From: a virus
Reading direction: 5' to 3' (one strand)
DNA length: 64,000 bases
IMG/VR virus record: IMGVR_UViG_3300042894_004766
Location: 1-64,000 of that record
Numbering within the stretch: the first letter of the stretch is position 1; every line of letters begins with the position of its first letter. Both the position numbers and the translations under genes were made by a program. Below, in pieces: positions 1-64,000 of this stretch. The notes under the pieces are model-generated. The model did not search any database, was not told where the DNA came from, and saw only the letters and a program-made list of their open reading frames with translations.

Positions 1-4
1 TTTG

Positions 5-93
5 TAGTCTGTACGGGATTCGAACCCGCGTTACCTCCTTCGAAGGGAGACGTCCTGACCCACCGAGGTGAGTATCCACTAGACGAACAGACC
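5..93 (-). tRNA. tRNA-Glu-scaffold tRNA-like RNA; 7-nt loop CUUCGAA (UCG in the anticodon position); hairpin inserted in D-loop
   Basis: Reverse complement GGTCTGT TC GTCT AGTGG ATACTCACCTCGGTGGGTC AGGAC G TCTCC CTTCGAA GGAGG TAAC GCGGG TTCGAAT CCCGT ACAGACT A; no encoded CCA. Confidence 0.8.
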
Positions 94-182
94 GAAGTGT
101 CGTGTTTTGATTACACTAAAGATGAATTCTTGTATAAGAAGTACCAACTTGTCAACATTACAGAAATGACATTTACACTTAG

Positions 183-255
183 TAGCGGGAGAAGGACTCG
201 AACCTCCGACCTTATGGTTATGAGCCACACGAGCTACCTACTGCTCTATCCCGCG
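183..255 (-). tRNA. Initiator-type tRNA-Met (CAT)
   Basis: CGCGGGA...TGTGG CTCATAA CCATA...TCCCGCT A; 1-72 mismatch and A11-U24 typical of tRNA-fMet. Confidence 0.9.
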
Positions 256-260
256 ATATG

Positions 261-376
261 TAGTCTGTACGGGATTCGAACCCGCGTTCCTCTCTCGTGA
301 CTAAGAGAATGTCCTGTTTACCTTACTTTAATGCCGAAGCTTTTTGTTCAGTAAACATCCACTAGACGAACAGACC
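261..376 (-). tRNA. tRNA-Glu-scaffold tRNA-like RNA; long D-loop hairpin; 8-nt anticodon-position loop
   Basis: Same acceptor, T arm and D-stem as 5-93; D-loop insert TGTTTAC...GC TTCG GC...GTAAACA; arm TTCTCT TAGTCACG AGAGAG. Confidence 0.75.
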
Positions 377-411
377 GAAGAGTGTCGGAATTAAAACGCG
401 CAGCACTCTTA

Positions 412-455
412 TTTTGTTTGACAAAGATACGGTGACTTTTTTAATCTACCAAATC
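412..455 (-). promoter_or_regulatory. Bacteroidota primary-sigma promoter, 44-bp repeat copy 1
   Basis: GATTTGGTAGATTAAAAAAGTCACCGTATCTTTGTCAAACAAAA: TTTG (-33) and TATCTTTG (-7 TAnnTTTG). Confidence 0.85.
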
Positions 456-475
456 TTTTTTCATTTATTTTTTTG

Positions 476-573
476 TAGTCTGTACGGGATTCGAACCCGC
501 GTGTTCTCCTTAATTGCCGAACCGGCGAGAAGACATCCTATCTACCGAGGTAGCTCCACTAGATGAACAGACC
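476..573 (-). tRNA. tRNA-Glu-scaffold tRNA-like RNA; extra hairpin in anticodon arm; no canonical anticodon loop
   Basis: Same acceptor and T arm; D-loop insert CTACC TC GGTAG; arm TCTTCT C GCCG GTT CGGC AATTA AGGAGA. Confidence 0.75.
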
Positions 574-633
574 GAAGAGTTGTGCTTTCTTACACCACGA
601 AGCCGAGTATTTCACACGACGCCTACTCTTATT

Positions 634-677
634 TTTTGTTTGACAAAGATACGGTGACTTTTTTAATCTACCAAATC
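634..677 (-). promoter_or_regulatory. Bacteroidota sigma promoter, repeat copy 2
   Basis: Identical to 412-455. Confidence 0.85.
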
Positions 678-697
678 TTTTTTCAATTTTTTTTTTG

Positions 698-775
698 TGA
701 CCGAAGTTGGGTTCGAGCCAACAACTAGCGTTACTTCTATTTCAAGAATACTACTTTACATTAAGTTACCCGGCC
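698..775 (-). tRNA. Degenerate tRNA-like element, isotype unclear
   Basis: Acceptor GGCCGGG/TTCGGTC (three G-U pairs), D arm ACTT/AAGT, T arm GTTGG CTCGAAC CCAAC, irregular anticodon arm TTCT TGAAAT AGAA. Confidence 0.55.
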
Positions 776-779
776 TTAG

Positions 780-890
780 TAGTCTGTAAGGGATTCGAAC
801 CCATGTTTACAATCTCTCCATATACCAGGGCATAAAAGCGTGAGATTGTCGTCCTATTACCGAAGTAATATACCGCTAGACGAACAGACC
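780..890 (-). tRNA. tRNA-Glu-scaffold tRNA-like RNA; UUCG hairpin in D-loop; 8-bp arm closing a 25-nt loop
   Basis: GGTCTGT...TATTAC TTCG GTAATA GGAC G ACAATCTC[25 nt]GAGATTGT AAAC ATGGG TTCGAAT CCCTT ACAGACT A. Confidence 0.75.
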
Positions 891-897
891 ATTTTAT

Positions 898-941
898 TTT
901 TGTTTGACAAAGATACGGTGACTTTTTTAATCTACCAAATC
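898..941 (-). promoter_or_regulatory. Bacteroidota sigma promoter, repeat copy 3 (related copy at ~1106-1138)
   Basis: Identical to 412-455. Confidence 0.85.
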
Positions 942-1088
942 TTTTTCAGATTTTTTTAATTCTTTTTCTTGAAGTCTCAAAAGTTTACAAACTTCTGAAT
1001 AATGGTAGTAAACACCATCTTGACCTTGAACACCTGTTGCATTTTCTAAAATGAAATCTCCAATAGGTCTTTTTATTTCTTCTGTCAT
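927..1088 (-). CDS. Small hypothetical protein
   Basis: ORF; start moved to MTEEIK because a TATCTTTG promoter overlaps the upstream ATG. Confidence 0.55.
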   Translation of the reverse strand: MTEEIKRPIGDFILENATGVQGQDGVYYHYSEVCKLLRLQEKELKKSEKDLVD

Positions 1089-1153
1089 TATTTCTTTATT
1101 AGAGTACAAAGATACAAAAGTTTTTTAATCTACCAAATATTTTTCAGAATTTT

Positions 1154-1360
1154 TTATTTTAAATAATGTTTTTTAAAATTTGTTTGTTCTTTATTTAGAA
1201 TTATAATATATCTTGTGCCTCTAGAGGTCTTATATACCTGATACATTTCAGAGTTTATATAATAGATTTCATTTGTATAAGTAAGTCTTTGAATTCTTTT
1301 TTCTATAGAACAAGAAGTGGTTAATATTAATAATGCGAGGAGTGTGATTAAATGTTTCAT
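1154..1360 (-). CDS. Small lipoprotein
   Basis: Signal peptide with lipobox LTTS-C. Confidence 0.65.
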   Translation of the reverse strand: MKHLITLLALLILTTSCSIEKRIQRLTYTNEIYYINSEMYQVYKTSRGTRYIIILNKEQTNFKKHYLK

Positions 1361-1372
1361 CTAAATTACCAA

Positions 1373-1849
1373 TTATTTTTTTAAAATGTTTACAAAGTAA
1401 TCTTTATCTTTTTCAGTTAATGTATATAAGTAAGAACTTTGGTCATTTCCATTAATATATCTTATAGACTCTAATGTTTTTGTTTCTAAGAAAGCTACAT
1501 CAATTGCAGTTAATGGGAAAGTTACTTCAATTAAATCACATACTAGTTCATTATTCGCCAAAATTTTCATTTTCTTACCACCAACAAATGTGAATACTAA
1601 AATATCATTATTACTACATTTACCTATATTTAGTTTTAATGTTTTTAGATAACTCTTAACTAAAACCCCATCAAACTTTTTAAATGTTGGTAAAATAGCA
1701 AACCATTTATCTCTATCTTCATTTGAACATATCAACATTGGTGCGGATACTTCTTCTTCTCTTGGATTAGTATCAATTTTTGTGTTTTCAATTTGTGCAT
1801 TACTTATAAATGATAGAAGTAGTATTGCAATTGTTAGTAATTTTTTCAT
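1373..1849 (-). CDS. Secreted hypothetical protein
   Basis: Signal peptide ending SNA-Q (Bacteroidota-type). Confidence 0.7.
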   Translation of the reverse strand: MKKLLTIAILLLSFISNAQIENTKIDTNPREEEVSAPMLICSNEDRDKWFAILPTFKKFDGVLVKSYLKTLKLNIGKCSNNDILVFTFVGGKKMKILANNELVCDLIEVTFPLTAIDVAFLETKTLESIRYINGNDQSSYLYTLTEKDKDYFVNILKK

Positions 1850-1886
1850 CTTATTTGTTTTTTTATTATTTGTTTATATTATTTGA

Positions 1887-2951
1887 TTATCCTGAAATGT
1901 ATCTAAATAGTAGAAATAGTCCACAAGATAATGCAATTGTAACTGGTAGCGTAAGAATCCACGCAGATAGTATTGTTTTTATTGTTTTTGTTTTTAAATT
2001 ATTTACTCCTTTTGAAGCAACCATTGATCCTGCAATACCAGAACTTAGTATGTGTGTTGTTGATACTGGTAGTTTAAGTGCAGTTGATAACCCAATCGTA
2101 ATTGCAGCAACTAATTCAGAAGAAGCTCCTTGGGCATAGGTTAAATGTTGTTTACCTATTTTTTCTCCAATAGTAACTACAATTCTTTTCCATCCAATCA
2201 TTGTTCCTAATCCTAATGAAGTAGCAATCATCCACATAACCCACATTGGTGGATTCTCAACACTTTCTAATGTAAAGTAAGCTGGTAAGAAAGCTATAAG
2301 AATAATCATAGCTAAACCAACTCCTTTTTGGCCGTCATTTCTTCCGTGAAAGAATGATACTAATGTACAAGTTGATATAAGTGTTGCTCTAATCCAAAAA
2401 GGAGGTGGTGTATCGCCTTTAGGTTCTTCAAATACATCTTTTCTTTTAATAACTTTGTTTAGAAACCACATTAAAAGTATAACCATAGTGAATCCTAATA
2501 AAGGTGAGAAAAATAGAGCTTTTCCTATATCAATAATTTTATCCCAATTTGTGTAATCTACTCCTGTTATAATAGAATAACCAACACTTACTCCTATAAT
2601 TGAACCAATTAAGGTATGAGAAGAAGAAGCTGGAATTCCTTTGTACCAAGTTGCTAAATTCCAAAAAATTGCAGTTATAAGAACTGACATAACCATTCCC
2701 ATCGAGTGATAGATGTTGGTATCTGTAAGTAATTCTTTAGGAATAAGTGTTACAATACTTAAAGCAACACCTACTCCACCCGTGATAAGACCAAGAAAAT
2801 TCATAATTCCTGACCAAACAACTGCTTGTTTAGGCTTTAAAGACTTTGTATAGATTACAGTGGCAACTGCATTTGCAGTATCATGAAATCCATTAACGAA
2901 TTCAAAGATACAAACCGCCAGTAAAGCTAAAATTAGCAAAGTTGTTAACAT
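1887..2951 (-). CDS. pitA: Inorganic phosphate transporter (PiT/PHO4 family)
   Basis: NGFHDTANAVAT, PASSSH, HGRNDGQK and PVSTTH motifs. Confidence 0.93.
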   Translation of the reverse strand: MLTTLLILALLAVCIFEFVNGFHDTANAVATVIYTKSLKPKQAVVWSGIMNFLGLITGGVGVALSIVTLIPKELLTDTNIYHSMGMVMSVLITAIFWNLATWYKGIPASSSHTLIGSIIGVSVGYSIITGVDYTNWDKIIDIGKALFFSPLLGFTMVILLMWFLNKVIKRKDVFEEPKGDTPPPFWIRATLISTCTLVSFFHGRNDGQKGVGLAMIILIAFLPAYFTLESVENPPMWVMWMIATSLGLGTMIGWKRIVVTIGEKIGKQHLTYAQGASSELVAAITIGLSTALKLPVSTTHILSSGIAGSMVASKGVNNLKTKTIKTILSAWILTLPVTIALSCGLFLLFRYISG

Positions 2952-3001
2952 AAAGTTATTTTTTAATGTATAGTTTTTAAAATTAAAAAGTTTAAAAAGT
3001 A

Positions 3002-3188
3002 AGTGAGCTTAGCCGCGATTTTGTTTTATCCTATCATTTATCTTTGCATCAACCCGTTCTCATAGGGAAACCGACACCCTCAAACTGTTTGACTTGCTAC
3101 TTCCTTAGTACAATCGACGTTAGTCTCCTAAGTTAGGTTTTGTAGTCGCGAACTTCCTCTGTTTCCAGCGATAGGTTCTCTGCTTACT
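3002..3188 (-). ncRNA. rnpB: Minimal RNase P RNA (catalytic domain; highly reduced specificity domain)
   Basis: P1 AGTAAGC/GCTCACT, P2 CCTATC/GATAGG, P3 CTG GAAA CAG, P4 GAGGAAGTTCGCGA / AACAAAATCGCGGCT with bulged U, P5 CTAC/GTAG, P6 AAACC/GGTTT, AGCAAG and AGATAAATGAT conserved segments; TATATTTG promoter at ~3207-3214. Confidence 0.85.
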
Positions 3189-3254
3189 AAGCTATTTTTA
3201 ATTTTTACAAATATACTAATTTTTTATTTAATATATAAAAGAAAAAATATAATT

Positions 3255-3677
3255 ATGAAAAAAATATTTAATACTTTTATAACAAACAAGTGGCATTTAC
3301 ACTCTTTAACATTACCTGCTTGTATATTGTGGGTATGGTTAATGGTTACTTATGACTTTTTAGATTTAAGAGATACTGGAAAATTCTTTCATGTATTTCT
3401 TTGTACATTTTCATCTGCTGCAGTAGCATTTGTAGTTGAATGGATACAAGGTGTATTCTTTGGTGCGAATAAAACACCTGAGCAGGTAAAAGCTAGTAAC
3501 TTAGATATGTTGGTTTCTACAGTTGCAGGTTTTGTTGGTGCTTTATCGGCAGTTATTTTCCCACCTTCTACCACACTTGCTTGGTTATCTTTAGTTATAA
3601 TTACTTTATTGGAGTTATATAGAAGAAAGTTTATTTTAAAGAAGAAAATTTTAAATGTTAAAGACATTAAGTTCTAA
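3255..3677 (+). CDS. Membrane protein (about 4 TM helices)
   Basis: Hydrophobic segments; AATATATA motif upstream. Confidence 0.7.
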   Translation: MKKIFNTFITNKWHLHSLTLPACILWVWLMVTYDFLDLRDTGKFFHVFLCTFSSAAVAFVVEWIQGVFFGANKTPEQVKASNLDMLVSTVAGFVGALSAVIFPPSTTLAWLSLVIITLLELYRRKFILKKKILNVKDIKF

Positions 3678-3707
3678 AAAAAACCCACTCATTTGAGTGG
3701 GTTTTTT
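3677..3707. terminator. Bidirectional intrinsic terminator (ACCACTC/GAGTGGT family; relatives at ~7047-7078, 23406-23430, 33128-33152, 43644-43674)
   Basis: A-tract, CCCACTC ATTT GAGTGGG, T-tract between convergent genes. Confidence 0.85.
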
Positions 3708-3708
3708 A

Positions 3709-3918
3709 TTATCCTCCATATGCTTCGATTATATAACCATGTCTAACTCTAAAGTTTATTCTATTAGGATTAGCATCCATATCTAACATTTTTGCTTGAC
3801 CATTTTCTTCTGTTATTCTTACTGTAAATCCACCATCTTGTGCATACTGTGTTGCTTCTTCGATAGTTTTACCCTCATACTCTCCTTGAGTAATTAAGCC
3901 AAAATTTCTTAATGCCAT
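3709..3918 (-). CDS. Putative I78/I13-type protease inhibitor-like protein
   Basis: MLDMDANPNRINFRVRHGYIIEAYGG resembles the TMDYRPDRLN...G pattern. Confidence 0.5.
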   Translation of the reverse strand: MALRNFGLITQGEYEGKTIEEATQYAQDGGFTVRITEENGQAKMLDMDANPNRINFRVRHGYIIEAYGG

Positions 3919-3981
3919 AATTTTATTTTTTATTTTATACAAAAAAAGATAAACAAAGTTTATCTTTTATAATTTGTGTTT

Positions 3982-4821
3982 CTATCTTTTAAATTCATCA
4001 AATTTTAAAAGTTTTGACTCAACTACTACTTCTTTCGCAGTTGTACCACCTCTTCTTTCCATTGCTTTCCATTTCTTATCTAAGAAAGCTAACTTAGCTT
4101 TATCGATTTTGCAGTTTCTATCTGAAATGTTTCCTTCGTTGAAAAGTGCAATCATTTCATCAATACTTAATGTAGGGTGTTTTTTATCAAACAATGGATC
4201 TGGATGTGACCAACCAAATTTAAGTAACCAGTTTAACATAGCAGCCTTACTGAAGTCTTTGTAGTCTTCTGTTGTACCGTTACCTTTTCTCTTAGATAAT
4301 TTAGCATTACCTTCAAAAAGTAAACCAGCATGTGTAATAACTGGAAATGGTTTGTCTCCTTCAACTTCACAAATCTTATCCCAGATTAAGTGTTGTTTTA
4401 CCTCATTTGCAATGTGGTCAACACCTCTGATGATGTTAGTTACATCATAATCATAATCATCTAAGATTGAACAAAAGTTATAAGTAGGAAATCCGTTATT
4501 TCTAAGGATAACCATTGAGTACTCTCCCATATCTAACTCGTAACCATTCTCAGTTTTAGTACCGATTTTTTCAGCTACTTCTTTATAACGGTCTAATCTT
4601 TCGGACTGTCTGAATGTGATGTCATGATCTAATCCAAACTCTGCCATTTGATCATAGATATAGTCAATCCATTCTGGTTTATTTCTTTCTTGATCGGTAT
4701 CATCAATTCTTAAAATGAATGTACCGTTATTAGCTCTTGCTTGAAGCCAAGCAAGTAATGCTGTACGTAAGGTTCCTAAATGAAAGAATCCAGTTGGAGA
4801 GGGTGCTACTCTTGTTACCAT
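3982..4821 (-). CDS. Truncated glutamyl-tRNA synthetase-like protein (catalytic and SC-fold domains only)
   Basis: RVAPSPTG-HLGT, RIDDTD, RQSER, IIRGVDH, KLSKR, FGWS; 279 aa, no anticodon-binding domains. Confidence 0.9.
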   Translation of the reverse strand: MVTRVAPSPTGFFHLGTLRTALLAWLQARANNGTFILRIDDTDQERNKPEWIDYIYDQMAEFGLDHDITFRQSERLDRYKEVAEKIGTKTENGYELDMGEYSMVILRNNGFPTYNFCSILDDYDYDVTNIIRGVDHIANEVKQHLIWDKICEVEGDKPFPVITHAGLLFEGNAKLSKRKGNGTTEDYKDFSKAAMLNWLLKFGWSHPDPLFDKKHPTLSIDEMIALFNEGNISDRNCKIDKAKLAFLDKKWKAMERRGGTTAKEVVVESKLLKFDEFKR

Positions 4822-4982
4822 ATTATATTTTTTCTTTTGTTTATATATTTAATTTCTTTTACAAAAATATGTCATTTAATTCATATAACCAAACTTACTA
4901 TCCAAGTTTTTGTTATTTTTAATTCTTATAAATTACGGTTTTGATTATAGAATAATAATATATACTTAAAAATATTTTTTTT

Positions 4983-7043
4983 ATGAAGAAATTAAAACTT
5001 TATGAGTTATTTACTGGAGAAGAAGGTGAACAACAAAAGACTAAAAAGAAAACTCCGTTCTTAGACGCATATGGTGTTGATATGACTAAACTTGCAGAAG
5101 ATGATAAACTTGACCCTGTAATAGGTAGACAAAAAGAAATCGACCAAGTTATATGGATTTTATCTAGAAAGAATAAAAACAATCCAGTTATTATTGGTGA
5201 ACCAGGTGTTGGTAAAACTGCAATTATCGAAGGTATTGCAAGACTTATGGTAACAGAAGATTGTCCAGAAGCATTAGAAGGCAAAAGAATTGTATCTGTT
5301 GACATGGGTACTATTATGGCTGGACAAGGTGGTTTAGAAGCTAAAGTAAAAGCTTTAATGGATGAACTTAATGATAATCCAGAAATTATTCTTTTTATTG
5401 ATGAGATTCACTTAATGGTAAATAAAGGTGTGCCGATTGATATGGCAAACCAAATCAAACCAGCTCTAGCAAGAGGTCAAATGCGTTTAATTGGAGCAAC
5501 TACGAATAATGAATTTAGAAATTCTATTGAAAAAGATGGTGCTTTAGAAAGAAGATTTCAAAAAGTAAATGTTGAAGAGCCATCTATTGAAGATACAATT
5601 GAAATTTTAATGAAAATTAAAAATAAATATGAAGACTTTCATAAAGTTTCATATAATGATGATGCTATTGAAGCTTGTGTTACCCTATCAGGTAGATTTA
5701 TTTCAGACAGATACTTTCCAGATAAAGCAATTGATTTAATGGATGAAGTTGGTGCAAAAATGAGAATCTCTGCTAAGAAAAATACTCCTGCAGAACTTAT
5801 AGAAATAGAAAAAGAATTATCTGAGATAAGATTACAAAAAACAGAATTTTTAAAAGCACAAAAATATCAGGAAGCTGGTGATTTAAGACCAAGAGAAAAT
5901 GAATTAGTTATTAAAGCTATTGAAATTAAGAAAGCCGCAAAAGATATGCCAAGAATTACAATTACTAAAGAAGATGTTGAAAAAATACTTTCTTTAAAAA
6001 CTGGTATTCCTACACAAGTAACTGGTGATGAAGGTAAAAGACTTTTAGGATTAGAAGGTGAATTAAAAATGCAAATTATCGGACAAGATGAAGCTGTTAC
6101 AAAAATTGCAAAATCTATTAGAAGAAACAGAGCAGGTTTAAAAGATCCTAATAGACCAGCCGGTGTATTTCTTTTCTTAGGTTCTACTGGTACTGGTAAA
6201 ACACATACTGTAAAAACATTGGCAAAGAATGTATTTGGTACAGAAGACGCAATGATTAGAGTTGATATGTCAGAATATGCTGAGAAACATAATGTTGCTA
6301 GAATGATTGGTTCTCCTCCGGGATATGTAGGATATGGTGAAGGTGGTCAATTGACTGAAAAAGTAAGAAGAAAACCTTATTGTATTATATTATTTGATGA
6401 GTTAGAGAAAGCACACCCTAGTGTAATGGATATCATGTTGCAGATTTTTGATGATGGTCACTTAACAGATGGTGAAGGAAGAAAAGTAGATTTTAGAAAT
6501 ACTATTATTGTTATGACTTCTAACATTGGTGCAAGTGCGGTTAATCAAATGGTAACACCTGTTGGATTTGGTGCAGATAAGCCAATGGTTAAAGAAGAGA
6601 ATGCTAAAGCTATAATTAAAGCTGAGTTAAGTAAAAGATTAAAACCTGAGTTTATCAATAGAATTGATGAAATTATTATATTCTCTTCTTTATCAAAAGA
6701 AAATATTTATAAAATCATTGATATTGAAATTAAAAAGGTTGAGAGTAAACTAAAAGCGATGAATTTATCATTAGAAATTACAACTGCTTTTAAAGATTTA
6801 TTGATTGATAAAGGATATGATGAAAAGATGGGTGCTCGTCCATTAAAAAGAGCAATTCAGCATTACTTAGAAGATCCACTTTCAGATGAGATATTAGGTG
6901 GTGAATTAGAAGGAAATGTTGTAGTTGATTATGATCCATCATCTAATAAAATTTTACTTAATGGGAAACCATTTGATGTAAATGAAAGTAAAAGTTTCAA
7001 ATATCTTAAACCATTAAATGAGTTTTTAAAAAAGAATAGATAA
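4983..7043 (+). CDS. clpC: ClpC-like AAA+ ATPase lacking the N-terminal repeat domain
   Basis: GEPGVGKT, LFIDEIH, ALERRFQ, UVR-like QKYQEAGDLR, GSTGTGKT, GSPPGYVG, GARPLKR. Confidence 0.92.
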   Translation: MKKLKLYELFTGEEGEQQKTKKKTPFLDAYGVDMTKLAEDDKLDPVIGRQKEIDQVIWILSRKNKNNPVIIGEPGVGKTAIIEGIARLMVTEDCPEALEGKRIVSVDMGTIMAGQGGLEAKVKALMDELNDNPEIILFIDEIHLMVNKGVPIDMANQIKPALARGQMRLIGATTNNEFRNSIEKDGALERRFQKVNVEEPSIEDTIEILMKIKNKYEDFHKVSYNDDAIEACVTLSGRFISDRYFPDKAIDLMDEVGAKMRISAKKNTPAELIEIEKELSEIRLQKTEFLKAQKYQEAGDLRPRENELVIKAIEIKKAAKDMPRITITKEDVEKILSLKTGIPTQVTGDEGKRLLGLEGELKMQIIGQDEAVTKIAKSIRRNRAGLKDPNRPAGVFLFLGSTGTGKTHTVKTLAKNVFGTEDAMIRVDMSEYAEKHNVARMIGSPPGYVGYGEGGQLTEKVRRKPYCIILFDELEKAHPSVMDIMLQIFDDGHLTDGEGRKVDFRNTIIVMTSNIGASAVNQMVTPVGFGADKPMVKEENAKAIIKAELSKRLKPEFINRIDEIIIFSSLSKENIYKIIDIEIKKVESKLKAMNLSLEITTAFKDLLIDKGYDEKMGARPLKRAIQHYLEDPLSDEILGGELEGNVVVDYDPSSNKILLNGKPFDVNESKSFKYLKPLNEFLKKNR

Positions 7044-7077
7044 ATAAAAAAACCACTCAAATGAGTGGTTTTCTTTT

Positions 7078-7494
7078 TTATGATTTGTAGAAATCTCCTT
7101 TTTCTTCTACGTATTTCAATCTTGCTTCTTCAGCTTGAGATCTTAGTTTAACATATTCTTTTCTAAGTAATTGAATTTGTTTTTCTTTTTGACTTGTTTC
7201 TAATACAACTTTGAAATCGATAACATTTTTAAGTTTTAAGTACCAGAAGAAGTTATTGATTGACTTTTGTCCGGTTTTTTTACCAACAAGAAATAATCGT
7301 CTTGCTAACTTTTTCTTTCCAGTTTGTGTTAAGTGATCAATCTTAAAGTTTATCCACTCTAAGTGTTCGTTTACTTCACCGTCAACTTTTATTACATATT
7401 TTTTATCAATTGCAACTTGTGTTGCTTTTACCATTAGATTTTTCAAGTTTACATCTAATTCATTTACTCCTGTGTTTGTTTGTTTTGTGTCCAT
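7078..7494 (-). CDS. Hypothetical protein with basic C-terminal coiled coil
   Basis: 138-aa ORF followed by a terminator. Confidence 0.7.
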   Translation of the reverse strand: MDTKQTNTGVNELDVNLKNLMVKATQVAIDKKYVIKVDGEVNEHLEWINFKIDHLTQTGKKKLARRLFLVGKKTGQKSINNFFWYLKLKNVIDFKVVLETSQKEKQIQLLRKEYVKLRSQAEEARLKYVEEKGDFYKS

Positions 7495-7551
7495 TTTTTT
7501 AATATTTTTTTTAGTTATTTTTTAATAATTTTAATCTTCTAAGTTAAAATA

Positions 7552-7584
7552 TTAAGTTGGACCTCTGATTACAATCTATCTCAT
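7552..7584 (-). CDS. Putative amber-containing leader peptide M-R-(TAG)-I-V-I-R-G-P-T
   Basis: AAATAAATAAACAAC ATG AGA TAG ATT GTA ATC AGA GGT CCA ACT TAA; same ATG-NNN-TAG-ATT context as 9508-9519. Confidence 0.55.
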
Positions 7585-7604
7585 GTTGTTTATTTATTTT
7601 TTGT

Positions 7605-8195
7605 TTATATTTCGTTTAATTTTTTCACTTTAAATATTTTTTTGATGTTATCAAGTTTTGCTTTAATATCATCAAGTAATTGTCTTTGAACTCTAGTAAA
7701 AGTTCTACCTTCTTCCATTGCGTCAACTATTGCACAAGTTTCTCTGTAATAGTTTGTTCTGAATCTTTCAGAAGCAGTAAATGCGTCTGCAATGTTATTA
7801 AATCTATCTGATAGTTTAATAGTAAACGCTTTGTCAGACATTTTCAACATTTTATTGATTAGGTAGTTTGTTTTACTACCTCCCCATTTATGTTTAATTT
7901 CATCTGTGTTAGATGTTAACTCTAACATAATATCTGCAACCTCTTTACCAAAAAGTTCTTTCACATCAGCATAAGCATCCCAGATGTTATCATAACAATC
8001 TTCTGCAACATCGTGTACTAAAGCAGCGATTAAGGTTGCTTCATCAGTAGTGTACAATTTTAATGTACCATTTACTTTTTGTACGTGTGCGTCAAAGTAA
8101 GGTTGTCCAGTAAACTTTCTTACTTGATCTTTATGAGCTCTTTGGGCAAATTCCCAAGCTAATTTTTCTTTCGGTGTAATCGGTGCGTTCGCCAT
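7605..8195 (-). CDS. RelA/SpoT-type HD hydrolase (small alarmone hydrolase/Mesh1-like)
   Basis: AHKDQVRK...PY..H, AALVHDVAED, IKLSDRFNN. Confidence 0.85.
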   Translation of the reverse strand: MANAPITPKEKLAWEFAQRAHKDQVRKFTGQPYFDAHVQKVNGTLKLYTTDEATLIAALVHDVAEDCYDNIWDAYADVKELFGKEVADIMLELTSNTDEIKHKWGGSKTNYLINKMLKMSDKAFTIKLSDRFNNIADAFTASERFRTNYYRETCAIVDAMEEGRTFTRVQRQLLDDIKAKLDNIKKIFKVKKLNEI

Positions 8196-8236
8196 AAATC
8201 TTTTCTTTTTATATATTATATTGCAAATATACGATT

Positions 8237-8599
8237 TTATTTTATATATTCCTCAAATTCTTTATAGACTCTTTCCATAAATCTTTTTTCTCTATCAGTT
8301 ATATCTGGTCCTAAATCAAATATAAATTTACTTTTTATGATTTCCCAGTTTTCTTCTTTTGTTTTATCATCATCATAATTATCATAGATAATATCAAATG
8401 AATCTGTACAATAAATATCTACTTTATCTCCTTTTATAGTAGATACATAGTTGTCATTTTCATCAATATATGAGTAGTGACCATCGTAATATCCAGGTAT
8501 TCTTGCGGCACCTATTGGTACACCACCATACATTCTTACATGTGATTCTCCTGTTGGGTCCGCATCTTGCAATATTTTTATAAATTCTTTTGTTGTCAT
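8237..8599 (-). CDS. Hypothetical protein
   Basis: 120-aa ORF in the operon. Confidence 0.7.
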   Translation of the reverse strand: MTTKEFIKILQDADPTGESHVRMYGGVPIGAARIPGYYDGHYSYIDENDNYVSTIKGDKVDIYCTDSFDIIYDNYDDDKTKEENWEIIKSKFIFDLGPDITDREKRFMERVYKEFEEYIK

Positions 8600-8601
8600 A
8601 A

Positions 8602-9525
8602 TTATTGTTTATTTTTTAATAAGTTTAAAACTTGTTTACCTCTTTTATCTAATTGTTTGTATTTTATTTTAAATGAAGTACTTTCAATACCACCAAATAT
8701 CGCTGCATTAGAATGTAATTCACAAAGTGATGTTACTAATAGTGTAAAAACGGTTTCGATTGAGTTTTTTGTAACAAAGTCTTCTACTTCATCTGATTTA
8801 ATAGTATGAAATACCATATCTTTTAAGATTAAATCTGCAACTACTTTGTTATCAGAAATCTTAGAGAATGTATCAAATGATACTTGTGCGTGGTTTGGAA
8901 AGTGTCTTTTACCTTCTTCATCAATTATCATACAATATGCCTTCCCACAATCGTGCATTACTTGATATTCCTTAATATCTTCTAATGAATGTAAGTTGTT
9001 AAGTATAAACTCTTTATTATCTGTAAACCAAGTAGGTAACTTCCATTCAAATACTGGATTACTACTAGTTAAATCGTTAAAATACTTATTGACAGATATG
9101 CCGTGATCTAGTACACTTTGTGTATCAGTTTGAGGTGTATCAATCATATCAGAGATAACTTTCTCGTATGTTAGTTTTGATTTTTTACCTAAAAGTGGAA
9201 GATATGAAACTTTCTTTCTGACATCTTTATCTGCGTATAAACAAATAGATGTAAGTTCATCGTTTAAATCTGGTTCGTAAAATTTTGTGACTGAGGTAAG
9301 TTTGGATAACTTTAAGTATAAGTCATTTAATTCTTTTTCATTGTTTACTTGTAAACAGATGATAGAATTAGATGTAGTTTTCCATTCTTTAAATTGTTGT
9401 GGAAACTCGTATGCGAAGTCTGCAATTGAGTGTGTTGATTGTTGGCTCTGATAGCCTGGAGTTAAATCACTTCTAGTGATAACTACTAATTTTGCTTGGT
9501 CTTTGTTAATCTAAGTCATTGTCAT
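8602..9525 (-). CDS. Pth2-like peptidyl-tRNA hydrolase fused to an HD domain, with an in-frame TAG at 9511-9513
   Basis: Frame is open from 9510 to 8602: KLVVITRSDLTPGYQSQQSTHS...FYEPDL...LPLLG (Pth2-like), then HDCGK...HFPNHA (HD). The upstream ATGs (9525, 9519) are separated from it only by TAG. Confidence 0.8.
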
Positions 9526-9527
9526 AA

Positions 9528-9713
9528 TTATTTATTATTTTTTAAAAATTGTTGTTCTTTTTTAGTTAGACTCTTCATACCTTTTTCTGAAATTTTATCC
9601 AGTATTCGATTTAATTCGTCTTCTTTTTCTTTTCTTATTGAGTTAAATTCATAATCATCAATAAGTCGTTTTTCAACGTTTGTTTTAAATAGTTTTTTAA
9701 ACCAACTTAACAT
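9528..9713 (-). CDS. Small protein with DUF6576-like C-terminus
   Basis: LNRILDKISEKGMKSLTKKEQQFL. Confidence 0.65.
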   Translation of the reverse strand: MLSWFKKLFKTNVEKRLIDDYEFNSIRKEKEDELNRILDKISEKGMKSLTKKEQQFLKNNK

Positions 9714-9736
9714 TGTTTATATATTAAATTTTTTTG

Positions 9737-9802
9737 TGGCTCTGGAGGGGAATGATCCCTCGTCTTCTGGTTTTAGAGGCCTTAGACTAACCATACAAAG
9801 CC
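9737..9802 (-). ncRNA. D-arm-defective tRNA-like RNA with CUA (amber) loop remnant and 11-nt segment complementary to the Pth2 amber site
   Basis: GGCTTTG TA TGGTTAGTCTAAGGC CTCTAAA ACCAG AAGAC GAGGG ATCATTC CCCTC CAGAGCC A; own TATCTTTG promoter (9814-9821) and TTTG (9841-9844). Confidence 0.75.
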
Positions 9803-9845
9803 GTTTTGTTTTACAAAGATACAACTAATTTTTAATACACCAAAT

Positions 9846-10055
9846 TTATTCTTGTTTTTTTAAATCTTCAATTGCTAACTGTTCTAATGTTTGTGGATTA
9901 TGTTTCCAATTTTTCCAAACTTCAAAATCTTTTAATCTTTCTAATGTTTCTTTTGGAATTAGAACAAACCCATCTGGTGCTACTGCACCAAATTTATGGT
10001 AATGTGCATTCTTAATTTTTTCTTTGATTTCTTCTGTAATATTTCTTGGGCTCAT
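9846..10055 (-). CDS. Hypothetical protein
   Basis: 69-aa ORF. Confidence 0.6.
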   Translation of the reverse strand: MSPRNITEEIKEKIKNAHYHKFGAVAPDGFVLIPKETLERLKDFEVWKNWKHNPQTLEQLAIEDLKKQE

Positions 10056-10350
10056 CTTGTTTTTTAATATCTATTGTCTCAACTTTTTTAAATTTTAATA
10101 ACCACCTATATAATTTAGGTGATATTATAAATATTACTTTCTCTATATTTGTTCTCCATACATTTTCCCAAGTACCAACATTACAAGTATTACACTCTTT
10201 ATTATATTGTTGATGTGCACTACATATTGAAAACCATCTTTCTTTCCAAAAGAATTTACCTTTGTCTCTCATATAGAATTTATCTAAAAAATCATTTATT
10301 CTTTTGTTTACTACTTTATCATTAGTAAAGTGTTTTTTATGTCTATCCAT
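10012..10350 (-). CDS. Hypothetical protein, possibly Zn-binding (CSAH...CNTC)
   Basis: 112-aa ORF. Confidence 0.6.
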   Translation of the reverse strand: MDRHKKHFTNDKVVNKRINDFLDKFYMRDKGKFFWKERWFSICSAHQQYNKECNTCNVGTWENVWRTNIEKVIFIISPKLYRWLLKFKKVETIDIKKQDEPKKYYRRNQRKN

Positions 10351-10394
10351 CCCATCTTCTCCCTCATTTGTAAGTTATATCTAAAAAATGATAT

Positions 10395-11648
10395 TTAGTT
10401 TAATTTAGCTCTGATTCCGGGCATATAAATCTCAATCAATTGTATCAATTCTTCTTTACACTCTGGAGTCAATGATTTATTTTTATTTTGATTCAACAAA
10501 ATCATAAATGAACTTACAACTTTATTAAATTTAAAGGCATCTGTAAAGTCAAATATAGTTTTCTTAAATGATTCTATATCAATAGTTTCTTCACCTGTTT
10601 TATCCAACCAAGTTTTCATTCTATTTATAAATCTTCTAATTCCAATTATATTTTCATCAGACCAAGAACCACCATCAAAGTAGTGACCAATAAACATCAA
10701 GTAAAATCTGATTTCATCTGGATCATATCCATCCAAACTAACTACATTTCCCTTTGATTTAGACATCTTTTCACCACCATTCAATATCATTCCTTGGTGT
10801 ACCAACTTATTAATTGGTTCTTCAAAGTCAATAAATCCAATATCATACAAAAACATTGTGATAAATCTAATATAAATCAAGTGCATACAAGCATGTTCTG
10901 AACCACCAACATACAAATCAACTGGTTTTGGTTTAATACCTTTCATCAAACAATAGATAATAGTATAAATAGAACTATCTACGAATGTGTCCATTGTATC
11001 TGTCTCACCTTCAATAGGAATAGGGCAACCCCAACTTCTTTGTCTTGATACACACCAGTCGTGTTGATTTTCCAACCAATTTCTTTGTGACTTTATTGTA
11101 GATTCTGGAAAGTCAATCTTATCCAAACCTGCAATCAATCTATCTTTATAATCTGTGATTTTGAAATACCATTGATTCAATGTTTTCTTTTCTACTTCTG
11201 TAGAACATCTTTCACATTTACCATCTTTTACTTGTTCTCTTGCCAATACAGTTTCACAACTGTTACAGAAGTCAACTTCACCATCTTTCTTATAAGCCAA
11301 ACCTTTATCATACAATTGTTTAAACAACCATTGTGTGTACTCAATATAGTTAGGATCCGAGGTAATCAACATTTCCTCGTATTGAGTATTCATGTTATCC
11401 ATCTGTATTCTAAAATTTTCTATATTTTCGTAGGTAACTTCTCTTGGATCTCTACCTACTTTTTTTGCATAGTTTTCTGCTGGCAAACCATGACTATCAT
11501 ATCCAAAGGGTTGAAAAACTTGTTCACCTTTATATCTCAAGTATCTACAGTAACTATCCATAATCGCATAGTTATACCAGTGTCCACAGTGCAAACCACT
11601 CCCAGAAGGATATGGGAAAAATGTTGCAATATATTTATAATCTTTCAT
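10395..11648 (-). CDS. Minimal leucyl-tRNA synthetase-like protein (no CP1 editing or C-terminal domain)
   Basis: FPYPSGSGLHCGH, GYDSHGLPAEN, QWYFKIT, DWCVSRQRSWGCPIP, TMDTFVDSS, KMSKSKGN. Confidence 0.9.
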   Translation of the reverse strand: MKDYKYIATFFPYPSGSGLHCGHWYNYAIMDSYCRYLRYKGEQVFQPFGYDSHGLPAENYAKKVGRDPREVTYENIENFRIQMDNMNTQYEEMLITSDPNYIEYTQWLFKQLYDKGLAYKKDGEVDFCNSCETVLAREQVKDGKCERCSTEVEKKTLNQWYFKITDYKDRLIAGLDKIDFPESTIKSQRNWLENQHDWCVSRQRSWGCPIPIEGETDTMDTFVDSSIYTIIYCLMKGIKPKPVDLYVGGSEHACMHLIYIRFITMFLYDIGFIDFEEPINKLVHQGMILNGGEKMSKSKGNVVSLDGYDPDEIRFYLMFIGHYFDGGSWSDENIIGIRRFINRMKTWLDKTGEETIDIESFKKTIFDFTDAFKFNKVVSSFMILLNQNKNKSLTPECKEELIQLIEIYMPGIRAKLN

Positions 11649-11845
11649 TTCTTTGTTTTTTTCTTGTAAAGTGACTTGTGTCAATTTTTAATTTTTTAAT
11701 TATTCTATAAATTTTACTTTCAATTAGTTTTGTGTGTTCTTGTTGTATATTTGTACAAATATCTTTACTATCCACTATGTTCCCTACTTATATTTTTAAT
11801 TTAAGCTTAGTTGCAAATATAATAATTAAATTTAATATATAAACT

Positions 11846-12874
11846 ATGAAATACATTAAATCAAGTGAGGAATATTCAATAAACGAAGAATTAGACTTAA
11901 AAATAGGTTGGAGACAAATTATAATTGGTTTGTGTATTTTCGCTGCGTATAAACACTATTTTCCTGATAGGAAAAAAATCACATTAAGTGAAATGAATAG
12001 AATTGTTGCAGATGTTGATAACAAACCTACTATACAAGAAAGAATTATTATTGATAAAATAAAAAATAGTTTAGTTACGGATATTAATCAAGAAACTGGA
12101 ATTTCAGAAGATAAAAAGAGAAAGTTATTGAATGGTATCAATACTATACCATTTATTATGGTTGATACTGAGACTATTGGTTTCATTACCGGTAATGAAA
12201 ATACACTTGGTTGTTACTTTGGTTATATGGATAAAGTTAGAAATAAGTTAGTAACAGTAATTTTAGTTGATCGAAGTAGAGTAAAGGGTGTAAGTTTTAG
12301 TGAAACTTTATTACACGAGTTAAGACACTTAGTTGACGATTTATTAACGGATGGTAGAAAAGATTATAGTGAACTATCTAATATAGTTGATATGTTAGAT
12401 AAAGATATTGTTTTGAGAAATAAAGAAGGAGAAAAAAAGTTAAGAAATAAGGTCAATGATTATGTTAATATTATGGTTAAAAATAGCGTTGATCCTGAAG
12501 ACCTAGGTAGTCCCAGAGTTAAAGAACTATCAGATAATCTCAAAGATGAATATTTTGATGCTATCTTTTTAGATAAAAGTAAAATGGATTATTTAACATC
12601 ATCTGCTGAAATATATGCTAGATTTCATGGATTAAAAAGATGGATGATAAAAAATGGTTATCTTAAAGATATAAATAGTGAGATAACACAAGATATTATT
12701 ATAAATATGATGCAAGATAAACAATTTTTTGATCCAAAAATAATAAATAGGGATTTCTTTCAATTACTATTTTATATGGATGTTGATTTTACTGGTAAAA
12801 CAAAAAGTGATATGACAAAGGCCAATTCAATAGTAGCAAACTATACAGATTATATAAATAAACCTACCGTTTAA
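11846..12874 (+). CDS. Zincin-like metallopeptidase with N-terminal TM helix
   Basis: HELRH plus downstream EIYAR. Confidence 0.6.
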   Translation: MKYIKSSEEYSINEELDLKIGWRQIIIGLCIFAAYKHYFPDRKKITLSEMNRIVADVDNKPTIQERIIIDKIKNSLVTDINQETGISEDKKRKLLNGINTIPFIMVDTETIGFITGNENTLGCYFGYMDKVRNKLVTVILVDRSRVKGVSFSETLLHELRHLVDDLLTDGRKDYSELSNIVDMLDKDIVLRNKEGEKKLRNKVNDYVNIMVKNSVDPEDLGSPRVKELSDNLKDEYFDAIFLDKSKMDYLTSSAEIYARFHGLKRWMIKNGYLKDINSEITQDIIINMMQDKQFFDPKIINRDFFQLLFYMDVDFTGKTKSDMTKANSIVANYTDYINKPTV

Positions 12875-13076
12875 ATATATCAAACCAGTTACGTTTAAGT
12901 AACTGGTTTAATTTTTTATCTCTTTTTTCAATTACTTTTTTTTGTTTACAATCTTCACACATTCCCAATTCATTAAATGTTGTATCGTGTAATGGTGTAT
13001 TATAATTCTTTGTTGTGTCTATCACTATAGTTGTAAAACGATCACAACCTTCACACCAACCACTATAATCTACCAT
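12864..13076 (-). CDS. Small Zn-ribbon protein with C-terminal RDKKLNQLL motif
   Basis: CEGC...CEDC. Confidence 0.6.
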   Translation of the reverse strand: MVDYSGWCEGCDRFTTIVIDTTKNYNTPLHDTTFNELGMCEDCKQKKVIEKRDKKLNQLLKRNWFDIFKR

Positions 13077-13092
13077 AGAATATATTTTTTAA

Positions 13093-14178
13093 TCATAATT
13101 TAATTATTTGTTCCCAAGGATTATTCTCATTACCAAAGTGACATATTGCAGTTTGTCTGTAAATAGGTCTATTCATATCGAATAGTTTTACTATACCACT
13201 TGGGGTTACTGGGAATTTTTCTTTTACTAATTCAATTATTTTTATATCATCACCAGTTCCATAAGTATCAATGTTTATTGAACTTGGTTCTGCAACACCA
13301 ATCATATAAGATATTTCTACTTTGCATTTTTTGGCTAATTTATTTGCAACAATGTTTTTTGCAATATATCTTGCAAGGTAAGCCCCACTTCTATCTGTCT
13401 TTGAAGAATCTTTACCAGAGAAAGCTCCACCACCAACAGGACAGTAAGGTCCATATTGATCGACAACTATTTTTCTTCCTGTTACTCCACAATCTGATAC
13501 TGGTCCGCCAACATTCCAAGAACCGGCAGGATTTATATATAATTTGGTATTATTATCTATTAAGTCTAAACCTACTACTCCTTTAATAAAGTCTAAGTTT
13601 AGTATATTTCTAAGTTCTTCTAAAGAAATTTCAGTTGAGTGCATAGTAGAAATTAAAATACTTTCAACTCTTCTATTATCACCATCTTCTTCGATAGTAA
13701 CTTGTGATTTTGCATCTGGACCTAAACCAACTGAAACAACTTCATCAACAATTTTTCTAGAGATATAAGATCCAAGTGGCATATAATTTGGTGTCTCATC
13801 AGTTGCATATCCAACCATAAATCCTTGATCACCTGATGTTACTTCTTCATCACTAATCTCAACTGCTGAATTTATTTCAGGACTTTGTTTACCTATTAAA
13901 TTGATTATTGTTAAATTTTTATAGTAAAATCCATGTTCTGCATCTGTATAACCGATCTCTTTTACTAGATTTCTTATTACACTATCATAATCAATGATTG
14001 CTTTTGATTTTACTTCACCACCTAATACTACTGTATTATCTTTAACCATTGTTTCAACTGCAACTTTTGAAGTTTTATCAATACTAAGATAAGCATCTAA
14101 TATGGCATCTGAAATTTGGTCTGCTACTTTATCAGGATGACCCCAAGCAACACACTCTGTTGTTATATATCTTTTCAT
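13093..14178 (-). CDS. metK: S-adenosylmethionine synthetase
   Basis: GHPDKVADQISD, GDQG, GVTGRKIVVDQYG, GGGAFSGKD. Confidence 0.96.
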   Translation of the reverse strand: MKRYITTECVAWGHPDKVADQISDAILDAYLSIDKTSKVAVETMVKDNTVVLGGEVKSKAIIDYDSVIRNLVKEIGYTDAEHGFYYKNLTIINLIGKQSPEINSAVEISDEEVTSGDQGFMVGYATDETPNYMPLGSYISRKIVDEVVSVGLGPDAKSQVTIEEDGDNRRVESILISTMHSTEISLEELRNILNLDFIKGVVGLDLIDNNTKLYINPAGSWNVGGPVSDCGVTGRKIVVDQYGPYCPVGGGAFSGKDSSKTDRSGAYLARYIAKNIVANKLAKKCKVEISYMIGVAEPSSINIDTYGTGDDIKIIELVKEKFPVTPSGIVKLFDMNRPIYRQTAICHFGNENNPWEQIIKL

Positions 14179-14282
14179 ACTTTAATTTTATTTAAGATTT
14201 ATAGTAAAAATTAAAAAATTGTTTTATATTTATAGTATGAGTATTTAAAAACTATTTATACTTATAATTATATAAATAAGAC

Positions 14283-14459
14283 ATGAAAGATATAGTAGTA
14301 GTTGATCACGTTGATAGATTTGGTCCAATCGGTACTGAATTAGATGATGATACAAAAAAATCATACCAGACTGCGGCTAAACGACTTAGAAAATTAGCAA
14401 AAAGAAATATGAGAGTACTTTTAAGAAAAACGAAAATAAAAAGAATATGCCAGAATTAG
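14283..14459 (+). CDS. 58-aa hypothetical protein (below ORF-track cutoff)
   Basis: MKDIVVVDHVDRFGPIG...LRKTKIKRICQN. Confidence 0.5.
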   Translation: MKDIVVVDHVDRFGPIGTELDDDTKKSYQTAAKRLRKLAKRNMRVLLRKTKIKRICQN

Positions 14460-15238
14460 CAGAAGTAAGAATTATGAGTGATTATATAAATCATCACTCA
14501 AACAAAAGAAAGTTTACGAAATTATATCACGTTGAGAAGGGTAATAACCCGATAGACTCTGAATTGATTGAGAATTTTGAAGTAATTGCAGAGTCTTTTG
14601 GTAAAGAACTACAATTAAAAACAATAAATGATACAAAAACGTTAGACTTCTCTGTATTTATGGGTATGTCTGGTAATTGGAAATTTGTTCCTACTGAAAA
14701 TTGGAATGATACTAAGTTTGTAAGAATGAGGATTGACACTGATGATGGTAATTCCTTATTACTTTATGGTTCATATATGGGACCTAAATATAGATTAGGT
14801 GCATTTACTGGTGTAAAAAGAGGACCAGACCCTACGAAAGAATTTGATAAATTTAAAAGTAATGTTTTAGATAATTTAAAACTAAAAGCATTTGATAAAC
14901 CAATTTGTGAAGTTCTTTTAAATCAAAAATACTTTAATGGAATTGGTAATTACTTACGTTCCACTATACTTTATTATATAAATGTAAATCCATTTGAATC
15001 TGCTAGAACTATTATTATGGAGAATCCAGATATATTAGATTTTTGTAGAGATGTTCCAATTAAAGCTTACACATTAAATGGTGGTCAGCTTTCAGATTGG
15101 ACTAATCCATTTGATTCTGATTATGAAGAATTTAAGAAGTGGGTATTTTATCAGAAAGGTTTATCTTGTAGAGATAATACTGGTAGAACCTTTTGGTATG
15201 ATGAGAAATGGGATTCTTATTCCATATATAAAAATTAA
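14447..15238 (+). CDS. Fpg/Nei-family DNA glycosylase (Nei/NEIL1-like)
   Basis: N-terminal PELAEV, GMSG, H2TH LLNQKYFNGIGNYL, GRTFW. Confidence 0.9.
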   Translation: MPELAEVRIMSDYINHHSNKRKFTKLYHVEKGNNPIDSELIENFEVIAESFGKELQLKTINDTKTLDFSVFMGMSGNWKFVPTENWNDTKFVRMRIDTDDGNSLLLYGSYMGPKYRLGAFTGVKRGPDPTKEFDKFKSNVLDNLKLKAFDKPICEVLLNQKYFNGIGNYLRSTILYYINVNPFESARTIIMENPDILDFCRDVPIKAYTLNGGQLSDWTNPFDSDYEEFKKWVFYQKGLSCRDNTGRTFWYDEKWDSYSIYKN

Positions 15239-15246
15239 AATATGTA

Positions 15247-15432
15247 ATGAAGATTGAGTTTGATAAAAATCATTATGTTGTTTGTGAAGGAATTACTTTG
15301 CCTTTAAGAAGAGAACAGATTATGGATATGCAATCATATGGTTATGATGCACAAAATGTGATAGAGGATTTTTATAGAAATAGTAAAGCTTATGTTAGGG
15401 ATCAAAAGATTGATTTAATACTAAAAAAATAA
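15247..15432 (+). CDS. Small protein with C-terminal RDQKIDLIL motif
   Basis: 61-aa ORF. Confidence 0.6.
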   Translation: MKIEFDKNHYVVCEGITLPLRREQIMDMQSYGYDAQNVIEDFYRNSKAYVRDQKIDLILKK

Positions 15433-15458
15433 AGAGAGACTTTCGTCTCTCTTTTTTG

Positions 15459-16301
15459 TTAGTCTTGTAATTCAAGTTGTTCTTGATTTTGTTTTTGAAG
15501 TAACTCCATAGCTCTTGCTAATCTTGTTAAACCAATTCCTGCACCAAATCTTGGAAAGAAATCAAATTTTAGGAAATCTTCCAATTCTTTTTCTACTCTT
15601 TCTTTTCCGAATAATTCAAATAATTTTTCAGAATATCCACCATTTTCTATTGTATAAAACATTTTTCTCATAGAGTCAATATCGCAACTTCTTTCTGCAG
15701 CACCTATTGTTTCTTGTCCATATAATATTATATCAACTTTATTAAATAGATCATCTTTTTGATTTTGCATGTTCCAAAATGGATTAGTTCTTAGTGGAAA
15801 GTTTTGAAGAGAAACACAATGACTTACTTCATTCCACATTTTAGTTTCATGTTCATTTTCTAAAATTGATACGTCTCCATATTCTTTACAAGTTTTATTA
15901 TAGTCCATTTCAACAGGTGATCCAAATCCTAAATACTCAAGAAGTTCTTTTTCTAATAGAATTAAATCTTTATATTTACCTTTTGATTCAAACTCAAACA
16001 TTGGAAAGATTAGTTCATGTCTTCCAGGAATTGGATTTTTTTCTGCTCTGTAACTTGTAGATACACAGAAAACTCCATCCCAAGTAGGATTTTTTAATAA
16101 TTCATACTCAAGCCACATTTGTCCAGTTTGTGGTAGTGGCCATATCTCACCATTGTATTCAAAGGTTGATACGGAGTGTGGGTTTTCACACGCTGCTAAG
16201 ATTGATAATCTTGATTGTGTTGGTACTTCTACGAAGTTTTTTTCCAAAAAAAATTCTCTTAGTTTTTGAACTAGAGAATTGTACATTAAAGTGTTTGTCA
16301 T
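15459..16301 (-). CDS. Class IIb aaRS catalytic-domain-only protein (AsnRS/AspRS-like; possibly asparagine synthetase-type paralog)
   Basis: Motif 1 FFLEKNFVEVPT, motif 2 YRAE...RH..FPMFEFE, motif 3 GAGIGLTRL; no OB-fold domain. Confidence 0.85.
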   Translation of the reverse strand: MTNTLMYNSLVQKLREFFLEKNFVEVPTQSRLSILAACENPHSVSTFEYNGEIWPLPQTGQMWLEYELLKNPTWDGVFCVSTSYRAEKNPIPGRHELIFPMFEFESKGKYKDLILLEKELLEYLGFGSPVEMDYNKTCKEYGDVSILENEHETKMWNEVSHCVSLQNFPLRTNPFWNMQNQKDDLFNKVDIILYGQETIGAAERSCDIDSMRKMFYTIENGGYSEKLFELFGKERVEKELEDFLKFDFFPRFGAGIGLTRLARAMELLQKQNQEQLELQD

Positions 16302-16404
16302 ATAAGATTTTTTTTTTAATCAAAGTATAAATACTCTAATTAAAAAATTATTCTTGATATATATAAAAAAATCCGCCTTTGTTTAGCGGATTTTTAAATT
16401 TTTT

Positions 16405-16743
16405 TTATGTTAATAGATCAATTTTTAAATCTCTTCTATTTTCTATAGTATCATATGTAGCTTTTTGTGTAAACCAATCATGTACCACATCAATGTCTGT
16501 TTTTTGGTAGTCTAACCAACAGTTATCCTTTGTACTATACTTCATAAACTTTGTAAGTTCTTCACTAGTATATTTCTTTAGTTTCATTTCTCTGATACGG
16601 TTACCTTCTAATGTGATAATTATACCATTGTCAGTTATGTCTAAAATTCCTAACCAAAATGTTAGCATTTCTTGAAAAATCATACCTTTTTCAAATAGTC
16701 CATTAAAGACTATTTCATTTGTTTTTTCGTTTATCTTACTCAT
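16405..16743 (-). CDS. Hypothetical protein with C-terminal RDLKIDLL motif
   Basis: ORF; TATATTTG promoter upstream. Confidence 0.65.
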   Translation of the reverse strand: MSKINEKTNEIVFNGLFEKGMIFQEMLTFWLGILDITDNGIIITLEGNRIREMKLKKYTSEELTKFMKYSTKDNCWLDYQKTDIDVVHDWFTQKATYDTIENRRDLKIDLLT

Positions 16744-16777
16744 ATTTATTTATTTAAACAAATATACAAAATAAAAG

Positions 16778-17164
16778 TTAAACTCCAATAGAATTTAACT
16801 TTTCATTTCTAAAATAGGAAACAAGTTTTTCTGATAATAATTCAAATGCTTTTATTTCAAAATCTTCAAGTTTAGAAACTTTGTATCTTAGTGAACTACC
16901 AGAGTTTTTCTTTGAAAGAAGCTCTTGGTAAATATGTACCATTTCTTCTTCGGTTGGTTCTATATCTTCTTTGAAGTTAGAAAAATCTAATTGAGAAATA
17001 TGTGCACTTTTGTGATGTAAATCTTGTGTTAGTTCTGCTGATATTTTACCTGATAATCTAATAAATTGATTCCTCGAATGTTCATAAAAAATTGCAGTTA
17101 AATTGTTTTTAATTGATTCTTCTTGATAAGTAATCTTGCAATTGATTAGAGTGGAGTTTGTCAT
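16778..17164 (-). CDS. Hypothetical protein with C-terminal RNEKLNSI motif
   Basis: ORF. Confidence 0.65.
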   Translation of the reverse strand: MTNSTLINCKITYQEESIKNNLTAIFYEHSRNQFIRLSGKISAELTQDLHHKSAHISQLDFSNFKEDIEPTEEEMVHIYQELLSKKNSGSSLRYKVSKLEDFEIKAFELLSEKLVSYFRNEKLNSIGV

Positions 17165-17197
17165 TTTATAAGTTTATTTTTATATATTATTATAGTA

Positions 17198-17470
17198 CTA
17201 GTCTTCTTTTAGGATATTTTTTAATGTTTCTTCTCTTTTAGTTGATAATTCCCAAGCAACGTATTCTTCTTCTGACATTAGTTCAGATTCTTTAAAAAGA
17301 CGAGCATTTGAGGTTCTCCAATGTGATGATGTGCTATCACAAAGATATTCACAATCGTATTGATTCTCTTTATCAGGTTCATCTAGATTAGCTTCTAAAT
17401 AACGTTGTATAGACATTTTACCATAAGATTTATGATAAACGGGTCTATTAAGGTCAAATTTATTTCTCAT
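17198..17470 (-). CDS. Hypothetical protein with C-terminal REETLKNIL motif
   Basis: ORF; TAG stop; TAACTTTG immediately upstream. Confidence 0.65.
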   Translation of the reverse strand: MRNKFDLNRPVYHKSYGKMSIQRYLEANLDEPDKENQYDCEYLCDSTSSHWRTSNARLFKESELMSEEEYVAWELSTKREETLKNILKED

Positions 17471-17521
17471 ACTGCAAAGTTACATTTAATTTTTAATATA
17501 TACAAAAAAGTAATTTTTATA

Positions 17522-18217
17522 ATGAAGTTTCTACAAAAGTTTAAAATATTTGAATCAACACAAGAGTTACCAGAAAGAGGCACAAGATGGATCAATGATA
17601 AAGGTGAAAAAATATTTATATTAAGTCCAGATCAGTATGGTTATATTGGTTATTATAGATTATCTGATCCTGATAAAAAGTGGCATATTAACCCAAATAC
17701 TTTTTATTCAGAATATAAACCTTTGGATAAACACATTTATAGAGACGATATTGAGTATGACTTTGATAAAGCGGTTTATTTATCAGATGAAAAAGCAATT
17801 ATTGCTGCTTTCTTTATCACTAAAGAAAATGAGAAGTCGATTGAAATCTTAAACATAAAAGAATTTGCACCAGATACTGCAACTTTTATGGATAATGCTA
17901 GACCTTATTCCGTTACTTTTCATAAAGGTACTTTACCAACTTCACAAATTGCTATTCTTGGACCAGTTCCTGAAAAGGAAGGTTTCTTTTATATTAAAGT
18001 TCCTTATTGGTTATACAAAGAAAACCCTGAATTAAATATTAAGAGAGTCGTTGGTGATTTTCATCATATGAAAAGATTGTCTCTTAGAGATTTTAGTTTA
18101 AGTAATAAAGAACTGATGTCGAATTTCAAAGATCCTAATGTAATCAAATACTTTGCTGGTTCTGATAAAGATAAAAGAACTCAACAATTGGTTGATATAT
18201 ATTCTAAAAGAGGTTAA
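17522..18217 (+). CDS. Hypothetical protein with MKFLQKFKIFES N-terminal motif
   Basis: Start reassigned to the ATG after an AATATATA motif. Confidence 0.7.
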   Translation: MKFLQKFKIFESTQELPERGTRWINDKGEKIFILSPDQYGYIGYYRLSDPDKKWHINPNTFYSEYKPLDKHIYRDDIEYDFDKAVYLSDEKAIIAAFFITKENEKSIEILNIKEFAPDTATFMDNARPYSVTFHKGTLPTSQIAILGPVPEKEGFFYIKVPYWLYKENPELNIKRVVGDFHHMKRLSLRDFSLSNKELMSNFKDPNVIKYFAGSDKDKRTQQLVDIYSKRG

Positions 18218-18474
18218 ACACCTAAATCTTTTAATTTTTGATCTCTAATTTCTGAAACAAATAAACTATCAAATGTTCCAGATTTAGAAAATACTTTATC
18301 TAATTTAGTATGTAGATTATTTTCCGTTTTTATTATAGTATAGAATATTTTAACCCAAGGTTTTCTCGGATGATCACTAAAATCATCAATTGCATTGATT
18401 ATAATTCTGGCTTGATCTTTTTCAAGTTTAATTAGATAATCTTTTACAATTATTTCTTTATTTTCTTCGGTCAT
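18214..18474 (-). CDS. Hypothetical protein with C-terminal RDQKLKDL motif
   Basis: ORF. Confidence 0.6.
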   Translation of the reverse strand: MTEENKEIIVKDYLIKLEKDQARIIINAIDDFSDHPRKPWVKIFYTIIKTENNLHTKLDKVFSKSGTFDSLFVSEIRDQKLKDLGV

Positions 18475-18949
18475 AAGTTAAATATGTAAATTCATACTTA
18501 TGTCTTTCATCTGCTGGATGGTATTCTTCTGAAACTAATTCCCATTCATCACCAATTTCTGGAAAGAAAGTATCTGCTTCAAACTCTGAATGTACTCTCG
18601 TTAGTTCAATTCTATCTGCAATTTCCATAGATTGTTTATAGATCTCTCCACCACCAATTATCCAAATATTGTTATCTGAATGTTCTAATACTTCATCTAA
18701 TGCAGATTGAATACTATCAAATGTGAAACATTTTTCCGGTACTGAATAGTCATTTTGTCTTGTTATAATTAGGTGTGTTCTATTAGGTAGAGGTTTAGGG
18801 AACGTTTCAAACGTCTTTCTACCCATAAGTATATGATTACCTGATGTAAGTTCTTTAAACCTCTTAAAATCGTCTGGTAAGTGCCATACTAAGTCATTGT
18901 CTTTACCTAAAGAATTGTTTTCTCCGGCTGCTGCTATAATTGTTATCAT
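18458..18949 (-). CDS. folA: Dihydrofolate reductase
   Basis: LGKDNDLVWHLPDD, MGRKTF, PLPNR, IIGGGEIY, ADTFFP. Confidence 0.96.
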   Translation of the reverse strand: MITIIAAAGENNSLGKDNDLVWHLPDDFKRFKELTSGNHILMGRKTFETFPKPLPNRTHLIITRQNDYSVPEKCFTFDSIQSALDEVLEHSDNNIWIIGGGEIYKQSMEIADRIELTRVHSEFEADTFFPEIGDEWELVSEEYHPADERHKYEFTYLTYDRRK

Positions 18950-18978
18950 ATATATTTTATGATAAAAAAATAAAAAGT

Positions 18979-19539
18979 TTAATCTTCTGATATTGGAGAA
19001 ATATCACGCTCATTACTAAATGTAAACTTAATACACTCAGTAGTTGTAAAAAAGTCTTGTTTATAACCACCACCTGATGGTAGTGAATGTATTGATAAGG
19101 TTACATATTTATAATCAGTTAGTCTTAGTAATTTAATTGCCGATTCAAATCCTATATAACGTAGATACTCTTGTTCTTTAGGAATTTCATAGTTTTTCTT
19201 TCTCCAAACATTACCATATTGAAATCCTGTATAATCTCCATTTCTTTCAATACCTGTTGCTGCTAAAATCCATCTTCCTCTGTCACGTGGATCTACACGT
19301 CTATTCTGGTCTGAACTTAGTTCGTTTTTATTAGTATCACATCTTCTAACAAATGAAATAAAATTGGGGTATCCAACAATCATATTCAAATCTCTTTCTA
19401 TTTTTAAGTTAAAATCTTTGATAATGTTTGAAGGATCTCCATTAAAAGTAAAACCTTCATCCAATATTTCTAATACTGAATAGGTTATATCATCTTCTGT
19501 GATATTTTTAGACTCATTAAATTTTTTTAAGTATATCAT
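18979..19539 (-). CDS. Hypothetical protein with MIYLKKFNES N-terminal motif
   Basis: ORF. Confidence 0.7.
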   Translation of the reverse strand: MIYLKKFNESKNITEDDITYSVLEILDEGFTFNGDPSNIIKDFNLKIERDLNMIVGYPNFISFVRRCDTNKNELSSDQNRRVDPRDRGRWILAATGIERNGDYTGFQYGNVWRKKNYEIPKEQEYLRYIGFESAIKLLRLTDYKYVTLSIHSLPSGGGYKQDFFTTTECIKFTFSNERDISPISED

Positions 19540-19542
19540 AAT

Positions 19543-20943
19543 TTAGTTACATTCGTAACAGTCAACTCGACCAGAACCACCACATTCATCACATTCTGAT
19601 GTTCCTTCTCCATCACATCTTCCACATTCTTCAAGTCCGCGACCATCACATTCAGTACATTCTACTGTACATTCTCCGTCACATTTATCACAAGTTGATC
19701 TACCATCACCATGACAATCATCACAAGATATTTTCCCTTTTCCTTCACAGTCAGTGCATTCTTCACCTTCTTCATCAGTTCCATCTCCATTACAAGTTTC
19801 GCACTTTACTTCACCATATCCATCACACTCACGACACTCTACTTCTCCATCTCCATCACATTTTGGACAGTTCTCAGTACCACTACCTTCACATTCAGAA
19901 CAATCTTGTTCTCCATCTCCATCACATCTGTAACAGGATCTTTCACCAGAACCACCACACTCCTCACATTCAAAACTACCTCTTCCTCCACAGTTTTCAC
20001 AAGATCCATCACCACCTTCGGTACTAGTTAGTTCTGCGTCATAGTAAGAGTTATAGTTCGTAGTAAGTAAATCTTTATCTCTTACAAGATATTTTAAAGA
20101 GTCCATATAAGGATAGTCATCAAAGTTTGAATATTCTAATGTAACATTGACCCAACTATCTTCTCTTTCAAGTTCTTCACCGTTAAACATAATAGGATCT
20201 CCGGTATGAAATGTTTGATTCTTTTTATAATAGAATCCATTTTCTTTTGCAAAGTCTATAAATAGTTCAACATCCGCACTATTTATAATGTAAACTCTAT
20301 CCATGAATTTTCTTCCCTTATCATCTAACCAAAGAAGTGCTCTTGCTGTAATTTTATCTGGATTATCTGCAGATTTTAGTATAATAAGTGATACTCTGTC
20401 TGGATTTTTTGAATATATTGATAAGTAACCTTGACATTTAGCATATCTCATACAAGAAGAACCTAATGTTCCTAATTCTTTATCGTAATTATCCACAAGA
20501 TACCATTTTTTAATATCATTACCATTAACTATTTCAAATCTTGTAAAGGCTTCTTTCTCTATTAAGATAGTTGCTTTGTATTTACTTACGAAATCCTCAA
20601 GATCTTTTGGTTTTACTTCGATACCAGCTTTTGCTAGAATTGCCCTTACAAATCTACCAACATTCATGTCAGACTTTTTAATTGTTTTAGGATCTTCTAC
20701 TTTTTTTGCTTTATCATCTGGTGTAAAGAATACTTTATCTTCTTTATCTACGTCATATGAAATATAGTTATAGTTAGTGTCTACCTCTTCTCCATCTAAC
20801 TTTAGTAATTCAGATGCAACTGGAGAGTTTATTTTTTTCAATAAGTCATAAAACTTATCATCAAGGACAATTGTTGCTTCTAATAAAAGCATCATATCTT
20901 TTTCTAGTAAAAATTCGTCGTATTTTGATATTTTATTATTCAT
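19543..20943 (-). CDS. Uncharacterised SCM...ARALLW...DRVY...PYMD domain protein with 14 CxxC(xGxG) repeats (paralog 1)
   Basis: Motifs shared with 30214-31653 and 31716-33122. Confidence 0.8.
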   Translation of the reverse strand: MNNKISKYDEFLLEKDMMLLLEATIVLDDKFYDLLKKINSPVASELLKLDGEEVDTNYNYISYDVDKEDKVFFTPDDKAKKVEDPKTIKKSDMNVGRFVRAILAKAGIEVKPKDLEDFVSKYKATILIEKEAFTRFEIVNGNDIKKWYLVDNYDKELGTLGSSCMRYAKCQGYLSIYSKNPDRVSLIILKSADNPDKITARALLWLDDKGRKFMDRVYIINSADVELFIDFAKENGFYYKKNQTFHTGDPIMFNGEELEREDSWVNVTLEYSNFDDYPYMDSLKYLVRDKDLLTTNYNSYYDAELTSTEGGDGSCENCGGRGSFECEECGGSGERSCYRCDGDGEQDCSECEGSGTENCPKCDGDGEVECRECDGYGEVKCETCNGDGTDEEGEECTDCEGKGKISCDDCHGDGRSTCDKCDGECTVECTECDGRGLEECGRCDGEGTSECDECGGSGRVDCYECN

Positions 20944-21000
20944 AATGTATATATTATTTTTTTTATTTGAAAAGTCAATTATTTTTTTAATATATAGTTT

Positions 21001-22671
21001 ATGAGAGTTTTAAAGTATCTTAAATTTTTTGAAGAAGCAGAACTTAACTTAGGTGAGTTAGAAAAGAATAGGGGTGGTGAAAAGAGAGGTAATGCTTTAA
21101 TAAAGAAATTACAAGAACCGGAAGTTAAATTAACTATAAAAGGAGAAGGTGAGCGAACTATTGATCATATAAAGGTTGATGGTGAAGATGTGGTTCCTAG
21201 TATTGCGGCAAATGCTATTAAGAAAGCAAATACTAATACTTATGATGATGGTAAAGGAGCTAAGTTATTTGGTAAACCTAGATATAAAGATGTTTTTGTT
21301 TCTGGAGACGAAGTATTTAAACTAAATCAAGTAAAGAAAACTAAAGATTTTGGTGCAGTTGGACCAGGTGTTTTAACTAGAGAGTATGAAGCAATTCAAT
21401 GTTTATTTATTGCATATAAATTGAAGTACCCTAGAAAGTCTATACTACTACAAGACGTTTTAGATTTTTGGGAGAATTATTGTAATAAAGATGCAGATGC
21501 ATTAAAAAGAATTAATATTTATTTAGATAATAAAGTTGTAATCACTGAAAATATATTAGATAGTTTATCTTCTAATAGGGATTGGCTTAATACTTTTATC
21601 AAAGTACCTGAGGTATTATTTAGATTTAAAGGTATGTTTTCGCCTAGATCATCATACTCTGTTTTTCATGAGTCTAATACAGATGAAATATCACCTGCAC
21701 AAAATTTACTGAAAAAGTTTAATAAATTGAAAAAAGTTAAAAATGTAGATTCAAAGGTCAATTTTTCTAAATTCTGTCCTGCAGATGTTTATATTGTAGT
21801 AACTAGATATATCTCTGTATTAAATACTGCAATTTCTGCATGTGAAACTATGGATGAATTGGTAAAAGTTGTAGATGATTACTTTGATGCGAAAATTTTA
21901 ATACCAGTATCACTTAAAAAGGTAAAAAATGGTGATGAAACATTTCAGATAATTGTTAATAAAGAGCAAGATAAAAAACTACCTGATTTTGACATTAAAT
22001 ATTTTAGAATAACTCAAGATCCTACTAAAGGAATTGGATCAAGAATATCTACTGTATCTAAATGGAGTGAAGAACGTACTCCAAATGGAGAAGAAAATAC
22101 AATTAGAAAAGATAGAGATATAACTATTGATTCATCAAATACTGGTAACTCTGTAAATGTTGATGGTGAGGTTGCTGGTTCTTCATCGAGACATGGAAAA
22201 ATATCTTTTACTGGAATAAAGTCTATATTGGATATTCATAAAGATGAATTTAATTTAGATGAGATAGAGAAACATTCTGAACTTAAAAAAAGAACTCTTA
22301 CTGATTTAAGAAACTCTATTACTAGTTTATATACTGAATTACTTAATTTAAGAGAATTTGCAAATGATGTTGATGTTGTTGAAATGCCTTCTACTATTCA
22401 AGTTCCGAGATTAAAAAAAGGTATTCCTACTGGTACTTCTTGGGATAAAGTTATTAAATATACTGATTTATCTAAAACTGAAGAAGAAGATAGTAATATT
22501 AAAAATAAATTAATATCTAAGTTACAGTCTTTACAGATATTAGTTTCTATTGCTAAGATATATAAAGTGAGTCCTATGTTAGGTAATGATGTTATGACTA
22601 AAATTATGAGACATGCTCTTTCTATTCAAACTTCTGATTTTGATACACCTAGATATTTAAGAATAATTTAA
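21001..22671 (+). CDS. Putative PD-(D/E)XK nuclease-fold protein
   Basis: E..Q, FCPADVYI, IPVSLKK pattern; MRVLKYLKFFEE N-terminal motif. Confidence 0.5.
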   Translation: MRVLKYLKFFEEAELNLGELEKNRGGEKRGNALIKKLQEPEVKLTIKGEGERTIDHIKVDGEDVVPSIAANAIKKANTNTYDDGKGAKLFGKPRYKDVFVSGDEVFKLNQVKKTKDFGAVGPGVLTREYEAIQCLFIAYKLKYPRKSILLQDVLDFWENYCNKDADALKRINIYLDNKVVITENILDSLSSNRDWLNTFIKVPEVLFRFKGMFSPRSSYSVFHESNTDEISPAQNLLKKFNKLKKVKNVDSKVNFSKFCPADVYIVVTRYISVLNTAISACETMDELVKVVDDYFDAKILIPVSLKKVKNGDETFQIIVNKEQDKKLPDFDIKYFRITQDPTKGIGSRISTVSKWSEERTPNGEENTIRKDRDITIDSSNTGNSVNVDGEVAGSSSRHGKISFTGIKSILDIHKDEFNLDEIEKHSELKKRTLTDLRNSITSLYTELLNLREFANDVDVVEMPSTIQVPRLKKGIPTGTSWDKVIKYTDLSKTEEEDSNIKNKLISKLQSLQILVSIAKIYKVSPMLGNDVMTKIMRHALSIQTSDFDTPRYLRII

Positions 22672-22961
22672 AAGTATCTTTTAATATTTCCAGCTTTGTC
22701 TATTAAAACATTTCTACCGTCTTTTTTACGAACTAATATATCTGTTCCTGCGAATCTTGCTTCCAGTACTCCTTGTAATAAAACTCTTATCGGATTACCA
22801 CCAATATCTTTAGTTTCTAATTTACCATCTATACTAGTTATTAAAAAAATCTTTTGTGATTCGTCATATGTACCAAATGCAACATTCTCGGATATTCTTC
22901 TACCAAGATTTCCCATAGTATCACATATGTATAATGATTGATTTAGTATTTTAAACATCAT
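22668..22961 (-). CDS. Hypothetical beta-rich protein
   Basis: ORF with internal D..GN repeat. Confidence 0.6.
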   Translation of the reverse strand: MMFKILNQSLYICDTMGNLGRRISENVAFGTYDESQKIFLITSIDGKLETKDIGGNPIRVLLQGVLEARFAGTDILVRKKDGRNVLIDKAGNIKRYF

Positions 22962-22995
22962 AACTTTTATATAATTTTATTATATATATAATAAT

Positions 22996-23142
22996 ATGGA
23001 AAAGAAAAATATATTTCTTTTATTAGATGATGAAATTGTAACACGTTATAAAGAACATCTAGATAAAGTAGGATATGATAAAAATAAGCTATTTGAAAGA
23101 ATAATTATTGATTTTTTAAAGAAAAACGCAATAAATTCTTAA
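22996..23142 (+). CDS. 48-aa ribbon-helix-helix-like DNA-binding protein (below cutoff)
   Basis: MEKKNIFLLLDDEIVTRYKEHLDKVGYDKNKLFERIIIDFL. Confidence 0.5.
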   Translation: MEKKNIFLLLDDEIVTRYKEHLDKVGYDKNKLFERIIIDFLKKNAINS

Positions 23143-23193
23143 AAAGGTACTTTTAGGTATTTTTTATTTATATATAGCATAAGGAAAATAATT

Positions 23194-23403
23194 ATGAGAT
23201 ACTTGAGAGAATTTAACGAAAATAAGGATGTATTCATGGAATACCTACTTGAGTTTACTGAAGACGGTAAGCCAGAAGAGTTATCTAGTAATAGATTAAG
23301 TAAGTTACTTAGATTTATACGAATAGAAGGTATAAAAAGTTATACTATAAAAGGTATAACTAAATCAGGAGAAACTAAAATAGTTTTAAAAATAGGAAAA
23401 TGA
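23194..23403 (+). CDS. Small protein with MRYLREFNEN N-terminal motif
   Basis: ORF. Confidence 0.6.
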   Translation: MRYLREFNENKDVFMEYLLEFTEDGKPEELSSNRLSKLLRFIRIEGIKSYTIKGITKSGETKIVLKIGK

Positions 23404-23428
23404 AGAACCCACTCGAAAGTGGGTTTTT

Positions 23429-24397
23429 TTAATTCATATAATCTGTAAAAAATTGTTCAAAAATTGCTTGCATTACCGGAACACATATTGAATTTCCTGC
23501 TAACGCTACGTGTTGTTTGGTTGATAAACTTGTAGTTAGTAAATTATCAATATCTACATCTTTAACTCCCATAAAACGATAACCTTCTCTTGCAGTTAAA
23601 GTTCTAATCCTTTTATCATCTAACATAATTTGTGGGGAACCTGATGTGGTTAAACAAGGTGAACAACCATCTATTGAATAGATTCTTCTTGCTTGATCAT
23701 ATTTTACATCACTTCTACGAGCAATCATTCTACATACTGAACTTAATTTAGGTGTATTGATTTCATACGGTGGTGTAATAAATAAAATATTATCCGCAGT
23801 TGTATCAATAAATGGTTTCATCGGAACTCTAGTTTTTTTATGATTGTGAACACCCATCATTTTATTAGAAACATCTAAGGAAGATTCTCCTAATACTGAA
23901 AACATAAAAACTCTCTCACGATTTTGAGGACATCCAAAGTCAGCACCATTAAGTACCATCCAAGCTGAACCATAACCTAAAGAGTTAAGTTTTTCAATAT
24001 AATCGTTAAATTTTTTGATGTGATTTTTGGAAACTAGGTTTTTAACATTTTCCATTAAAAGATACTTTGGTTTATTATGTTCTACGATTCTTTCAACTTC
24101 GTATAATAAACCGCTTCGAGTTCCTTTTTCAATACCACGTTGTACCCCAGATATAGATATATCTTGACAAGGGAATGAATAAGTTAAAAAATCACAATGT
24201 GGGAAAGTTTTTTCATCAACTTTTGATACGTCACCTAAATTACCTTGTTCGGTAGTATGTAGTGAATCATAAGCTTCGTTTGCTGATTTAAGAATGTCAC
24301 AGTTTGCGACGTTACGGTATTTAATACCACTATACTTTAGTGCTAGTTCTTGGGTTCCGTACCCAGAGAATAGACTTATAATTTTTAATTCTTCCAT
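23429..24397 (-). CDS. dcm: DNA (cytosine-5) methyltransferase
   Basis: FSGYG, FPCQD, ENV, QNRERVF, GNSI. Confidence 0.93.
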   Translation of the reverse strand: MEELKIISLFSGYGTQELALKYSGIKYRNVANCDILKSANEAYDSLHTTEQGNLGDVSKVDEKTFPHCDFLTYSFPCQDISISGVQRGIEKGTRSGLLYEVERIVEHNKPKYLLMENVKNLVSKNHIKKFNDYIEKLNSLGYGSAWMVLNGADFGCPQNRERVFMFSVLGESSLDVSNKMMGVHNHKKTRVPMKPFIDTTADNILFITPPYEINTPKLSSVCRMIARRSDVKYDQARRIYSIDGCSPCLTTSGSPQIMLDDKRIRTLTAREGYRFMGVKDVDIDNLLTTSLSTKQHVALAGNSICVPVMQAIFEQFFTDYMN

Positions 24398-24427
24398 ATT
24401 AAATTATATGAAAGAATTAAAATTTGT

Positions 24428-24901
24428 TTAGTCTAAGTGTCTAATATCTTTGTGTGAAGATTTTTGGTTACCGTTGTGAGACCACAATCTTGCAAATGGT
24501 GTAGTAAAATAGTCGTTATAACATAATGTATCATCTATATGTAAATCGATTTTATTTTCTTTACAATATTCTGCTTTTGTTGAATCCCATAAAACATCAT
24601 CGAATTTTTTCTGAATAGTTCCATCAGGAAACTCGATTTCTCCTAGTGTTTCTGCGGTTTTTAATAAGTGGTTATAAACTGAGAATTTATGAGTATAGTT
24701 GATACCACTTAGTTGTTTTTCTAATTTATCAGTCCATTCACCTCCGGTGATTATATGAACTTCACCACCATTTTTTATAACAGAGTCTGCTAAAAATACA
24801 AAGAACTCTGGAAGAGCATCGATTACTCCGTGTATATCGATACCAATTTTGAATTTTGCTGTTGAACTTTCGTTCACTATACTACTAAATTTTGTTATCA
24901 T
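24428..24901 (-). CDS. HAD-superfamily protein
   Basis: IGIDIHGVI, IITG, K...HIDD. Confidence 0.7.
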   Translation of the reverse strand: MITKFSSIVNESSTAKFKIGIDIHGVIDALPEFFVFLADSVIKNGGEVHIITGGEWTDKLEKQLSGINYTHKFSVYNHLLKTAETLGEIEFPDGTIQKKFDDVLWDSTKAEYCKENKIDLHIDDTLCYNDYFTTPFARLWSHNGNQKSSHKDIRHLD

Positions 24902-24911
24902 AATTTATATA

Positions 24912-25307
24912 TTAAATTATTTCTTCAATTTTCTTATCTCTCATTTCTGCAGTAGATAAAATTTCTTTTACAAAGATATGAAAATTACTCGTAAAAGTAA
25001 TCAAATTAAATGAAATATTTGTGCTTATTCCGGCACCACTTGATTGACTATCTAAAGTTGGATTTGTCTTTGTAATACTTCCCCAATACTTAAATCCAAA
25101 TGTTGGCTCATAAATGGCACTATTACTACTTCTTTCATTCCAAAACTCTATTACAAATGTTTTACTTTCTATTTCATTAGTGTCATATTCATATAAAATT
25201 GTAAATTGATTATCATCTTCATAAAATATGTTTAGAATCTTACTATAAGCTGGTACTTGAAAAGTTGCCTGGTTATAACTGGTATATCTTGATTGTGTTG
25301 TTATCAT
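24912..25307 (-). CDS. Hypothetical protein with C-terminal RDKKIEEII motif
   Basis: ORF. Confidence 0.65.
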   Translation of the reverse strand: MITTQSRYTSYNQATFQVPAYSKILNIFYEDDNQFTILYEYDTNEIESKTFVIEFWNERSSNSAIYEPTFGFKYWGSITKTNPTLDSQSSGAGISTNISFNLITFTSNFHIFVKEILSTAEMRDKKIEEII

Positions 25308-25669
25308 ATTCCTAGTTTATTTAATATTTTTTCTCTATAGAAACTTATATCATCAACAATAAAAAGGTTTGAGTCGGTAATAATTAGATTATCAATAATC
25401 TCAATAATTTTTGATGTTGTTCTTAATGACATAGTTCCTACATTTTTATTACTTGTAACTATTTGATTAATTTCTAAAGAATCAACCTCTGCATTTTCTG
25501 TATTAACGATACCTTTACATTTTTGTATAGAATATTTATCTAAAAATTCTTTATTAATTAGTATTTTTTTATAGTATTTATTTTCCATATTTACCATAAC
25601 ATAAGAAACCTCGGTAGATTTCCCACCGAGGTGATTATGAATTAAATCTCCTACTTTAACTAATTTCAT
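25304..25669 (-). CDS. Hypothetical protein with C-terminal REKILNKL motif
   Basis: ORF. Confidence 0.65.
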   Translation of the reverse strand: MKLVKVGDLIHNHLGGKSTEVSYVMVNMENKYYKKILINKEFLDKYSIQKCKGIVNTENAEVDSLEINQIVTSNKNVGTMSLRTTSKIIEIIDNLIITDSNLFIVDDISFYREKILNKLGI

Positions 25670-26505
25670 TATAGTATTTTAGTACCTGGATTGGCATTTA
25701 CGACAAATGTTGGTGTACCATTTTCCAATTCACCTGGCATAATCATCGCATGTGACTCAATCCCCATCATTTTAACAGGTTTTAAATTTGTTATAAATAG
25801 GAAAGAATATCCTTCTAATTTATCAACGTAATTCTCACCTAATGAAGGTTTAATATTTGTTACAACAACTCTCGGTGTATCTTCACCAAAATCTACTTCT
25901 AACTTAATAAGTTTATCTGATTTAGGTACATCTGTTACTGATATAATCTTACCTGTTTTAATTTCTAATTTAGTTGCCTGAGTAAAAAAAACTTCCGAAA
26001 ATTCTATTTTATCTTTCATGTTTAATATATTTATTGCTTTAATTTTACATTCTTCTTTTAGTCCTGGAATTCCTAATTTCCAAGGTTTTACTGGCTCTCC
26101 TGTTGAACAATTCACAAAGTGATCTTGTTGTTCATCCAAGAAATCTTGTATATCATCAAAGATAACATACTGTGTTACTTCTGGGTGTCTATCTAACCAA
26201 AGTTTAATTTCATGACCTCTTTTTACTTGGTCGTAATAAACTATGTTAGTTGATTCACATACATCTACACAATCTGGTGTTACATCAATGATTTCACCTG
26301 GTAGATTACGTTCTTTCCAAAGTGCTAACATTCTTTCAATACCTTTATCTTTCCAAGTAGAAGAGATAACGATTTTTGCACCTGTTTTTTCAATAATTTC
26401 CTTTAAGTTCTGGACGTATTCATCCCTGAAGATATGACCAAATTGGTCTCTATCTGCATAATCTACGTTTAAAACCCCGTCAATGTCCAGAAATATTGTT
26501 TTCAT
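25669..26505 (-). CDS. HAD phosphatase (RNA-repair type) fused to a Trbp111/MetRS C-terminal-like tRNA-binding OB domain
   Basis: IFLDIDGVLN, ISSTW, RGHEI, VIFDD, then SDKLIKLEVDFG...NLKPVKMMGIESHAMI; start reassigned to 26505. Confidence 0.85.
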   Translation of the reverse strand: MKTIFLDIDGVLNVDYADRDQFGHIFRDEYVQNLKEIIEKTGAKIVISSTWKDKGIERMLALWKERNLPGEIIDVTPDCVDVCESTNIVYYDQVKRGHEIKLWLDRHPEVTQYVIFDDIQDFLDEQQDHFVNCSTGEPVKPWKLGIPGLKEECKIKAINILNMKDKIEFSEVFFTQATKLEIKTGKIISVTDVPKSDKLIKLEVDFGEDTPRVVVTNIKPSLGENYVDKLEGYSFLFITNLKPVKMMGIESHAMIMPGELENGTPTFVVNANPGTKIL

Positions 26506-26522
26506 AATGGCAAATATACAAC

Positions 26523-26765
26523 TTAATTTTGATTTATTAAAAGAATTTTTTGATTTCTTGTTAGTTGTTTGATTCTCCACTCTTCTTTAGCAGCCAAAGA
26601 TTTCGTTTCAAATTCACACTGATACATCAGTTTTACTGGTGTTCTTGTCTTGGTGTACTTAGCACCTTTCTTGTTATTATGTGTGTCAATTCTCTTTTCT
26701 ACGTTATTGGTTATACCTGTATATAAGGTCAAATCACTACACTCTAAAATATAAACATACCACAT
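26523..26765 (-). CDS. Small GIY-YIG nuclease (UPF0213/YhbQ-like)
   Basis: WYVYILEC..LYTGIT...R...HN...GAKYT...E. Confidence 0.88.
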   Translation of the reverse strand: MWYVYILECSDLTLYTGITNNVEKRIDTHNNKKGAKYTKTRTPVKLMYQCEFETKSLAAKEEWRIKQLTRNQKILLINQN

Positions 26766-26851
26766 TATCTATATATTGACTTTCATGCAACATCATGATA
26801 TATAACTAAATATAATATAATTTTTGTGTTTAAAATTTAATATATACTCTT

Positions 26852-27367
26852 ATGAAATACATAAAATTATTTGAGGATATAGTTCCCGCACATCAAAGTG
26901 GGTCCGAATATAGAAATAGAAACACTGATGAAACTGTTGATGTTACTACATTAGATACAATGGTATTAAGATCACCAGTTTATAATAAAGGTGAGATAAT
27001 TATCTGGTCAGATAATGTAAAGAATAGAGATGTTGATTATGACTTTGCTGAAAAATTATTAAGAAGAGTAGGTCTTAAATTGATAGGAGAGCCTTATGAT
27101 GGTGGATTTTTAGTAAAATGTGAACCAGGAAAAGAAGAAGAGTCTGCAGAAAAAGTATTAGTTAGATTTCCTGAATTTTTTGATAGTTATGAAAGAGAAG
27201 ATATAAGAATGCCTTTTATATCAAATAAAGTAGAAGAAATAAAGGATAAAGTTGAAGATATAGAAAGATTCTTTGAAAGTACTTTACAAAGAAATGTAAA
27301 TGCTACTAAATATAATAAGTATATTGATGATATAATCAATGAACTTAATAATCTAAAAATAAAATAA
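26852..27367 (+). CDS. Hypothetical protein with MKYIKLFED N-terminal motif
   Basis: ORF after AATATATA. Confidence 0.7.
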   Translation: MKYIKLFEDIVPAHQSGSEYRNRNTDETVDVTTLDTMVLRSPVYNKGEIIIWSDNVKNRDVDYDFAEKLLRRVGLKLIGEPYDGGFLVKCEPGKEEESAEKVLVRFPEFFDSYEREDIRMPFISNKVEEIKDKVEDIERFFESTLQRNVNATKYNKYIDDIINELNNLKIK

Positions 27368-27414
27368 AAAGTCCTCATATGAGGACTTTTTATTAAACAA
27401 TTAGTAAAGTTGTG

Positions 27415-27753
27415 TTACTCACTAACCACAACCTCACGAATTTTTGTGAATTCACCACTACTTACAGCTTTGCTAATCCACCTGTTTAAATCTGAACCTT
27501 TCATTTCTGACTCGAATGTTGTTGTGCCTAAATCTTCTGATAGTTGAAGAGATTTAATAGTGATTTCTTTTAAAGTTTCTTCAGTTTCACCAATTGTTAG
27601 TATAGTTTTATTATCCTCAACCGTAGCAATAGGGAATTGGTAAACACCGTCAGCTAACTCTACTGTATAGTAAAGGTTACCACTAACATAGTGACTTAAT
27701 TTTGCCATTGCTTTAGATTTATATAAATCTTTTTTAATTTCGTTTAATTCCAT
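27415..27753 (-). CDS. Hypothetical protein
   Basis: 112-aa ORF. Confidence 0.7.
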   Translation of the reverse strand: MELNEIKKDLYKSKAMAKLSHYVSGNLYYTVELADGVYQFPIATVEDNKTILTIGETEETLKEITIKSLQLSEDLGTTTFESEMKGSDLNRWISKAVSSGEFTKIREVVVSE

Positions 27754-27774
27754 TGTTATTTTGTATTTTTAATG

Positions 27775-27848
27775 TGGTCCCACTTGGGCTCGAACCAAGG
27801 ACCTACTGATTATGAGTCAGCCGCTCTAACCGACTGAGCTATGGGACC
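27775..27848 (-). tRNA. tRNA-CAT, probably tRNA-Ile2 (lysidine-type)
   Basis: GGTCCCA TA GCTC AGTCGGTTA GAGC G GCTGA CTCATAA TCAGT...TGGGACC A; canonical cloverleaf. Confidence 0.9.
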
Positions 27849-27951
27849 ATTATGATATATATACTGTTATTTCGTATTTGTTTTACAAAATTACAAAAAA
27901 TAATTGAAAGAAAAAACTAAAATAAATAAAAAAATATACTACCTTTGTGAA

Positions 27952-28317
27952 ATGGAAATTATACAGCGACATGGCATTGCCTTTAAAGTAATAGAAAGAA
28001 AGATGAACTTTCCTTTCATAACTGATCGTGATGATATGTTATGTGAGGATGTCAGTTCATTCTATTCAGATCCAAACACACAATCTATTGTTTTAATTAG
28101 AGATAACTATTCTAAACCTATTATGACTTATCAAGATGTTCTTGATGAGATAGAGTATCTATATGATGATAGTATTCGCTGGAGAAGTGAAGAAACAAGA
28201 GATAGTTTAAGAATCTATTATAATAAGGTTTCTAATATAATGAAAACTTATAAAAGACAAGAACAAATAAATAAAGTATTAAATAGTAACGAATGTACAT
28301 TTCACCTAGCATGTTAA
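27952..28317 (+). CDS. Hypothetical protein with RQEQINKVL motif
   Basis: Start reassigned; TACCTTTG promoter at 27940-27947. Confidence 0.6.
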   Translation: MEIIQRHGIAFKVIERKMNFPFITDRDDMLCEDVSSFYSDPNTQSIVLIRDNYSKPIMTYQDVLDEIEYLYDDSIRWRSEETRDSLRIYYNKVSNIMKTYKRQEQINKVLNSNECTFHLAC

Positions 28318-28826
28318 AAAACAAATTATATTTATTCGATAAGTGGTTATCTAAAGATAGAAACACATTACTTGTTTTATTATTGGTTGTTAGTTCTACA
28401 CTTATGATTAATTATGAACCTACTCTTTTTTATGGTATTGGGTTACTATCAATTATATGTAGCTGGGTAGTTTTTGTAAAAGCAAAAATTTTAGGACAAG
28501 ATTGGAAACTTGATAAATCAGTTTATGATGTTCCACAAGAAGGTGAAGTTATAGTTACAACTAAAGACTTTTATTGGGATGGTTCATTAAAAAGTTATCA
28601 TGTTCAAAGTCATACAAGTAAACCTAATACTATTTTTATTAAAAAGGGTACCGAATTTAAAATTATTATCATTTCAGAAGGAAGTGAAGACTGGACTTTA
28701 TCCTTACATAGTCTAGACGGAATAAATATTGTACTTAGTTACTTAGAGTCAAGAAAGTATTACAAAACAAAGTCTCAAATTAGAGAAGAAAAATTAAAGA
28801 AATTATTAAGTAAAAAAATATGGTAA
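28293..28826 (+). CDS. Membrane protein with C-terminal REEKLKKLL motif
   Basis: Two TM helices. Confidence 0.65.
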   Translation: MYISPSMLKNKLYLFDKWLSKDRNTLLVLLLVVSSTLMINYEPTLFYGIGLLSIICSWVVFVKAKILGQDWKLDKSVYDVPQEGEVIVTTKDFYWDGSLKSYHVQSHTSKPNTIFIKKGTEFKIIIISEGSEDWTLSLHSLDGINIVLSYLESRKYYKTKSQIREEKLKKLLSKKIW

Positions 28827-29530
28827 AATTACTACCCGCAACATTCAAATGGGTTCCTAAATTAGATGATGTCATTAAGATAGCAGGAATACACCCAAGT
28901 CGTGTCTTCAATGTTTATATCTTTGGCTCTCGTGTGTATGGAAATTATGATGCTGCATCTGATTGGGATATTATAATGGTTGCTAATAACTCAGTTGAAG
29001 CAGTTGAATTAAATAAAACAGTACAAGACGAGTATTCATATAATATGAATAGTCGACTTATTCGTTATAACATTCATGTTTATACACCAGATAGATTTCA
29101 AAAGGATTTAGATTGGCATCGTATGAATAATCTTGAATGTATCTTTGCACCAGATTGGGCTAAGTTAAAAGAAGATAAGAAATATGAGTTTAAATTAGAC
29201 TTAAAAAAATTAAGACACGCTTCATCACATATTAGCTCTAATTCTTGGGTAAAATGTAAGAAAAAAATATTGATTGATGATCAGTATCGTACTGCTATAA
29301 AATCATTCTTTCATTCGATTAGAATACCTATGTTTGCTACACAAATTGCTAGATATGGTAAAATTACTGACTTTACAACTGCAAATTTTATTTGGAGAAG
29401 ACTTATGTTTGATGAAGTTCCTAATTATCAAAAAAAAGATAGTAGATGGGATTGGGAATCATTGAATATGGAATTCAAAATTACATATAATCTTATGTTA
29501 AGTTTATTTAGAAAAGTAACTGATAAATAA
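28820..29530 (+). CDS. Pol-beta superfamily nucleotidyltransferase
   Basis: FGSRVYG...SDWDII. Confidence 0.82.
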   Translation: MVKLLPATFKWVPKLDDVIKIAGIHPSRVFNVYIFGSRVYGNYDAASDWDIIMVANNSVEAVELNKTVQDEYSYNMNSRLIRYNIHVYTPDRFQKDLDWHRMNNLECIFAPDWAKLKEDKKYEFKLDLKKLRHASSHISSNSWVKCKKKILIDDQYRTAIKSFFHSIRIPMFATQIARYGKITDFTTANFIWRRLMFDEVPNYQKKDSRWDWESLNMEFKITYNLMLSLFRKVTDK

Positions 29531-29766
29531 TGGAAGAAGAATTAGAAAAATTATATCAAGATTTACTTACAAATAGACAAATCTATAGAGGACAAGGTTT
29601 ATTACAAGCTAGTCCACCACAACCATATCAAAATTTGATTGATAATCCAACTGCTATAAATTATGATTTTACTTCTTTGTATCCAAGTGTTCAGAAAAAG
29701 TATTATTATAAAATAAGTATGAAAGTTCCTATTAGAAAAAGAAAGATTAGAAATATATTTCAATAA
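29530..29766 (+). CDS. Small protein containing a PolB motif-A-like peptide (YDFTSLYPS)
   Basis: 78-aa ORF; C-terminal RKRKIRNIF. Confidence 0.55.
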   Translation: MEEELEKLYQDLLTNRQIYRGQGLLQASPPQPYQNLIDNPTAINYDFTSLYPSVQKKYYYKISMKVPIRKRKIRNIFQ

Positions 29767-29778
29767 AAAAACCCATCA

Positions 29779-30135
29779 TTAAGATGGGTTTTTTAGTATT
29801 CGTTCTAATTTATATTCTCTTCTTAGTATCTGTTTATTTAGTAAGTCTAATTTTAGAGGATTATATCCACTCTTTAATATCATTGGTGAATATCCATATG
29901 TAATCTTTGGTTCTATAAGTACTGTATAAAAACCACCCACATTTAATATGTACTCTTTTATTTCATATTCTATATGAGAGAGATATGTTGGTGCAAAGAA
30001 TTTACACCTCCATCCGATTGGATACCACTTTTCTAGTATTTGTAATTGTATTTCTACTGGTGTTTTACTAAAACGATTTGTTTCATTGGATTCATAATTC
30101 CAAAAAGCTAATGCTTTCTTACCAAATGTACTCAT
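29779..30135 (-). CDS. Hypothetical protein with C-terminal REYKLERIL motif
   Basis: ORF; TATATTTG upstream. Confidence 0.65.
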   Translation of the reverse strand: MSTFGKKALAFWNYESNETNRFSKTPVEIQLQILEKWYPIGWRCKFFAPTYLSHIEYEIKEYILNVGGFYTVLIEPKITYGYSPMILKSGYNPLKLDLLNKQILRREYKLERILKNPS

Positions 30136-30213
30136 TATATATAATTTTCACAAATATAAGTATAATTTATGAGAATGAAATAATAATATATAATAAAAAA
30201 TTATATTATAATA

Positions 30214-31653
30214 ATGTTAAAAAAATATATTGATTTTATAACTGAATCTCACGATTTAATAACAGAATCACAATTGATTGAACTTTTATTAGAATCTGAT
30301 GTAATGTTTTCGGATAATTTTAAGAAGGTATTAGGTAAAATTGATAGTCCTGTTGCTAAAAAGATTCTAGGATTGGAAAAGAAAGACTTACCAGTAGTTG
30401 CTAACTACTTTGATATAGATCCAAAAAGAAATGATTATCTATATTTTACTCCAGATAGAAAAGCTCAAGAGATTTTAAATGATCCAAAAGAATTATATCG
30501 TTTTGTAGGAAATAATGGTGGATGGCTAACTCATGGTGAAGCTAATAATGCAATTTTTGGTAGATTAGGATATGTTCCACAAGGTGATGTTTATAGACCT
30601 ACATCAGCTGAAGTTGGTGAAGTTGTTGAGCAGATAGTTTCAGAGAAATCTGGTAAAACTTGGGTTTGGTTAAAATTCCAAAATGGTCAAGGTGTTTTCA
30701 ATTTAGAGAAATTAAGAACTGTTGATGATAGACATAAGTTAGTTTGGTCAAAAAATCGTCAAGATGTTAGAGTAGGTAGATCAATGAATGCTCTTTTAAC
30801 TTTAGCTGCTAAAGAAGATGATGCGGCTAAATTTACTGCAAGAGAAGTTGAGATCTTTGTAAATTTATATAAAGCACAGATGGATAAATTCAATGATAAA
30901 TTCTCATTTTTTGATGTTGTTCAAGGAGATGAAATTTATGATAGATACCAATATGGTAATTACTATGATGCAAGTGGTACATTAGCAAACTCTTGTATGG
31001 CAGAGGCAGACTCTAGTTGGTTATCACCATATACTGAAAATAAAACTGTATCATTGGTTATTTATAAATCACAAGATGATGATAGTAAAATTATTGGTCG
31101 TGCTATTCTTTGGGAATGTTTAGATGGTAAGAAATTAATGGATAGAGTTTACACTAATTCTGATTCTGATGTTGAGTTATTTAGACAATTTGCACAAGAT
31201 AGTGGTTGGTGGTATAAATCAAATAATAATAGTTCTTACACTATAAATGCAGTAGGACCAGAAGGTCAAAACATTGATCGTTTAGTAGTTCAAGTTCAAT
31301 TACAAAAAAGACATGAGAATTTTCCTTATATGGATACTTTAAAATTCTATAGTCCAGAAACAGGAATTATATCAAATGAAAATCCAGAAAGTGGAGTAGT
31401 TTATTATTGTGAATCAACTGAAGGTTATTATGATAAGCTTTGTTCAACTTGTGAACAAGATGGTACTATTACTTGTAGAACTTGTGATGGTGATGGTGAA
31501 GAAGTTTGTACTGAATGTAATGGAGACGGTGAAGTAGAAACTGATGGAGAATCAACAGAATGTTCAACTTGTGGTGGTGAAGGTAGACAAACTTGTTCAC
31601 AATGTGATGGTGATGAACAGGTTACTTGTCCAGACTGTGAAAATGATTACTAA
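30214..31653 (+). CDS. SCM/DRVY/PYMD domain protein with 6 CxxC repeats (paralog 2)
   Basis: NSCM, GRAILW, MDRVY, PYMDT. Confidence 0.8.
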   Translation: MLKKYIDFITESHDLITESQLIELLLESDVMFSDNFKKVLGKIDSPVAKKILGLEKKDLPVVANYFDIDPKRNDYLYFTPDRKAQEILNDPKELYRFVGNNGGWLTHGEANNAIFGRLGYVPQGDVYRPTSAEVGEVVEQIVSEKSGKTWVWLKFQNGQGVFNLEKLRTVDDRHKLVWSKNRQDVRVGRSMNALLTLAAKEDDAAKFTAREVEIFVNLYKAQMDKFNDKFSFFDVVQGDEIYDRYQYGNYYDASGTLANSCMAEADSSWLSPYTENKTVSLVIYKSQDDDSKIIGRAILWECLDGKKLMDRVYTNSDSDVELFRQFAQDSGWWYKSNNNSSYTINAVGPEGQNIDRLVVQVQLQKRHENFPYMDTLKFYSPETGIISNENPESGVVYYCESTEGYYDKLCSTCEQDGTITCRTCDGDGEEVCTECNGDGEVETDGESTECSTCGGEGRQTCSQCDGDEQVTCPDCENDY

Positions 31654-31715
31654 AAAGAAATTAAAAATCCCTTTTTAAAGGGATTTTTTCATGATACTAA
31701 TTTAATATATAAATT

Positions 31716-33122
31716 ATGATTTCAAAATATTTAGATTTTATTACAGAAAGTAAACTAGAACTTCTTTTAGAAGCAAAAATAGTATTTACTACTAATTTTA
31801 TGGAAGTTTTAGATAAAATAGATTCTCCTATTTCTAGAAAACTTATAGCCCTTCGAGGAGATGATAAAGATATTGATAGAAATTATATTGATATAAATAA
31901 AGATAAGATTGATAGTGTTTTCTTTAAACCACAAGATAAGATTGATAAAGTAGATTATAAATTAGTAAGTAGTGGTTCTGTTTATGATAATCTATCTATT
32001 ATGGCACAAAAACAAGGTTTATTAAATAAATTTGTAGATCCTAGAAATGGTGAGAAAGGTAAAATTATTAAAGAATTAACTATAGATGAACTAAATAAAA
32101 TATCACCTAGTAATGTTTGGAACTATATTTATAATAATGGTGATGGAATTGTTATTTTTGAATTTGGAACACAAACCAATTACTTTCAAGCACTTACTAC
32201 AAAAAGTAATTTAGTACCAGACTATGCTTCGATAAGAAGTACTGATGTGAATGTAGGTAGATTTGTTAGAGCATTTTTAACAAAACTAGGTGAGAAGTTT
32301 ACTGATATAGAAATTGAAAGTTTTGTTGATCAGTATAAGAAGGTAATGCAAATGAAAACTGATATATTTTCAAGATTTAAAGAAGTTAAAGGAGAAGATA
32401 TAAAACACTATTATTTAGTAGATAATTATGAATCAGAATCCGGTGCTTTAGGTGGTTCTTGTATGCGTCATAGTAGATGCCAAGATTATTTTGATATTTA
32501 TGTTAATAATCCTGATAAGGTATCGTTGGTTATTTTATTAAGTGAACAAGATTCTTCAAAAGTTGCAGCAAGAGCCATTCTTTGGCTAGATGATAATGAT
32601 AGACGAATTATGGATAGAATCTACACTATTAGAACTGCTGATATACTTTTATTTACCGAGTATTGTAATTCAAAAGGTTATCTTCATAAAGAAAGTCAAA
32701 CTTATAGTTCAACTACACCACTTGTTGATAATGGTATTGAATTGGATGAACATGATTCAAAAGTAGTTATTACTTTAAATAAAGGTGAATATAGCCCTTA
32801 TCCTTATATGGATACTATGAAATATTATAGTCCAGAGACTGGTGTGATTTCTAATCGTTATATTAGAACTGCAAATGGTTGTATTGAATTAACTGATACA
32901 GATGGTGGTCCTCATGAAGATGAAGGATGTGATATTTGTTATGGTGAGAGTTATGTTGATTGTCCAGAGTGTCAGGGTAGTGAAGAAATAGATTGTTCTA
33001 ATTGTGGTGGATCAGGTGGAGATGCTACTGGTGAGGCTTGTAGTGTGTGTCATGGTGGTGGAATGGTTCGTTGTGATATATGTAATGGTAACGGTCGAGT
33101 TGATTGTCCAGAATGTAGTTAA
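31716..33122 (+). CDS. SCM/DRIY/PYMD domain protein with 6 CxxC repeats (paralog 3)
   Basis: GSCM, ARAILW, MDRIY, PYMDT. Confidence 0.8.
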   Translation: MISKYLDFITESKLELLLEAKIVFTTNFMEVLDKIDSPISRKLIALRGDDKDIDRNYIDINKDKIDSVFFKPQDKIDKVDYKLVSSGSVYDNLSIMAQKQGLLNKFVDPRNGEKGKIIKELTIDELNKISPSNVWNYIYNNGDGIVIFEFGTQTNYFQALTTKSNLVPDYASIRSTDVNVGRFVRAFLTKLGEKFTDIEIESFVDQYKKVMQMKTDIFSRFKEVKGEDIKHYYLVDNYESESGALGGSCMRHSRCQDYFDIYVNNPDKVSLVILLSEQDSSKVAARAILWLDDNDRRIMDRIYTIRTADILLFTEYCNSKGYLHKESQTYSSTTPLVDNGIELDEHDSKVVITLNKGEYSPYPYMDTMKYYSPETGVISNRYIRTANGCIELTDTDGGPHEDEGCDICYGESYVDCPECQGSEEIDCSNCGGSGGDATGEACSVCHGGGMVRCDICNGNGRVDCPECS

Positions 33123-33154
33123 AAATAAAAAACCCACTTTTCAGTGGGTTTTAA

Positions 33155-33895
33155 TTATTTCTTTAAGATTTCTTTTGTGTAGTAATCTTCAAAACCATCT
33201 AGGTAAGTAGTAATTGGTGTTGATTTATCAGTTATAATGATTTCATCAATAAAACCAAAGTCTAAGGCTTCTTGTGAGTTTAACCAATTATCTCTTCTTG
33301 CACTTTCAAGTACATAATCAAAATCTCTACCACTATTCTCTGCAAGCATCTTGAATAAGATATAGTTATATTTTTCTGATTCCATTTGAGATATACGATT
33401 ATCTTCAACGTGTCCTGATGCCCCAGAAGAAACTTGATGTATCATTACTTTAGAGAAGTTTAATGATGCTCTTTTACCTTTAGTCCCAGATGATAATAAT
33501 ATAGAACCCATAGATGCTGCCATACCTGTATTGATAGTTTCAACATCAGAGTTGATATATCTCATAACATCAACCATGCCTAATCCGGCTAAAACTGAAC
33601 CACCTGGTGAGTCAATGTGCATTTTAATGTCTTTTTTCTCAACAGAGTCTAAATACATCAATTGAGCTTGAACAACAGTTGACATTTGTGTATTTACAAC
33701 ACCTGCAACCCATAATATACGATCTCTCATGAGTCTACTAAAGATATCCATCTGAGTAACTCTCATTTCTCTTTCTTCAAGAATGTAAGGGGTCATACTA
33801 TTCTCTACTAATCCTTTCTCGAAGTAATGTAAGTTCATAGAAGAAATACCTTCACTTAAAGCGTATTTTTTAAAATCTTTTCCAAAATCTGTCAT
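33155..33895 (-). CDS. clpP: ATP-dependent Clp protease proteolytic subunit
   Basis: DIFSRLMRDRI, DSPGGSV, AASMG, MIHQ, RDNW. Confidence 0.95.
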   Translation of the reverse strand: MTDFGKDFKKYALSEGISSMNLHYFEKGLVENSMTPYILEEREMRVTQMDIFSRLMRDRILWVAGVVNTQMSTVVQAQLMYLDSVEKKDIKMHIDSPGGSVLAGLGMVDVMRYINSDVETINTGMAASMGSILLSSGTKGKRASLNFSKVMIHQVSSGASGHVEDNRISQMESEKYNYILFKMLAENSGRDFDYVLESARRDNWLNSQEALDFGFIDEIIITDKSTPITTYLDGFEDYYTKEILKK

Positions 33896-34015
33896 ATTTT
33901 TAAATTTAAAGTTTATTAAGTTAATATATTGAAATATGATAAAAGTTTATCAAAAATATTTTTTTATTATCATTTACTTTTCCATATCTTTGTTTTTTAA
34001 ACTAAAAAAATATAT

Positions 34016-34615
34016 ATGAAAAACTCGTTCAAGTTATTTGATTTTATGGGAACCCCTGTTTACTTAAAGTATTGGTTCTTTGCTTTATTTGCAATACTTT
34101 TTATGCAATATGATTTTAATACTTCTTTAGATTGGTTCTTATCAATCTTTGTTGCGGTCTTAATACATGAATTAGCACATACCGCAGTTGCTAAGCAATT
34201 AAATCATTCCGTGGAACATGTTTACTTAGATGTATTTAATGGTGCTGCCGCGATTGATACTACTTATTCTCCTTATAATCAAACAATCTTAATTGTTGCT
34301 GCAGGTCCTTTGTCGAACTTAATATTGTATTTTATTGGTTCTTATTTAGGATTAGATATATTTGCACAAGTGAATATGTTTTTATTTATCTTTAATATTT
34401 TACCTATTTACCCAATGGATGGTGGTCGAATTTGTAAAGCAATTTGTCAATGGGTAACTAAACCTTCGATTGGAAGAAAAATCAATGGATATATCTCAAT
34501 TATTTGTAGTTCACTACTATTTATTGTATCCATTATGACTATTAATGTTATTATGGCCATATTTGCTGTCTTTTTTATCTTTCTTTCATATAAAGAAATA
34601 GAACAAAAATATTAA
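34016..34615 (+). CDS. Site-2 (M50) intramembrane metalloprotease
   Basis: HELAH, AGPLSN, NILPIYPMDGG. Confidence 0.9.
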   Translation: MKNSFKLFDFMGTPVYLKYWFFALFAILFMQYDFNTSLDWFLSIFVAVLIHELAHTAVAKQLNHSVEHVYLDVFNGAAAIDTTYSPYNQTILIVAAGPLSNLILYFIGSYLGLDIFAQVNMFLFIFNILPIYPMDGGRICKAICQWVTKPSIGRKINGYISIICSSLLFIVSIMTINVIMAIFAVFFIFLSYKEIEQKY

Positions 34616-34617
34616 AA

Positions 34618-35127
34618 ATGTTAGACATTGGTAAAACAAATCTTTTCTTAAATGATAAAGCTAATTATGTTGTTAGTCAACTAATAGATGATTATGATCT
34701 TATGGGTCACAATTGTTTGTTTTTAACTCATAAGAATGATTCTATTCATCTTAAATGTGCGTCTTGTACTTATACTACTTATGATTCAATACCAGATATT
34801 TTATCTGAGAATTTATTTAGAGTGAATATTATTATTGTTGAGTCAAATAGAAAATTTAATTTTTTACTTGATTCTATAAGAGAAGTAACAGATTTACCAG
34901 TTATTATAGTTACTGATGATTTATCATATGATTACCCAGATTATAAATTTGATTATATTTATAAACTAGAAAGAGATAGAACTTTCTCATTAAGTATGGA
35001 TAAATTTGAAGAAGACTTTTTAAATAACTCACATATTAGTGATATTAAAAATAATTGGAATATGTCATTAGCAGGTTTAAGAACACAATACATTAGAGAT
35101 AAAAAAATTAACGATTTATTAAAATAA
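34618..35127 (+). CDS. Hypothetical protein with C-terminal RDKKINDLL motif
   Basis: ORF. Confidence 0.65.
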   Translation: MLDIGKTNLFLNDKANYVVSQLIDDYDLMGHNCLFLTHKNDSIHLKCASCTYTTYDSIPDILSENLFRVNIIIVESNRKFNFLLDSIREVTDLPVIIVTDDLSYDYPDYKFDYIYKLERDRTFSLSMDKFEEDFLNNSHISDIKNNWNMSLAGLRTQYIRDKKINDLLK

Positions 35128-35129
35128 AA

Positions 35130-35555
35130 ATGAAAGCACACGTAATTGTAAAAAAAGGATATGAATATGATGATAGTATCTATTCAGAGTCAGAGGGTGG
35201 AAATCCAGAACTTATTTGCTTCTCAAAAGAAGATGCAGATAAAAAAGTAAATGAGTTAAATAAACAAGAATTTAAAACAAGTTCACTTAGTCATTATTCA
35301 TATGATTTAGAGGATATATTAGATGTTGATATTGAAGAGTATCAGAATTTTAACAAATCTTTGATTGAAAAGTATGGTGAGATAAAAAAAAGAAATTCTT
35401 GGGATGATTCTCAGAATATCTTACATCCAATGGCAAACGATGATGAAACTGAACAATATATGAAAATGACATGTTTGAGTTTTTACGAAGTTAAGGCTAC
35501 AGACATTGATGTTCAAAGTTTCAGAGATTATAAAATCAATGAAGTTTTAAAATAA
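35130..35555 (+). CDS. Hypothetical protein with C-terminal RDYKINEVL motif
   Basis: ORF. Confidence 0.65.
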   Translation: MKAHVIVKKGYEYDDSIYSESEGGNPELICFSKEDADKKVNELNKQEFKTSSLSHYSYDLEDILDVDIEEYQNFNKSLIEKYGEIKKRNSWDDSQNILHPMANDDETEQYMKMTCLSFYEVKATDIDVQSFRDYKINEVLK

Positions 35556-35581
35556 GAAAATGAAGAAAGAATATATATGTT

Positions 35582-36463
35582 ATGAAATATATATTCTTTC
35601 TTTTTTTATTTATATTATTTTCTTGTAAAAGTAAGATGTCTACTGAAAGTTCAACTCCACCTGATCGGTTAGAAAGATTTTTTGATTATGATAAAGATGG
35701 TGTTGCTGACAAAGATGATAAATGTCCTGATATAAAAGGTAGTAGAGAAAATATGGGTTGTCCTGATGTTGAAAGTGAAAAGTATTCCGGAACAAAAGAT
35801 AGTATTGTTAAATCACCAAAAGAACCAGAAATAGTTGATAATAAAGATATAAAGAGTAAAAATGTTACAAAAACTAAGGTAAAAAATGATACACCGATAA
35901 TTAAACCAAGTGAAATTAGACCTAGAGGTTTAATTGCTTACTCTGTCCCTACTGAAATGGAAGTTGGTGATGATTACTTAGTAAAAGTAAGAATAAGTAA
36001 GAAGGATGATAGAACAGTTTTATTAGTTGGTGATAGAGAAATTCCTATATCAGATAATTTAGAAGATGTTAGAGTTGAATCCATAACAGTTTCTCCAATA
36101 ATGTCTGCAAGTTTATTATCAAGTAAAAGAGATTTTGAAATAACTTCATTATCAACAGAAATTCAAAATATAGATGATGAGGGATATACTGAATGGAGTT
36201 GGAGTGTAATTCCTTTACAAGGTGGTGAAAATAATTTAAAACTTAATGTAAAAATTAGAATACAAGAAGAAGGTAAAGACTATTATAAGGATATTACCGT
36301 CTTTGAGAGAAAGATAAAAGTCAAGTCTAATCTGGGTTCCAGTATAAAAGACTTTATATTCAAAAACTGGGAGTGGTTTATGGGTGTAATTTTTATTCCA
36401 CTTTTTCAATGGTTTTGGCTATTGTGGAAGAGAAGAAAAGAAAAAAAAGAAGAAGATGTTTAA
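35582..36463 (+). CDS. Lipoprotein with thrombospondin type-3-like repeat and C-terminal TM helix
   Basis: Lipobox LFS-C, DYDKDGVADKDDKCP, C-terminal WFMGVIFIPLFQWFWLLW-KRRK. Confidence 0.75.
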   Translation: MKYIFFLFLFILFSCKSKMSTESSTPPDRLERFFDYDKDGVADKDDKCPDIKGSRENMGCPDVESEKYSGTKDSIVKSPKEPEIVDNKDIKSKNVTKTKVKNDTPIIKPSEIRPRGLIAYSVPTEMEVGDDYLVKVRISKKDDRTVLLVGDREIPISDNLEDVRVESITVSPIMSASLLSSKRDFEITSLSTEIQNIDDEGYTEWSWSVIPLQGGENNLKLNVKIRIQEEGKDYYKDITVFERKIKVKSNLGSSIKDFIFKNWEWFMGVIFIPLFQWFWLLWKRRKEKKEEDV

Positions 36464-36528
36464 TTACATCTTTTTTTATTATAAACATAATTGTATAATT
36501 TGAATACAAATAAAAATAAATAAATATT

Positions 36529-37761
36529 ATGGATAATATAAATCTAGTAGAGTCTTTTTCAGAGTTAAAAGACATAAAAAACATTGATAAGGAATCAATG
36601 ATTAAAGTAATGCAAGAAGTTTTCAGAACTATTATTGTTAAAAAATATGGTTCTTCTGATAATTTCGACGTTATTGTAAATCCTAATAAAGGTGATTTAG
36701 AAATCTGGAGAAACCGAACTATTGTTGAAGATGATTATGAAGATTTTGATGAAAATCTACATATTACATTAAGTGATGCTCTTAATGTAGAACCTGACTT
36801 TGAAGTTGGAGAGGATTTAACAGATGAAGTTAAAATTACTGACTTTGGAAGACGTTCAATTTCATCAATTCGTCAAATACTTAAATCTAAAATTATTGAT
36901 TTGGGTAAAGAAACTTTGTATAAAAAATATAAAGATAGAGAAGGAGAGATATTCACTTGTGAAGTTCATCAAATTTTAAGAAAAGAAACTATTGTTATTG
37001 ATGATGAGGGTAATGAATTTGTTTTACCTAAAACTGAACAAGTACCTGGTGACTTTTATAGAAAAGCTGACTCAATTAGAGCGATTTTACAAAGTGTAAC
37101 TATTGAAAATGGTAAACTTTTTATGACATTATCAAGAACTTCTAATAAATTCTTAGAAAAATTATTTGAACTTGAAATACCTGAAGTATTTGATGGTTTA
37201 ATCACAGTTAAAGCAGTTGTTAGAGAACCTGGTTTTAAAGCAAAAGTTGCAGTTGAGTCTTATGATGATAGAATTGATCCAGTTGGAACTTGTGTTGGAG
37301 TTAAAGGTAGTAGAATACATAGTATTGTAAGAGAACTTAATAATGAAAACATTGATGTTATCAATTACACTACAAATAAATCATTATTTGTTATGAGAGC
37401 ACTTGGTCAAAGTAAATCAACTGTTGAGTTAAATGAAGAGAAGAAAACTGCTAATGTGATTATACCTTCTGAAAATATTTCGTTAGCAATCGGTAAAGGT
37501 GGTATGAATATTAAACTTGCAAGTAAAATAAGTGGATATAAAATAAATGTATTTTCTGATGTTGAACACAATGAAGACGTTTTATTAGAAGATTTCTCTG
37601 ATGAAATTGATGGTTGGATTATTGATGAGTTTAGAAAAGTTGGATTTGACACTGCTAAAAGTGTATTAAAAGCAGACTTTAATTACATTGTAAAACAAAC
37701 AGATCTTGAAGAAGAAACAATAAGAGAAGTTATTAGAATTTTAGAAATAGAATTTAATTAA
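36529..37761 (+). CDS. nusA: Transcription termination/antitermination factor NusA
   Basis: DFGRR, SRT...LFELEIPEV.DG, REPG.KAKVAV, DPVGTCVG.KGSRI, AIGKGGMN. Confidence 0.95.
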   Translation: MDNINLVESFSELKDIKNIDKESMIKVMQEVFRTIIVKKYGSSDNFDVIVNPNKGDLEIWRNRTIVEDDYEDFDENLHITLSDALNVEPDFEVGEDLTDEVKITDFGRRSISSIRQILKSKIIDLGKETLYKKYKDREGEIFTCEVHQILRKETIVIDDEGNEFVLPKTEQVPGDFYRKADSIRAILQSVTIENGKLFMTLSRTSNKFLEKLFELEIPEVFDGLITVKAVVREPGFKAKVAVESYDDRIDPVGTCVGVKGSRIHSIVRELNNENIDVINYTTNKSLFVMRALGQSKSTVELNEEKKTANVIIPSENISLAIGKGGMNIKLASKISGYKINVFSDVEHNEDVLLEDFSDEIDGWIIDEFRKVGFDTAKSVLKADFNYIVKQTDLEEETIREVIRILEIEFN

Positions 37762-37788
37762 AAAAAGAGACTCAAATGAGTCTCTTTT

Positions 37789-38370
37789 TTATTTTATTAA
37801 GTAAAGTTTAAAGTCACTAGACTTTGGTCTCTCATTTACAAAGTAATACTTTTCTGTTATACCATTATATTTTATAGTTTTAAGAAAAGCATCTGGTACT
37901 GTTGCTCCAGTTGGTAACTTAATTGATTTATTAGAAAAGATAAGTTTTATTTCAACATCCACTGTATATTTTTTAGCTAGTTCTCTCTCATATACTTCAA
38001 GAAATCTCCAAGTTCCTCTATTTAAGTATTGATCTTGTAATGTACAGTTTAAATAAGTGAAAGTTTTAAATAACATTACTTTATCACAATTAAAGTCTGC
38101 TGCTGGTGCACAATGACCTTTGTCATAAATATTATTCTCATAATCCTTTGCATCGGATGTTTTATAACTCTTTTCAGTATAGAAGTCCATACCCTGTCTT
38201 GATGCTTTACCATCTTGACAAAGTACACGGTACTTAATTCTTAATGGTTGTTCAAACTTTTCTGAATACGACACTTCAAAAATATCTGTTTTAACTAACA
38301 CACTATCTCTAATAACTTGAGAGTAACTAATAGTTGTTACAAATAATAAAATTGATAATAATTTCTTCAT
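37789..38370 (-). CDS. Secreted DNA/RNA non-specific endonuclease (NucA/EndA type)
   Basis: Signal peptide; YDKGHCAPAAD, LNRGTW..LE. Confidence 0.88.
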   Translation of the reverse strand: MKKLLSILLFVTTISYSQVIRDSVLVKTDIFEVSYSEKFEQPLRIKYRVLCQDGKASRQGMDFYTEKSYKTSDAKDYENNIYDKGHCAPAADFNCDKVMLFKTFTYLNCTLQDQYLNRGTWRFLEVYERELAKKYTVDVEIKLIFSNKSIKLPTGATVPDAFLKTIKYNGITEKYYFVNERPKSSDFKLYLIK

Positions 38371-38422
38371 TTCTTCATTTTTTTTAGCTTATTTTTATAT
38401 ATTAAACTTAATATATAAAAAT

Positions 38423-38578
38423 ATGAAAAATATATTTGGTGTTTTTTTATTGATTATCTCTCTTGTAATAGGGGCCTTGGTAGATATGAACTTCTTTATA
38501 CAAGTTAGACTTCCTATATTTAGTTCTTTTGTTATATTCTTATTAGGAATATATTTACTTATTGAAAAGAAAGATTAG
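38423..38578 (+). CDS. Small two-TM membrane protein (below cutoff)
   Basis: MKNIFGVFLLIISLVIGALV...IEKKD; AATATATA upstream. Confidence 0.45.
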   Translation: MKNIFGVFLLIISLVIGALVDMNFFIQVRLPIFSSFVIFLLGIYLLIEKKD

Positions 38579-38796
38579 TTTACAACTACATAAACCATTA
38601 TCTTACTATGTTCTTTGATAAATTTAATCTCACCATAAAATCCTAGTTCTTTGGCTTTTTGTTCATATTTATCATAAATCTCATCAAAGTTATTATCAAC
38701 AACTTTGACTTTCTCAATTCCTAGTTTTTTTAATAATAATTCCATATTGTATATATTTTATATTTCAACTCCTAAGAATAATTTCATATAATTATT

Positions 38797-39306
38797 ATGA
38801 AATTAAAAGTTTACATTTCCGGATACGGTGCTGAAGTTACTCAAGGAACCTTAACAAATGAAAAAGTTGAGAAAATATACGAGTCACATGATTCATTAGA
38901 AGAATACTTTAGTCAATATGTTGATGATGATTTTAGTTGGTATGAGATTGATGATAACTTTCATTGCTCTGCTGCTTATTTAGAAGAATCTTCTATTCAA
39001 ATTATTGACGAACAAGGTGCAACTATATATGAAAGACCTTGTGATGAATTGATTTATGATGAAGTAATAACAGAACCTATTTATTCTACTGATGAGGAAT
39101 GTGCTATTACCTGTGTATCTACTGAAAAAGGTACTTTTTTTGAAGGAGATTTTGAAATTGAAGAATTTAATCCAGAGTTACTTACTTTGAAAATTAAAAG
39201 ATTGGAAAGTTTTAAAATGGTTTCTGAAGTATTCTATAATGGTGTAGAAATACCTGGTGATTTTGTTTTCTCTAATGGGAAAGACTTTAATGTTTATATT
39301 GACTAA
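38797..39306 (+). CDS. Acidic hypothetical protein
   Basis: 169-aa ORF. Confidence 0.7.
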   Translation: MKLKVYISGYGAEVTQGTLTNEKVEKIYESHDSLEEYFSQYVDDDFSWYEIDDNFHCSAAYLEESSIQIIDEQGATIYERPCDELIYDEVITEPIYSTDEECAITCVSTEKGTFFEGDFEIEEFNPELLTLKIKRLESFKMVSEVFYNGVEIPGDFVFSNGKDFNVYID

Positions 39307-39977
39307 CTCTTCTTTAAAGGTATTGCAGGATTTACATCAAAATTATCATTAAGATAAGTTTTTAACTCATTTTCTATATAATGATCTGGTACTAATTTAC
39401 CATCATCTTCCTTTTCCATTTTATCACTAATAAATGATGTGAAACTATTTACTACTTCAGGTTTAAGTGCTTCAATCAATCTATCCGATACTACAAATGC
39501 TCTTGAAAATCTATCTTTTAGTGGAACTTCACCTTCTGGTAACATCATATAAGTATCAATAGTTTTCTTTAAGAAATCGGTATATTTAGATTGTGGTTCT
39601 AAATATTCAAATAATGTATCAAATACTCTGTGTACTAAACGAGAGGAACCAAATATTGTACCTACTACTGCAAGTACTGGAAAGAAAGGTGCTAATGATA
39701 AAGGAATTGCAATTGGTAAGATATTAAATATATTTTTCTTTAGTGTAGTTTTCTTTTTTGCGTCAACCGCGTCTTTAAATATTGCTCTAAGAATACCAAA
39801 TGTAAAATTCTCACCTTTAGAATGTAAGTAAGTAGCTAAGTGTCCTTGTTTAGATAAAGAGATTTGTTTTTTCAATTCTTCTTTATCAGTCACACCCATT
39901 TTAATAAGTTGTTCTTTTATATTTTTATCATATCTTTCTACGATTAGAAAATCACTATATTTCTTTACTTTTTTCAT
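39303..39977 (-). CDS. Hypothetical protein with hydrophobic hairpin and N-terminal KKYSDFL motif
   Basis: ORF. Confidence 0.7.
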   Translation of the reverse strand: MKKVKKYSDFLIVERYDKNIKEQLIKMGVTDKEELKKQISLSKQGHLATYLHSKGENFTFGILRAIFKDAVDAKKKTTLKKNIFNILPIAIPLSLAPFFPVLAVVGTIFGSSRLVHRVFDTLFEYLEPQSKYTDFLKKTIDTYMMLPEGEVPLKDRFSRAFVVSDRLIEALKPEVVNSFTSFISDKMEKEDDGKLVPDHYIENELKTYLNDNFDVNPAIPLKKS

Positions 39978-40041
39978 ATTAAATTATTATTGTTTTCAAT
40001 CTATATAAAAACAAAGATTATTTTTTACTATATATAAAATT

Positions 40042-41385
40042 ATGATAACAGAAAAAACAATTTCAGACTTTCTTTCACTTGAGTATAAAGAGTTCGCGAT
40101 GTATTCTATTGAAGGTAGGGCAATACCATCAGTTGTTGATGGTTTTAAACCAACACAGAGAAAGATCATTCACATCTCCAATCAAATATGGAGAACAGGT
40201 AATGAGAAGAATCTAAAGGTATTTCAATTGGCTGGTAAAGTAGCATCAGATGCTTTCTATCATCATGGTAATACCTCATTAGAAAATGCTATTGTTACAA
40301 TGGCACAAAAATTTAAAAATAATGCTGCTTTATTAGAAGAAGATGGACAATTTGGTTCATTACGTTCTCCACAACCGGGTGCTGCTAGATATATTGGAAC
40401 AAAATTAAGTGATAACTTTAGATTGATTTATAAAGATTTTGATTTACTTGAATATAAAGAAGAAGAAGGTGAAACAATTGAACCTAGATACTTTCTACCA
40501 ATCATTCCAACTGTATTGCTGAATGGTTCAAGTGGAATTGCAGTTGGATTTGCTTCTAATGTGTTAAATAGAGACATTAAAAGCATTATTGATACTTGTG
40601 TGAGAGTTATTGAGGGTAAAAAAATAACGAGTATTAAACCGTCTTTAAATGAGTTTACAGGTGAATTCATACAAGATAAGGAAAATCCTAAGAGATGGAT
40701 AATAAGAGGTTTATTTCAAAGAGTAAATACATCAACTGTTAGAATAACAGAATTACCACCTTCTATGACTTATGAAAAGTATGAAGAGATACTAGATAAA
40801 CTAGTTGATAATAAAGATATTGTATCATATGATGATAATTGTAAAGATAATATAGATTATACAATTAAATTCCAAAGAGCTGTTCTAGAGGGTATTGATG
40901 ATACTGCGATGATAAAGTTGTTAAAATTAGAAGAATCATCAACTGAGATATTTACAACACTTGATGAGTTTGGTAAATTAAAAATATTTGAAACATCTGA
41001 AGAGATTATAGAATACTTTACTAAATTTAGACTAACTTATTATGATATAAGAAAACAACACACTTTGGATAAACTTAATAGAGAATTAAAGATATTAAGT
41101 AATAGAGGTAGATTTATTAAAGCTATTTTAGATGAGAAACTAAAAATAAATAATGTTTCTAAGGCAGAAATTATATTAAGTATAGAATCACTAGGTTTAG
41201 AACAAATAGATGACTCTTATGATTACTTATTAAGAATGTCACTTTACTCTTTAACAAAAGAGTTATTTGAAAAAATGAAGCAGGACTTCACTGCGAAAAA
41301 AGAAGAAATTAAAATATTAGAATCTACTGATCCAAAAGATATGTATCTACTAGATTTAAGTGAATTAAAAAAGAAGTTTAAATAG
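40042..41385 (+). CDS. Type II DNA topoisomerase medium subunit (T4 gp52/GyrA-like)
   Basis: RAIPSVVDGFKPTQRK, YHHG, GAARYI, NGSSGIAVG. Confidence 0.93.
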   Translation: MITEKTISDFLSLEYKEFAMYSIEGRAIPSVVDGFKPTQRKIIHISNQIWRTGNEKNLKVFQLAGKVASDAFYHHGNTSLENAIVTMAQKFKNNAALLEEDGQFGSLRSPQPGAARYIGTKLSDNFRLIYKDFDLLEYKEEEGETIEPRYFLPIIPTVLLNGSSGIAVGFASNVLNRDIKSIIDTCVRVIEGKKITSIKPSLNEFTGEFIQDKENPKRWIIRGLFQRVNTSTVRITELPPSMTYEKYEEILDKLVDNKDIVSYDDNCKDNIDYTIKFQRAVLEGIDDTAMIKLLKLEESSTEIFTTLDEFGKLKIFETSEEIIEYFTKFRLTYYDIRKQHTLDKLNRELKILSNRGRFIKAILDEKLKINNVSKAEIILSIESLGLEQIDDSYDYLLRMSLYSLTKELFEKMKQDFTAKKEEIKILESTDPKDMYLLDLSELKKKFK

Positions 41386-41432
41386 TTGAACATTTGATTT
41401 TTTTCACTATATTTGTAAAAATTATAATAAAG

Positions 41433-42701
41433 ATGAAAGAACAATTAAACCAACTTATAAATGAAAGATCTCCTGGATCTAAACCAATCTTCTTGGTTAT
41501 TAGGGGATCACACGCATACGGAACTAATATAGAGACTTCTGATACCGATTATGCGGGTGTATTTATCCAATCATTGGATGATATTCTTGGTAGTAAATAC
41601 AAACAGCAAGTAAATGATGATACTAATGATACTGTAATCTATGAGTTACGTAGATTTTTAGAATTATTGGCTAGTAATAACCCAACAGTTTTAGAATTAC
41701 TTAATACTCCAGAAGATTGTATTATCTATAAAGATCCTATTTTTGATTTAATATTAGAAAATAGAGAACAATTTATTACTAAAATCTGTGCTAACTCTTT
41801 TGGTGGTTATGCAAGAGCTCAAATTGGTAAAGCAAAGGGTCAAAATAAAAAACAAAACTGGGAAAAAGATAAGGTAACTCGTAAAGATTTACTTGACTTT
41901 TGTTACGTTATTCAAGGAACAAAAGCTATTCCATGGAAAAAATGGAATGATGGTAGATTTGATGAAAGATTTATTGGTGCAGTAAATGTTCCATATGCAA
42001 AAGATGTTTATACCTTATTCTATGATACTGAATCTGATATGATGTTCTCTGGTAAAGAGAAAAAAGAGTTAAGTGATATGATGATTCAACAACGTAAAGA
42101 CTCTGGTCGAGCATTGGGTCTTGGTTATAAAGGATTGGTTAAAGTTGGTTCGACTACTATTGATAGAAGTAAACTTACTAATATGACTGATGAACAAATT
42201 GATAGACTTGAGTTAGTTTTTCAAAAAGAAGCAGAAAAGAACTTAGGTGTCTCAAATCAATTGAGGCTATCTTCAATTCCAAAAGGACAAGAACCATTTT
42301 GTACTATTACTTATAACAAAGATGGATATTCAGAACATTGTAAAGACTTTAGAGAGTATGAAGAATGGTTATCAAAAAGAAATCTTCAAAGATGGGTAGA
42401 TGTTAAGTCTCACGGTCAACAAATTGATGGTAAGAATATGATGCACTGTCGTAGATTGATGGATATGGCTCGTGAGATTGCAGAAGGTAAGGGTATCCTT
42501 GTTAAAAGAGATAATGCACAAGAACTTCTTTCAATTAGAAGAGGTGAAATAGATTTACAAACTTTGATTGATCATGTTGAAAGTGAGATTAAAGAAGTAG
42601 ATACTTTGTTTAAAGAATCAGATTTACCAGAAAAGGTAGATGAAAATTTTATAAATAGTTTATTAGTAAAAATTAGAAAATCAGTTTATGGTATACAGTA
42701 A
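41433..42701 (+). CDS. Nucleotidyltransferase (YcgL/RlaP-like)
   Basis: GSHAYGTN..SDTDY.GVF, NPTVLELL, KNMMHCRRL. Confidence 0.82.
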   Translation: MKEQLNQLINERSPGSKPIFLVIRGSHAYGTNIETSDTDYAGVFIQSLDDILGSKYKQQVNDDTNDTVIYELRRFLELLASNNPTVLELLNTPEDCIIYKDPIFDLILENREQFITKICANSFGGYARAQIGKAKGQNKKQNWEKDKVTRKDLLDFCYVIQGTKAIPWKKWNDGRFDERFIGAVNVPYAKDVYTLFYDTESDMMFSGKEKKELSDMMIQQRKDSGRALGLGYKGLVKVGSTTIDRSKLTNMTDEQIDRLELVFQKEAEKNLGVSNQLRLSSIPKGQEPFCTITYNKDGYSEHCKDFREYEEWLSKRNLQRWVDVKSHGQQIDGKNMMHCRRLMDMAREIAEGKGILVKRDNAQELLSIRRGEIDLQTLIDHVESEIKEVDTLFKESDLPEKVDENFINSLLVKIRKSVYGIQ

Positions 42702-43311
42702 CATTGCAATTATTATAGGGTTCTTTTGTTTAGGATATCTATTTAATAATCTTTTAAGAAAGATTGTTGAGGGATATAACGATAGTAAGTATCGAAAGGA
42801 AATTACGTCTATTTTTCAAAATGTATTAGATAATCTTTATACAAATAAGACAAGTTTTGTTAGTCGAATCAATAACACTGTTACTATTATGACAGAGTTG
42901 AATGAGGGTATAGTAAATGTTGTTTATCTTATGGATAGACGTGATATTGCTATATTTAAGGGAGATAAGTGTATCTATACATCAGATTCAATAGATAAAT
43001 CATTGGTTGATGAAATCATTGTGGGTTTAGATGTTTTCTATAAACGTGAGATAAATGATGTTGTAAATGTAATGGGAATGGTCTTCTCTCGTGATGAATT
43101 TGAGAACAAATTCAAAATAAAAGTAGAAGATATGAAGAAGGGTATGTTTGGTGGTTTTCCAAAAGAAGAAATGTCAGATATTGAAAAGATAAAAAGACAG
43201 AATGAGGTAAAGTTTAATATAGATGATATATTAGATAGAATTACATCTGTTGGTATTGAAAATCTTACACCAGAGGAAAAAAGATTTTTAGATAGTTATA
43301 ACAATGAATAA
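42688..43311 (+). CDS. Membrane-anchored protein with DUF6576-like C-terminus
   Basis: N-terminal TM; IDDILDRITSVGIENLTPEEKRFL. Confidence 0.65.
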   Translation: MVYSNIAIIIGFFCLGYLFNNLLRKIVEGYNDSKYRKEITSIFQNVLDNLYTNKTSFVSRINNTVTIMTELNEGIVNVVYLMDRRDIAIFKGDKCIYTSDSIDKSLVDEIIVGLDVFYKREINDVVNVMGMVFSRDEFENKFKIKVEDMKKGMFGGFPKEEMSDIEKIKRQNEVKFNIDDILDRITSVGIENLTPEEKRFLDSYNNE

Positions 43312-43645
43312 TCTAGAATTAAATGGATTTAACTCTAATTTTGGTGACTTTAAAATAGTATCAATTTTAAGTGATTATGAGAATCACTGGATATTAGGTT
43401 TAACTTCTATTATTCTTGAAAGAGATAGTTTGTATTTTTATATTCAAGATGATAAAGAAAAGATTTCCGATGTTTCTAAGATGCCAATTTATATAAAAGA
43501 GGATTGGATAAATTATAATAAAAAAGATTTAAGTTTAGATATTATAAACAAACATATTAAGTATTATAAAAATGATGATGAAGATATGTTTAATTTACTA
43601 ATGACAATACGAAGAGATTTTATACTTACAAAGTATGTTAAATAA
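43304..43645 (+). CDS. Hypothetical protein with C-terminal RRDFIL motif
   Basis: ORF. Confidence 0.6.
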   Translation: MNNLELNGFNSNFGDFKIVSILSDYENHWILGLTSIILERDSLYFYIQDDKEKISDVSKMPIYIKEDWINYNKKDLSLDIINKHIKYYKNDDEDMFNLLMTIRRDFILTKYVK

Positions 43646-43680
43646 AAAAACCACTCATTGAGTGGTTTTTTTTTATTAGA

Positions 43681-44256
43681 TTAAAGTGGTAATTCTTCCT
43701 CTTCGTCTTCTTCTTTAGGTTCTTCTTCTTCTTGAGCTTGTCCTTGTGCAGGTGCTTGAGCTTGTCCTTGTGCAGGTGCTTGAGCTTGTCCTTGTGCAGG
43801 TGCTTGAGCTTGTCCTTGTGCAGGTTCTTCAAATTCTCCTTCTGCCGGTGCTTGAGCTTGTGGTTGTGCTTCAGTTTGTACTTGAGCTTGTGGTTGAGTT
43901 TGAGCTTGTGGTTGAGCTTGTGGTTCAGTTTGTACTTGAACTTGTCCTTGACCTTGTGTCTGTGCTTGAGTTTGACCACCCATTATAGCACCACCAGGAA
44001 TCTTATCTATATCTAAGAAAGTAGTTGTTACATATTTAATAATTTCTTCTGCAATATCTACATCACCAAAAAATTGACGTAAGTTTTTACCTGTTGTATC
44101 TTTTACTTTTTTAACATAAGCGTTGATTAAAGATTGAGGTAAGTCAATCATAGTTTTTACTTTATAAAGATCGTTAACTTGGAAAACAGATTCTTTTATA
44201 ATCTCTTCTCTATTTTTTTGAATACGAAATTTTTCAAATGCTTTAACGTGTTTCAT
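43681..44256 (-). CDS. Protein with Q/A/P-rich low-complexity acidic tail
   Basis: PAQGQAQA repeats; [11 protein letters not shown]-terminal motif. Confidence 0.75.
43733..43824. repeat. 24-bp tandem repeat (~4 copies) encoding PAQGQAQA
   Basis: TGAGCTTGTCCTTGTGCAGGTGCT repeated. Confidence 0.9.
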
Positions 44257-44324
44257 GTTTTTGTTTATTTTTTATATGATTTATATATTAAGAATAAAAA
44301 GCCATTTTTTGTATTTTTTATAAA

Positions 44325-44843
44325 TTATTGAATAATACCAAATGCTGCCAGTACTAATCCTATTATTACTACAGATCCACCTATTCCACCTACTACCATC
44401 TTTGTTTTTAGTCTTGATAATTGTTTATTCTTTTCATCAATTACATTTTGTCTATTAACTACTTCTGTTTGTAAAACTTGATTTTTTTGCATCCAGCCAA
44501 TTATTTCTTGTTGTAGTGCATTTATTTTCTCATCTTTCTTAACTAATTGACTATCTTGTTTGGTGATAACAACGTCTAGTTTAGCAATTACTTCATCTTT
44601 ATCATTGATTACCTTTACACATATATTTTCATAATCTTGCATTTCTGCTTGTAACTGTTCAAACTTTTCTAATATATTTGAATTATTATTAAGTTTCATT
44701 GCTTGTGGTATAGTCATAACTATAACTTTTTGTCCAAGTGAATCTACTTCAAACCTTGGATATTTAATTTTTTGTGTAACTTGTGAAAACATTGTTGTAA
44801 AAACTAATGTCATTAATAGTGTGAATAACTTTCTCATTTTCAT
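44325..44843 (-). CDS. Signal-peptide coiled-coil protein with C-terminal TM helix
   Basis: Signal ending FS-Q; heptads; C-terminal GGSVVIIGLVLAAFGII. Confidence 0.7.
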   Translation of the reverse strand: MKMRKLFTLLMTLVFTTMFSQVTQKIKYPRFEVDSLGQKVIVMTIPQAMKLNNNSNILEKFEQLQAEMQDYENICVKVINDKDEVIAKLDVVITKQDSQLVKKDEKINALQQEIIGWMQKNQVLQTEVVNRQNVIDEKNKQLSRLKTKMVVGGIGGSVVIIGLVLAAFGIIQ

Positions 44844-44854
44844 TTATTTATTTT

Positions 44855-45466
44855 TTAGTTTTTAATTGTTAAGGTTTGTCCTACTTGTAGACCTTTATTT
44901 TTTAGAAACTTATTTTGTTCCATTATTTCAGAAACACTTACATTATAAAGTTTAGATAAAGAATATAATGTTTCTTTTCCTTCAACTTTGTGTAGTATTT
45001 TATCTTTTACTTTATTTTCATTTGTTTCGGGTAATTTATCTACCTTTTTCTTTTCTATAGAAGATGTATTTTTTATTAAGTCTTCTAATAGTTCATCATC
45101 GGTAAGAACTTTAGGATTATTTCTTAACTCTTCAATTTCCTTTCTAGTCTTTGCCATACCACCCTGAAGTCTTGATAGATCTTTTTTAGCATTCTCTGCA
45201 TCTTCTTTGGCTCTTTGAGCATTTGCTTTTGCAGTACCTACTTCAATGGCTAGTTTTTTATCCTCTGCATCTTTTTTATTATAAATATCTTGCCATATTG
45301 CAATTTTTGCTTCTGCTGCTTCTTTCTCTTTTTCTAATTTTTTATATTCTTCTTCAAGTTGTTTAACTCTTTGTTTTGATGCATCAAATCCACCAAAATA
45401 CCAAGTAAGACCAAATCCAATAGTTGATACTAGTAAAAATATAATAACAATTTTTTTAAAATCCAT
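44855..45466 (-). CDS. N-terminally anchored coiled-coil protein with C-terminal LysM domain
   Basis: HKVEGKETLYSLSKLYNVSV...N...LQVGQTL. Confidence 0.85.
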   Translation of the reverse strand: MDFKKIVIIFLLVSTIGFGLTWYFGGFDASKQRVKQLEEEYKKLEKEKEAAEAKIAIWQDIYNKKDAEDKKLAIEVGTAKANAQRAKEDAENAKKDLSRLQGGMAKTRKEIEELRNNPKVLTDDELLEDLIKNTSSIEKKKVDKLPETNENKVKDKILHKVEGKETLYSLSKLYNVSVSEIMEQNKFLKNKGLQVGQTLTIKN

Positions 45467-45533
45467 ATTTCTATTATTTTTTATTATATATTAAAAAATT
45501 ATATATATCTTTGTATAAAATTTTATAGAAAAT

Positions 45534-46046
45534 ATGGGAATAAAAAAATTGATATGTTTTGACTTTGATGATACTCTTTGTCATACCTTGAAACCAGAGG
45601 AAGGTAAACCTATCTGGAAAGAAAAATTTGGTACAGATTGGCCACATAGAGGATGGTGGTCGAAGCCAGAAACTTTGGATCTAGATGTCTTTGATACAAA
45701 AATAAACCCTTATGTCTACCAAGAATATTTAAAAGCAGTTTCTGATCCGGATAACTATGTTTTTTGTGCAACTGGTCGTATTGAAAAATTAAGAACTGAA
45801 GTAGAAGCAGTTTTACATAAATTAAACCTATCATTTGATGCTTTATATTTAAACACTGGTGGAGATACCTTCACTTTTAAATGTAGATTATTTGCTAAAC
45901 TTATTAGAGAATTACAACCAGAGGAATTCATTATGTATGATGATAGATTTGAACATTTAGTTGAATTTGAAAAATGGGCGGAAACTATTGATTGTAAAAT
46001 CACTATAATAGATGTAGTAAACAAAACAACAAAAACATTCAATTAA
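45534..46046 (+). CDS. HAD phosphatase (Swiss-army-knife RNA-repair type)
   Basis: FDFDDTL, GWWSKPE, ATGR, MYDDR. Confidence 0.8.
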   Translation: MGIKKLICFDFDDTLCHTLKPEEGKPIWKEKFGTDWPHRGWWSKPETLDLDVFDTKINPYVYQEYLKAVSDPDNYVFCATGRIEKLRTEVEAVLHKLNLSFDALYLNTGGDTFTFKCRLFAKLIRELQPEEFIMYDDRFEHLVEFEKWAETIDCKITIIDVVNKTTKTFN

Positions 46047-46047
46047 G

Positions 46048-46332
46048 ATGCCAACTATTACTAAGAAAAAAACACAATCTAAAGTACAGGAGATTTTATC
46101 TAAACCTTACAAACTGATACTTCATAACGATGATTATAACTCATTTGATTGGGTTATTGAATGTCTTATGAAAGTATGTAAGCATGAATACGAACAAGCA
46201 ACACAATGTGCTCATATTGTTCACAATAATGGTAAGTGTGATGTTAAGTATGGTGATTTAGAAACCATTTCAGAAATGAAGAATTTACTAAAATCGGCGG
46301 GACTCTCAGTCACTATGGAAGTGAATGAATAA
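46048..46332 (+). CDS. clpS: ClpS adaptor protein
   Basis: LILHNDDYNSFDWVIECL...VHNNGKC. Confidence 0.92.
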   Translation: MPTITKKKTQSKVQEILSKPYKLILHNDDYNSFDWVIECLMKVCKHEYEQATQCAHIVHNNGKCDVKYGDLETISEMKNLLKSAGLSVTMEVNE

Positions 46333-46381
46333 AAAAAGACATCTTTAAGATGTCTTTTTTATTTTAGAATGATTAAATTTT

Positions 46382-47479
46382 TTATTTTAAACCATGTATT
46401 TTAGGAATTGAAAGTGAAGGTTCTAAATCAATTTCTAAATCAAATTTTAAATAATCTTCTCCTTTTCTAATAGTTATATAACATTTCTCATCACCATGAT
46501 ATACACCACCATCTACTTCAAATCCTGGAAATAAATCTTCAAGCTCATCTTTGATGTCTCTAAGTATTTTTTCTGGGTAAATTTCACCCCACTTCACCGC
46601 ATTTTCAAAATTTTCTTCACTATCATAACCAAACATTTGATAATGACTACCATCTATACAATCATGTGGGAACAAATCATTTAATTGTTTTTTCTTTTCT
46701 TCTAAATCGGGTAACTCATAATCCGCATCTATATTAAGTGCTTCATTTGTAAATGATTCAAACTTTTTTAAATATTTCATAGTTTTAAAGCTCTCTACTA
46801 CTTGTCCTACTGATTTTTCGATAACTTCCTTACTTGTTGTTGTAAAGTAGTAACCAAGTTTTTGAAAATCATTTCTGTTTGCAACAGAAGCACCATTTTG
46901 TCCTGGAAACGCTGTAATTACAGAAAGAACTGTTTTATCACCTACTTTGCCAAGCTTGGCACCAATAAAACTAAGAAAAGTAGTTTTCTCACCTTCACCT
47001 TCTTTTACTTTTATACTAAACTCATTTCCTCTAGAATCCTTATATTTATATAAATTCATAGATTTAAACTCATCACTATTTGGATCTGATTTATGTAAAT
47101 TTTCTATACCTACTGGTATTTTAGAGTCTAATCCAAGCCATTTAAACTTTTCTGCTTCATCCGGGTTTGTTACTTTTGTCTCATTTGGTCCAAATCCTTT
47201 AGTCATATCAGTTGGTTTATTATTAGATACTAAGGAAACTATTGCTTTTTTCAAGTCAACTCCTTTTTCAAATTTAGATCCAGGTATTGTTTCGTCAACA
47301 TGTGACTCAGTTATATGTGTAAGATCATCTAGAAGTAGAATAAAATCTCCGGCCTCAAAAACACTTTCTTTAGTGGCAGTTACCTTACCTTTAAGAAATT
47401 GATTTGCATCAACCATTTGTTGTATTTCTGAATAGATATTATCTTCAAGTGATTCATTAAATTTTTGTAAATGTTTCAT
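46382..47479 (-). CDS. Hypothetical protein with N-terminal and internal MK.L.KF.ES-type motifs
   Basis: MKHLQKFNES and VVESFKTMKYLKKFESFTNEA. Confidence 0.7.
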   Translation of the reverse strand: MKHLQKFNESLEDNIYSEIQQMVDANQFLKGKVTATKESVFEAGDFILLLDDLTHITESHVDETIPGSKFEKGVDLKKAIVSLVSNNKPTDMTKGFGPNETKVTNPDEAEKFKWLGLDSKIPVGIENLHKSDPNSDEFKSMNLYKYKDSRGNEFSIKVKEGEGEKTTFLSFIGAKLGKVGDKTVLSVITAFPGQNGASVANRNDFQKLGYYFTTTSKEVIEKSVGQVVESFKTMKYLKKFESFTNEALNIDADYELPDLEEKKKQLNDLFPHDCIDGSHYQMFGYDSEENFENAVKWGEIYPEKILRDIKDELEDLFPGFEVDGGVYHGDEKCYITIRKGEDYLKFDLEIDLEPSLSIPKIHGLK

Positions 47480-47526
47480 AGATTTCTTTTTTTTTATTAT
47501 TCTATATATTTAGCTAGAAAAATCAT

Positions 47527-49674
47527 TTATTTACCATTACTATTAAACCAATTTATACCAGTTGTATTAGAATCGGTAACTGTTTTATTTCTATTTAAAA
47601 TCTTTCTTCTAACATTCAGTAATTGTGTATAATCAACAGTTTCTGTAAATTCAAGATTTCTTAGGCAATCTTCAACATAAATCTTAAATATGGGATCCTT
47701 TTGTAAAGTATCTTCAACCATCTCTTTAAAATCATTTTTTACAAAAGCAGATGTTGCATTTACAATAGTCATCACACAGTCATCATGTCCAACATCTGCT
47801 GCATATCTTGTATTACCTGCAGTTGTTGTATGTTTAACAAATGTTGTAATCTCTCTAACAGTTTCCTCATTATTTATAGAAAATCCTTTAGAAATCATTA
47901 AATCTTGATAATCTTTAACCATCATATTCTTATTCTCACCTACTTTTAATCCAACTTTTTCTTCGGTTGCATCTGCTCTATGTTTGTATCTAAGGAAAAT
48001 AGATGATCCATAATGATTATTACCATCAAATACGTGAGGTAACTCAGCAAGTAAAGTATTTCCGTAGTTATTTAACTCTAAAACTATCTTAACATTATCT
48101 GGGTTTAAATATTCAAATGCTAAAATATAAAGTAATTCTGCCAATTGTTTAACTGAAACTAAATTACTTCTATATAAACCAATCTGTTCTAATCTAAAGA
48201 AATCGGTAACCGATTTATAAGCTAATCTTTGTGATTCAATCGTATCCATATCTTTTTTAGATATTTTAAATATGTTTATGATTGAGTAATCCTGTCCTAA
48301 ACCTTCTGCAATATCGACTGATAATATAATTTTCTCATTTTTTCTATTTATAGGCATGAATATTTCATCATCATCAATCCATTTCAAATCTCGATAACTA
48401 AATCGTAACTTATTTTCAAATTCAAATATCTCTTCAAATTTATAATTTTTCTTATTATTTAAAAGACTATCAATTATTGCCTCATTTAATAATGACTTAC
48501 TTGAGTTGATAAATCTTAGACCATATTCTTGATTGAAAGCATCCTCACCACCAATATCTTTTACTGCTTCTTCTTTCCAAGTTGTCATCTCACCAATTGC
48601 TCTTAAAGGAACTTCAAATCCTTTTGAATCAATAAATGTTAAGTTTTTAACATCCTCATCTGTACATCTCTCATTATTAAATACAGAGATGATGTCTTTT
48701 TGAAAATCTGAGTTGAATCCCATATGAGTTTTTGTTATATCCTCAGGATATGTTTCTCTAATACCACTAAATATTTGTTCTTTTGTTACACCATGTTCAT
48801 ATAATCTATGATCATTTAATCTCAAATAAGTAACAAATCTTCCTGGTACTTGATGCCAGTAAACACGCATCGGTTTGTAGTTATTTTTAAGTGGATCACC
48901 TTCAGGTCTTTCTGCATCTGTTAACAACTTATGGAATAAGTTCATACCATTTGGTGTCGATGTAATAATAATCTTTGAATTTTGTACTGCTGATACGGTT
49001 GGATAAGCAGCGGTATAGTATGGTTCGATAATATTTGAAGGAATATGTGCGAACTCATCAAGATAAAGTACGTCAATGGTAAAACCGATTGCCGGTGTTT
49101 TAGATCTCGCAGATGTTTTTATTCTACATCCGTTTTCAAATGTTAGTGACTTTTGATTCCAAGTTTTAATACCCGGTTTTAAAAAGAATGGTAATAACGA
49201 GTAGATAGATTTAATCTTATCTACAATCTCAACTGCGGTATCTCCTTTATTGGCAACAATCATTATATTTTTATCATTACTAAATAGAATTGTATGCAAC
49301 ATGAAAATTGATGCTGAGATTGTTTTACCAACCTGACGAGAAGCCATTAAAATATTGAATCTACTATTTACAAAATTATCTAATATTTCTTTTTGATACT
49401 CTCTTAATTTAATTTGACCTACTGATCCATCTTCTGTCTTTACTCTACAATATTGTTCTGTAAAGTAATGCACATCTAACGCACATTTGATGTATTCTTC
49501 TTGTTCTTCAGGTGACATTCTAAAAGATACACCTGCTCTTCTTAATCCTACTTCAGATTTTAACCAAGGATTTTGGTATCTTTTGATGACGATACCGTCA
49601 TTTATTTTATCTGTTGATTCATCTACCAGCTTCGTGGTAAAGATCATTTGTTTCTCTATTATTTCTTTTGCCAT
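47527..49674 (-). CDS. terL: Terminase large subunit (T4 gp17-like)
   Basis: LREYQ, ASRQVGKT, LYLDEFAH, ITSTPNG, VDIAEGLGQDYS, HDDCVM. Confidence 0.95.
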   Translation of the reverse strand: MAKEIIEKQMIFTTKLVDESTDKINDGIVIKRYQNPWLKSEVGLRRAGVSFRMSPEEQEEYIKCALDVHYFTEQYCRVKTEDGSVGQIKLREYQKEILDNFVNSRFNILMASRQVGKTISASIFMLHTILFSNDKNIMIVANKGDTAVEIVDKIKSIYSLLPFFLKPGIKTWNQKSLTFENGCRIKTSARSKTPAIGFTIDVLYLDEFAHIPSNIIEPYYTAAYPTVSAVQNSKIIITSTPNGMNLFHKLLTDAERPEGDPLKNNYKPMRVYWHQVPGRFVTYLRLNDHRLYEHGVTKEQIFSGIRETYPEDITKTHMGFNSDFQKDIISVFNNERCTDEDVKNLTFIDSKGFEVPLRAIGEMTTWKEEAVKDIGGEDAFNQEYGLRFINSSKSLLNEAIIDSLLNNKKNYKFEEIFEFENKLRFSYRDLKWIDDDEIFMPINRKNEKIILSVDIAEGLGQDYSIINIFKISKKDMDTIESQRLAYKSVTDFFRLEQIGLYRSNLVSVKQLAELLYILAFEYLNPDNVKIVLELNNYGNTLLAELPHVFDGNNHYGSSIFLRYKHRADATEEKVGLKVGENKNMMVKDYQDLMISKGFSINNEETVREITTFVKHTTTAGNTRYAADVGHDDCVMTIVNATSAFVKNDFKEMVEDTLQKDPIFKIYVEDCLRNLEFTETVDYTQLLNVRRKILNRNKTVTDSNTTGINWFNSNGK

Positions 49675-49722
49675 AATTGGACTTTAACTTTTTTTATATA
49701 TATTGTAAAAAACCGTTTACTT

Positions 49723-50346
49723 ATGTCAAAAAGTGAAGAACAAAGAATTAGACTACAAGATGAATTCGATCAAATCCAGTCAGAAAACTCGGAATTCGAC
49801 ATTTCTCTACACTTAGCAAAGCCAGAAGATTTACCTGATTTAGGTGAAATTGAGATATATGATTATGATGCTGATTTAACTGTAGCTACACAACAATCGA
49901 TGGATGTATTAGAATCTTTGGTTGATTTATATTTAAGTGATATACCAAAATTAAAAGAGCATTCTTATATAAGAAATAAGATGAGAGAAGATGCTATGGT
50001 TTACGCTGAAGCAATTTTCTTATCAAAAATGACTAGAAAAAACTTCTTATCTCAACTGAGACAAGTTGATAATGGTGATAACGCTGCAAGAATGCATGAA
50101 GTTGTCAATCAAACAATTGGTCAGATTAGAGAGAATGGTAAGTTTTTATCAAATCAAAGAACTGAATTAGAGAAGTTCTATAAAACATTAAGAAAAGACT
50201 TAGGTTATAATGAAATAGAAAATCCTGAAGTTAAACAAGCTGAGGCAGAAAGTCAAGCAGATACATCTTCAGAGGGATTGATTACTAATAATCGAGATCT
50301 AAATGATTTGATTAAAAATGCGATGACTAAAAGAGATGAGAAATAA
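49723..50346 (+). CDS. Probable terminase small subunit (gp16-like)
   Basis: ARMHEVV..TI resembles the gp16 PR.YEV segment; divergent from terL. Confidence 0.55.
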   Translation: MSKSEEQRIRLQDEFDQIQSENSEFDISLHLAKPEDLPDLGEIEIYDYDADLTVATQQSMDVLESLVDLYLSDIPKLKEHSYIRNKMREDAMVYAEAIFLSKMTRKNFLSQLRQVDNGDNAARMHEVVNQTIGQIRENGKFLSNQRTELEKFYKTLRKDLGYNEIENPEVKQAEAESQADTSSEGLITNNRDLNDLIKNAMTKRDEK

Positions 50347-50380
50347 AAAAAGACTAACATAGGTTAGTCTTTTTCGTTTA

Positions 50381-51172
50381 TTAAAGCTTAGTAAGCCATA
50401 TCACTGGGTCTATACCACTTAATACATAAAAACTCATTCTTCTATTACCACCAACAATATACCATTTTCCTTCAATTTCAATTGCCGATGTTATTGGCAT
50501 TTTACCACCTTTCCTTATTTGTTCTTCAAAGAATAAATAAGATTTACCATAGTAGTCAAAGTAATGAACCGCGTCATTGTAGTCTTTTTTATTGATGTCA
50601 GGGTACTTACTAAATAAGCCAGTAGTATTAAATTTATCTTCTGCACCTTTTTCTTTCAAGAAAGTCATAGTGTTATCATAAGCTTTTGATAATCTTTGAT
50701 ACTCACTGGCATCTTTTATGAAATTTGAAAATTCACCTCTACCTATTGATTGTGAATCATCCGCTAACTTTTGAATTGTTGTTTTATCTAATTGAACTTT
50801 CTGACCTTTCCAAAATACCTTCTTACAAAATTTAATAAAATCGTAATAAGGTTTTGCATCTACCTTTTTGTCACTAACTGTCAACTCTTTCATTGATAGA
50901 ATTTCGTCTGCAGTTGGTCCAATCTTTGAAGTATCTGTGTGTTTGCCATTTATATCATCTACTTGTGTTTCAAACTCTTTAGGTTCATCAAGATTGAAGA
51001 TAGATTTATCTATAGTAAATTTCTCACCATCGACAATCAATTCACTTGGTAGTTGTTTTAACTCTTTAAAGATTCTAAACATTTCTTTGATCTCAAGTTC
51101 GGCTTCTCCCCAATTTACTTTAGTTTCTTTACTAACAAACTCTTCGTATAATTTTAAATACTTCATAATCAT
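50381..51172 (-). CDS. Hypothetical protein, possible ParB-like C-terminus; MKYLKLYEEF motif
   Basis: WYIVGGNRRM. Confidence 0.55.
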   Translation of the reverse strand: MIMKYLKLYEEFVSKETKVNWGEAELEIKEMFRIFKELKQLPSELIVDGEKFTIDKSIFNLDEPKEFETQVDDINGKHTDTSKIGPTADEILSMKELTVSDKKVDAKPYYDFIKFCKKVFWKGQKVQLDKTTIQKLADDSQSIGRGEFSNFIKDASEYQRLSKAYDNTMTFLKEKGAEDKFNTTGLFSKYPDINKKDYNDAVHYFDYYGKSYLFFEEQIRKGGKMPITSAIEIEGKWYIVGGNRRMSFYVLSGIDPVIWLTKL

Positions 51173-52017
51173 TTTTTATAATTAAAATTTTCAAAGGTTC
51201 TTACAATCTTATAAAGATTTAATTCTACTTTTGTTGTAATAAATGTATTTACTTTATTAAATGTAACTTGATTTATAATCAATTCACATTCTTCCATTTT
51301 AAGTACCTCTTTTACTTTCTCTTTTACTTCATCATCACTATTCTTTACTAGAAATTGAAGTACATCATTGATTCCTTTTGCTAACTTAATAGTATTGGTG
51401 TCATCATCATATAAAGAAACTTGATCATATTTAGTTATTTCTTCTTCTGTAAACTTCGTATCCGCGGTCTTTAATCCAATTATATGTTGGAGTACCAATC
51501 TTACTTTTTTGTGTACTATATCGTCTCTATCTCTGTTATAGAATGTTTCTGATATGAAGTAGAAGTTCTTTATTTTTAAACCAAAATCTAATAGTTTTTC
51601 TTCTAATTTTTCAATTAGTGATTCATAACTTCTTTTAGAATTTTTAGAACAAATAACATAAATATCATCTTGACTATTTTTAAGATGTCTAATATTTTCT
51701 AAATGGATTGTAAAGTCACCATTTTCAATAATATCTTTATTCATAAACTCTTGCATTGAGAAAGAAAGTTCTGATATATTTACATTATTATTTTTAGATT
51801 TAATTTTAATCTTATTAAAAAGTTCTTCACTTAGCCAATAAGTTTGTCCATCTATATTAAAGTTTATATTATCCTTTTTATAAACACCTTTTCTTAAAAG
51901 ATTAAATTCAGACTTTGATATTCTTATCAAAGGTTTATTAGGAGTTCGGGTATTTACTATCCAAACTTTACTATTCATTGTTATTAGACTATTAAGGTCA
52001 AAGAAGTGTGCGTTCAT
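51169..52017 (-). CDS. Degenerate HAD-like protein
   Basis: HFFDLNSL ... LYDDD. Confidence 0.5.
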   Translation of the reverse strand: MNAHFFDLNSLITMNSKVWIVNTRTPNKPLIRISKSEFNLLRKGVYKKDNINFNIDGQTYWLSEELFNKIKIKSKNNNVNISELSFSMQEFMNKDIIENGDFTIHLENIRHLKNSQDDIYVICSKNSKRSYESLIEKLEEKLLDFGLKIKNFYFISETFYNRDRDDIVHKKVRLVLQHIIGLKTADTKFTEEEITKYDQVSLYDDDTNTIKLAKGINDVLQFLVKNSDDEVKEKVKEVLKMEECELIINQVTFNKVNTFITTKVELNLYKIVRTFENFNYKK

Positions 52018-52068
52018 AGTACTATATATAAATAAAAAAACCTATCTTTTATGATAGGTTTTTATTTT

Positions 52069-52524
52069 TTATCTTAATAATTTTCTACTTAGTGCAAAGT
52101 CATATAGAACAGGTAAGTTTAAATATTCTATAAAGTGTTTTCTCATATCTTCTAATGTTTTAGATCTTTTTATAATACTTATAACTAATAATCCAAATTC
52201 TTCTTGAAAATCTAAGTAACAATCACACCAAGGTCTATTATAATTCTCTAGTGTTTTCCACTCTCTCTCACCACCTGTTAGCCAATATAAACTTTTTTCT
52301 GGTGATATATTATCAATATTCATTTCTTTAATATCAGTTTTCCAAACTTCATCACTTGCATCGCAATTTCTTAGTAATAATGAAACTGCTTCCCCTAAAT
52401 CTGTTGTCAACTCTTTACCTATTTCGAAGAACCATTCATTTCCTTCCCTGCTAATTATTATTGTATTGTTATCATAAATGATTTTAGTTCCAATTTCTTT
52501 CAGTAAAGTCTTTTTCTTTCTCAT
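52069..52524 (-). CDS. Hypothetical protein
   Basis: 151-aa ORF. Confidence 0.65.
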   Translation of the reverse strand: MRKKKTLLKEIGTKIIYDNNTIIISREGNEWFFEIGKELTTDLGEAVSLLLRNCDASDEVWKTDIKEMNIDNISPEKSLYWLTGGEREWKTLENYNRPWCDCYLDFQEEFGLLVISIIKRSKTLEDMRKHFIEYLNLPVLYDFALSRKLLR

Positions 52525-52543
52525 AGTTAGTAATTATTTTTAT

Positions 52544-52834
52544 CTAGATAGGTTTATTCAACCCACTCTTCCAAGTTCCTTTAAAAAATCCATCTTCCCA
52601 AATGCCGTTTTCCCATGTTCCATGAAAAGCACCATTCTTGAATATCCCGTATTTCCAATCTCCATATTTAAAAATTCCTTCATGCCAAATTAAGGTTTCT
52701 TTCTTAATTTCTATAATAGCATTCTCTACTTCAGAATCAATTAGCCAATTGAATCCAAGTTCTTTTAATTTCTTTAAAATTTCTGATTTTGTTGTGATAG
52801 ATTTATCACTATATTTAAGTTCTATAATTCCCAT
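52544..52834 (-). CDS. Protein with (W/F)xxG pentapeptide-like repeats
   Basis: WHEGIFKYGDWKYGIFKNGAFHGTWENGIWEDG. Confidence 0.65.
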   Translation of the reverse strand: MGIIELKYSDKSITTKSEILKKLKELGFNWLIDSEVENAIIEIKKETLIWHEGIFKYGDWKYGIFKNGAFHGTWENGIWEDGFFKGTWKSGLNKPI

Positions 52835-52976
52835 TCTAAAAATAATCTTTTTACAAGTATATATATTTTTTGACACCTGACATTCTTTTTCACTTTATCT
52901 AATTTTTCCTCAAAAATGAAGATTTGGATTTGAAAAAAATAAAAAATAAAAAAAAACCAAGATTACTCTCGGTTTT

Positions 52977-53474
52977 TTATAATATTTTTATAAGAAAAGT
53001 TACTTCTTCAACTTCATCATTATCTGATAATTCTTCAAACTCTTCTATTGATAATTTTTCTTCTTTTATTCTAACTAACATTTTAACTTTATCATAAGTT
53101 TTCTCAACTAATTGTGATGTTAAAAGAATATATTCTTTAACTTCTGATATTTTAAAACTTTCTTTTTCTGTTCTACTAATATTTACTCTAAATATAGTCT
53201 TATACTTACCTGTTACCAATTCACCTTCTTTATTTACATACGTATCATTTTCACTAAATCCTACTTTGATATTAAATCTATCATCATCCGATGAATAAAT
53301 TACTTCATTCTTAATTAGTTTTGACAAGTCTGCTTTTGGAAATTCATCTGGTAAACTAGGTTTTAGCTCAAATAAAATATTGATTAGTTCGATAACTTCG
53401 TGTGTATCTAAGTCTTCGGGTTTAGTATATTTTATTTTACCTGAGAAATTCTCATATGTTTTTAAGTTTTTCAT
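52977..53474 (-). CDS. Hypothetical protein with MKNLKTYENF N-terminal motif
   Basis: ORF. Confidence 0.7.
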   Translation of the reverse strand: MKNLKTYENFSGKIKYTKPEDLDTHEVIELINILFELKPSLPDEFPKADLSKLIKNEVIYSSDDDRFNIKVGFSENDTYVNKEGELVTGKYKTIFRVNISRTEKESFKISEVKEYILLTSQLVEKTYDKVKMLVRIKEEKLSIEEFEELSDNDEVEEVTFLIKIL

Positions 53475-53519
53475 ATGAGTATATATAAAAAAAACCAGGT
53501 TATTTACCTGGTTTTAATA

Positions 53520-54074
53520 TTATTTTTTTGACTTCATCAATCTATCAACTTCTGCGTAATCTTTTCTATCTAACGCATCATCAATCAATGATTGAAAGTC
53601 TTTTTTTCTTAATTTTGATAAGTCTTCTGTAATAAGAACATCGTTATTTTCACTTTGTTTATTTCTTAAAGACTCAATATATCTATCGAAACTAGGCATT
53701 CTGATGTCATAACCTTTTTCTAGAAAATATAAGTAAGCATTTATTGATCTTTCATTTTTTGGTACTTTTGGTACTTTTACTGGCTTCATATTTTTTAATC
53801 TATCATAGATTTTTTTAGTAACTGGTGAGAACTTACTAAAAACCATGAATTGTGGGTCATGTAATTTATTGGTATATTTACACATTAGTTGTTCTTCCAT
53901 GCCAATAACTTCGCCTGTATCAGTTGCGATATACAATTTATTAGAACCTGTATTTTTATCACTTACTAATACTTCAAATCCCCAAGAATAGGTTTCTGCA
54001 ATACTAAAAATTTGTCTTAAATCCATTGTCTTTAGATTTATACAAATTACCTTATCAATATTAAAATCTGCCAT
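53520..54074 (-). CDS. Hypothetical protein with IDEAL/UVR-like C-terminus
   Basis: LIDDALDRKDY; start reassigned after a TATCTTTG promoter. Confidence 0.6.
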   Translation of the reverse strand: MADFNIDKVICINLKTMDLRQIFSIAETYSWGFEVLVSDKNTGSNKLYIATDTGEVIGMEEQLMCKYTNKLHDPQFMVFSKFSPVTKKIYDRLKNMKPVKVPKVPKNERSINAYLYFLEKGYDIRMPSFDRYIESLRNKQSENNDVLITEDLSKLRKKDFQSLIDDALDRKDYAEVDRLMKSKK

Positions 54075-54170
54075 AGTTATTTTTATTTTAACAAAGATAA
54101 AGATAATATTTAAAATATCCAAAAATGATACTTATTATTTTATATATATACTAAAAATTTTTTATCAATA

Positions 54171-56897
54171 ATGAGATATTTAAACAAAAGAGAAGATTTC
54201 TTAAAGAAGAAACAACATATACAAGGAGTTCCATATGAAACATTATTAGAGGTGGCCTCAAATGCTGGTCCATTTGCAAATGATGTAGGTTGGAATGACT
54301 CTTTATTAGGTCGTTTAATAAATCATGTTATTAGAAAAGCAAGAATTGCTGCAAAGGTTCCAAGAATAAAAAGTTTAATTAGTCAATTAAAAGATGAGTT
54401 TGAACAAATTGTAGGACAAGCTAAAATTTATAGTTTATCCTCAGAGGATCAACAATTAGTAATTCAAATAGAACTAGATGTATTCTTTAAAGAATTAATA
54501 TATGCGGTTGAAAATAATTTCAAAGTTGGTATTCTAAAAGGATTGACTGATGGTTGTATTAAAAGAGTTACTGATATGGCAGAGTTTGATAAAAAAGCAG
54601 TTCTTTTAGAAGAATTGAAGAAATTTAGAGAGTTTTTAGATCAATTTAAAGATGATCAGGGTTCAAATGATGACGAAGAGGATAAAGAGGATGATAAAGA
54701 TTCTACTGATAAATCTACTGATAAATCTACTGATACTGGTGCCGCTGGTACTGGATATGTTACGATGGTTAAAAATTTAAAAGCACTTGCTTTAATTTTG
54801 GCTAACTATACAAAGGTCAATACTAAAGTATCAACCTCTACAAAAACTGGTAAACCAATAAGTACATATATTACTGTTGCGGGAGATACTTTGGTTAAGA
54901 TCCAAAATAACCCTAAAATAAACCCTAATAAATTAGATACGGTTACAATTAGAAGTAAAAATCCTGGCAAATTAGATAAGTATAAACAGGATAATATTAC
55001 TATGGCTGCAGGTATTACACTTGTTATGGAGGCAACTGTAGATACAATTGGAACAGGTGGGTCTGCAAACAGAGGAACTGTAGTTGCAGGTGAAGATCAT
55101 TTAACTCAAGCATTCAATAAATTGAAAAAAGATATTGAAGTTTTAATTTCTACAAAAGAAAAGGGAATTGGTGTTGATTATAAATTTATCAATGATATTG
55201 CTACAAATTCAAATAATACTAGTAATAAAGAACTTATAAAAAATCTTTATAATGAGATAAATAGATATTTGGTTGGTGATAAAAAAGCAACAATACAAGA
55301 AAAGGATAAACTTTATACTGAGGGTATTGAAGTATTAAATGATAAGAATAAAATTGTAGTTGTTGCTGAGAAAATTGCAAGATTTTCTAAAAGAGCTCTT
55401 CAATTTGAGAAAGAGAATTTATATGGTGGTTTAGGTGATCTAAAAGTTCCATTACAAACGTTTGTAACAACATTGAGAGAAATAAATAAATTACCTATAG
55501 TTACTGCTAAAAAAGAGTCTTTATTTGATTACTATTCATTCTTAGAAGCTAAAAATATTTTAGATAATCAAGGTGGTGGACAAGCAGCACCAAGTGGTGA
55601 TGATAATAAACCTACAACTACTGGAACTGCATCACAGACACAAGGAAAGGATGATAATAAAGATAACGTTGATGACGTTTCTGCAAAAATATTAGAGTTT
55701 TTTAATAAGACTTGTATTGAAGTAAGAGCTTATACTGTTTCTGATGAAGAAAGAAAGTCTATACAAACTAAAATAGATCAAGTAAAAACAGAAGATGGTA
55801 AAAAAATAGAGATGACAATAGATCCAATTATTGCAATTATGAATTTATTCATTAAAGCGTATAAGATTTATACTGTTAAAACTATTACTAAGAGAACAGA
55901 GGCCGTTGATACAAATACATTATCTGAATATACATCATTTGGTCAATCAGGTGAAGATGGTGGTAAAACAGGTCCTTATAGAAATAACAAATTATTTGAT
56001 ATGTGGGAAGAAGCGGTAAATAATATAAGAAAAGACCGTAAGTACCAAGCAATCTTTACTGATAATGCAAATTTAAGATTACCGAAAGTAACAGATCCAG
56101 ATCCTGCTAACCCAGAAGATTGGACTATTAAGCCTAAAGCAGGTGCGTCATTTAGAAAATTTATCAATGATGTTTTAGATGGTGATACATTATATAAAAA
56201 CGCTTCTACAACAGGTGCGGTTGCTACATTTATTGAGAAATATTTTGGTGATGGTACTGTTAGTGAAGGTAAAGCTGGAACTGATATTGATTCTGCGGCG
56301 TTAGTAGAATGTGGTGAAAATGCTACAGCTATTGCAGCAAATTCAGTTAAATTAGAATTAAAAAAACAAAGTACCATTACACCGGATAAAAATATATTCT
56401 TTACGATAGAGGGTATGAGACCTAAAGATGCTTCAAAACCTGATGTTTTTGATGAATCAGTACAAAGAACATTCTTTATAGATCAAATTACTGCTAGCGA
56501 AGTTTGGCTTATTGGTACAACATATTTGAAAAGATTTAATCCTTATTTAGATTCTTTGGAACCAAAACATGAAATTAGTCAAGGTGATTTTTCAAAAAAC
56601 TTAACTAATGATACAAGAGGTGAACTTTATTACACTAAAATAACTGTTGAAGATTTTAAGAAATTAAAATCTAATCAGAAGTTAAGTATGACTACACAAG
56701 ATACAAAGGGCGCTTTATCTGAAGTGAATAATATACAGATAACAAATGTTTATACACTTAATAAAGTAGATGATGGTGAACTATATAAACTATCTGATGA
56801 ACAAAGAACTAAGTTTAATGGAATTCTTAATAAAGCAGGAATAAAAAGTGATATAAAGGCAGCCATTGTAACGGGTGCTAAAATAAACACAATATAA
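54171..56897 (+). CDS. Large putative virion protein with a LysM-like segment
   Basis: 908 aa; YITVAGDTLVKI; adjacent to tail genes. Confidence 0.6.
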   Translation: MRYLNKREDFLKKKQHIQGVPYETLLEVASNAGPFANDVGWNDSLLGRLINHVIRKARIAAKVPRIKSLISQLKDEFEQIVGQAKIYSLSSEDQQLVIQIELDVFFKELIYAVENNFKVGILKGLTDGCIKRVTDMAEFDKKAVLLEELKKFREFLDQFKDDQGSNDDEEDKEDDKDSTDKSTDKSTDTGAAGTGYVTMVKNLKALALILANYTKVNTKVSTSTKTGKPISTYITVAGDTLVKIQNNPKINPNKLDTVTIRSKNPGKLDKYKQDNITMAAGITLVMEATVDTIGTGGSANRGTVVAGEDHLTQAFNKLKKDIEVLISTKEKGIGVDYKFINDIATNSNNTSNKELIKNLYNEINRYLVGDKKATIQEKDKLYTEGIEVLNDKNKIVVVAEKIARFSKRALQFEKENLYGGLGDLKVPLQTFVTTLREINKLPIVTAKKESLFDYYSFLEAKNILDNQGGGQAAPSGDDNKPTTTGTASQTQGKDDNKDNVDDVSAKILEFFNKTCIEVRAYTVSDEERKSIQTKIDQVKTEDGKKIEMTIDPIIAIMNLFIKAYKIYTVKTITKRTEAVDTNTLSEYTSFGQSGEDGGKTGPYRNNKLFDMWEEAVNNIRKDRKYQAIFTDNANLRLPKVTDPDPANPEDWTIKPKAGASFRKFINDVLDGDTLYKNASTTGAVATFIEKYFGDGTVSEGKAGTDIDSAALVECGENATAIAANSVKLELKKQSTITPDKNIFFTIEGMRPKDASKPDVFDESVQRTFFIDQITASEVWLIGTTYLKRFNPYLDSLEPKHEISQGDFSKNLTNDTRGELYYTKITVEDFKKLKSNQKLSMTTQDTKGALSEVNNIQITNVYTLNKVDDGELYKLSDEQRTKFNGILNKAGIKSDIKAAIVTGAKINTI

Positions 56898-57478
56898 TGA
56901 AACATTTAAAAAAATATGTTATGTTTTTAGAAGAAGCCGAATTTGATGTTCAGGCTACAGATACTCCTGATGTTAAGATAGCAAAGGATGGTATGAATAC
57001 TATGAAACTTAATTTAGATGAGTATAAGACAAAGAAATCTTTAATTGATAAGTTATACTTAGAAGTAAAAGATCCTACTCAAATTGAGACTAAATTAAAG
57101 GAAATACTAGGTGGTACTGATATACAGAATGGTAAAGATAGAAATCCTTTTTTGGTAGAATATGCACATTTGGCAAAGTTAAAAGCAGATGTAGAATCAA
57201 TGAAACAACAAAATGTATATGATAAAGCATTCATTGATGATTTTAATCAAGAGTTAAAAGATTTAGATGCTAATAAGAGTAATGATCCCGCACAAAAATT
57301 AGTCATTGCTAAAAAAATCGCGGATGTAAATAAAAGAATTACGGATAGAACTCCGAAATTGACACAGGTTCAAAATGATTTTAATAAAAGTTTTGCAGAA
57401 CATACTACTAAAATCAACAAGATGGGTTCAGATATGACCGAATATATCAAAAAAATATCTAATGTTAATCAAAAATAG
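56897..57478 (+). CDS. Coiled-coil protein with MKHLKKY..FLEE motif
   Basis: ORF. Confidence 0.7.
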   Translation: MKHLKKYVMFLEEAEFDVQATDTPDVKIAKDGMNTMKLNLDEYKTKKSLIDKLYLEVKDPTQIETKLKEILGGTDIQNGKDRNPFLVEYAHLAKLKADVESMKQQNVYDKAFIDDFNQELKDLDANKSNDPAQKLVIAKKIADVNKRITDRTPKLTQVQNDFNKSFAEHTTKINKMGSDMTEYIKKISNVNQK

Positions 57479-57501
57479 AGAAAATATGATTTTTTTCTTT
57501 T

Positions 57502-57509
57502 AATATATA
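57502..57509 (+). promoter_or_regulatory. Putative phage late promoter AATATATA (also 11834, 20989, 26839, 31704 on +; 4842, 9718, 20948, 63636 on -)
   Basis: Recurs a few nt to ~30 nt upstream of structural and tagged genes; analogous to T4 TATAAATA. Confidence 0.6.
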
Positions 57510-57538
57510 CATTAAACTAAAAAATTAAAATAAAAAAT

Positions 57539-60500
57539 ATGGCAATTCAAATTGGAAAATACAAAAGACCTGGTATCTTCATCGAAGAAATTGACAAGTC
57601 TGTATTCAGTACAGCTACTGTAGAAGGAATAACTAACCTTGTAATGGGAGTTTCTAAAAAAGGACCTGTTAACACACCGATTAGACTAACAACTGTAAAT
57701 GACTTAGAAACAGTTTTTGGTCAGTTGGATAGAAACTTGGAAAGAAAAGGTTCATTTTTTCACAGAACTGTTTCTAAAATGTTAGAAACAAGTCCTGTTT
57801 TCGCAATGAACTTATTGATAACTGATGATACATTAGATATTATTGAATATAAATCTTTGTCTTCTTCTGCGTTAAAAACTAATGATATTAAGAGAGAAGG
57901 ACCTTATAGAAGATTCTTTGATACAACTGGTTTCTGGAAGAAAGATACTGAATCATTTATCAATCTAACAAAAAATAATAGTGGATACTCTGATAGAGCA
58001 TTTAGCTTTACTAACTTATCTGATAGATATATTACAGTTTTTGTAGTAAAAACTGCTGTATCTGGATTTGATAGAACTTTATTAGAGTGGTATGGTTCTA
58101 TTGAAAAAATGCCTGCTTATGTAAGCACAGTAGATTACGCATCTGACTATATGGTTGATGTTGTAGTTGTAGGTGGTGATTGGTCTAACTACAGAGAGTT
58201 AGCAGTTGATAACAGATGGGGTCAATATTTTAATGCAGATGGTTTAATTAAAGGTCAATTAAGAAATTTTGCTAATGATAGAAATATGACTTTATTAGCT
58301 TATTATGAAGGTTTGTCATTGATTCCATATTTTAGAGATTTAGATGGTAAAAATATATTTATCGAAACAACAATAAATAGAGATACTGATTCAACAGGTT
58401 TATACTGTGCATTTAATGCAGATTTAGTAGAACAAGACTTCTATACTGGTTTAGTTGACCTTATAGGTGGTACTTTAGTTGGTTCTGAGAAAAAAACTAT
58501 TGATTTCTTATCTTACAAAGAAACTATTGTAGAGTCAGTAGAATTTTCACAAGTTCCATTGGATTTACCTGGGAATGTTGTTGCTTTATTTGGTACTTAT
58601 TCATATAGTGAAGGTCAATTGGGTCACGCTTATGGTGATCCTGCTCTATCTGGTGTAGTTACTTCAGGTAGATATAGAAGTGCTTGGTTTACAGAAGGTG
58701 CTGTATTACACGTTAGCGTTTTAGAAGGTGGTCAACCTGGTTCTGGATATACTTATGCTGGCTCTGGTACATCATCAACAATAAATGTTAAATATTTTGC
58801 GGATAATTCACAATATGAACCATTTTGTGTTATAGGTGGACAATATGTTCCAGTTGTAGGTGGTACTGTATCAACTACATTGAGATCATCAAACTATCCT
58901 TATAGTAATGCAACTGCAAGTTATACAACTGCATTTACTCTTAACTCAAGTGGAGTTATTTCAAGTGTTAGTAGTTATTCTGCTGGTAATCCTCCATCAG
59001 TTGGAGCAAGTGATATAGTTCTAGGTTTCTTAACAGTTGATGTTTATCAACAAGAATTTATTGAATCATCAATAAATTTTGAAGCGGTTACATTAAGTAC
59101 ATCGGGTGGTATATTTGATTATGTTACTCCTGGTTATGTTGAGGGTATTTATGTTACTGACGGTGTTTATAATGACTTTGGATATGGTACAAGTTCACAA
59201 CATGACTATTATGTTTATGATTTAAGTAATACTCCTGGTTATGCACAAGGTGATGTTCAAGTGGTTTTCTGGGGAACAAATGCTGCGGCAACCTCTAAAA
59301 ACTATAACCAATATAGAAAAATAAAAATGTTTAATACAATTTTATCTTTCATCAATAGTTCTTATAAAGATAGAGCTACTATGATTATTAGTGAAGATGT
59401 AGAAGGTAATAGAACTAAGAAAAGTTTAGCGGGTATGACTGTAACAAATATCGTTACATCAACATCTCAAAACAAATCTTTTGTACTTAAAACTGGATTA
59501 TCTGATGTATCTTACCTAGTTGCAGGTAGATTGATTTTCTATAAAGAAGACAATGAGTTTATACTTGGTACTGATGGTTTACGTACTCATGATATTGCTG
59601 CTACACCAGCACAAGGTATTGTTGCTAAATATTCTACATTCTATGAGAGATATTTTAATGGTTTAATCAATACTCGTGACTACTTCTATGATAATAGACT
59701 ACTTTGTGGTTCTGATGGAATTGTTAATGATCTTATTGATAATGATGGTAATGTTTTAAAAGTAAATGTTACTTTTGTAAATGGTGAAGCTTCTCCAAGT
59801 CCAACAAATATTGCCCCAACATCCGGAGTTACTGGAGATTATGCTGGATATAATTATATTGTTTTCGAAGTAGATGGAATTACCGGTGCTCAAGCAGAAG
59901 ATACTTTAGAATTAGGTTTATTGGAAGAAATTTCATTCCCTCAGTCTGAGAGTAATACTGGTGTATTTACAATAACTCAAAACACTGTTAATCCACAATA
60001 TAGTGCAGTTCAATTAGCAACTGCATTAGGATTTACTGCAAGTAATAATTTCATTGCTTATCCTGTATCTGAGAATGTTACATTTGAACAAGTATTGGAT
60101 GTTACTATGGTTTATAATAATTTAGATAAACATTATTTAAAAATGCTTCTTAATTTAGATGGTACTTTAGAAGTAGACTTTACAGAAAAATCTTTAGAAT
60201 CAATAGAAAATATTGATATACGAACTAACTTTACGTTTAATGTACAGTCAGAATTAAGTAACTTAAAACAAACTATTGAAATTGAAACTCCATCTGGATA
60301 TGTTGAAGTTCCTAATAAAATTTTAGTAAATGGTTCAAGATATACTGAATTAAAAGTTGGTGATTTCTTATTGGCAGATAATGATAATGTTGAATTAGCA
60401 GTTGGTCAATCACCAAGAAATCTTACAAGAGTTTTAAGTAAAAGACAATATGCTGGTAATACTAGTTTATCTGAAATTACTTGTGATGCAAAAATATTAA

Positions 60501-61627
60501 GAACACCATATACTAATGATGTTGGTGGTCAAGATTATCAAACAACAAGATATTCAAGTGTTGATCAATATACAACAACTTATAAAGGTATTTCAATGAA
60601 AGGATTTAGAATGAGACAAGCTTCTTTACCAGATGGTACAGAAAACAGACAAAATCAAGTTTTAAACTTAGTCGCTAAAGGAACTCCATTATTCAAAGCT
60701 TTAATCAATAAAGAAGCATTTGACTTTAGATATTTAATAGATTCATTTGGATTAGGTTTAACTGAAAGATCAAAACAACAATTAGTAGATATTTGTGGTG
60801 AAAGATTAAATGTATTTGGTTTCATAAATATGCCATCATTAAAATCATTCAAAAACTCTTCATCTCCTAGTTTCGTAAACAATGAAGGTACTTTACAAGT
60901 TGAGTATATTGCTAAAGGTGGTGACCCAGAAAGTAATCCTGCATTCCTTTACTCATTCGGTGATGGAAATGGTGTTTCTACAGTTGGTTATTTCACACCT
61001 TACGTAACGGTAAATGATAATGGTAGACCATTAGATTTCCCGCCTGCGTCTTATGTGGCAACTACTTTTATGAGAAAACACATTTCTAACGTAAGTTCAG
61101 TTACTCCTTGGACAATTGCAGCTGGTGTTACAAATGGTAGAATTACTAATATTGCTGGTGTTGAACACGAATTTGATCCGACAGATATTGAATTCTTAAA
61201 TCAAGCACAAATGAATCCAATTGTATTCAAAAGAAATAGAGGATTTGTTATTGAGACAGAAAACACTGCTTTAACACTTTATAAATCAGCATTATCTTTA
61301 ATCCACGTGAGAGAAGTTCTAGTTGAGTTAGAAAGAGAGCTTTCTGCAATGTTACTTGATTACCAATGGAAATTCAACACTCCTGATGTTAGAGCTGAAA
61401 TTAAATTAAGAGCTGATGTTATTTGTGAAACTTATGTAAACAGAAATGGTTTATTTAACTACTTCAACAAAATGGATGATGAGAATAATACATCTGATAT
61501 TATTGATAGTCAAATTGGAGTTCTTGATACTTATGTAGAGCCAATTAAAGGTATGGGTATCATTGTAAATAATGTTACAATTTTAAGAACTGGTGCTATT
61601 GCTGCTGGAGGATTCCAAAACGCATAA
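57539..61627 (+). CDS. Tail sheath protein (gp18-like) with large internal insertion
   Basis: RPGIFIEEIDKS...KGPVNTP; C-terminal MNPI...IHVREVL...NT...YVEPIKG. Confidence 0.92.
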   Translation: MAIQIGKYKRPGIFIEEIDKSVFSTATVEGITNLVMGVSKKGPVNTPIRLTTVNDLETVFGQLDRNLERKGSFFHRTVSKMLETSPVFAMNLLITDDTLDIIEYKSLSSSALKTNDIKREGPYRRFFDTTGFWKKDTESFINLTKNNSGYSDRAFSFTNLSDRYITVFVVKTAVSGFDRTLLEWYGSIEKMPAYVSTVDYASDYMVDVVVVGGDWSNYRELAVDNRWGQYFNADGLIKGQLRNFANDRNMTLLAYYEGLSLIPYFRDLDGKNIFIETTINRDTDSTGLYCAFNADLVEQDFYTGLVDLIGGTLVGSEKKTIDFLSYKETIVESVEFSQVPLDLPGNVVALFGTYSYSEGQLGHAYGDPALSGVVTSGRYRSAWFTEGAVLHVSVLEGGQPGSGYTYAGSGTSSTINVKYFADNSQYEPFCVIGGQYVPVVGGTVSTTLRSSNYPYSNATASYTTAFTLNSSGVISSVSSYSAGNPPSVGASDIVLGFLTVDVYQQEFIESSINFEAVTLSTSGGIFDYVTPGYVEGIYVTDGVYNDFGYGTSSQHDYYVYDLSNTPGYAQGDVQVVFWGTNAAATSKNYNQYRKIKMFNTILSFINSSYKDRATMIISEDVEGNRTKKSLAGMTVTNIVTSTSQNKSFVLKTGLSDVSYLVAGRLIFYKEDNEFILGTDGLRTHDIAATPAQGIVAKYSTFYERYFNGLINTRDYFYDNRLLCGSDGIVNDLIDNDGNVLKVNVTFVNGEASPSPTNIAPTSGVTGDYAGYNYIVFEVDGITGAQAEDTLELGLLEEISFPQSESNTGVFTITQNTVNPQYSAVQLATALGFTASNNFIAYPVSENVTFEQVLDVTMVYNNLDKHYLKMLLNLDGTLEVDFTEKSLESIENIDIRTNFTFNVQSELSNLKQTIEIETPSGYVEVPNKILVNGSRYTELKVGDFLLADNDNVELAVGQSPRNLTRVLSKRQYAGNTSLSEITCDAKILRTPYTNDVGGQDYQTTRYSSVDQYTTTYKGISMKGFRMRQASLPDGTENRQNQVLNLVAKGTPLFKALINKEAFDFRYLIDSFGLGLTERSKQQLVDICGERLNVFGFINMPSLKSFKNSSSPSFVNNEGTLQVEYIAKGGDPESNPAFLYSFGDGNGVSTVGYFTPYVTVNDNGRPLDFPPASYVATTFMRKHISNVSSVTPWTIAAGVTNGRITNIAGVEHEFDPTDIEFLNQAQMNPIVFKRNRGFVIETENTALTLYKSALSLIHVREVLVELERELSAMLLDYQWKFNTPDVRAEIKLRADVICETYVNRNGLFNYFNKMDDENNTSDIIDSQIGVLDTYVEPIKGMGIIVNNVTILRTGAIAAGGFQNA

Positions 61628-61755
61628 TCACTTAAATAAATATTAAAACCCTTAGAGAAATCTAAGGGTTTTTTATTTTAAACCAATTAGTTATTATTTA
61701 ATATAATAGAGACATTGATTGTATCAATATATAAATAAAAAATAATAATTAAATT

Positions 61756-62700
61756 ATGTCAGATAATAAAAAGGATATGAGTGAAGAAGATTACTTAAAA
61801 AGACATTTAGGTGATATAGACACTACTAAAAAAAATACACCAAGTTCATTTGATGATACTATCACTGAACCAGTACTTGAAAGTACAAGAACTAGTGATC
61901 TACAATATTTTAGCTTTGATGTTAGAGACTTTCCTTGTGGAAAATTCTATCCAATCGGAACTATGTTTATGGTTAGACCGGCACAAGTTAGAGAAATTCA
62001 AGCTTACTCAATGGTAGATGATAATAACTTCTATGATGTGGTTGAAAAAATGAATGATATGTTACAATCGTGTGTTCGTATTAAATATACCGATGGTAGA
62101 GTAGGTTCTTTTTTAGAAGTGAAAGACCAAGATAGAATTTATTTAATTTTCTTAATTAGAGAACTAACATTTCAACAAGGTAATTCATTGACCGTAAATG
62201 CAAAATGTACTTGTGGTGAAGAAATAGCAATAGAATTAAAAAGAGATAACTTTAGATTTCATAAAATTGATGAAAAGTTAGATAAATTTTATTCACCTGC
62301 ATCAAGTTCATTCTCATTTAAAACAATAAATGGTGGTCAGTTTGAAATAACTCCTCCAAATATTGGATTACAAAAAGCTTTCACTGATTATATCATTAAA
62401 GAAAATAATGAGAAAAATACTCCTAATTTATCTTTCTTGAAAATTATTCCATTTATGTTAAATGGTAGATCAAGTATTACTTATGATGGAATTAAAGCAA
62501 AATTAAAAGAATTTCAAGAAATGGATGATATTTCATTTCAATTTTTAAATGCTGCTATAGGTAAAATGACCTTTGGTATAGAAAAATTAGGTAAGGTTTG
62601 TAGTTGTGGTGAGGAGGTTACCACAGAAATGCAGTTTCCCAACGGAACGTCAGGTATTTTCGTTATTCATGATGCCTTTGAAGCATATATTAAAGAATAA
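61756..62700 (+). CDS. Baseplate hub protein (gp26-like)
   Basis: VRP..V.E, D..YLIFLIRELT, CTCG and CSCG. Confidence 0.65.
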   Translation: MSDNKKDMSEEDYLKRHLGDIDTTKKNTPSSFDDTITEPVLESTRTSDLQYFSFDVRDFPCGKFYPIGTMFMVRPAQVREIQAYSMVDDNNFYDVVEKMNDMLQSCVRIKYTDGRVGSFLEVKDQDRIYLIFLIRELTFQQGNSLTVNAKCTCGEEIAIELKRDNFRFHKIDEKLDKFYSPASSSFSFKTINGGQFEITPPNIGLQKAFTDYIIKENNEKNTPNLSFLKIIPFMLNGRSSITYDGIKAKLKEFQEMDDISFQFLNAAIGKMTFGIEKLGKVCSCGEEVTTEMQFPNGTSGIFVIHDAFEAYIKE

Positions 62701-62923
62701 ATTATTACTTCAAAAACATTTCCATACTCAGGAAGCTGCAATGGATGAATGGCCTTTTTGGATGCTTGAAGAAAACATTAAGTTAGTTAATGAAATTCTT
62801 GAAGAAGAAGACAAGAATCAGAAAAAAGAGGAAGAGGGTCAAAGATCTTCAATGCCAGACACTGGATCGATGATGAAAAGTGCTCAAAGTATGACAGGAA
62901 ATATGCAAATGCCTAAATTCTAA
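62669..62923 (+). CDS. Baseplate hub assembly protein (gp51-like)
   Basis: LLQKHFH...MDEWPFW..E; overlaps the end of the gp26-like gene. Confidence 0.55.
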   Translation: MMPLKHILKNKLLLQKHFHTQEAAMDEWPFWMLEENIKLVNEILEEEDKNQKKEEEGQRSSMPDTGSMMKSAQSMTGNMQMPKF

Positions 62924-62985
62924 AATAGATAAAAATAAAAAATCCATCAATTTGATGGATTTTTTTTATTTAATATAAGATGATC

Positions 62986-63609
62986 TTAGTAACCAGAAAC
63001 CAATGGTGGACTGATTGTAAAGTTGTTATCAATATACTCATCAATGAAGTAATCATATGTGAAAGTACCACTAACGTTATCTATGATATTATTTGAAGAC
63101 CAGTCAAGTGAATATCCACTTAGTTTATATAATTGACAGTTTTGAAATGTAACTCTTCTTAAAACAACTCCTTTTTTATCGTGTTGATTTACAATGATAG
63201 TACCAATTAAATCACTTTTATAGTGAAGTGCACCATTTTGAGAGTTGAATGCTAAGTCATACCAAGCTTTCATAGTATTCCAATTCTCCATAGAACCCTG
63301 TTGATTTACATTAACCTGAAAAGGTATAGTAAGCTCACCAGAAGTTTTTGTAGGAGTTGAAAGAAACTCTCTTGTAGAGTATTTGAATCTCTGTTGTTTA
63401 GAGGTTATATCAAATTCAGTTAGGGTAGTAAGGTCTATCTTAGTTGCATTTTGCAATAACAAGATTGGATCTCTACCTTGTGCTTGTAAGATAACAGGTA
63501 ATATAAATGTTATCTCAAATAGGTTTAAATATACTACTTCGTCTGGAAGTGTACCAGGTCCCCCAGGTGAACCAACGCCTTGTAACTGGGTAAAGTGAGG
63601 TAAGGGCAT
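62986..63609 (-). CDS. Tail tube protein (gp19-like)
   Basis: NLFEITF, W.DL.FN.Q.G...K, LDWSS...TFTYDY. Confidence 0.8.
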   Translation of the reverse strand: MPLPHFTQLQGVGSPGGPGTLPDEVVYLNLFEITFILPVILQAQGRDPILLLQNATKIDLTTLTEFDITSKQQRFKYSTREFLSTPTKTSGELTIPFQVNVNQQGSMENWNTMKAWYDLAFNSQNGALHYKSDLIGTIIVNQHDKKGVVLRRVTFQNCQLYKLSGYSLDWSSNNIIDNVSGTFTYDYFIDEYIDNNFTISPPLVSGY

Positions 63610-63727
63610 ATGTTTTTTAATTATTTTTTATAAATTATATATTATTATTTTTTTATACATATCTGTCTTTTTATTAAATATGTTAAGAAATTTGACATTT
63701 CCACTTTTAGTATATAATATATATTAT

Positions 63728-64000
63728 ATGGAATGTAGTTATAGATATTGTAGTAAAGAGATTAATTATGGTAGACCAGATAGAAAATTCTGTAATAAGA
63801 ATTGTCGATTAAAGGAGAATGCTATAGTTAGAGAGATTAAATCGTTAAATATAAAGTCTAAAAGAGGTAAAGATTTCATAGTAAGGTCTGAAGTAAAACA
63901 TAATTCTAGATATAAATACGATTTAGTGATTTATAAAAATGCCAGGACAAAGGTTCGGATAATATGTCCTGTTCATGGTATATTTGAGCAGACACCAGAT
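63728..64000 (+). CDS. Zn-finger/DUF723-type protein, possibly homing-endonuclease associated (runs off the window)
   Basis: CSYRYC...RKFCNKNC; KVRIICPVHGIFEQTP. Confidence 0.7.
   Translation, partial: MECSYRYCSKEINYGRPDRKFCNKNCRLKENAIVREIKSLNIKSKRGKDFIVRSEVKHNSRYKYDLVIYKNARTKVRIICPVHGIFEQTPD

What the first reader, a model, noticed from the sequence alone, without database searches (positions are those of the whole stretch)
8602..9525. Hidden Pth2-HD fusion gene interrupted by an amber at its start
The ORF track reports only the HD half (8602-9147). The frame is open a further 121 codons upstream, encoding a Pth2-like domain (KLVVITRSDL.PG.Q..QSTH) with no ATG, GTG or TTG start. The nearest ATGs (9519, 9525) lie just beyond a single TAG. 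Expression needs readthrough or initiation at the ATT after the stop (infC-style). The MTMT*/MT* minigene could alternatively sense peptidyl-tRNA drop-off, as lambda bar minigenes do, giving feedback control of a peptidyl-tRNA hydrolase.
Basis: partly seen in the sequence, partly recalled or inferred. Interest (0 to 1): 0.85.

Follow-up and report, generated by a model that had tools for sequence, protein, structure and literature searches.

The report
Amber-gated phage tRNA-end hydrolase gene
A large phage keeps the stop codon UAG at codon 5 of a two-domain tRNA-end hydrolase gene and encodes a UAG-reading tRNA-like gene just upstream; dozens of distant phages keep the same pairing, so the enzyme is probably made only when that tRNA overrides the stop.

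Summary
On the minus strand the frame reads ATG ACA ATG ACT TAG(9513-9511) ATT..., then 302 open codons with no ATG/GTG/TTG for 121 codons.

The product is a Pth2-fold domain fused to an HD domain. The HD domain is closest to that of bacterial CCA-adding enzymes.

The TAG is not a private mutation. 53 of 77 homologous phage loci (20 of 27 clusters at 70% identity) have ATG, 1-7 codons, then a stop, in frame with the Pth2-like domain. These include the cultured phages pT24, GAP32 and XacN1.

- The stop is TAG in 19 clusters and TAA in one.
- 16 of the 20 clusters carry a tRNA with the matching anticodon in the fetched locus (CUA for TAG, UUA for the TAA case).
- The window has its own candidate: a 66-nt, D-arm-reduced tRNA-like gene with a CUA anticodon at 9802-9737. 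ARAGORN missed it.

The contig otherwise uses the standard code.

Best reading: suppressor-tRNA-gated expression. General initiation at the ATT and the bar-like minigene idea are not supported. No experiment exists, and the [A/G]T[T/A] codon kept after the stop is unexplained.

This scan found the same cassette before on other DNA. I found no published description.

The parts
9814..9844 (-). Bacteroidota-type promoter-like motif TTTGGTGTATTAAAAATTAGTTGTATCTTTG (-33 TTTG, -7 TAnnTTTG), ending 11 nt upstream of the tRNA-like gene
   Evidence: this extended motif occurs 5 times in the window. The other four lie in the array of odd tRNA-like genes at 255-1137. That this is the Bacteroidota promoter consensus is from established knowledge. 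Activity was not tested.
9737..9802 (-). 66-nt tRNA-like gene with anticodon loop CUCUAAA (anticodon CUA at 9776-9774). It has a perfect 7-bp acceptor stem, T stem GAGGG/CCCTC with an unusual loop AUCAUUC, a D region of only about 10 nt and a weak anticodon stem. It is the candidate amber suppressor.
   Evidence: Rfam tRNA 22.9 bits, below the 29-bit cut-off. A model built from 26 cassette tRNA(CUA) genes scores it 35.6 bits, E about 1e-8, rough. Homologous elements sit at the same place in L020, L010, L011/12 and L048, and a canonical 73-nt tRNA(CUA) in L023. TCTAAA is invariant. ARAGORN misses it.
9528..9713 (-). 61-aa ORF (Pfam DUF6576) between the tRNA-like gene and the gated gene. Its TAA lies 2 nt before the ATG at 9525, so translational coupling is possible.
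   Evidence: E 9e-13. It is conserved at this place in the close relatives L010, L011, L020 and L048 only.
9514..9525 (-). Leader ATG ACA ATG ACT (MTMT). The ATG at 9525 is homologous to the relatives' single ATG (MKNT*, MKAT*).
9511..9513 (-). In-frame amber codon TAG, followed by A (ATT)
   Evidence: An early stop is kept in 20 of 27 homolog clusters, and the next base is a purine in 20 of 20.
9181..9510 (-). Pth2-fold domain (residues 1-110 after the TAG), with motifs KLVVITRSDLTPGYQSQQSTH and EPD
   Evidence: AF2 model, pLDDT 94.9. 1wn2: Z 14.5, rmsd 2.1, 105 residues aligned. Foldseek on 2zv3, 1q7s and 3erj: TM 0.72-0.76. Profile against PDB Pth2 chains: E 1e-5. Pfam PTH2: 22.8 bits.
8602..9177 (-). 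HD-domain half (residues 112-302) plus the stop TAA at 8604-8602. H136, H186-D187, H207, D231 and H235 are invariant.
   Evidence: 3wfo_A, a class II bacterial CCA-adding enzyme, residues 249-447: Z 14.1, 163 aligned. Other HD proteins score Z 10.7 or less. Profile hit to the same chains, E 0.008. Invariant columns. phrog_14850.
8237..8599 (-). 120-aa ORF of unknown function, a recurring neighbour of the Pth2-like gene
   Evidence: Homologs lie just downstream of the Pth2-like gene in L013/14, L018 and L021 (47-51% identity) and in L054 (29%). No Pfam or PHROG hit.
7605..8195 (-). 196-aa HD_4 protein of the Mesh1 / small-alarmone-hydrolase type, a recurring neighbour
   Evidence: Pfam HD_4, E 1e-14. 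PDB hits to Mesh1 3nqw and the SAHs 7qoe and 7qoc, E 1e-9. Homologs (27-31% identity) lie next to the Pth2-like gene in the distant loci L059, L067, L072, L076 and L077.
7078..7494 (-). 138-aa ORF of unknown function. Its C-terminal half recurs beside the Pth2-like gene in distant loci.
   Evidence: L003/L031, L006, L030 and L042, 32-38% identity.

Best explanation
This is a stop-codon-gated gene. Translation starts at the ATG at 9525 (or 9519), possibly coupled to the upstream small ORF. After 2-4 codons the ribosome meets UAG. If release factor 1 wins, only a tetrapeptide is made. If a phage-encoded elongator tRNA with anticodon CUA reads the UAG, a protein of about 306 aa is made. The candidate tRNA is the 66-nt tRNA-like gene at 9802-9737, or a further copy in the unsequenced part of this genome, which is probably several hundred kb. 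Enzyme output then follows suppressor-tRNA activity relative to RF1.

The protein joins two domains that both point at the tRNA 3' end:
- a Pth2-fold domain, an ester hydrolase acting on the peptidyl- or aminoacyl-bond at A76;
- an HD phosphohydrolase domain, closest to the HD region of bacterial CCA-adding enzymes.

I infer that it cleans or recycles tRNA 3' ends, working with the neighbouring Mesh1/SAH-type HD_4 protein.

Shown here: the sequence layout, the folds, purifying selection, conservation of the early stop, linkage to suppressor tRNAs, stop/anticodon matching, and the standard code elsewhere in the contig. Inferred: that the UAG is actually decoded, by which tRNA and with which amino acid, and the enzyme's substrate.
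For: 1. The early in-frame stop is kept in 53 of 77 homologous loci, which is 20 of 27 clusters at 70% identity. In 18 of those 20 clusters no ATG/GTG/TTG lies between the stop and the conserved core.
2. The stop is TAG in 19 of 20 clusters, although TAG ends only 11 of 112 long ORFs in this contig and TAA ends 93. The identity of the stop is therefore constrained, which termination-reinitiation would not require.
3. A tRNA with the matching anticodon lies within the fetched locus in 16 of the 20 clusters. It is CUA with TAG, and UUA with the single TAA case, L037.
4. Cultured phages show the same layout:
- pT24: ATG AAA TAG ATA, with a tRNA(CUA) 2.5 kb upstream.
- GAP32: ATG GCA CAA TAG AAT in the Pth2-like gene, a second TAG at codon 47 of the adjacent HD-domain gene, and a tRNA(CUA) at 293273-293345.
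- XacN1 ORF364: ATG AAG TAG ACC. Its authors reported two CUA suppressors with no identifiable target (PMC5852040).
5. The window's own tRNA-like(CUA) gene sits about 225 nt upstream behind a promoter motif shared with the phage's other tRNA-like genes.
6. The base after the stop is a purine in 20 of 20 clusters, against a baseline of 0.67 (P about 3e-4). By established knowledge of E. coli amber suppression this context favours suppression (recalled, not checked).
7. Where Shine-Dalgarno motifs exist they are spaced for the upstream ATG (L005, L047, L051-55, XacN1).
8. dN/dS of the start-less N-terminal domain is 0.14-0.25.
9. The Pth2-like and HD parts are fused (window, pT24, L010, L011, L023, L048), fused in reverse order (XacN1), adjacent (GAP32), or split by an inserted ORF (LR745206).
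Against: - Nothing is experimental.
- The window's tRNA-like element is atypical. Its D region is about 10 nt, its anticodon stem has 2-3 pairs, its T loop lacks T54/A58, and its Rfam score is below the cut-off. It may not be a working suppressor.
- No canonical tRNA(CUA) is present in the 99.8-kb contig.
- Four early-stop clusters (the megaphage lineages L002, L003, L004 and L005) show no suppressor in the fetched flanks. A limited pattern search of three whole records found none.
- TAG also ends about 10% of this contig's long ORFs, so a strong suppressor would cause read-through of the phage's own genes. Their +4 bases show no avoidance signal.
- The codon after the stop is ATT, ATA or GTA in all 20 cluster representatives, against a 13% baseline. 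Suppression alone does not explain this, and it also fits near-cognate reinitiation.
- The Lys that I recall as catalytic in Pth2 is not conserved here (Tyr, Gln or Leu), so the chemistry may differ.
Confidence: 0.68

Rival explanations
1. Termination-reinitiation. The ribosome translates the 2-5-codon leader, RF1 releases it at UAG, and the ribosome restarts with initiator tRNA at the adjacent near-cognate codon (AUU here). This gives a low, IF3-sensitive level of enzyme without any suppressor. It could also coexist with suppression as a basal mode.
For: The codon after the stop is ATT (14), ATA (2) or GTA (4) in all 20 cluster representatives, against a 13% baseline for these codons plus GTT. 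AUU is a known weak start codon (infC, established knowledge). The window's tRNA-like element is atypical.
Against: - Family members have GTT, AAA, ACA, AGC, AAC, AAT or ACC after the stop, and most of these cannot initiate.
- In L038 and L046 the conserved core begins 0-1 codons after the TAG.
- GAP32's second TAG is at codon 47 of the HD-domain gene.
- Reinitiation does not explain why the stop is TAG in 19 of 20 clusters in genomes that prefer TAA.
- It does not explain why a matching suppressor tRNA is linked, or why the one TAA case sits with a UUA tRNA.
Confidence: 0.12
2. MTMT*/MT* acts like a lambda bar minigene, whose peptidyl-tRNA drop-off reports cellular peptidyl-tRNA hydrolase capacity and feeds back on synthesis of the phage Pth2-like enzyme.
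For: The leader is formally a 3-5-codon minigene directly in front of a Pth2-fold gene. Short peptidyl-tRNAs are prone to drop-off (established knowledge).
Against: No mechanism links drop-off to translation of the downstream frame, because there is no start codon after the stop. The model predicts no constraint on the type of stop and no linkage to a suppressor tRNA, yet both are seen. As I recall them, bar minigenes are free-standing and end in UAA.
Confidence: 0.04
3. Genome-wide recoding. The phage reads TAG as an amino acid everywhere (code 15), and this gene is just one recoded gene among many.
For: Some pipelines called close homologs with TAG read as Q ('MTQINK...', 'MKNTQINK...'). Relatives are megaphages, a group in which recoding is known (10.1101/2021.08.26.457843).
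Against: - Under code 11 the 99.8-kb contig already gives 112 ORFs of at least 100 aa that cover about 92% of it.
- Making TAG sense adds no more coding than making TGA sense.
- TAG ends 11 long ORFs.
- The only other ATG-x-TAG-ORF junction is spurious.
Confidence: 0.04
4. Dead gene or assembly artefact. The TAG is a private nonsense mutation or a sequencing error.
For: There is no canonical start after the stop, and gene callers report only the HD half.
Against: The same TAG is present in many independent assemblies and in distant lineages. dN/dS is 0.14-0.25 over the region that would be dead.
Confidence: 0.01

Closest known systems
Stop-codon recoding in phages with phage-encoded suppressor tRNAs (TAG read as Gln, 'code 15'; crAss-like and Lak phages; 10.1101/2021.08.26.457843, PMC9523058)
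   Same: A phage-encoded CUA tRNA is proposed to read in-frame UAG, so that expression of the recoded genes depends on that tRNA.
   Different: In those phages dozens of mostly late genes carry many in-frame TAGs and TAG is no longer a terminator. Here the contig uses the standard code. One gene family carries a single stop at codon 3-5 and sits next to the tRNA. The literature treats suppressor tRNAs in non-recoded phages as unexplained (PMC12386605; PMC5852040).
prfB (release factor 2) autoregulation through an early in-frame UGA (established knowledge)
   Same: An early, conserved in-frame stop in a translation-factor-like gene makes its synthesis depend on how that stop is decoded.
   Different: prfB continues by a +1 frameshift, and its product is the factor that reads the stop. 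Here the frame continues in phase, decoding needs a tRNA, and whether the enzyme feeds back on that tRNA is unknown.
Archaeal/eukaryotic peptidyl-tRNA hydrolase Pth2 (PF01981; PDB 1wn2, 2zv3, 3erj, 1q7s Bit1)
   Same: The fold is the same (Z 14.5; TM 0.72-0.76). The R-x-D-L...Q..H motif and an acidic EPD motif align to Pth2's DAG region.
   Different: The Pfam score is just under the cut-off. The G-K-G-K lysine, which I recall as catalytic, is Tyr, Gln or Leu here. The domain is fused to an HD domain, found in phages, and gated by a stop codon.
HD region of class II bacterial CCA-adding enzymes (PDB 3wfo/3wfr; identified as a class II bacterial CCA-adding enzyme in 10.1101/2021.08.20.456953)
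   Same: Best structural match of residues 112-302 (Z 14.1, 163 residues aligned), plus a weak profile match (E 0.008). The HD metal-binding residues are kept.
   Different: There is no nucleotidyltransferase head or neck. The domain stands alone or is fused to the Pth2-like domain. Its activity is unknown.
Lambda bar minigenes (established knowledge)
   Same: A very short ORF (ATG, 1-3 codons, stop), a phage context, and a link to peptidyl-tRNA hydrolase biology.
   Different: bar minigenes are free-standing and act by sequestering tRNA in Pth-deficient hosts. Here the stop is in phase with a long conserved ORF and matches a linked suppressor tRNA.

Membership tests
Pth2 (PF01981) peptidyl-tRNA hydrolase family | Pth2 alpha/beta fold | tested here: met
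   AF2 model with pLDDT 94.9. 1wn2: Z 14.5, rmsd 2.1, 105 of 118 residues. Foldseek on 2zv3, 3erj and 1q7s: TM(target) 0.72-0.76.
Pth2 (PF01981) peptidyl-tRNA hydrolase family | Pfam model score at or above the gathering cut-off | tested here: inconclusive
   22.8 bits for the domain alone and 21.3 for the whole protein, against a cut-off of 23. A profile of the family hits PDB Pth2 chains at E 1e-5. Several homologs carry a precomputed PF01981 hit.
Pth2 (PF01981) peptidyl-tRNA hydrolase family | Catalytic residues (the Asp of the D-A-G region and the Lys of G-K-G-K; their roles are recalled from the S. solfataricus work and were not checked here) | tested here: inconclusive
   The Asp equivalent is invariant (E79-P80-D81). 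The Lys position is Tyr in the window (PGYQ) and Gln or Leu in other members.
Pth2 (PF01981) peptidyl-tRNA hydrolase family | Hydrolysis of peptidyl-tRNA | not testable with these tools
   Needs an enzyme assay.
HD-domain metal-dependent phosphohydrolases | H...HD...D metal-binding residues | tested here: met
   H136, H186-D187, H207, D231 and H235 are invariant in 43 sequences.
HD-domain metal-dependent phosphohydrolases | HD helical fold | tested here: met
   Residues 112-302: Z 14.1 to 3wfo_A, and Z 8-10.7 to GlyRS-beta, PhnZ, GppA, PgpH and YhaM.
HD-domain metal-dependent phosphohydrolases | Pfam HD model hit | tested here: inconclusive
   The window protein has no Pfam hit at E up to 1. 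One homolog, P0098, carries PF01966.
Code-15 (TAG-recoded) phages | In-frame TAG in many genes and TAG not used as a terminator | tested here: not met
   Only this gene is affected. TAG ends 11 of 112 long ORFs. Coding is about 92% under code 11.
Code-15 (TAG-recoded) phages | Phage-encoded tRNA with CUA anticodon | tested here: inconclusive
   The window has an atypical 66-nt tRNA-like(CUA) gene (22.9 bits with Rfam, 35.6 bits with the custom model). Canonical tRNA(CUA) genes are present in many homologous loci.
tRNA (Rfam RF00005), for the element at 9737-9802 | Score at or above the gathering cut-off and a full cloverleaf | tested here: not met
   22.9 bits against 29. The acceptor stem, T arm and anticodon loop are present, the D arm is reduced to about 10 nt, and the anticodon stem is weak. 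It works like, and derives from, a tRNA(CUA). The relative L023 has a canonical one at the same place.
prfB-type autoregulation | Conserved early in-frame stop | tested here: met
prfB-type autoregulation | The product controls decoding of its own stop (feedback) | not testable with these tools
   Needs genetics or biochemistry.
Lambda bar-type minigenes | Toxicity or tRNA sequestration through peptidyl-tRNA drop-off in Pth-limited cells | not testable with these tools
   Only the formal minigene layout is seen.

The most novel reading that the evidence does not exclude
The cassette is a self-referential translational circuit. An early UAG makes synthesis of a two-domain tRNA-3'-end enzyme (Pth2-like plus CCA-enzyme-type HD) proportional to the activity of the cassette's own, structurally minimal CUA tRNA. 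The enzyme in turn acts on that tRNA by deacylating, recycling or repairing it. This would be a prfB-like homeostat that lets a standard-code megaphage run a controlled level of amber read-through in the infected cell, and it would be the long-sought client of 'orphan' phage suppressor tRNAs.
Probability: 0.2. Interest if true: 0.9.

Novelty: new variant of a known kind. Interest (0 to 1): 0.78.

Why it matters
Many phages that use the standard code carry suppressor tRNAs with no known target. The XacN1 authors say they could not find one (PMC5852040). A 2025 crAss-like phage study asks why such 'non-functioning' suppressors persist (PMC12386605).

A conserved client gene whose early stop matches the linked tRNA gives a concrete and testable answer. 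Cultured enterobacterial and Xanthomonas jumbo phages (GAP32, XacN1) and pT24 are ready experimental systems.

It also matters for annotation. GAP32_397, 398 and 399 and pT24 BPT24_235 are truncated or split calls of these genes.

This window adds two things:
- The fusion links the gated Pth2-like domain to an HD domain of the CCA-enzyme type, pointing to tRNA 3'-end chemistry.
- The D-arm-reduced tRNA-like(CUA) genes could be of interest as minimal suppressor tRNAs.

Tried and rejected
- Other gated genes in the contig: one more ATG-x-x-TAG-ORF junction (G000 64530-64541, a gp47/SbcD-like gene). Rejected as coincidence, because a normal MRVFMITDTHFG start follows.
- Genome-wide recoding: rejected.
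- Avoidance of suppressible contexts: the +4 bases of the 11 gene-terminal TAGs are T5/A5/G1 and backup stops are not closer than for TAA. No signal at this small n.
- Canonical tRNA(CUA) elsewhere: a pattern search (TCTAA...GTTCRA) over GAP32, LR745206, LR756502 and two IMG/VR contigs gave only chance-level hits, and ARAGORN found none in the candidates. A later Rfam search did find GAP32's tRNA(CUA). Rfam searches of three incomplete contigs (23-52% complete) were uninformative.
- My own stem-loop scanner and relaxed ARAGORN were too noisy to use, apart from individual hits confirmed otherwise.
- A consensus fold of the five D-arm-reduced tRNA-like elements recovered only the T arm, because the alignment of the distant ones is poor.
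- PADLOC gave nothing relevant.
- The search for related loci with the 9-sequence alignment failed for lack of a conserved stretch and worked with 4 sequences.
- Database proteins beginning 'MTQINK' or 'MKNTQINK' are gene calls made under TAG=Q. I did not count them as evidence for the inserted residue.
Full report
**1. Observation**

On the minus strand the upstream 61-aa ORF ends with TAA (9530-9528). Two bases later the sequence reads ATG ACA ATG ACT TAG ATT AAC AAA..., with the TAG at 9513-9511. The frame then stays open for 302 codons, to TAA at 8604-8602. The first ATG/GTG/TTG after the TAG is codon 121, which is why an ORF finder reports only 8602-9147. The description and coordinates of the finding are correct.

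**2. What the protein is**

By sequence, the first 120 residues hit Pfam PTH2 just under the cut-off (22.8 against 23 bits). They also hit two PHROG families, and the whole protein matches phrog_14850.

An AlphaFold2 model built on 43 homologs is confident (mean pLDDT 94.9).

- Residues 3-107 superpose on archaeal and human Pth2 (1wn2: Z 14.5, rmsd 2.1; 2zv3, 3erj and 1q7s: TM 0.72-0.76). A family profile finds PDB Pth2 chains at E 1e-5.
- Residues 112-302 form an HD domain. Its best match by a clear margin is the C-terminal region of a class II bacterial CCA-adding enzyme (3wfo_A residues 249-447, Z 14.1). The next HD proteins score Z 10.7 or less. A weak profile hit to the same chains agrees (E 0.008).
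- H136, H186-D187, H207, D231 and H235 are invariant.

'Pth2-HD fusion' is therefore right. As I recall, the Pth2 lysine of G-K-G-K is catalytic. Here it is Tyr, Gln or Leu, so I call the domain Pth2-like rather than a proven peptidyl-tRNA hydrolase.

**3. The TAG is conserved**

tblastn against phage records, plus a scan of IMG/VR, gave 77 homologous loci. In 53 of them the Pth2-like frame is preceded in phase by ATG, 1-3 codons (7 in one case) and a stop.

After clustering at 70% identity, 20 of 27 clusters have this layout.

| Feature among the 20 early-stop clusters | Count |
|---|---|
| Stop is TAG | 19 |
| Stop is TAA | 1 |
| No canonical start between the stop and the conserved K-L-x-x-I-T-R core | 18 |

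Cultured phages are included.

- **pT24** reads ATG AAA TAG ATA. The annotated gene starts 42 codons too late.
- **GAP32** reads ATG GCA CAA TAG AAT, and only a 77-aa fragment is annotated.
- **XacN1** reads ATG AAG TAG ACC in front of ORF364.

Between the window and three relatives, the start-less N-terminal domain has dN/dS 0.14-0.25, like the C-terminal half. The region is therefore translated.

**4.

ARAGORN on the fetched loci found a tRNA with anticodon CUA within about 1.5 kb of the gene in some 35 loci. The one locus whose early stop is TAA (L037: ATG ACT TAA ATT) has a tRNA(UUA) instead.

More tRNA(CUA) genes turned up elsewhere.

- pT24 has one 2.5 kb upstream.
- GAP32 has one 3.1 kb downstream of the TAG. 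It is the best-scoring tRNA in that genome.
- Rfam, and a covariance model that I built from 26 cassette tRNA(CUA) genes, found further atypical copies (L013, L021, L022, L040, L047, L048, L052, L053).

In all, 16 of the 20 early-stop clusters have the cognate suppressor in the fetched locus.

The window itself has one.

- A 66-nt element lies at 9802-9737 on the minus strand.
- It has a perfect 7-bp acceptor stem, a T arm, and the anticodon loop CUCUAAA.
- It scores 22.9 bits with Rfam and 35.6 bits with my model.
- Its D region is only about 10 nt, its anticodon stem is weak, and its T loop is unusual (AUCAUUC).

Homologous elements occupy the same place in L020, L010, L011/12 and L048. The more distant relative L023, which also has the fusion, has a canonical 73-nt tRNA(CUA) there. 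TCTAAA is invariant across them.

The element follows a promoter-like motif (TTTG, 19 nt, TATCTTTG). That motif also precedes the phage's other odd tRNA-like genes.

**5. Not general recoding**

- Under the standard code the 99.8-kb contig gives 112 ORFs of at least 100 aa, covering about 92% of it.
- TAG ends 11 of them and TAA ends 93.
- Reading TAG as sense adds no more coding than reading TGA as sense.
- The only other ATG-x-x-TAG-ORF junction is in front of a gp47/SbcD-like gene that has a normal start.

**6. Mechanism**

The most economical reading is that the UAG is decoded by a phage CUA tRNA, so the enzyme is made only when, and as far as, that tRNA outcompetes RF1. The points in favour:

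- The stop is constrained to TAG in genomes that prefer TAA.
- Stop and anticodon match, and the gene and tRNA are physically linked.
- The base after the stop is a purine in 20 of 20 clusters (baseline 0.67, P about 3e-4). In E. coli genetics this is the classical context for good amber suppression (from memory).
- Shine-Dalgarno motifs are spaced for the upstream ATG.
- GAP32 has a second TAG at codon 47 of the neighbouring HD-domain gene. No restart model explains that.

*Reinitiation at the ATT.* Members with AAA, ACA, AGC, AAC, AAT or ACC after the stop argue against it as the general mechanism, as does the core starting directly after the TAG in L038 and L046.

One observation keeps it alive as a side route. 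The codon after the stop is ATT, ATA or GTA in all 20 cluster representatives, against a 13% baseline. I cannot explain this constraint. It may be a decoding context.

*The bar-like drop-off sensor.* It predicts neither the TAG constraint nor the linked tRNA.

**7. What the enzyme may do (inference)**

The two domains are linked in every possible arrangement.

- They are fused in the window, pT24, L010, L011, L023 and L048.
- They are fused in reverse order in XacN1.
- They are adjacent in GAP32-like phages.
- They are split by an inserted ORF in LR745206.

Both domains point to the tRNA 3' end: an ester hydrolase fold, and the HD type found in CCA-adding enzymes.

A Mesh1 / small-alarmone-hydrolase-type HD_4 gene (7605-8195) and two unknown ORFs (8237-8599 and 7078-7494) recur next to Pth2-like genes in distant loci.

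Bacterial toxSAS defence enzymes pyrophosphorylate tRNA CCA ends (10.1101/2021.04.30.441581; PMC9712102). A phage module that cleans or repairs tRNA 3' ends is therefore plausible, but untested.

Whether the enzyme acts back on the suppressor tRNA, giving prfB-like feedback, is open.

**8. Known or new**

Phage suppressor tRNAs and TAG recoding of many late genes are known (10.1101/2021.08.26.457843; PMC9523058).

Suppressor tRNAs in phages that use the standard code are described as puzzling. The XacN1 paper could not find targets for its two CUA tRNAs. A 2025 study asks why 'non-functioning' suppressors persist.

My full-text searches found no paper that links them to an amber codon in a Pth2-like gene. 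A search of this kind cannot prove that none exists.

Earlier agents of this scan reported the same cassette on other genomes. I had reached the reading before seeing those notes, and I tested it on my own loci.

New here are:

- the fusion to the HD domain, and its reversed and split forms;
- the second amber codon in GAP32's HD-domain gene;
- XacN1 ORF364 as the missing target of that phage's suppressors;
- the D-arm-reduced tRNA-like(CUA) genes.

**9. Limits**

- The contig is a fragment. Relatives are estimated at 26-60% complete at 73-180 kb, and a homolog lies on a 623-kb contig.
- The window's tRNA-like element may not be functional.
- The inserted amino acid is unknown.

Noticed in passing
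window 255-1137 (minus strand): An array of four copies of the promoter-like motif TTTGGTAGATTAAAAA...GTATCTTTG. Three of them are followed by long (about 80-110 nt) tRNA-like genes that share the acceptor GGTCTGT/ACAGACT and a canonical T arm but have large inserts. Rfam scores them 20-32 bits. ARAGORN misses them, or in relatives calls one 'tRNA-???(cggt)'. A normal tRNA-Met lies at 182-255.
   Followed up: partly
window 10395-11684 (minus strand): A 429-aa class I aminoacyl-tRNA synthetase core of the Leu/Ile/Val/Met type (HIGH-like HCGH, KMSKS). By its length and its Pfam hits it lacks the editing domain and most of the C-terminal domains. It lies 0.6 kb upstream of the tRNA-like(CUA) gene on the same strand. 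It might charge the odd tRNA-like genes. It is conserved at that place only in close relatives.
   Followed up: partly
L110 (GAP32, NC_019401.1) 1651-2552 = record 290126-291027: GAP32_397, 398, 398A and 399 appear to be mis-annotated pieces of two amber-containing genes. One is a Pth2-like gene (ATG GCA CAA TAG AAT). The other is an HD-domain gene with TAG at codon 47. The H9-H28 hits (Erwinia, Serratia, Yersinia and Pectobacterium jumbo phages) show the same split annotation, which suggests they share it.
   Followed up: partly
L111 (XacN1, AP018399.1) 1992-2852: ORF364 is the same two domains in reverse order (HD first, then Pth2-like). It is preceded in frame by ATG AAG TAG, with a Shine-Dalgarno site spaced for that ATG. 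It is a candidate for the 'missing' target of XacN1's two CUA suppressor tRNAs.
   Followed up: partly
L058-L077 (higher-GC IMG/VR loci): Here the Pth2-like genes have long basic N-terminal extensions and normal starts. They sit next to tRNAs whose anticodon loops ARAGORN reads as 6 or 8 nt and that contain UCA ('tc', 'ttca'). These may be opal or quadruplet-type suppressors. In L062 and L064 a homologous upstream frame ends ...KR-stop (TGA or TAG), and the Pth2-like ORF frame stays open from the next codon.
   Followed up: no
L002 (LR745206.1) 1814-2491: In this 635-kb phage a 225-aa ORF of unknown function is inserted between the amber-led Pth2-like gene and the separate HD-domain gene.
   Followed up: no
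L007 and L009 (mycobacteriophages Myrna and ScoobyDoobyDoo): The annotated GTG start of the Pth2-like gene is directly preceded by GTG TAG (GTG TAG GTG), and a tRNA(CUA) lies 130-180 nt downstream. The Shine-Dalgarno spacing fits the second GTG, so the stop here may be incidental. Myrna's record annotates the CUA tRNA as tRNA-Ser.
   Followed up: no
L021 474-973 and L025 475-1024: Clusters of tRNA-like genes with a shared acceptor (AGTCAGG.../...CCTGACT) and inserts of up to about 60 nt lie upstream of the amber-led gene. One of them (L021 474-554) has a CUA anticodon loop.
   Followed up: no
G000 contig 64530-65717 (just outside the window): ATG AAA TAT TAG ATC lies in frame upstream of a gp47/SbcD-like Metallophos gene. 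I judged it coincidental, because the usual MRVFMITDTHFG start follows 23 codons later.
   Followed up: yes

Follow-up and report, generated by a model that had tools for sequence, protein, structure and literature searches.

A candidate D-armless amber suppressor tRNA in the slot of a canonical tRNA(CUA), beside a UAG-gated Pth2-like gene of a giant lake phage

The mammalian mitochondrial tRNA-Ser(GCU/AGY) lacks a D arm, and nematode mitochondrial tRNAs also include D-armless forms. In the solved structure of human mitochondrial tRNA-Ser(GCU), what is left of the D-side strand is paired with the vestigial variable loop, and this helix stacks so as to lengthen the anticodon stem (Kuhle et al. 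2022, PMC9427863). Our literature search found no paper on D-armless tRNAs outside mitochondria. Amber suppressor tRNAs have been described in large, stop-codon-recoded phages, where they were detected in ~40% of TAG-recoded phages; suppressors with non-canonical structures were expected to have gone undetected and possibly account for the rest (Borges et al., 10.1101/2021.08.26.457843). PTH2 is already known from jumbo phages (Iyer et al. 2021, PMC7824862), and the same literature search found no paper on UAG-gated PTH2 genes.

Here we analyze a 66-nt tRNA-like gene in the window, the first 64 kb of a 99.8-kb IMG/VR virus record from a giant lake phage with a GC content of ~29%. CheckV gives the record a completeness of 17%, which implies a genome of ~0.5-0.6 Mb, and relatives of the record reach 518 kb. 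The gene is on the minus strand, its RNA running from 9802 to 9737. Like the suppressors of recoded phages, it is phage-encoded, carries CUA in a 7-nt loop with U33, and belongs to a low-GC phage with a Bacteroidota-type host. Unlike them, it has no D stem and almost no anticodon stem, is missed by standard finders, and lies in a fragment that is not recoded and in which only two UAG clients are visible. It shares with mitochondrial tRNA-Ser(GCU/AGY) the replacement of the D arm by a short linker, and its proposed fold would likewise extend the anticodon stem, but it is found in a bacteriophage, has a normal T loop (U55, C56) and a GG that could still form the elbow, has a weaker anticodon-proximal stem, and has no known adapted EF-Tu or synthetase. 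Since it occurs in a virus record and not in a metazoan mitochondrion, we regard it as an analogue of the mitochondrial type and not a member. A three-way junction, a stemless D-loop analogue and a long helix that lies directly against a canonical T arm also recall the tRNA-like domain of tmRNA, from which the element differs in having C3-G70, a real anticodon loop and no mRNA-like domain, and in deriving from tRNA(CUA) and not ssrA. We rejected a tmRNA-like reading, as there is neither a G3.U70 pair nor a tag ORF. Compared with other modules of tRNA(CUA) and a UAG-gated Pth2 gene, the locus has the same gene pair and the same kind of UAG leader, with a tRNA partner that is D-armless. What is new is this D-armless partner, together with a common second non-canonical class that we call type B. 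We hold with moderate confidence that the element is a promoter-driven, remodelled D-armless amber suppressor that still decodes UAG.

The gene and its parts are as follows:

9737 to 9802, minus strand: D-armless tRNA-like gene with anticodon CUA ("type A"), recognized by its sequence, the Rfam model, the mitochondrial mode of ARAGORN and homologue alignment
9796 to 9802, minus strand: 5' acceptor strand (nt 1-7), pairing with 9738-9744 (nt 59-65)
9788 to 9795, minus strand: 8-nt linker (nt 8-15) in place of the D arm, aligning with the canonical D loop
9762 to 9787, minus strand: proposed extended anticodon hairpin (nt 16-19/38-41, internal loop, nt 22-23/33-34, loop nt 24-32)
9772 to 9778, minus strand: anticodon-loop heptamer CUCUAAA, with the CUA anticodon at 9774-9776
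9745 to 9761, minus strand: T arm with a 5-bp stem and a 7-nt loop (GAGGG / AUCAUUC / CCCUC)

A sequence-only reading of this DNA had described an intact acceptor stem and T arm, and both are confirmed. The acceptor stem GGCUUUG/CAGAGCC has 7 bp including one G.U, with a discriminator A (A73) at 9737, and no CCA is encoded at the 3' end of the 66-nt element. The 5' acceptor strand is invariant in every type A and canonical homologue. The 5-bp T stem is invariant in all relatives, and U55 and C56 of the 7-nt loop are likewise retained and invariant. T-loop positions 54/58 are A/U in the window, U/A in L013 and L014, and U/U in L010, states that look like a swapped tertiary pair. The succession CTCTAAA-ACCAG-AAGAC had been compared to the layout of an amber suppressor, and the canonical distance to the T arm bears this out: the CUCUAAA heptamer has U33, CUA at positions 34-36 and a purine at 37, and the motif YUCUAAA is kept in all type A, type B and canonical relatives. 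CUA occurs twice, as had been noted, at nt 18-20 and nt 27-29. The expected anticodon-stem strands AAGGC and ACCAG indeed fail to pair beyond two G-C pairs (G22-C34 and G23-C33), with C24.A32, A21.A35 and A20.G36 opposed, and the canonical 5-bp stem is absent. A closing stem of only two or three Watson-Crick pairs at the anticodon loop is a point against decoding. In the linker, the GG at nt 11-12 is a remnant of D-loop G18 G19 and is unchanged in alignments A2 and A4, where neighbouring positions vary.

The covariance model search proposed with the sequence-only reading gave a divided answer. The Rfam tRNA model (RF00005) aligns to the element end to end with 22.9 bits and E = 0.001 for the 99.8-kb record, a match beyond chance expectation, but the score falls below the gathering score of 29, and this too counts against decoding. 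ARAGORN in its standard/bacterial mode does not call the element and finds no tmRNA either; in its metazoan-mitochondrial mode it reports a "D-loop" (D-replacement) tRNA with anticodon CUA. A D stem of 3-4 bp is absent, its 5' strand being deleted relative to the canonical homologues. The stability of the single-sequence fold is no better than that of shuffles (z = -1.13), a further point against decoding.

Using the LeuRS-like protein encoded upstream as a search handle, we obtained 30 megaphage loci. Homologues of the element stand behind the same promoter in seven other contigs. Type A genes occur in L011 (identical), L010, L013, L014 and L017, to which a metagenome scan added L091, the only new type A found by that scan and an IMG/VR pattern scan together. 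Three sister phages carry a different CUA tRNA of 78-79 nt at the same place (type B), and a canonical cloverleaf tRNA(CUA), called by ARAGORN in every case, is found in L069, L079, L082, L085, L086 and L092. These six canonical genes share the 5' acceptor strand, the T stem and the CUCUAAA loop with the window element. Aligned to them, the element has a 7-column gap that takes in the 5' D-stem strand and the first part of the D loop; UGGUUA corresponds to the remainder of the D loop and GUCU to the former 3' D-stem strand, and the 5' strand of the anticodon stem lacks one base. By these comparisons the window copy goes back to a normal cloverleaf tRNA(CUA) of a kind widespread among large phages. 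This agrees with the earlier description of a D-arm-defective tRNA-like RNA of amber-suppressor descent, and the 7-column gap supports its caveat that TGGTTAG resembles an ordinary D-loop remnant. The ancestor would have lost the 5' D-stem strand (~6 nt) and one anticodon-stem nucleotide. Acceptor mismatches in L013 and L014 are ancestral because canonical forms have them too, and the ancestral mismatches at 4.69 and 5.68 have become pairs in the window lineage through changes in the 3' strand. Two other origins were considered and rejected: paralogy with the neighbouring phage tRNA-Gln(UUG), whose acceptor stem is unrelated, and an intron-containing tRNA (the 16-nt loop minus 9), for which the homologues give no support.

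The type A copies also allow selection on the element to be assessed. Between the window and L011 there are 0 differences in 66 nt, compared with a synonymous p-distance of 0.349 in the adjacent LeuRS-like gene (P = 5e-13), and beyond the element substitutions reappear within ~8 nt of either end. Two further pairs are significantly conserved, the window and L010 (6/66 differences, P = 7e-4) and L013 and L014 (13/66, P = 2e-4). When sublineages are compared, only 2-4 changes fall in the 31 nt of the nearly invariant acceptor stem, T stem and anticodon loop. In the D/anticodon-stem region and T loop, in contrast, 16-19 of 35 positions differ; this equals or exceeds the neutral rate and counts against decoding. 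Taken together, the comparisons indicate that the element is not decaying neutrally and is under purifying selection. The sequence-only reading had named as its own undoing that homologues might be normal suppressor tRNAs of which this is a decayed copy. Normal suppressor tRNAs they are, but the identity of all 66 nt beside 35% synonymous divergence speaks against decay.

Three structure models were counted on the five distinct type A sequences (alignment A4). In the extended hairpin (16-19/38-41 plus 21-23/33-35), 88.6% of cells are paired and both members of four pairs have changed; slid controls of the complete extended structure give no more than 58% pairing. Three of the doubly changed pairs are in nt 16-19/38-41, where they come from only three independent lineages, with a mismatch in L014. 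A mini D hairpin (10-12/18-20) is 86.7% paired with one pair changed on both sides, the other two pairs showing only G.U/G-C alternation opposite an invariant G. We retain the combination of this mini D arm with a short cloverleaf anticodon stem as an alternative only, since its changes are mostly one-sided and it rivals the better-supported 18-19/38-39 pairing. The helix proposed in the sequence-only reading, in which TGGTT (nt 10-14) pairs with AACCA (nt 31-35), can form, but with 62.5% paired cells and no pair changed on both sides we rejected it as a conserved feature. Covariation instead points to a remodelled fold, where the orphan D strand would pair with the variable loop and lengthen the anticodon helix. 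In L013 and L091 the minimum free energy (MFE) structure is the extended hairpin; in the window this hairpin is co-optimal with the MFE at -19.4 kcal/mol, and several alternative folds lie within 0.6 kcal/mol, which counts against decoding. Two more points on that side are that the covariation can be described as a coordinated 1-nt register shift and that L014 fits the extended hairpin poorly. In the proposed structure, the orphan 3' D-stem strand would pair with the former variable loop to make one long anticodon hairpin abutting the T arm, with ~9 stacked layers and an 8-nt linker that keeps the GG in contact with the T loop. As modelled, nine layers would be about equal to the anticodon stem, 26.44 pair and D stem of a normal tRNA.

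The element is flanked by a promoter-like motif and by the following genes:

9813 to 9844, minus strand: Bacteroidota-type promoter-like motif (TTTG ... TAnnTTTG), with ~10 nt between its end and the start of the RNA
10395 to 11684, minus strand: upstream neighbour encoding a 429-aa LeuRS-like catalytic core without an editing domain (TIGR00396 and PDB matches)
9528 to 9713, minus strand: 61-aa ORF (Pfam DUF6576) between the tRNA-like and Pth2-like genes
8602 to 9525, minus strand: Pth2-like gene with a C-terminal domain, 302 codons, starting ATG ACA ATG ACT TAG ATT
7552 to 7584, minus strand: leader ORF M-R-UAG-I-V-I-R-G-P-T-stop, upstream of a 138-aa gene at 7078-7494

The 32-nt motif (Bacteroidota -33/-7 pattern) is present in 5 copies in the window compared with 0.01 expected, all on the minus strand; three copies precede tRNA-type genes (cluster 5-890), one is at 1106-1137, and one precedes the 66-nt element. 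The motif is conserved in relatives. Judged by this motif, the element shares its promoter class with the phage's other tRNA-type genes. There is no terminator directly 3' of the element, which suggests that it is probably co-transcribed with the co-oriented genes downstream, namely the DUF6576 ORF, the 302-codon Pth2-like gene, a 120-aa ORF, an HD_4 protein, the short leader and the 138-aa ORF. The DUF6576 ORF is found in only 6 of 80 related loci and is thus not core to the module. Upstream, the LeuRS-like core scores 367 bits with TIGR00396 (cut-off 548), and its best PDB match is 3ziu. Because it adjoins only 8 of the 80 Pth2 loci, this gene too is outside the conserved module. A role for it as the dedicated charging enzyme is not supported by that adjacency, and elsewhere the gene lies beside tRNA-Leu clusters.

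The Pth2-like gene begins 212 nt beyond the end of the element (first ATG at 9525) and has an in-frame UAG at codon 5 (9511-9513), after which the first ATG, GTG or TTG is 121 codons downstream. The N-terminal domain of the protein is predicted to have a PTH2 fold (pLDDT 90), and the best Foldseek/PDB matches of this domain are all PTH2 peptidyl-tRNA hydrolases; the Pfam match is sub-threshold. In type A phages the gene has a dN/dS of 0.14-0.23, which suggests that it is being translated. Every homologue in the first locus set, before the wider search, starts with ATG, 1-3 codons and TAG in frame. In the wider set of 80 Pth2 loci, taken from 185 relatives, TAG is the first in-frame stop upstream in 77 and TAA in none, and in those 77 the TAG lies 1-9 codons before a conserved K-L-V-x-I-T-R strand. 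An ATG stands 1-4 codons before the TAG in ~72 of the 80. The TAG is followed mostly by ATT, GTA or ATA (Ile/Val), with GTT and CTT also occurring, which fits translation through the UAG better than restart after it. Re-initiation at the codon after the TAG is unlikely, this codon being ATG in only one locus (L189) of the 80. The Pth2 gene of L079 contains a second, internal in-frame TAG, so that UAG serves as a sense codon in that gene. No alternative start is present in the gene of the window, L011, L013 and L091. In L010, L014 and L015, however, translation could bypass the UAG from an ATG where the Pth2 domain begins, and this counts against decoding. The second client, the M-R-UAG leader, is identical in type A relatives; in distant leaders the UAG is at codon 3-5 and the peptide ends in RGP, RPP or KPP followed by a stop.

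A tRNA(CUA) is found within 3 kb in ~61 of the 80 Pth2 loci: 37 are canonical, 5 type A, 17 type B and 2 others. ARAGORN finds the 37 canonical genes, often as the sole tRNA there, and a covariance model with inspection adds the rest. From this distribution, the 66-nt element in type A phages is seen to fill the slot of a canonical tRNA(CUA). Type B genes, which ARAGORN also misses, are 77-81 nt long. They have an apparent acceptor stem of 8 bp and T stem of 4 bp, a long hairpin replaces the D arm, and the pair that closes the 9-nt anticodon loop is not Watson-Crick. Compensatory change at 19 of 22 predicted pairs indicates that type B is a solid structured RNA. We found no other candidate tRNA with a CUA loop in the 99.8-kb record or in a 180-kb relative (G008); since the record is only ~17% of the genome, a canonical tRNA(CUA) may lie elsewhere. 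TAG recoding beyond the two clients is not visible in the 100-kb record (G000) or in G008, which counts against decoding. Global TAG recoding was rejected as an explanation, as readthrough adds no coding coverage in these two and only a marginal amount in a 508-kb relative (G014).

The sequence-only reading had also pointed to an 11-nt segment of the RNA that an mRNA might bind. Such a partner is found at the client UAG:

9505 to 9515, minus strand: mRNA segment CUUAGAUUAAC around the client UAG, complementary to nt 12-22 of the tRNA-like RNA (9781-9791)

Nucleotides 12-22 form 10 Watson-Crick pairs and one G.U with CUUAGAUUAAC, and a run of 11 is reached in only 0.2-0.5% of shuffles (P ~0.002-0.005). 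The match is confined to the sublineage of the window and L011. In L010 it shrinks to 9 nt and in L014 to 6 nt, while L013 and L091 lack it altogether, though the mRNA sequence there is the same. The canonical and type B partners of the module have no comparable complementary segment. We take the complementarity to be real and specific to this lineage. One might suppose that nt 12-22, including the first CUA, have been recruited as a guide that makes the element an mRNA-addressed, client-specific suppressor tRNA. The RNA might then hold the suppressor on the message that it serves, or cover the Pth2 start region until tRNA processing has taken place. We regard this as very improbable; if true, it would exceed three-base decoding, and an mRNA-addressed suppressor tRNA is described nowhere.

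The favoured reading, a suppressor that still decodes, would work in the following manner. The element would be transcribed along with the downstream genes, processed by RNase P and RNase Z, given its CCA and charged by a synthetase; the charged RNA would then read UAG in both clients, as codon 5 of the Pth2-like gene and within the M-R-UAG-IVIRGPT leader. We propose that UAG gating of the Pth2-like gene and the leader restricts expression of these clients to conditions in which suppression works. Beyond the points against decoding given above, we know of no D-armless tRNA that functions with bacterial EF-Tu and ribosomes. A rival reading is a selected tRNA-like RNA that no longer decodes and acts instead as an element for processing or stabilizing the operon transcript (an RNase P/Z entry site), as a decoy for a synthetase or for host nucleases that target tRNAs, or as a regulator of the Pth2 mRNA. 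We judge this unlikely, even though conservation is strict in the acceptor/T-arm "top half" and the GG, with the anticodon stem almost gone, the missing terminator makes co-transcription with the downstream ORFs probable, the Pth2 start region has its 11-nt complement in the RNA, and the window holds other tRNA-scaffold RNAs with non-standard arms. Retention of CUCUAAA across sublineages despite a variable flanking stem is hard to explain without codon reading. Furthermore, the element sits in the slot held by a bona fide tRNA(CUA) in ~60 related loci, the UAG clients remain intact, and the complementary segment is not conserved in L013 and L091.

A functionless relic of a canonical suppressor tRNA, still decaying, is quite unlikely in our view. 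It would account for the normal suppressor tRNAs among the homologues, the deleted D-arm strand, the eroded anticodon stem and the score under the Rfam cut-off, as well as for the acceptor mismatches in L013 and L014, the hypervariable D region between sublineages and the use of the standard code in the genome fragment. It fits poorly with the frozen 66 nt next to a diverged gene and the two other conserved pairs, with a promoter that has been retained, and with amber-gated clients under purifying selection; the acceptor mismatches are ancestral and have been repaired in the window, and the helix changes are compensatory. The conformational switch of the sequence-only reading, in which a UGGUU/AACCA helix encloses both CUA triplets and is opened by mRNA binding to the 11-nt segment, is in our estimate very improbable. 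This helix can form in the window at 0.5 kcal/mol above the MFE, the complementarity at the Pth2 UAG is unlikely to arise by chance, and all 66 nt are frozen between the window and L011. Across the family, however, the helix shows no covariation, and it is a different helix, the extended hairpin, that has the four doubly changed pairs. L013 and L091 lack the helix, the second CUA and the complementarity in the presence of the same mRNA sequence, and the module's canonical and type B partners do without such a segment.

If the element does decode UAG, it would be, to our knowledge, the first D-armless tRNA outside animal mitochondria and one working on a bacterial ribosome, and it would mean that a phage can strip a tRNA down to a three-way junction and yet use it. 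The occurrence of two non-canonical classes, the 66-nt type A and type B, in the slot of the canonical gene bears on the suppressors that are missing from recoded phages. As ARAGORN misses both, covariance models built from types A and B would let recoding surveys be repeated. Minimal and possibly orthogonal suppressor scaffolds of this kind would also be of practical interest for genetic-code expansion. The same module is carried by a cultured phage, Tenacibaculum phage pT24, which makes the circuit testable at the bench. There, a canonical tRNA(CUA) is encoded at 191520-191593 and the Pth2-like gene, near record position ~194080, starts with ATG AAA TAG ATA; its GenBank CDS is N-terminally truncated.

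A second non-canonical class of CUA tRNAs (type B), found in sister phages where the D-armless gene of the window would sit, was compared at the following related loci.

L012:6409-6487, type B tRNA with a CUA anticodon, missed by ARAGORN
L015:6851-6928, type B tRNA with a CUA anticodon, missed by ARAGORN
L169:735-811, L156:2652-2732 and L153:2775-2855, type B CUA tRNAs, examples among 15 further loci

These tRNAs, at L012, L015 and the 15 further loci, are 77-81 nt long and were not detected by ARAGORN. The D arm is replaced by a 5-bp hairpin whose loop contains UGG, the acceptor and T stems apparently have 8 and 4 bp, respectively, and the anticodon loop has 9 nt. Covariation was seen in 19 of the 22 pairs of the type B alignment, and in every case a UAG-gated Pth2-like gene, with its in-frame UAG just after the ATG, lies near the tRNA.

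The same gene was examined in a named phage and at two loci where no CUA tRNA was found nearby.

L208 (Tenacibaculum phage pT24, NC_049383.1), features at 2447-2582 and at 396-474 / 763-841
L137:2830-2990 and L144:2830-2990, leader and hairpin before the UAG-gated Pth2-like gene

The annotated CDS of HYP10_gp293 in pT24 begins at an internal ATG, while homology and an ATG AAA TAG ATA start lie ~45 codons upstream of it. This phage also carries two genes annotated as "tRNA-Undet", each with an 8-bp anticodon stem and a UAUAUUA loop. At L137 and L144, the stretch just upstream of the Pth2-like gene holds a promoter-driven leader (ATG ATG TAG ATT), then a long hairpin and a T run; this arrangement may work as an attenuator responsive to amber suppression.

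Reading of TAG beyond the gate was considered in two relatives.

L079:7135-7479, minus strand, Pth2-like gene with a second in-frame TAG
G014 (IMGVR_UViG_3300049793_000366), 460-508 kb, region of low ORF coverage

Since the second TAG of L079 falls within the conserved Pth2-like domain, where it aligns with a Glu of the L082 locus, UAG is a sense codon in this phage. The G014 phage has a canonical tRNA(CUA). Under the standard code, the share of its 460-508 kb region covered by ORFs of 150 aa or longer falls to 0.24-0.39; reading through TAG gives 0.41-0.53, while TGA readthrough changes almost nothing. This region could be either locally TAG-recoded or gene-poor.

Other tRNA-like genes and an aminoacyl-tRNA synthetase-like neighbor were also found.

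L058:1501-1569 (G016:25688-25756), D-armless tRNA-like gene of 69 nt
Window 5-890, minus strand, tRNA-scaffold gene cluster with a common acceptor stem and T arm
Window 1106-1137, minus strand, tRNA-type promoter motif in a fifth, perfect copy, with about 1000-1100 lying downstream of it
Window 10395-11684, minus strand, LeuRS-like protein of 429 aa

The L058 gene shares an identical T stem with the D-armless gene of the window, and its acceptor stem is of the tmRNA type (GGGGCUG/CAGCUCC, including G3.U70). It also has an extended hairpin that abuts the T arm and an 8-nt loop, UUCCUACC. A T run follows the gene, which may encode a minimal tmRNA-like or alanine-accepting RNA. In the window 5-890 cluster, the acceptor stem and T arm are the same in every gene, while the D loop holds an inserted hairpin that differs from gene to gene and the anticodon region is enlarged in each. 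ARAGORN made 0 calls among these genes, their Rfam scores are 14-28 bits, and the conserved promoter motif lies upstream of three units. The LeuRS-like protein of the window, which has neither the CP1 editing domain nor the C-terminal domains, is kept in 30 megaphage contigs at 59-97% identity, and in distant relatives its gene adjoins tRNA-Leu gene clusters.
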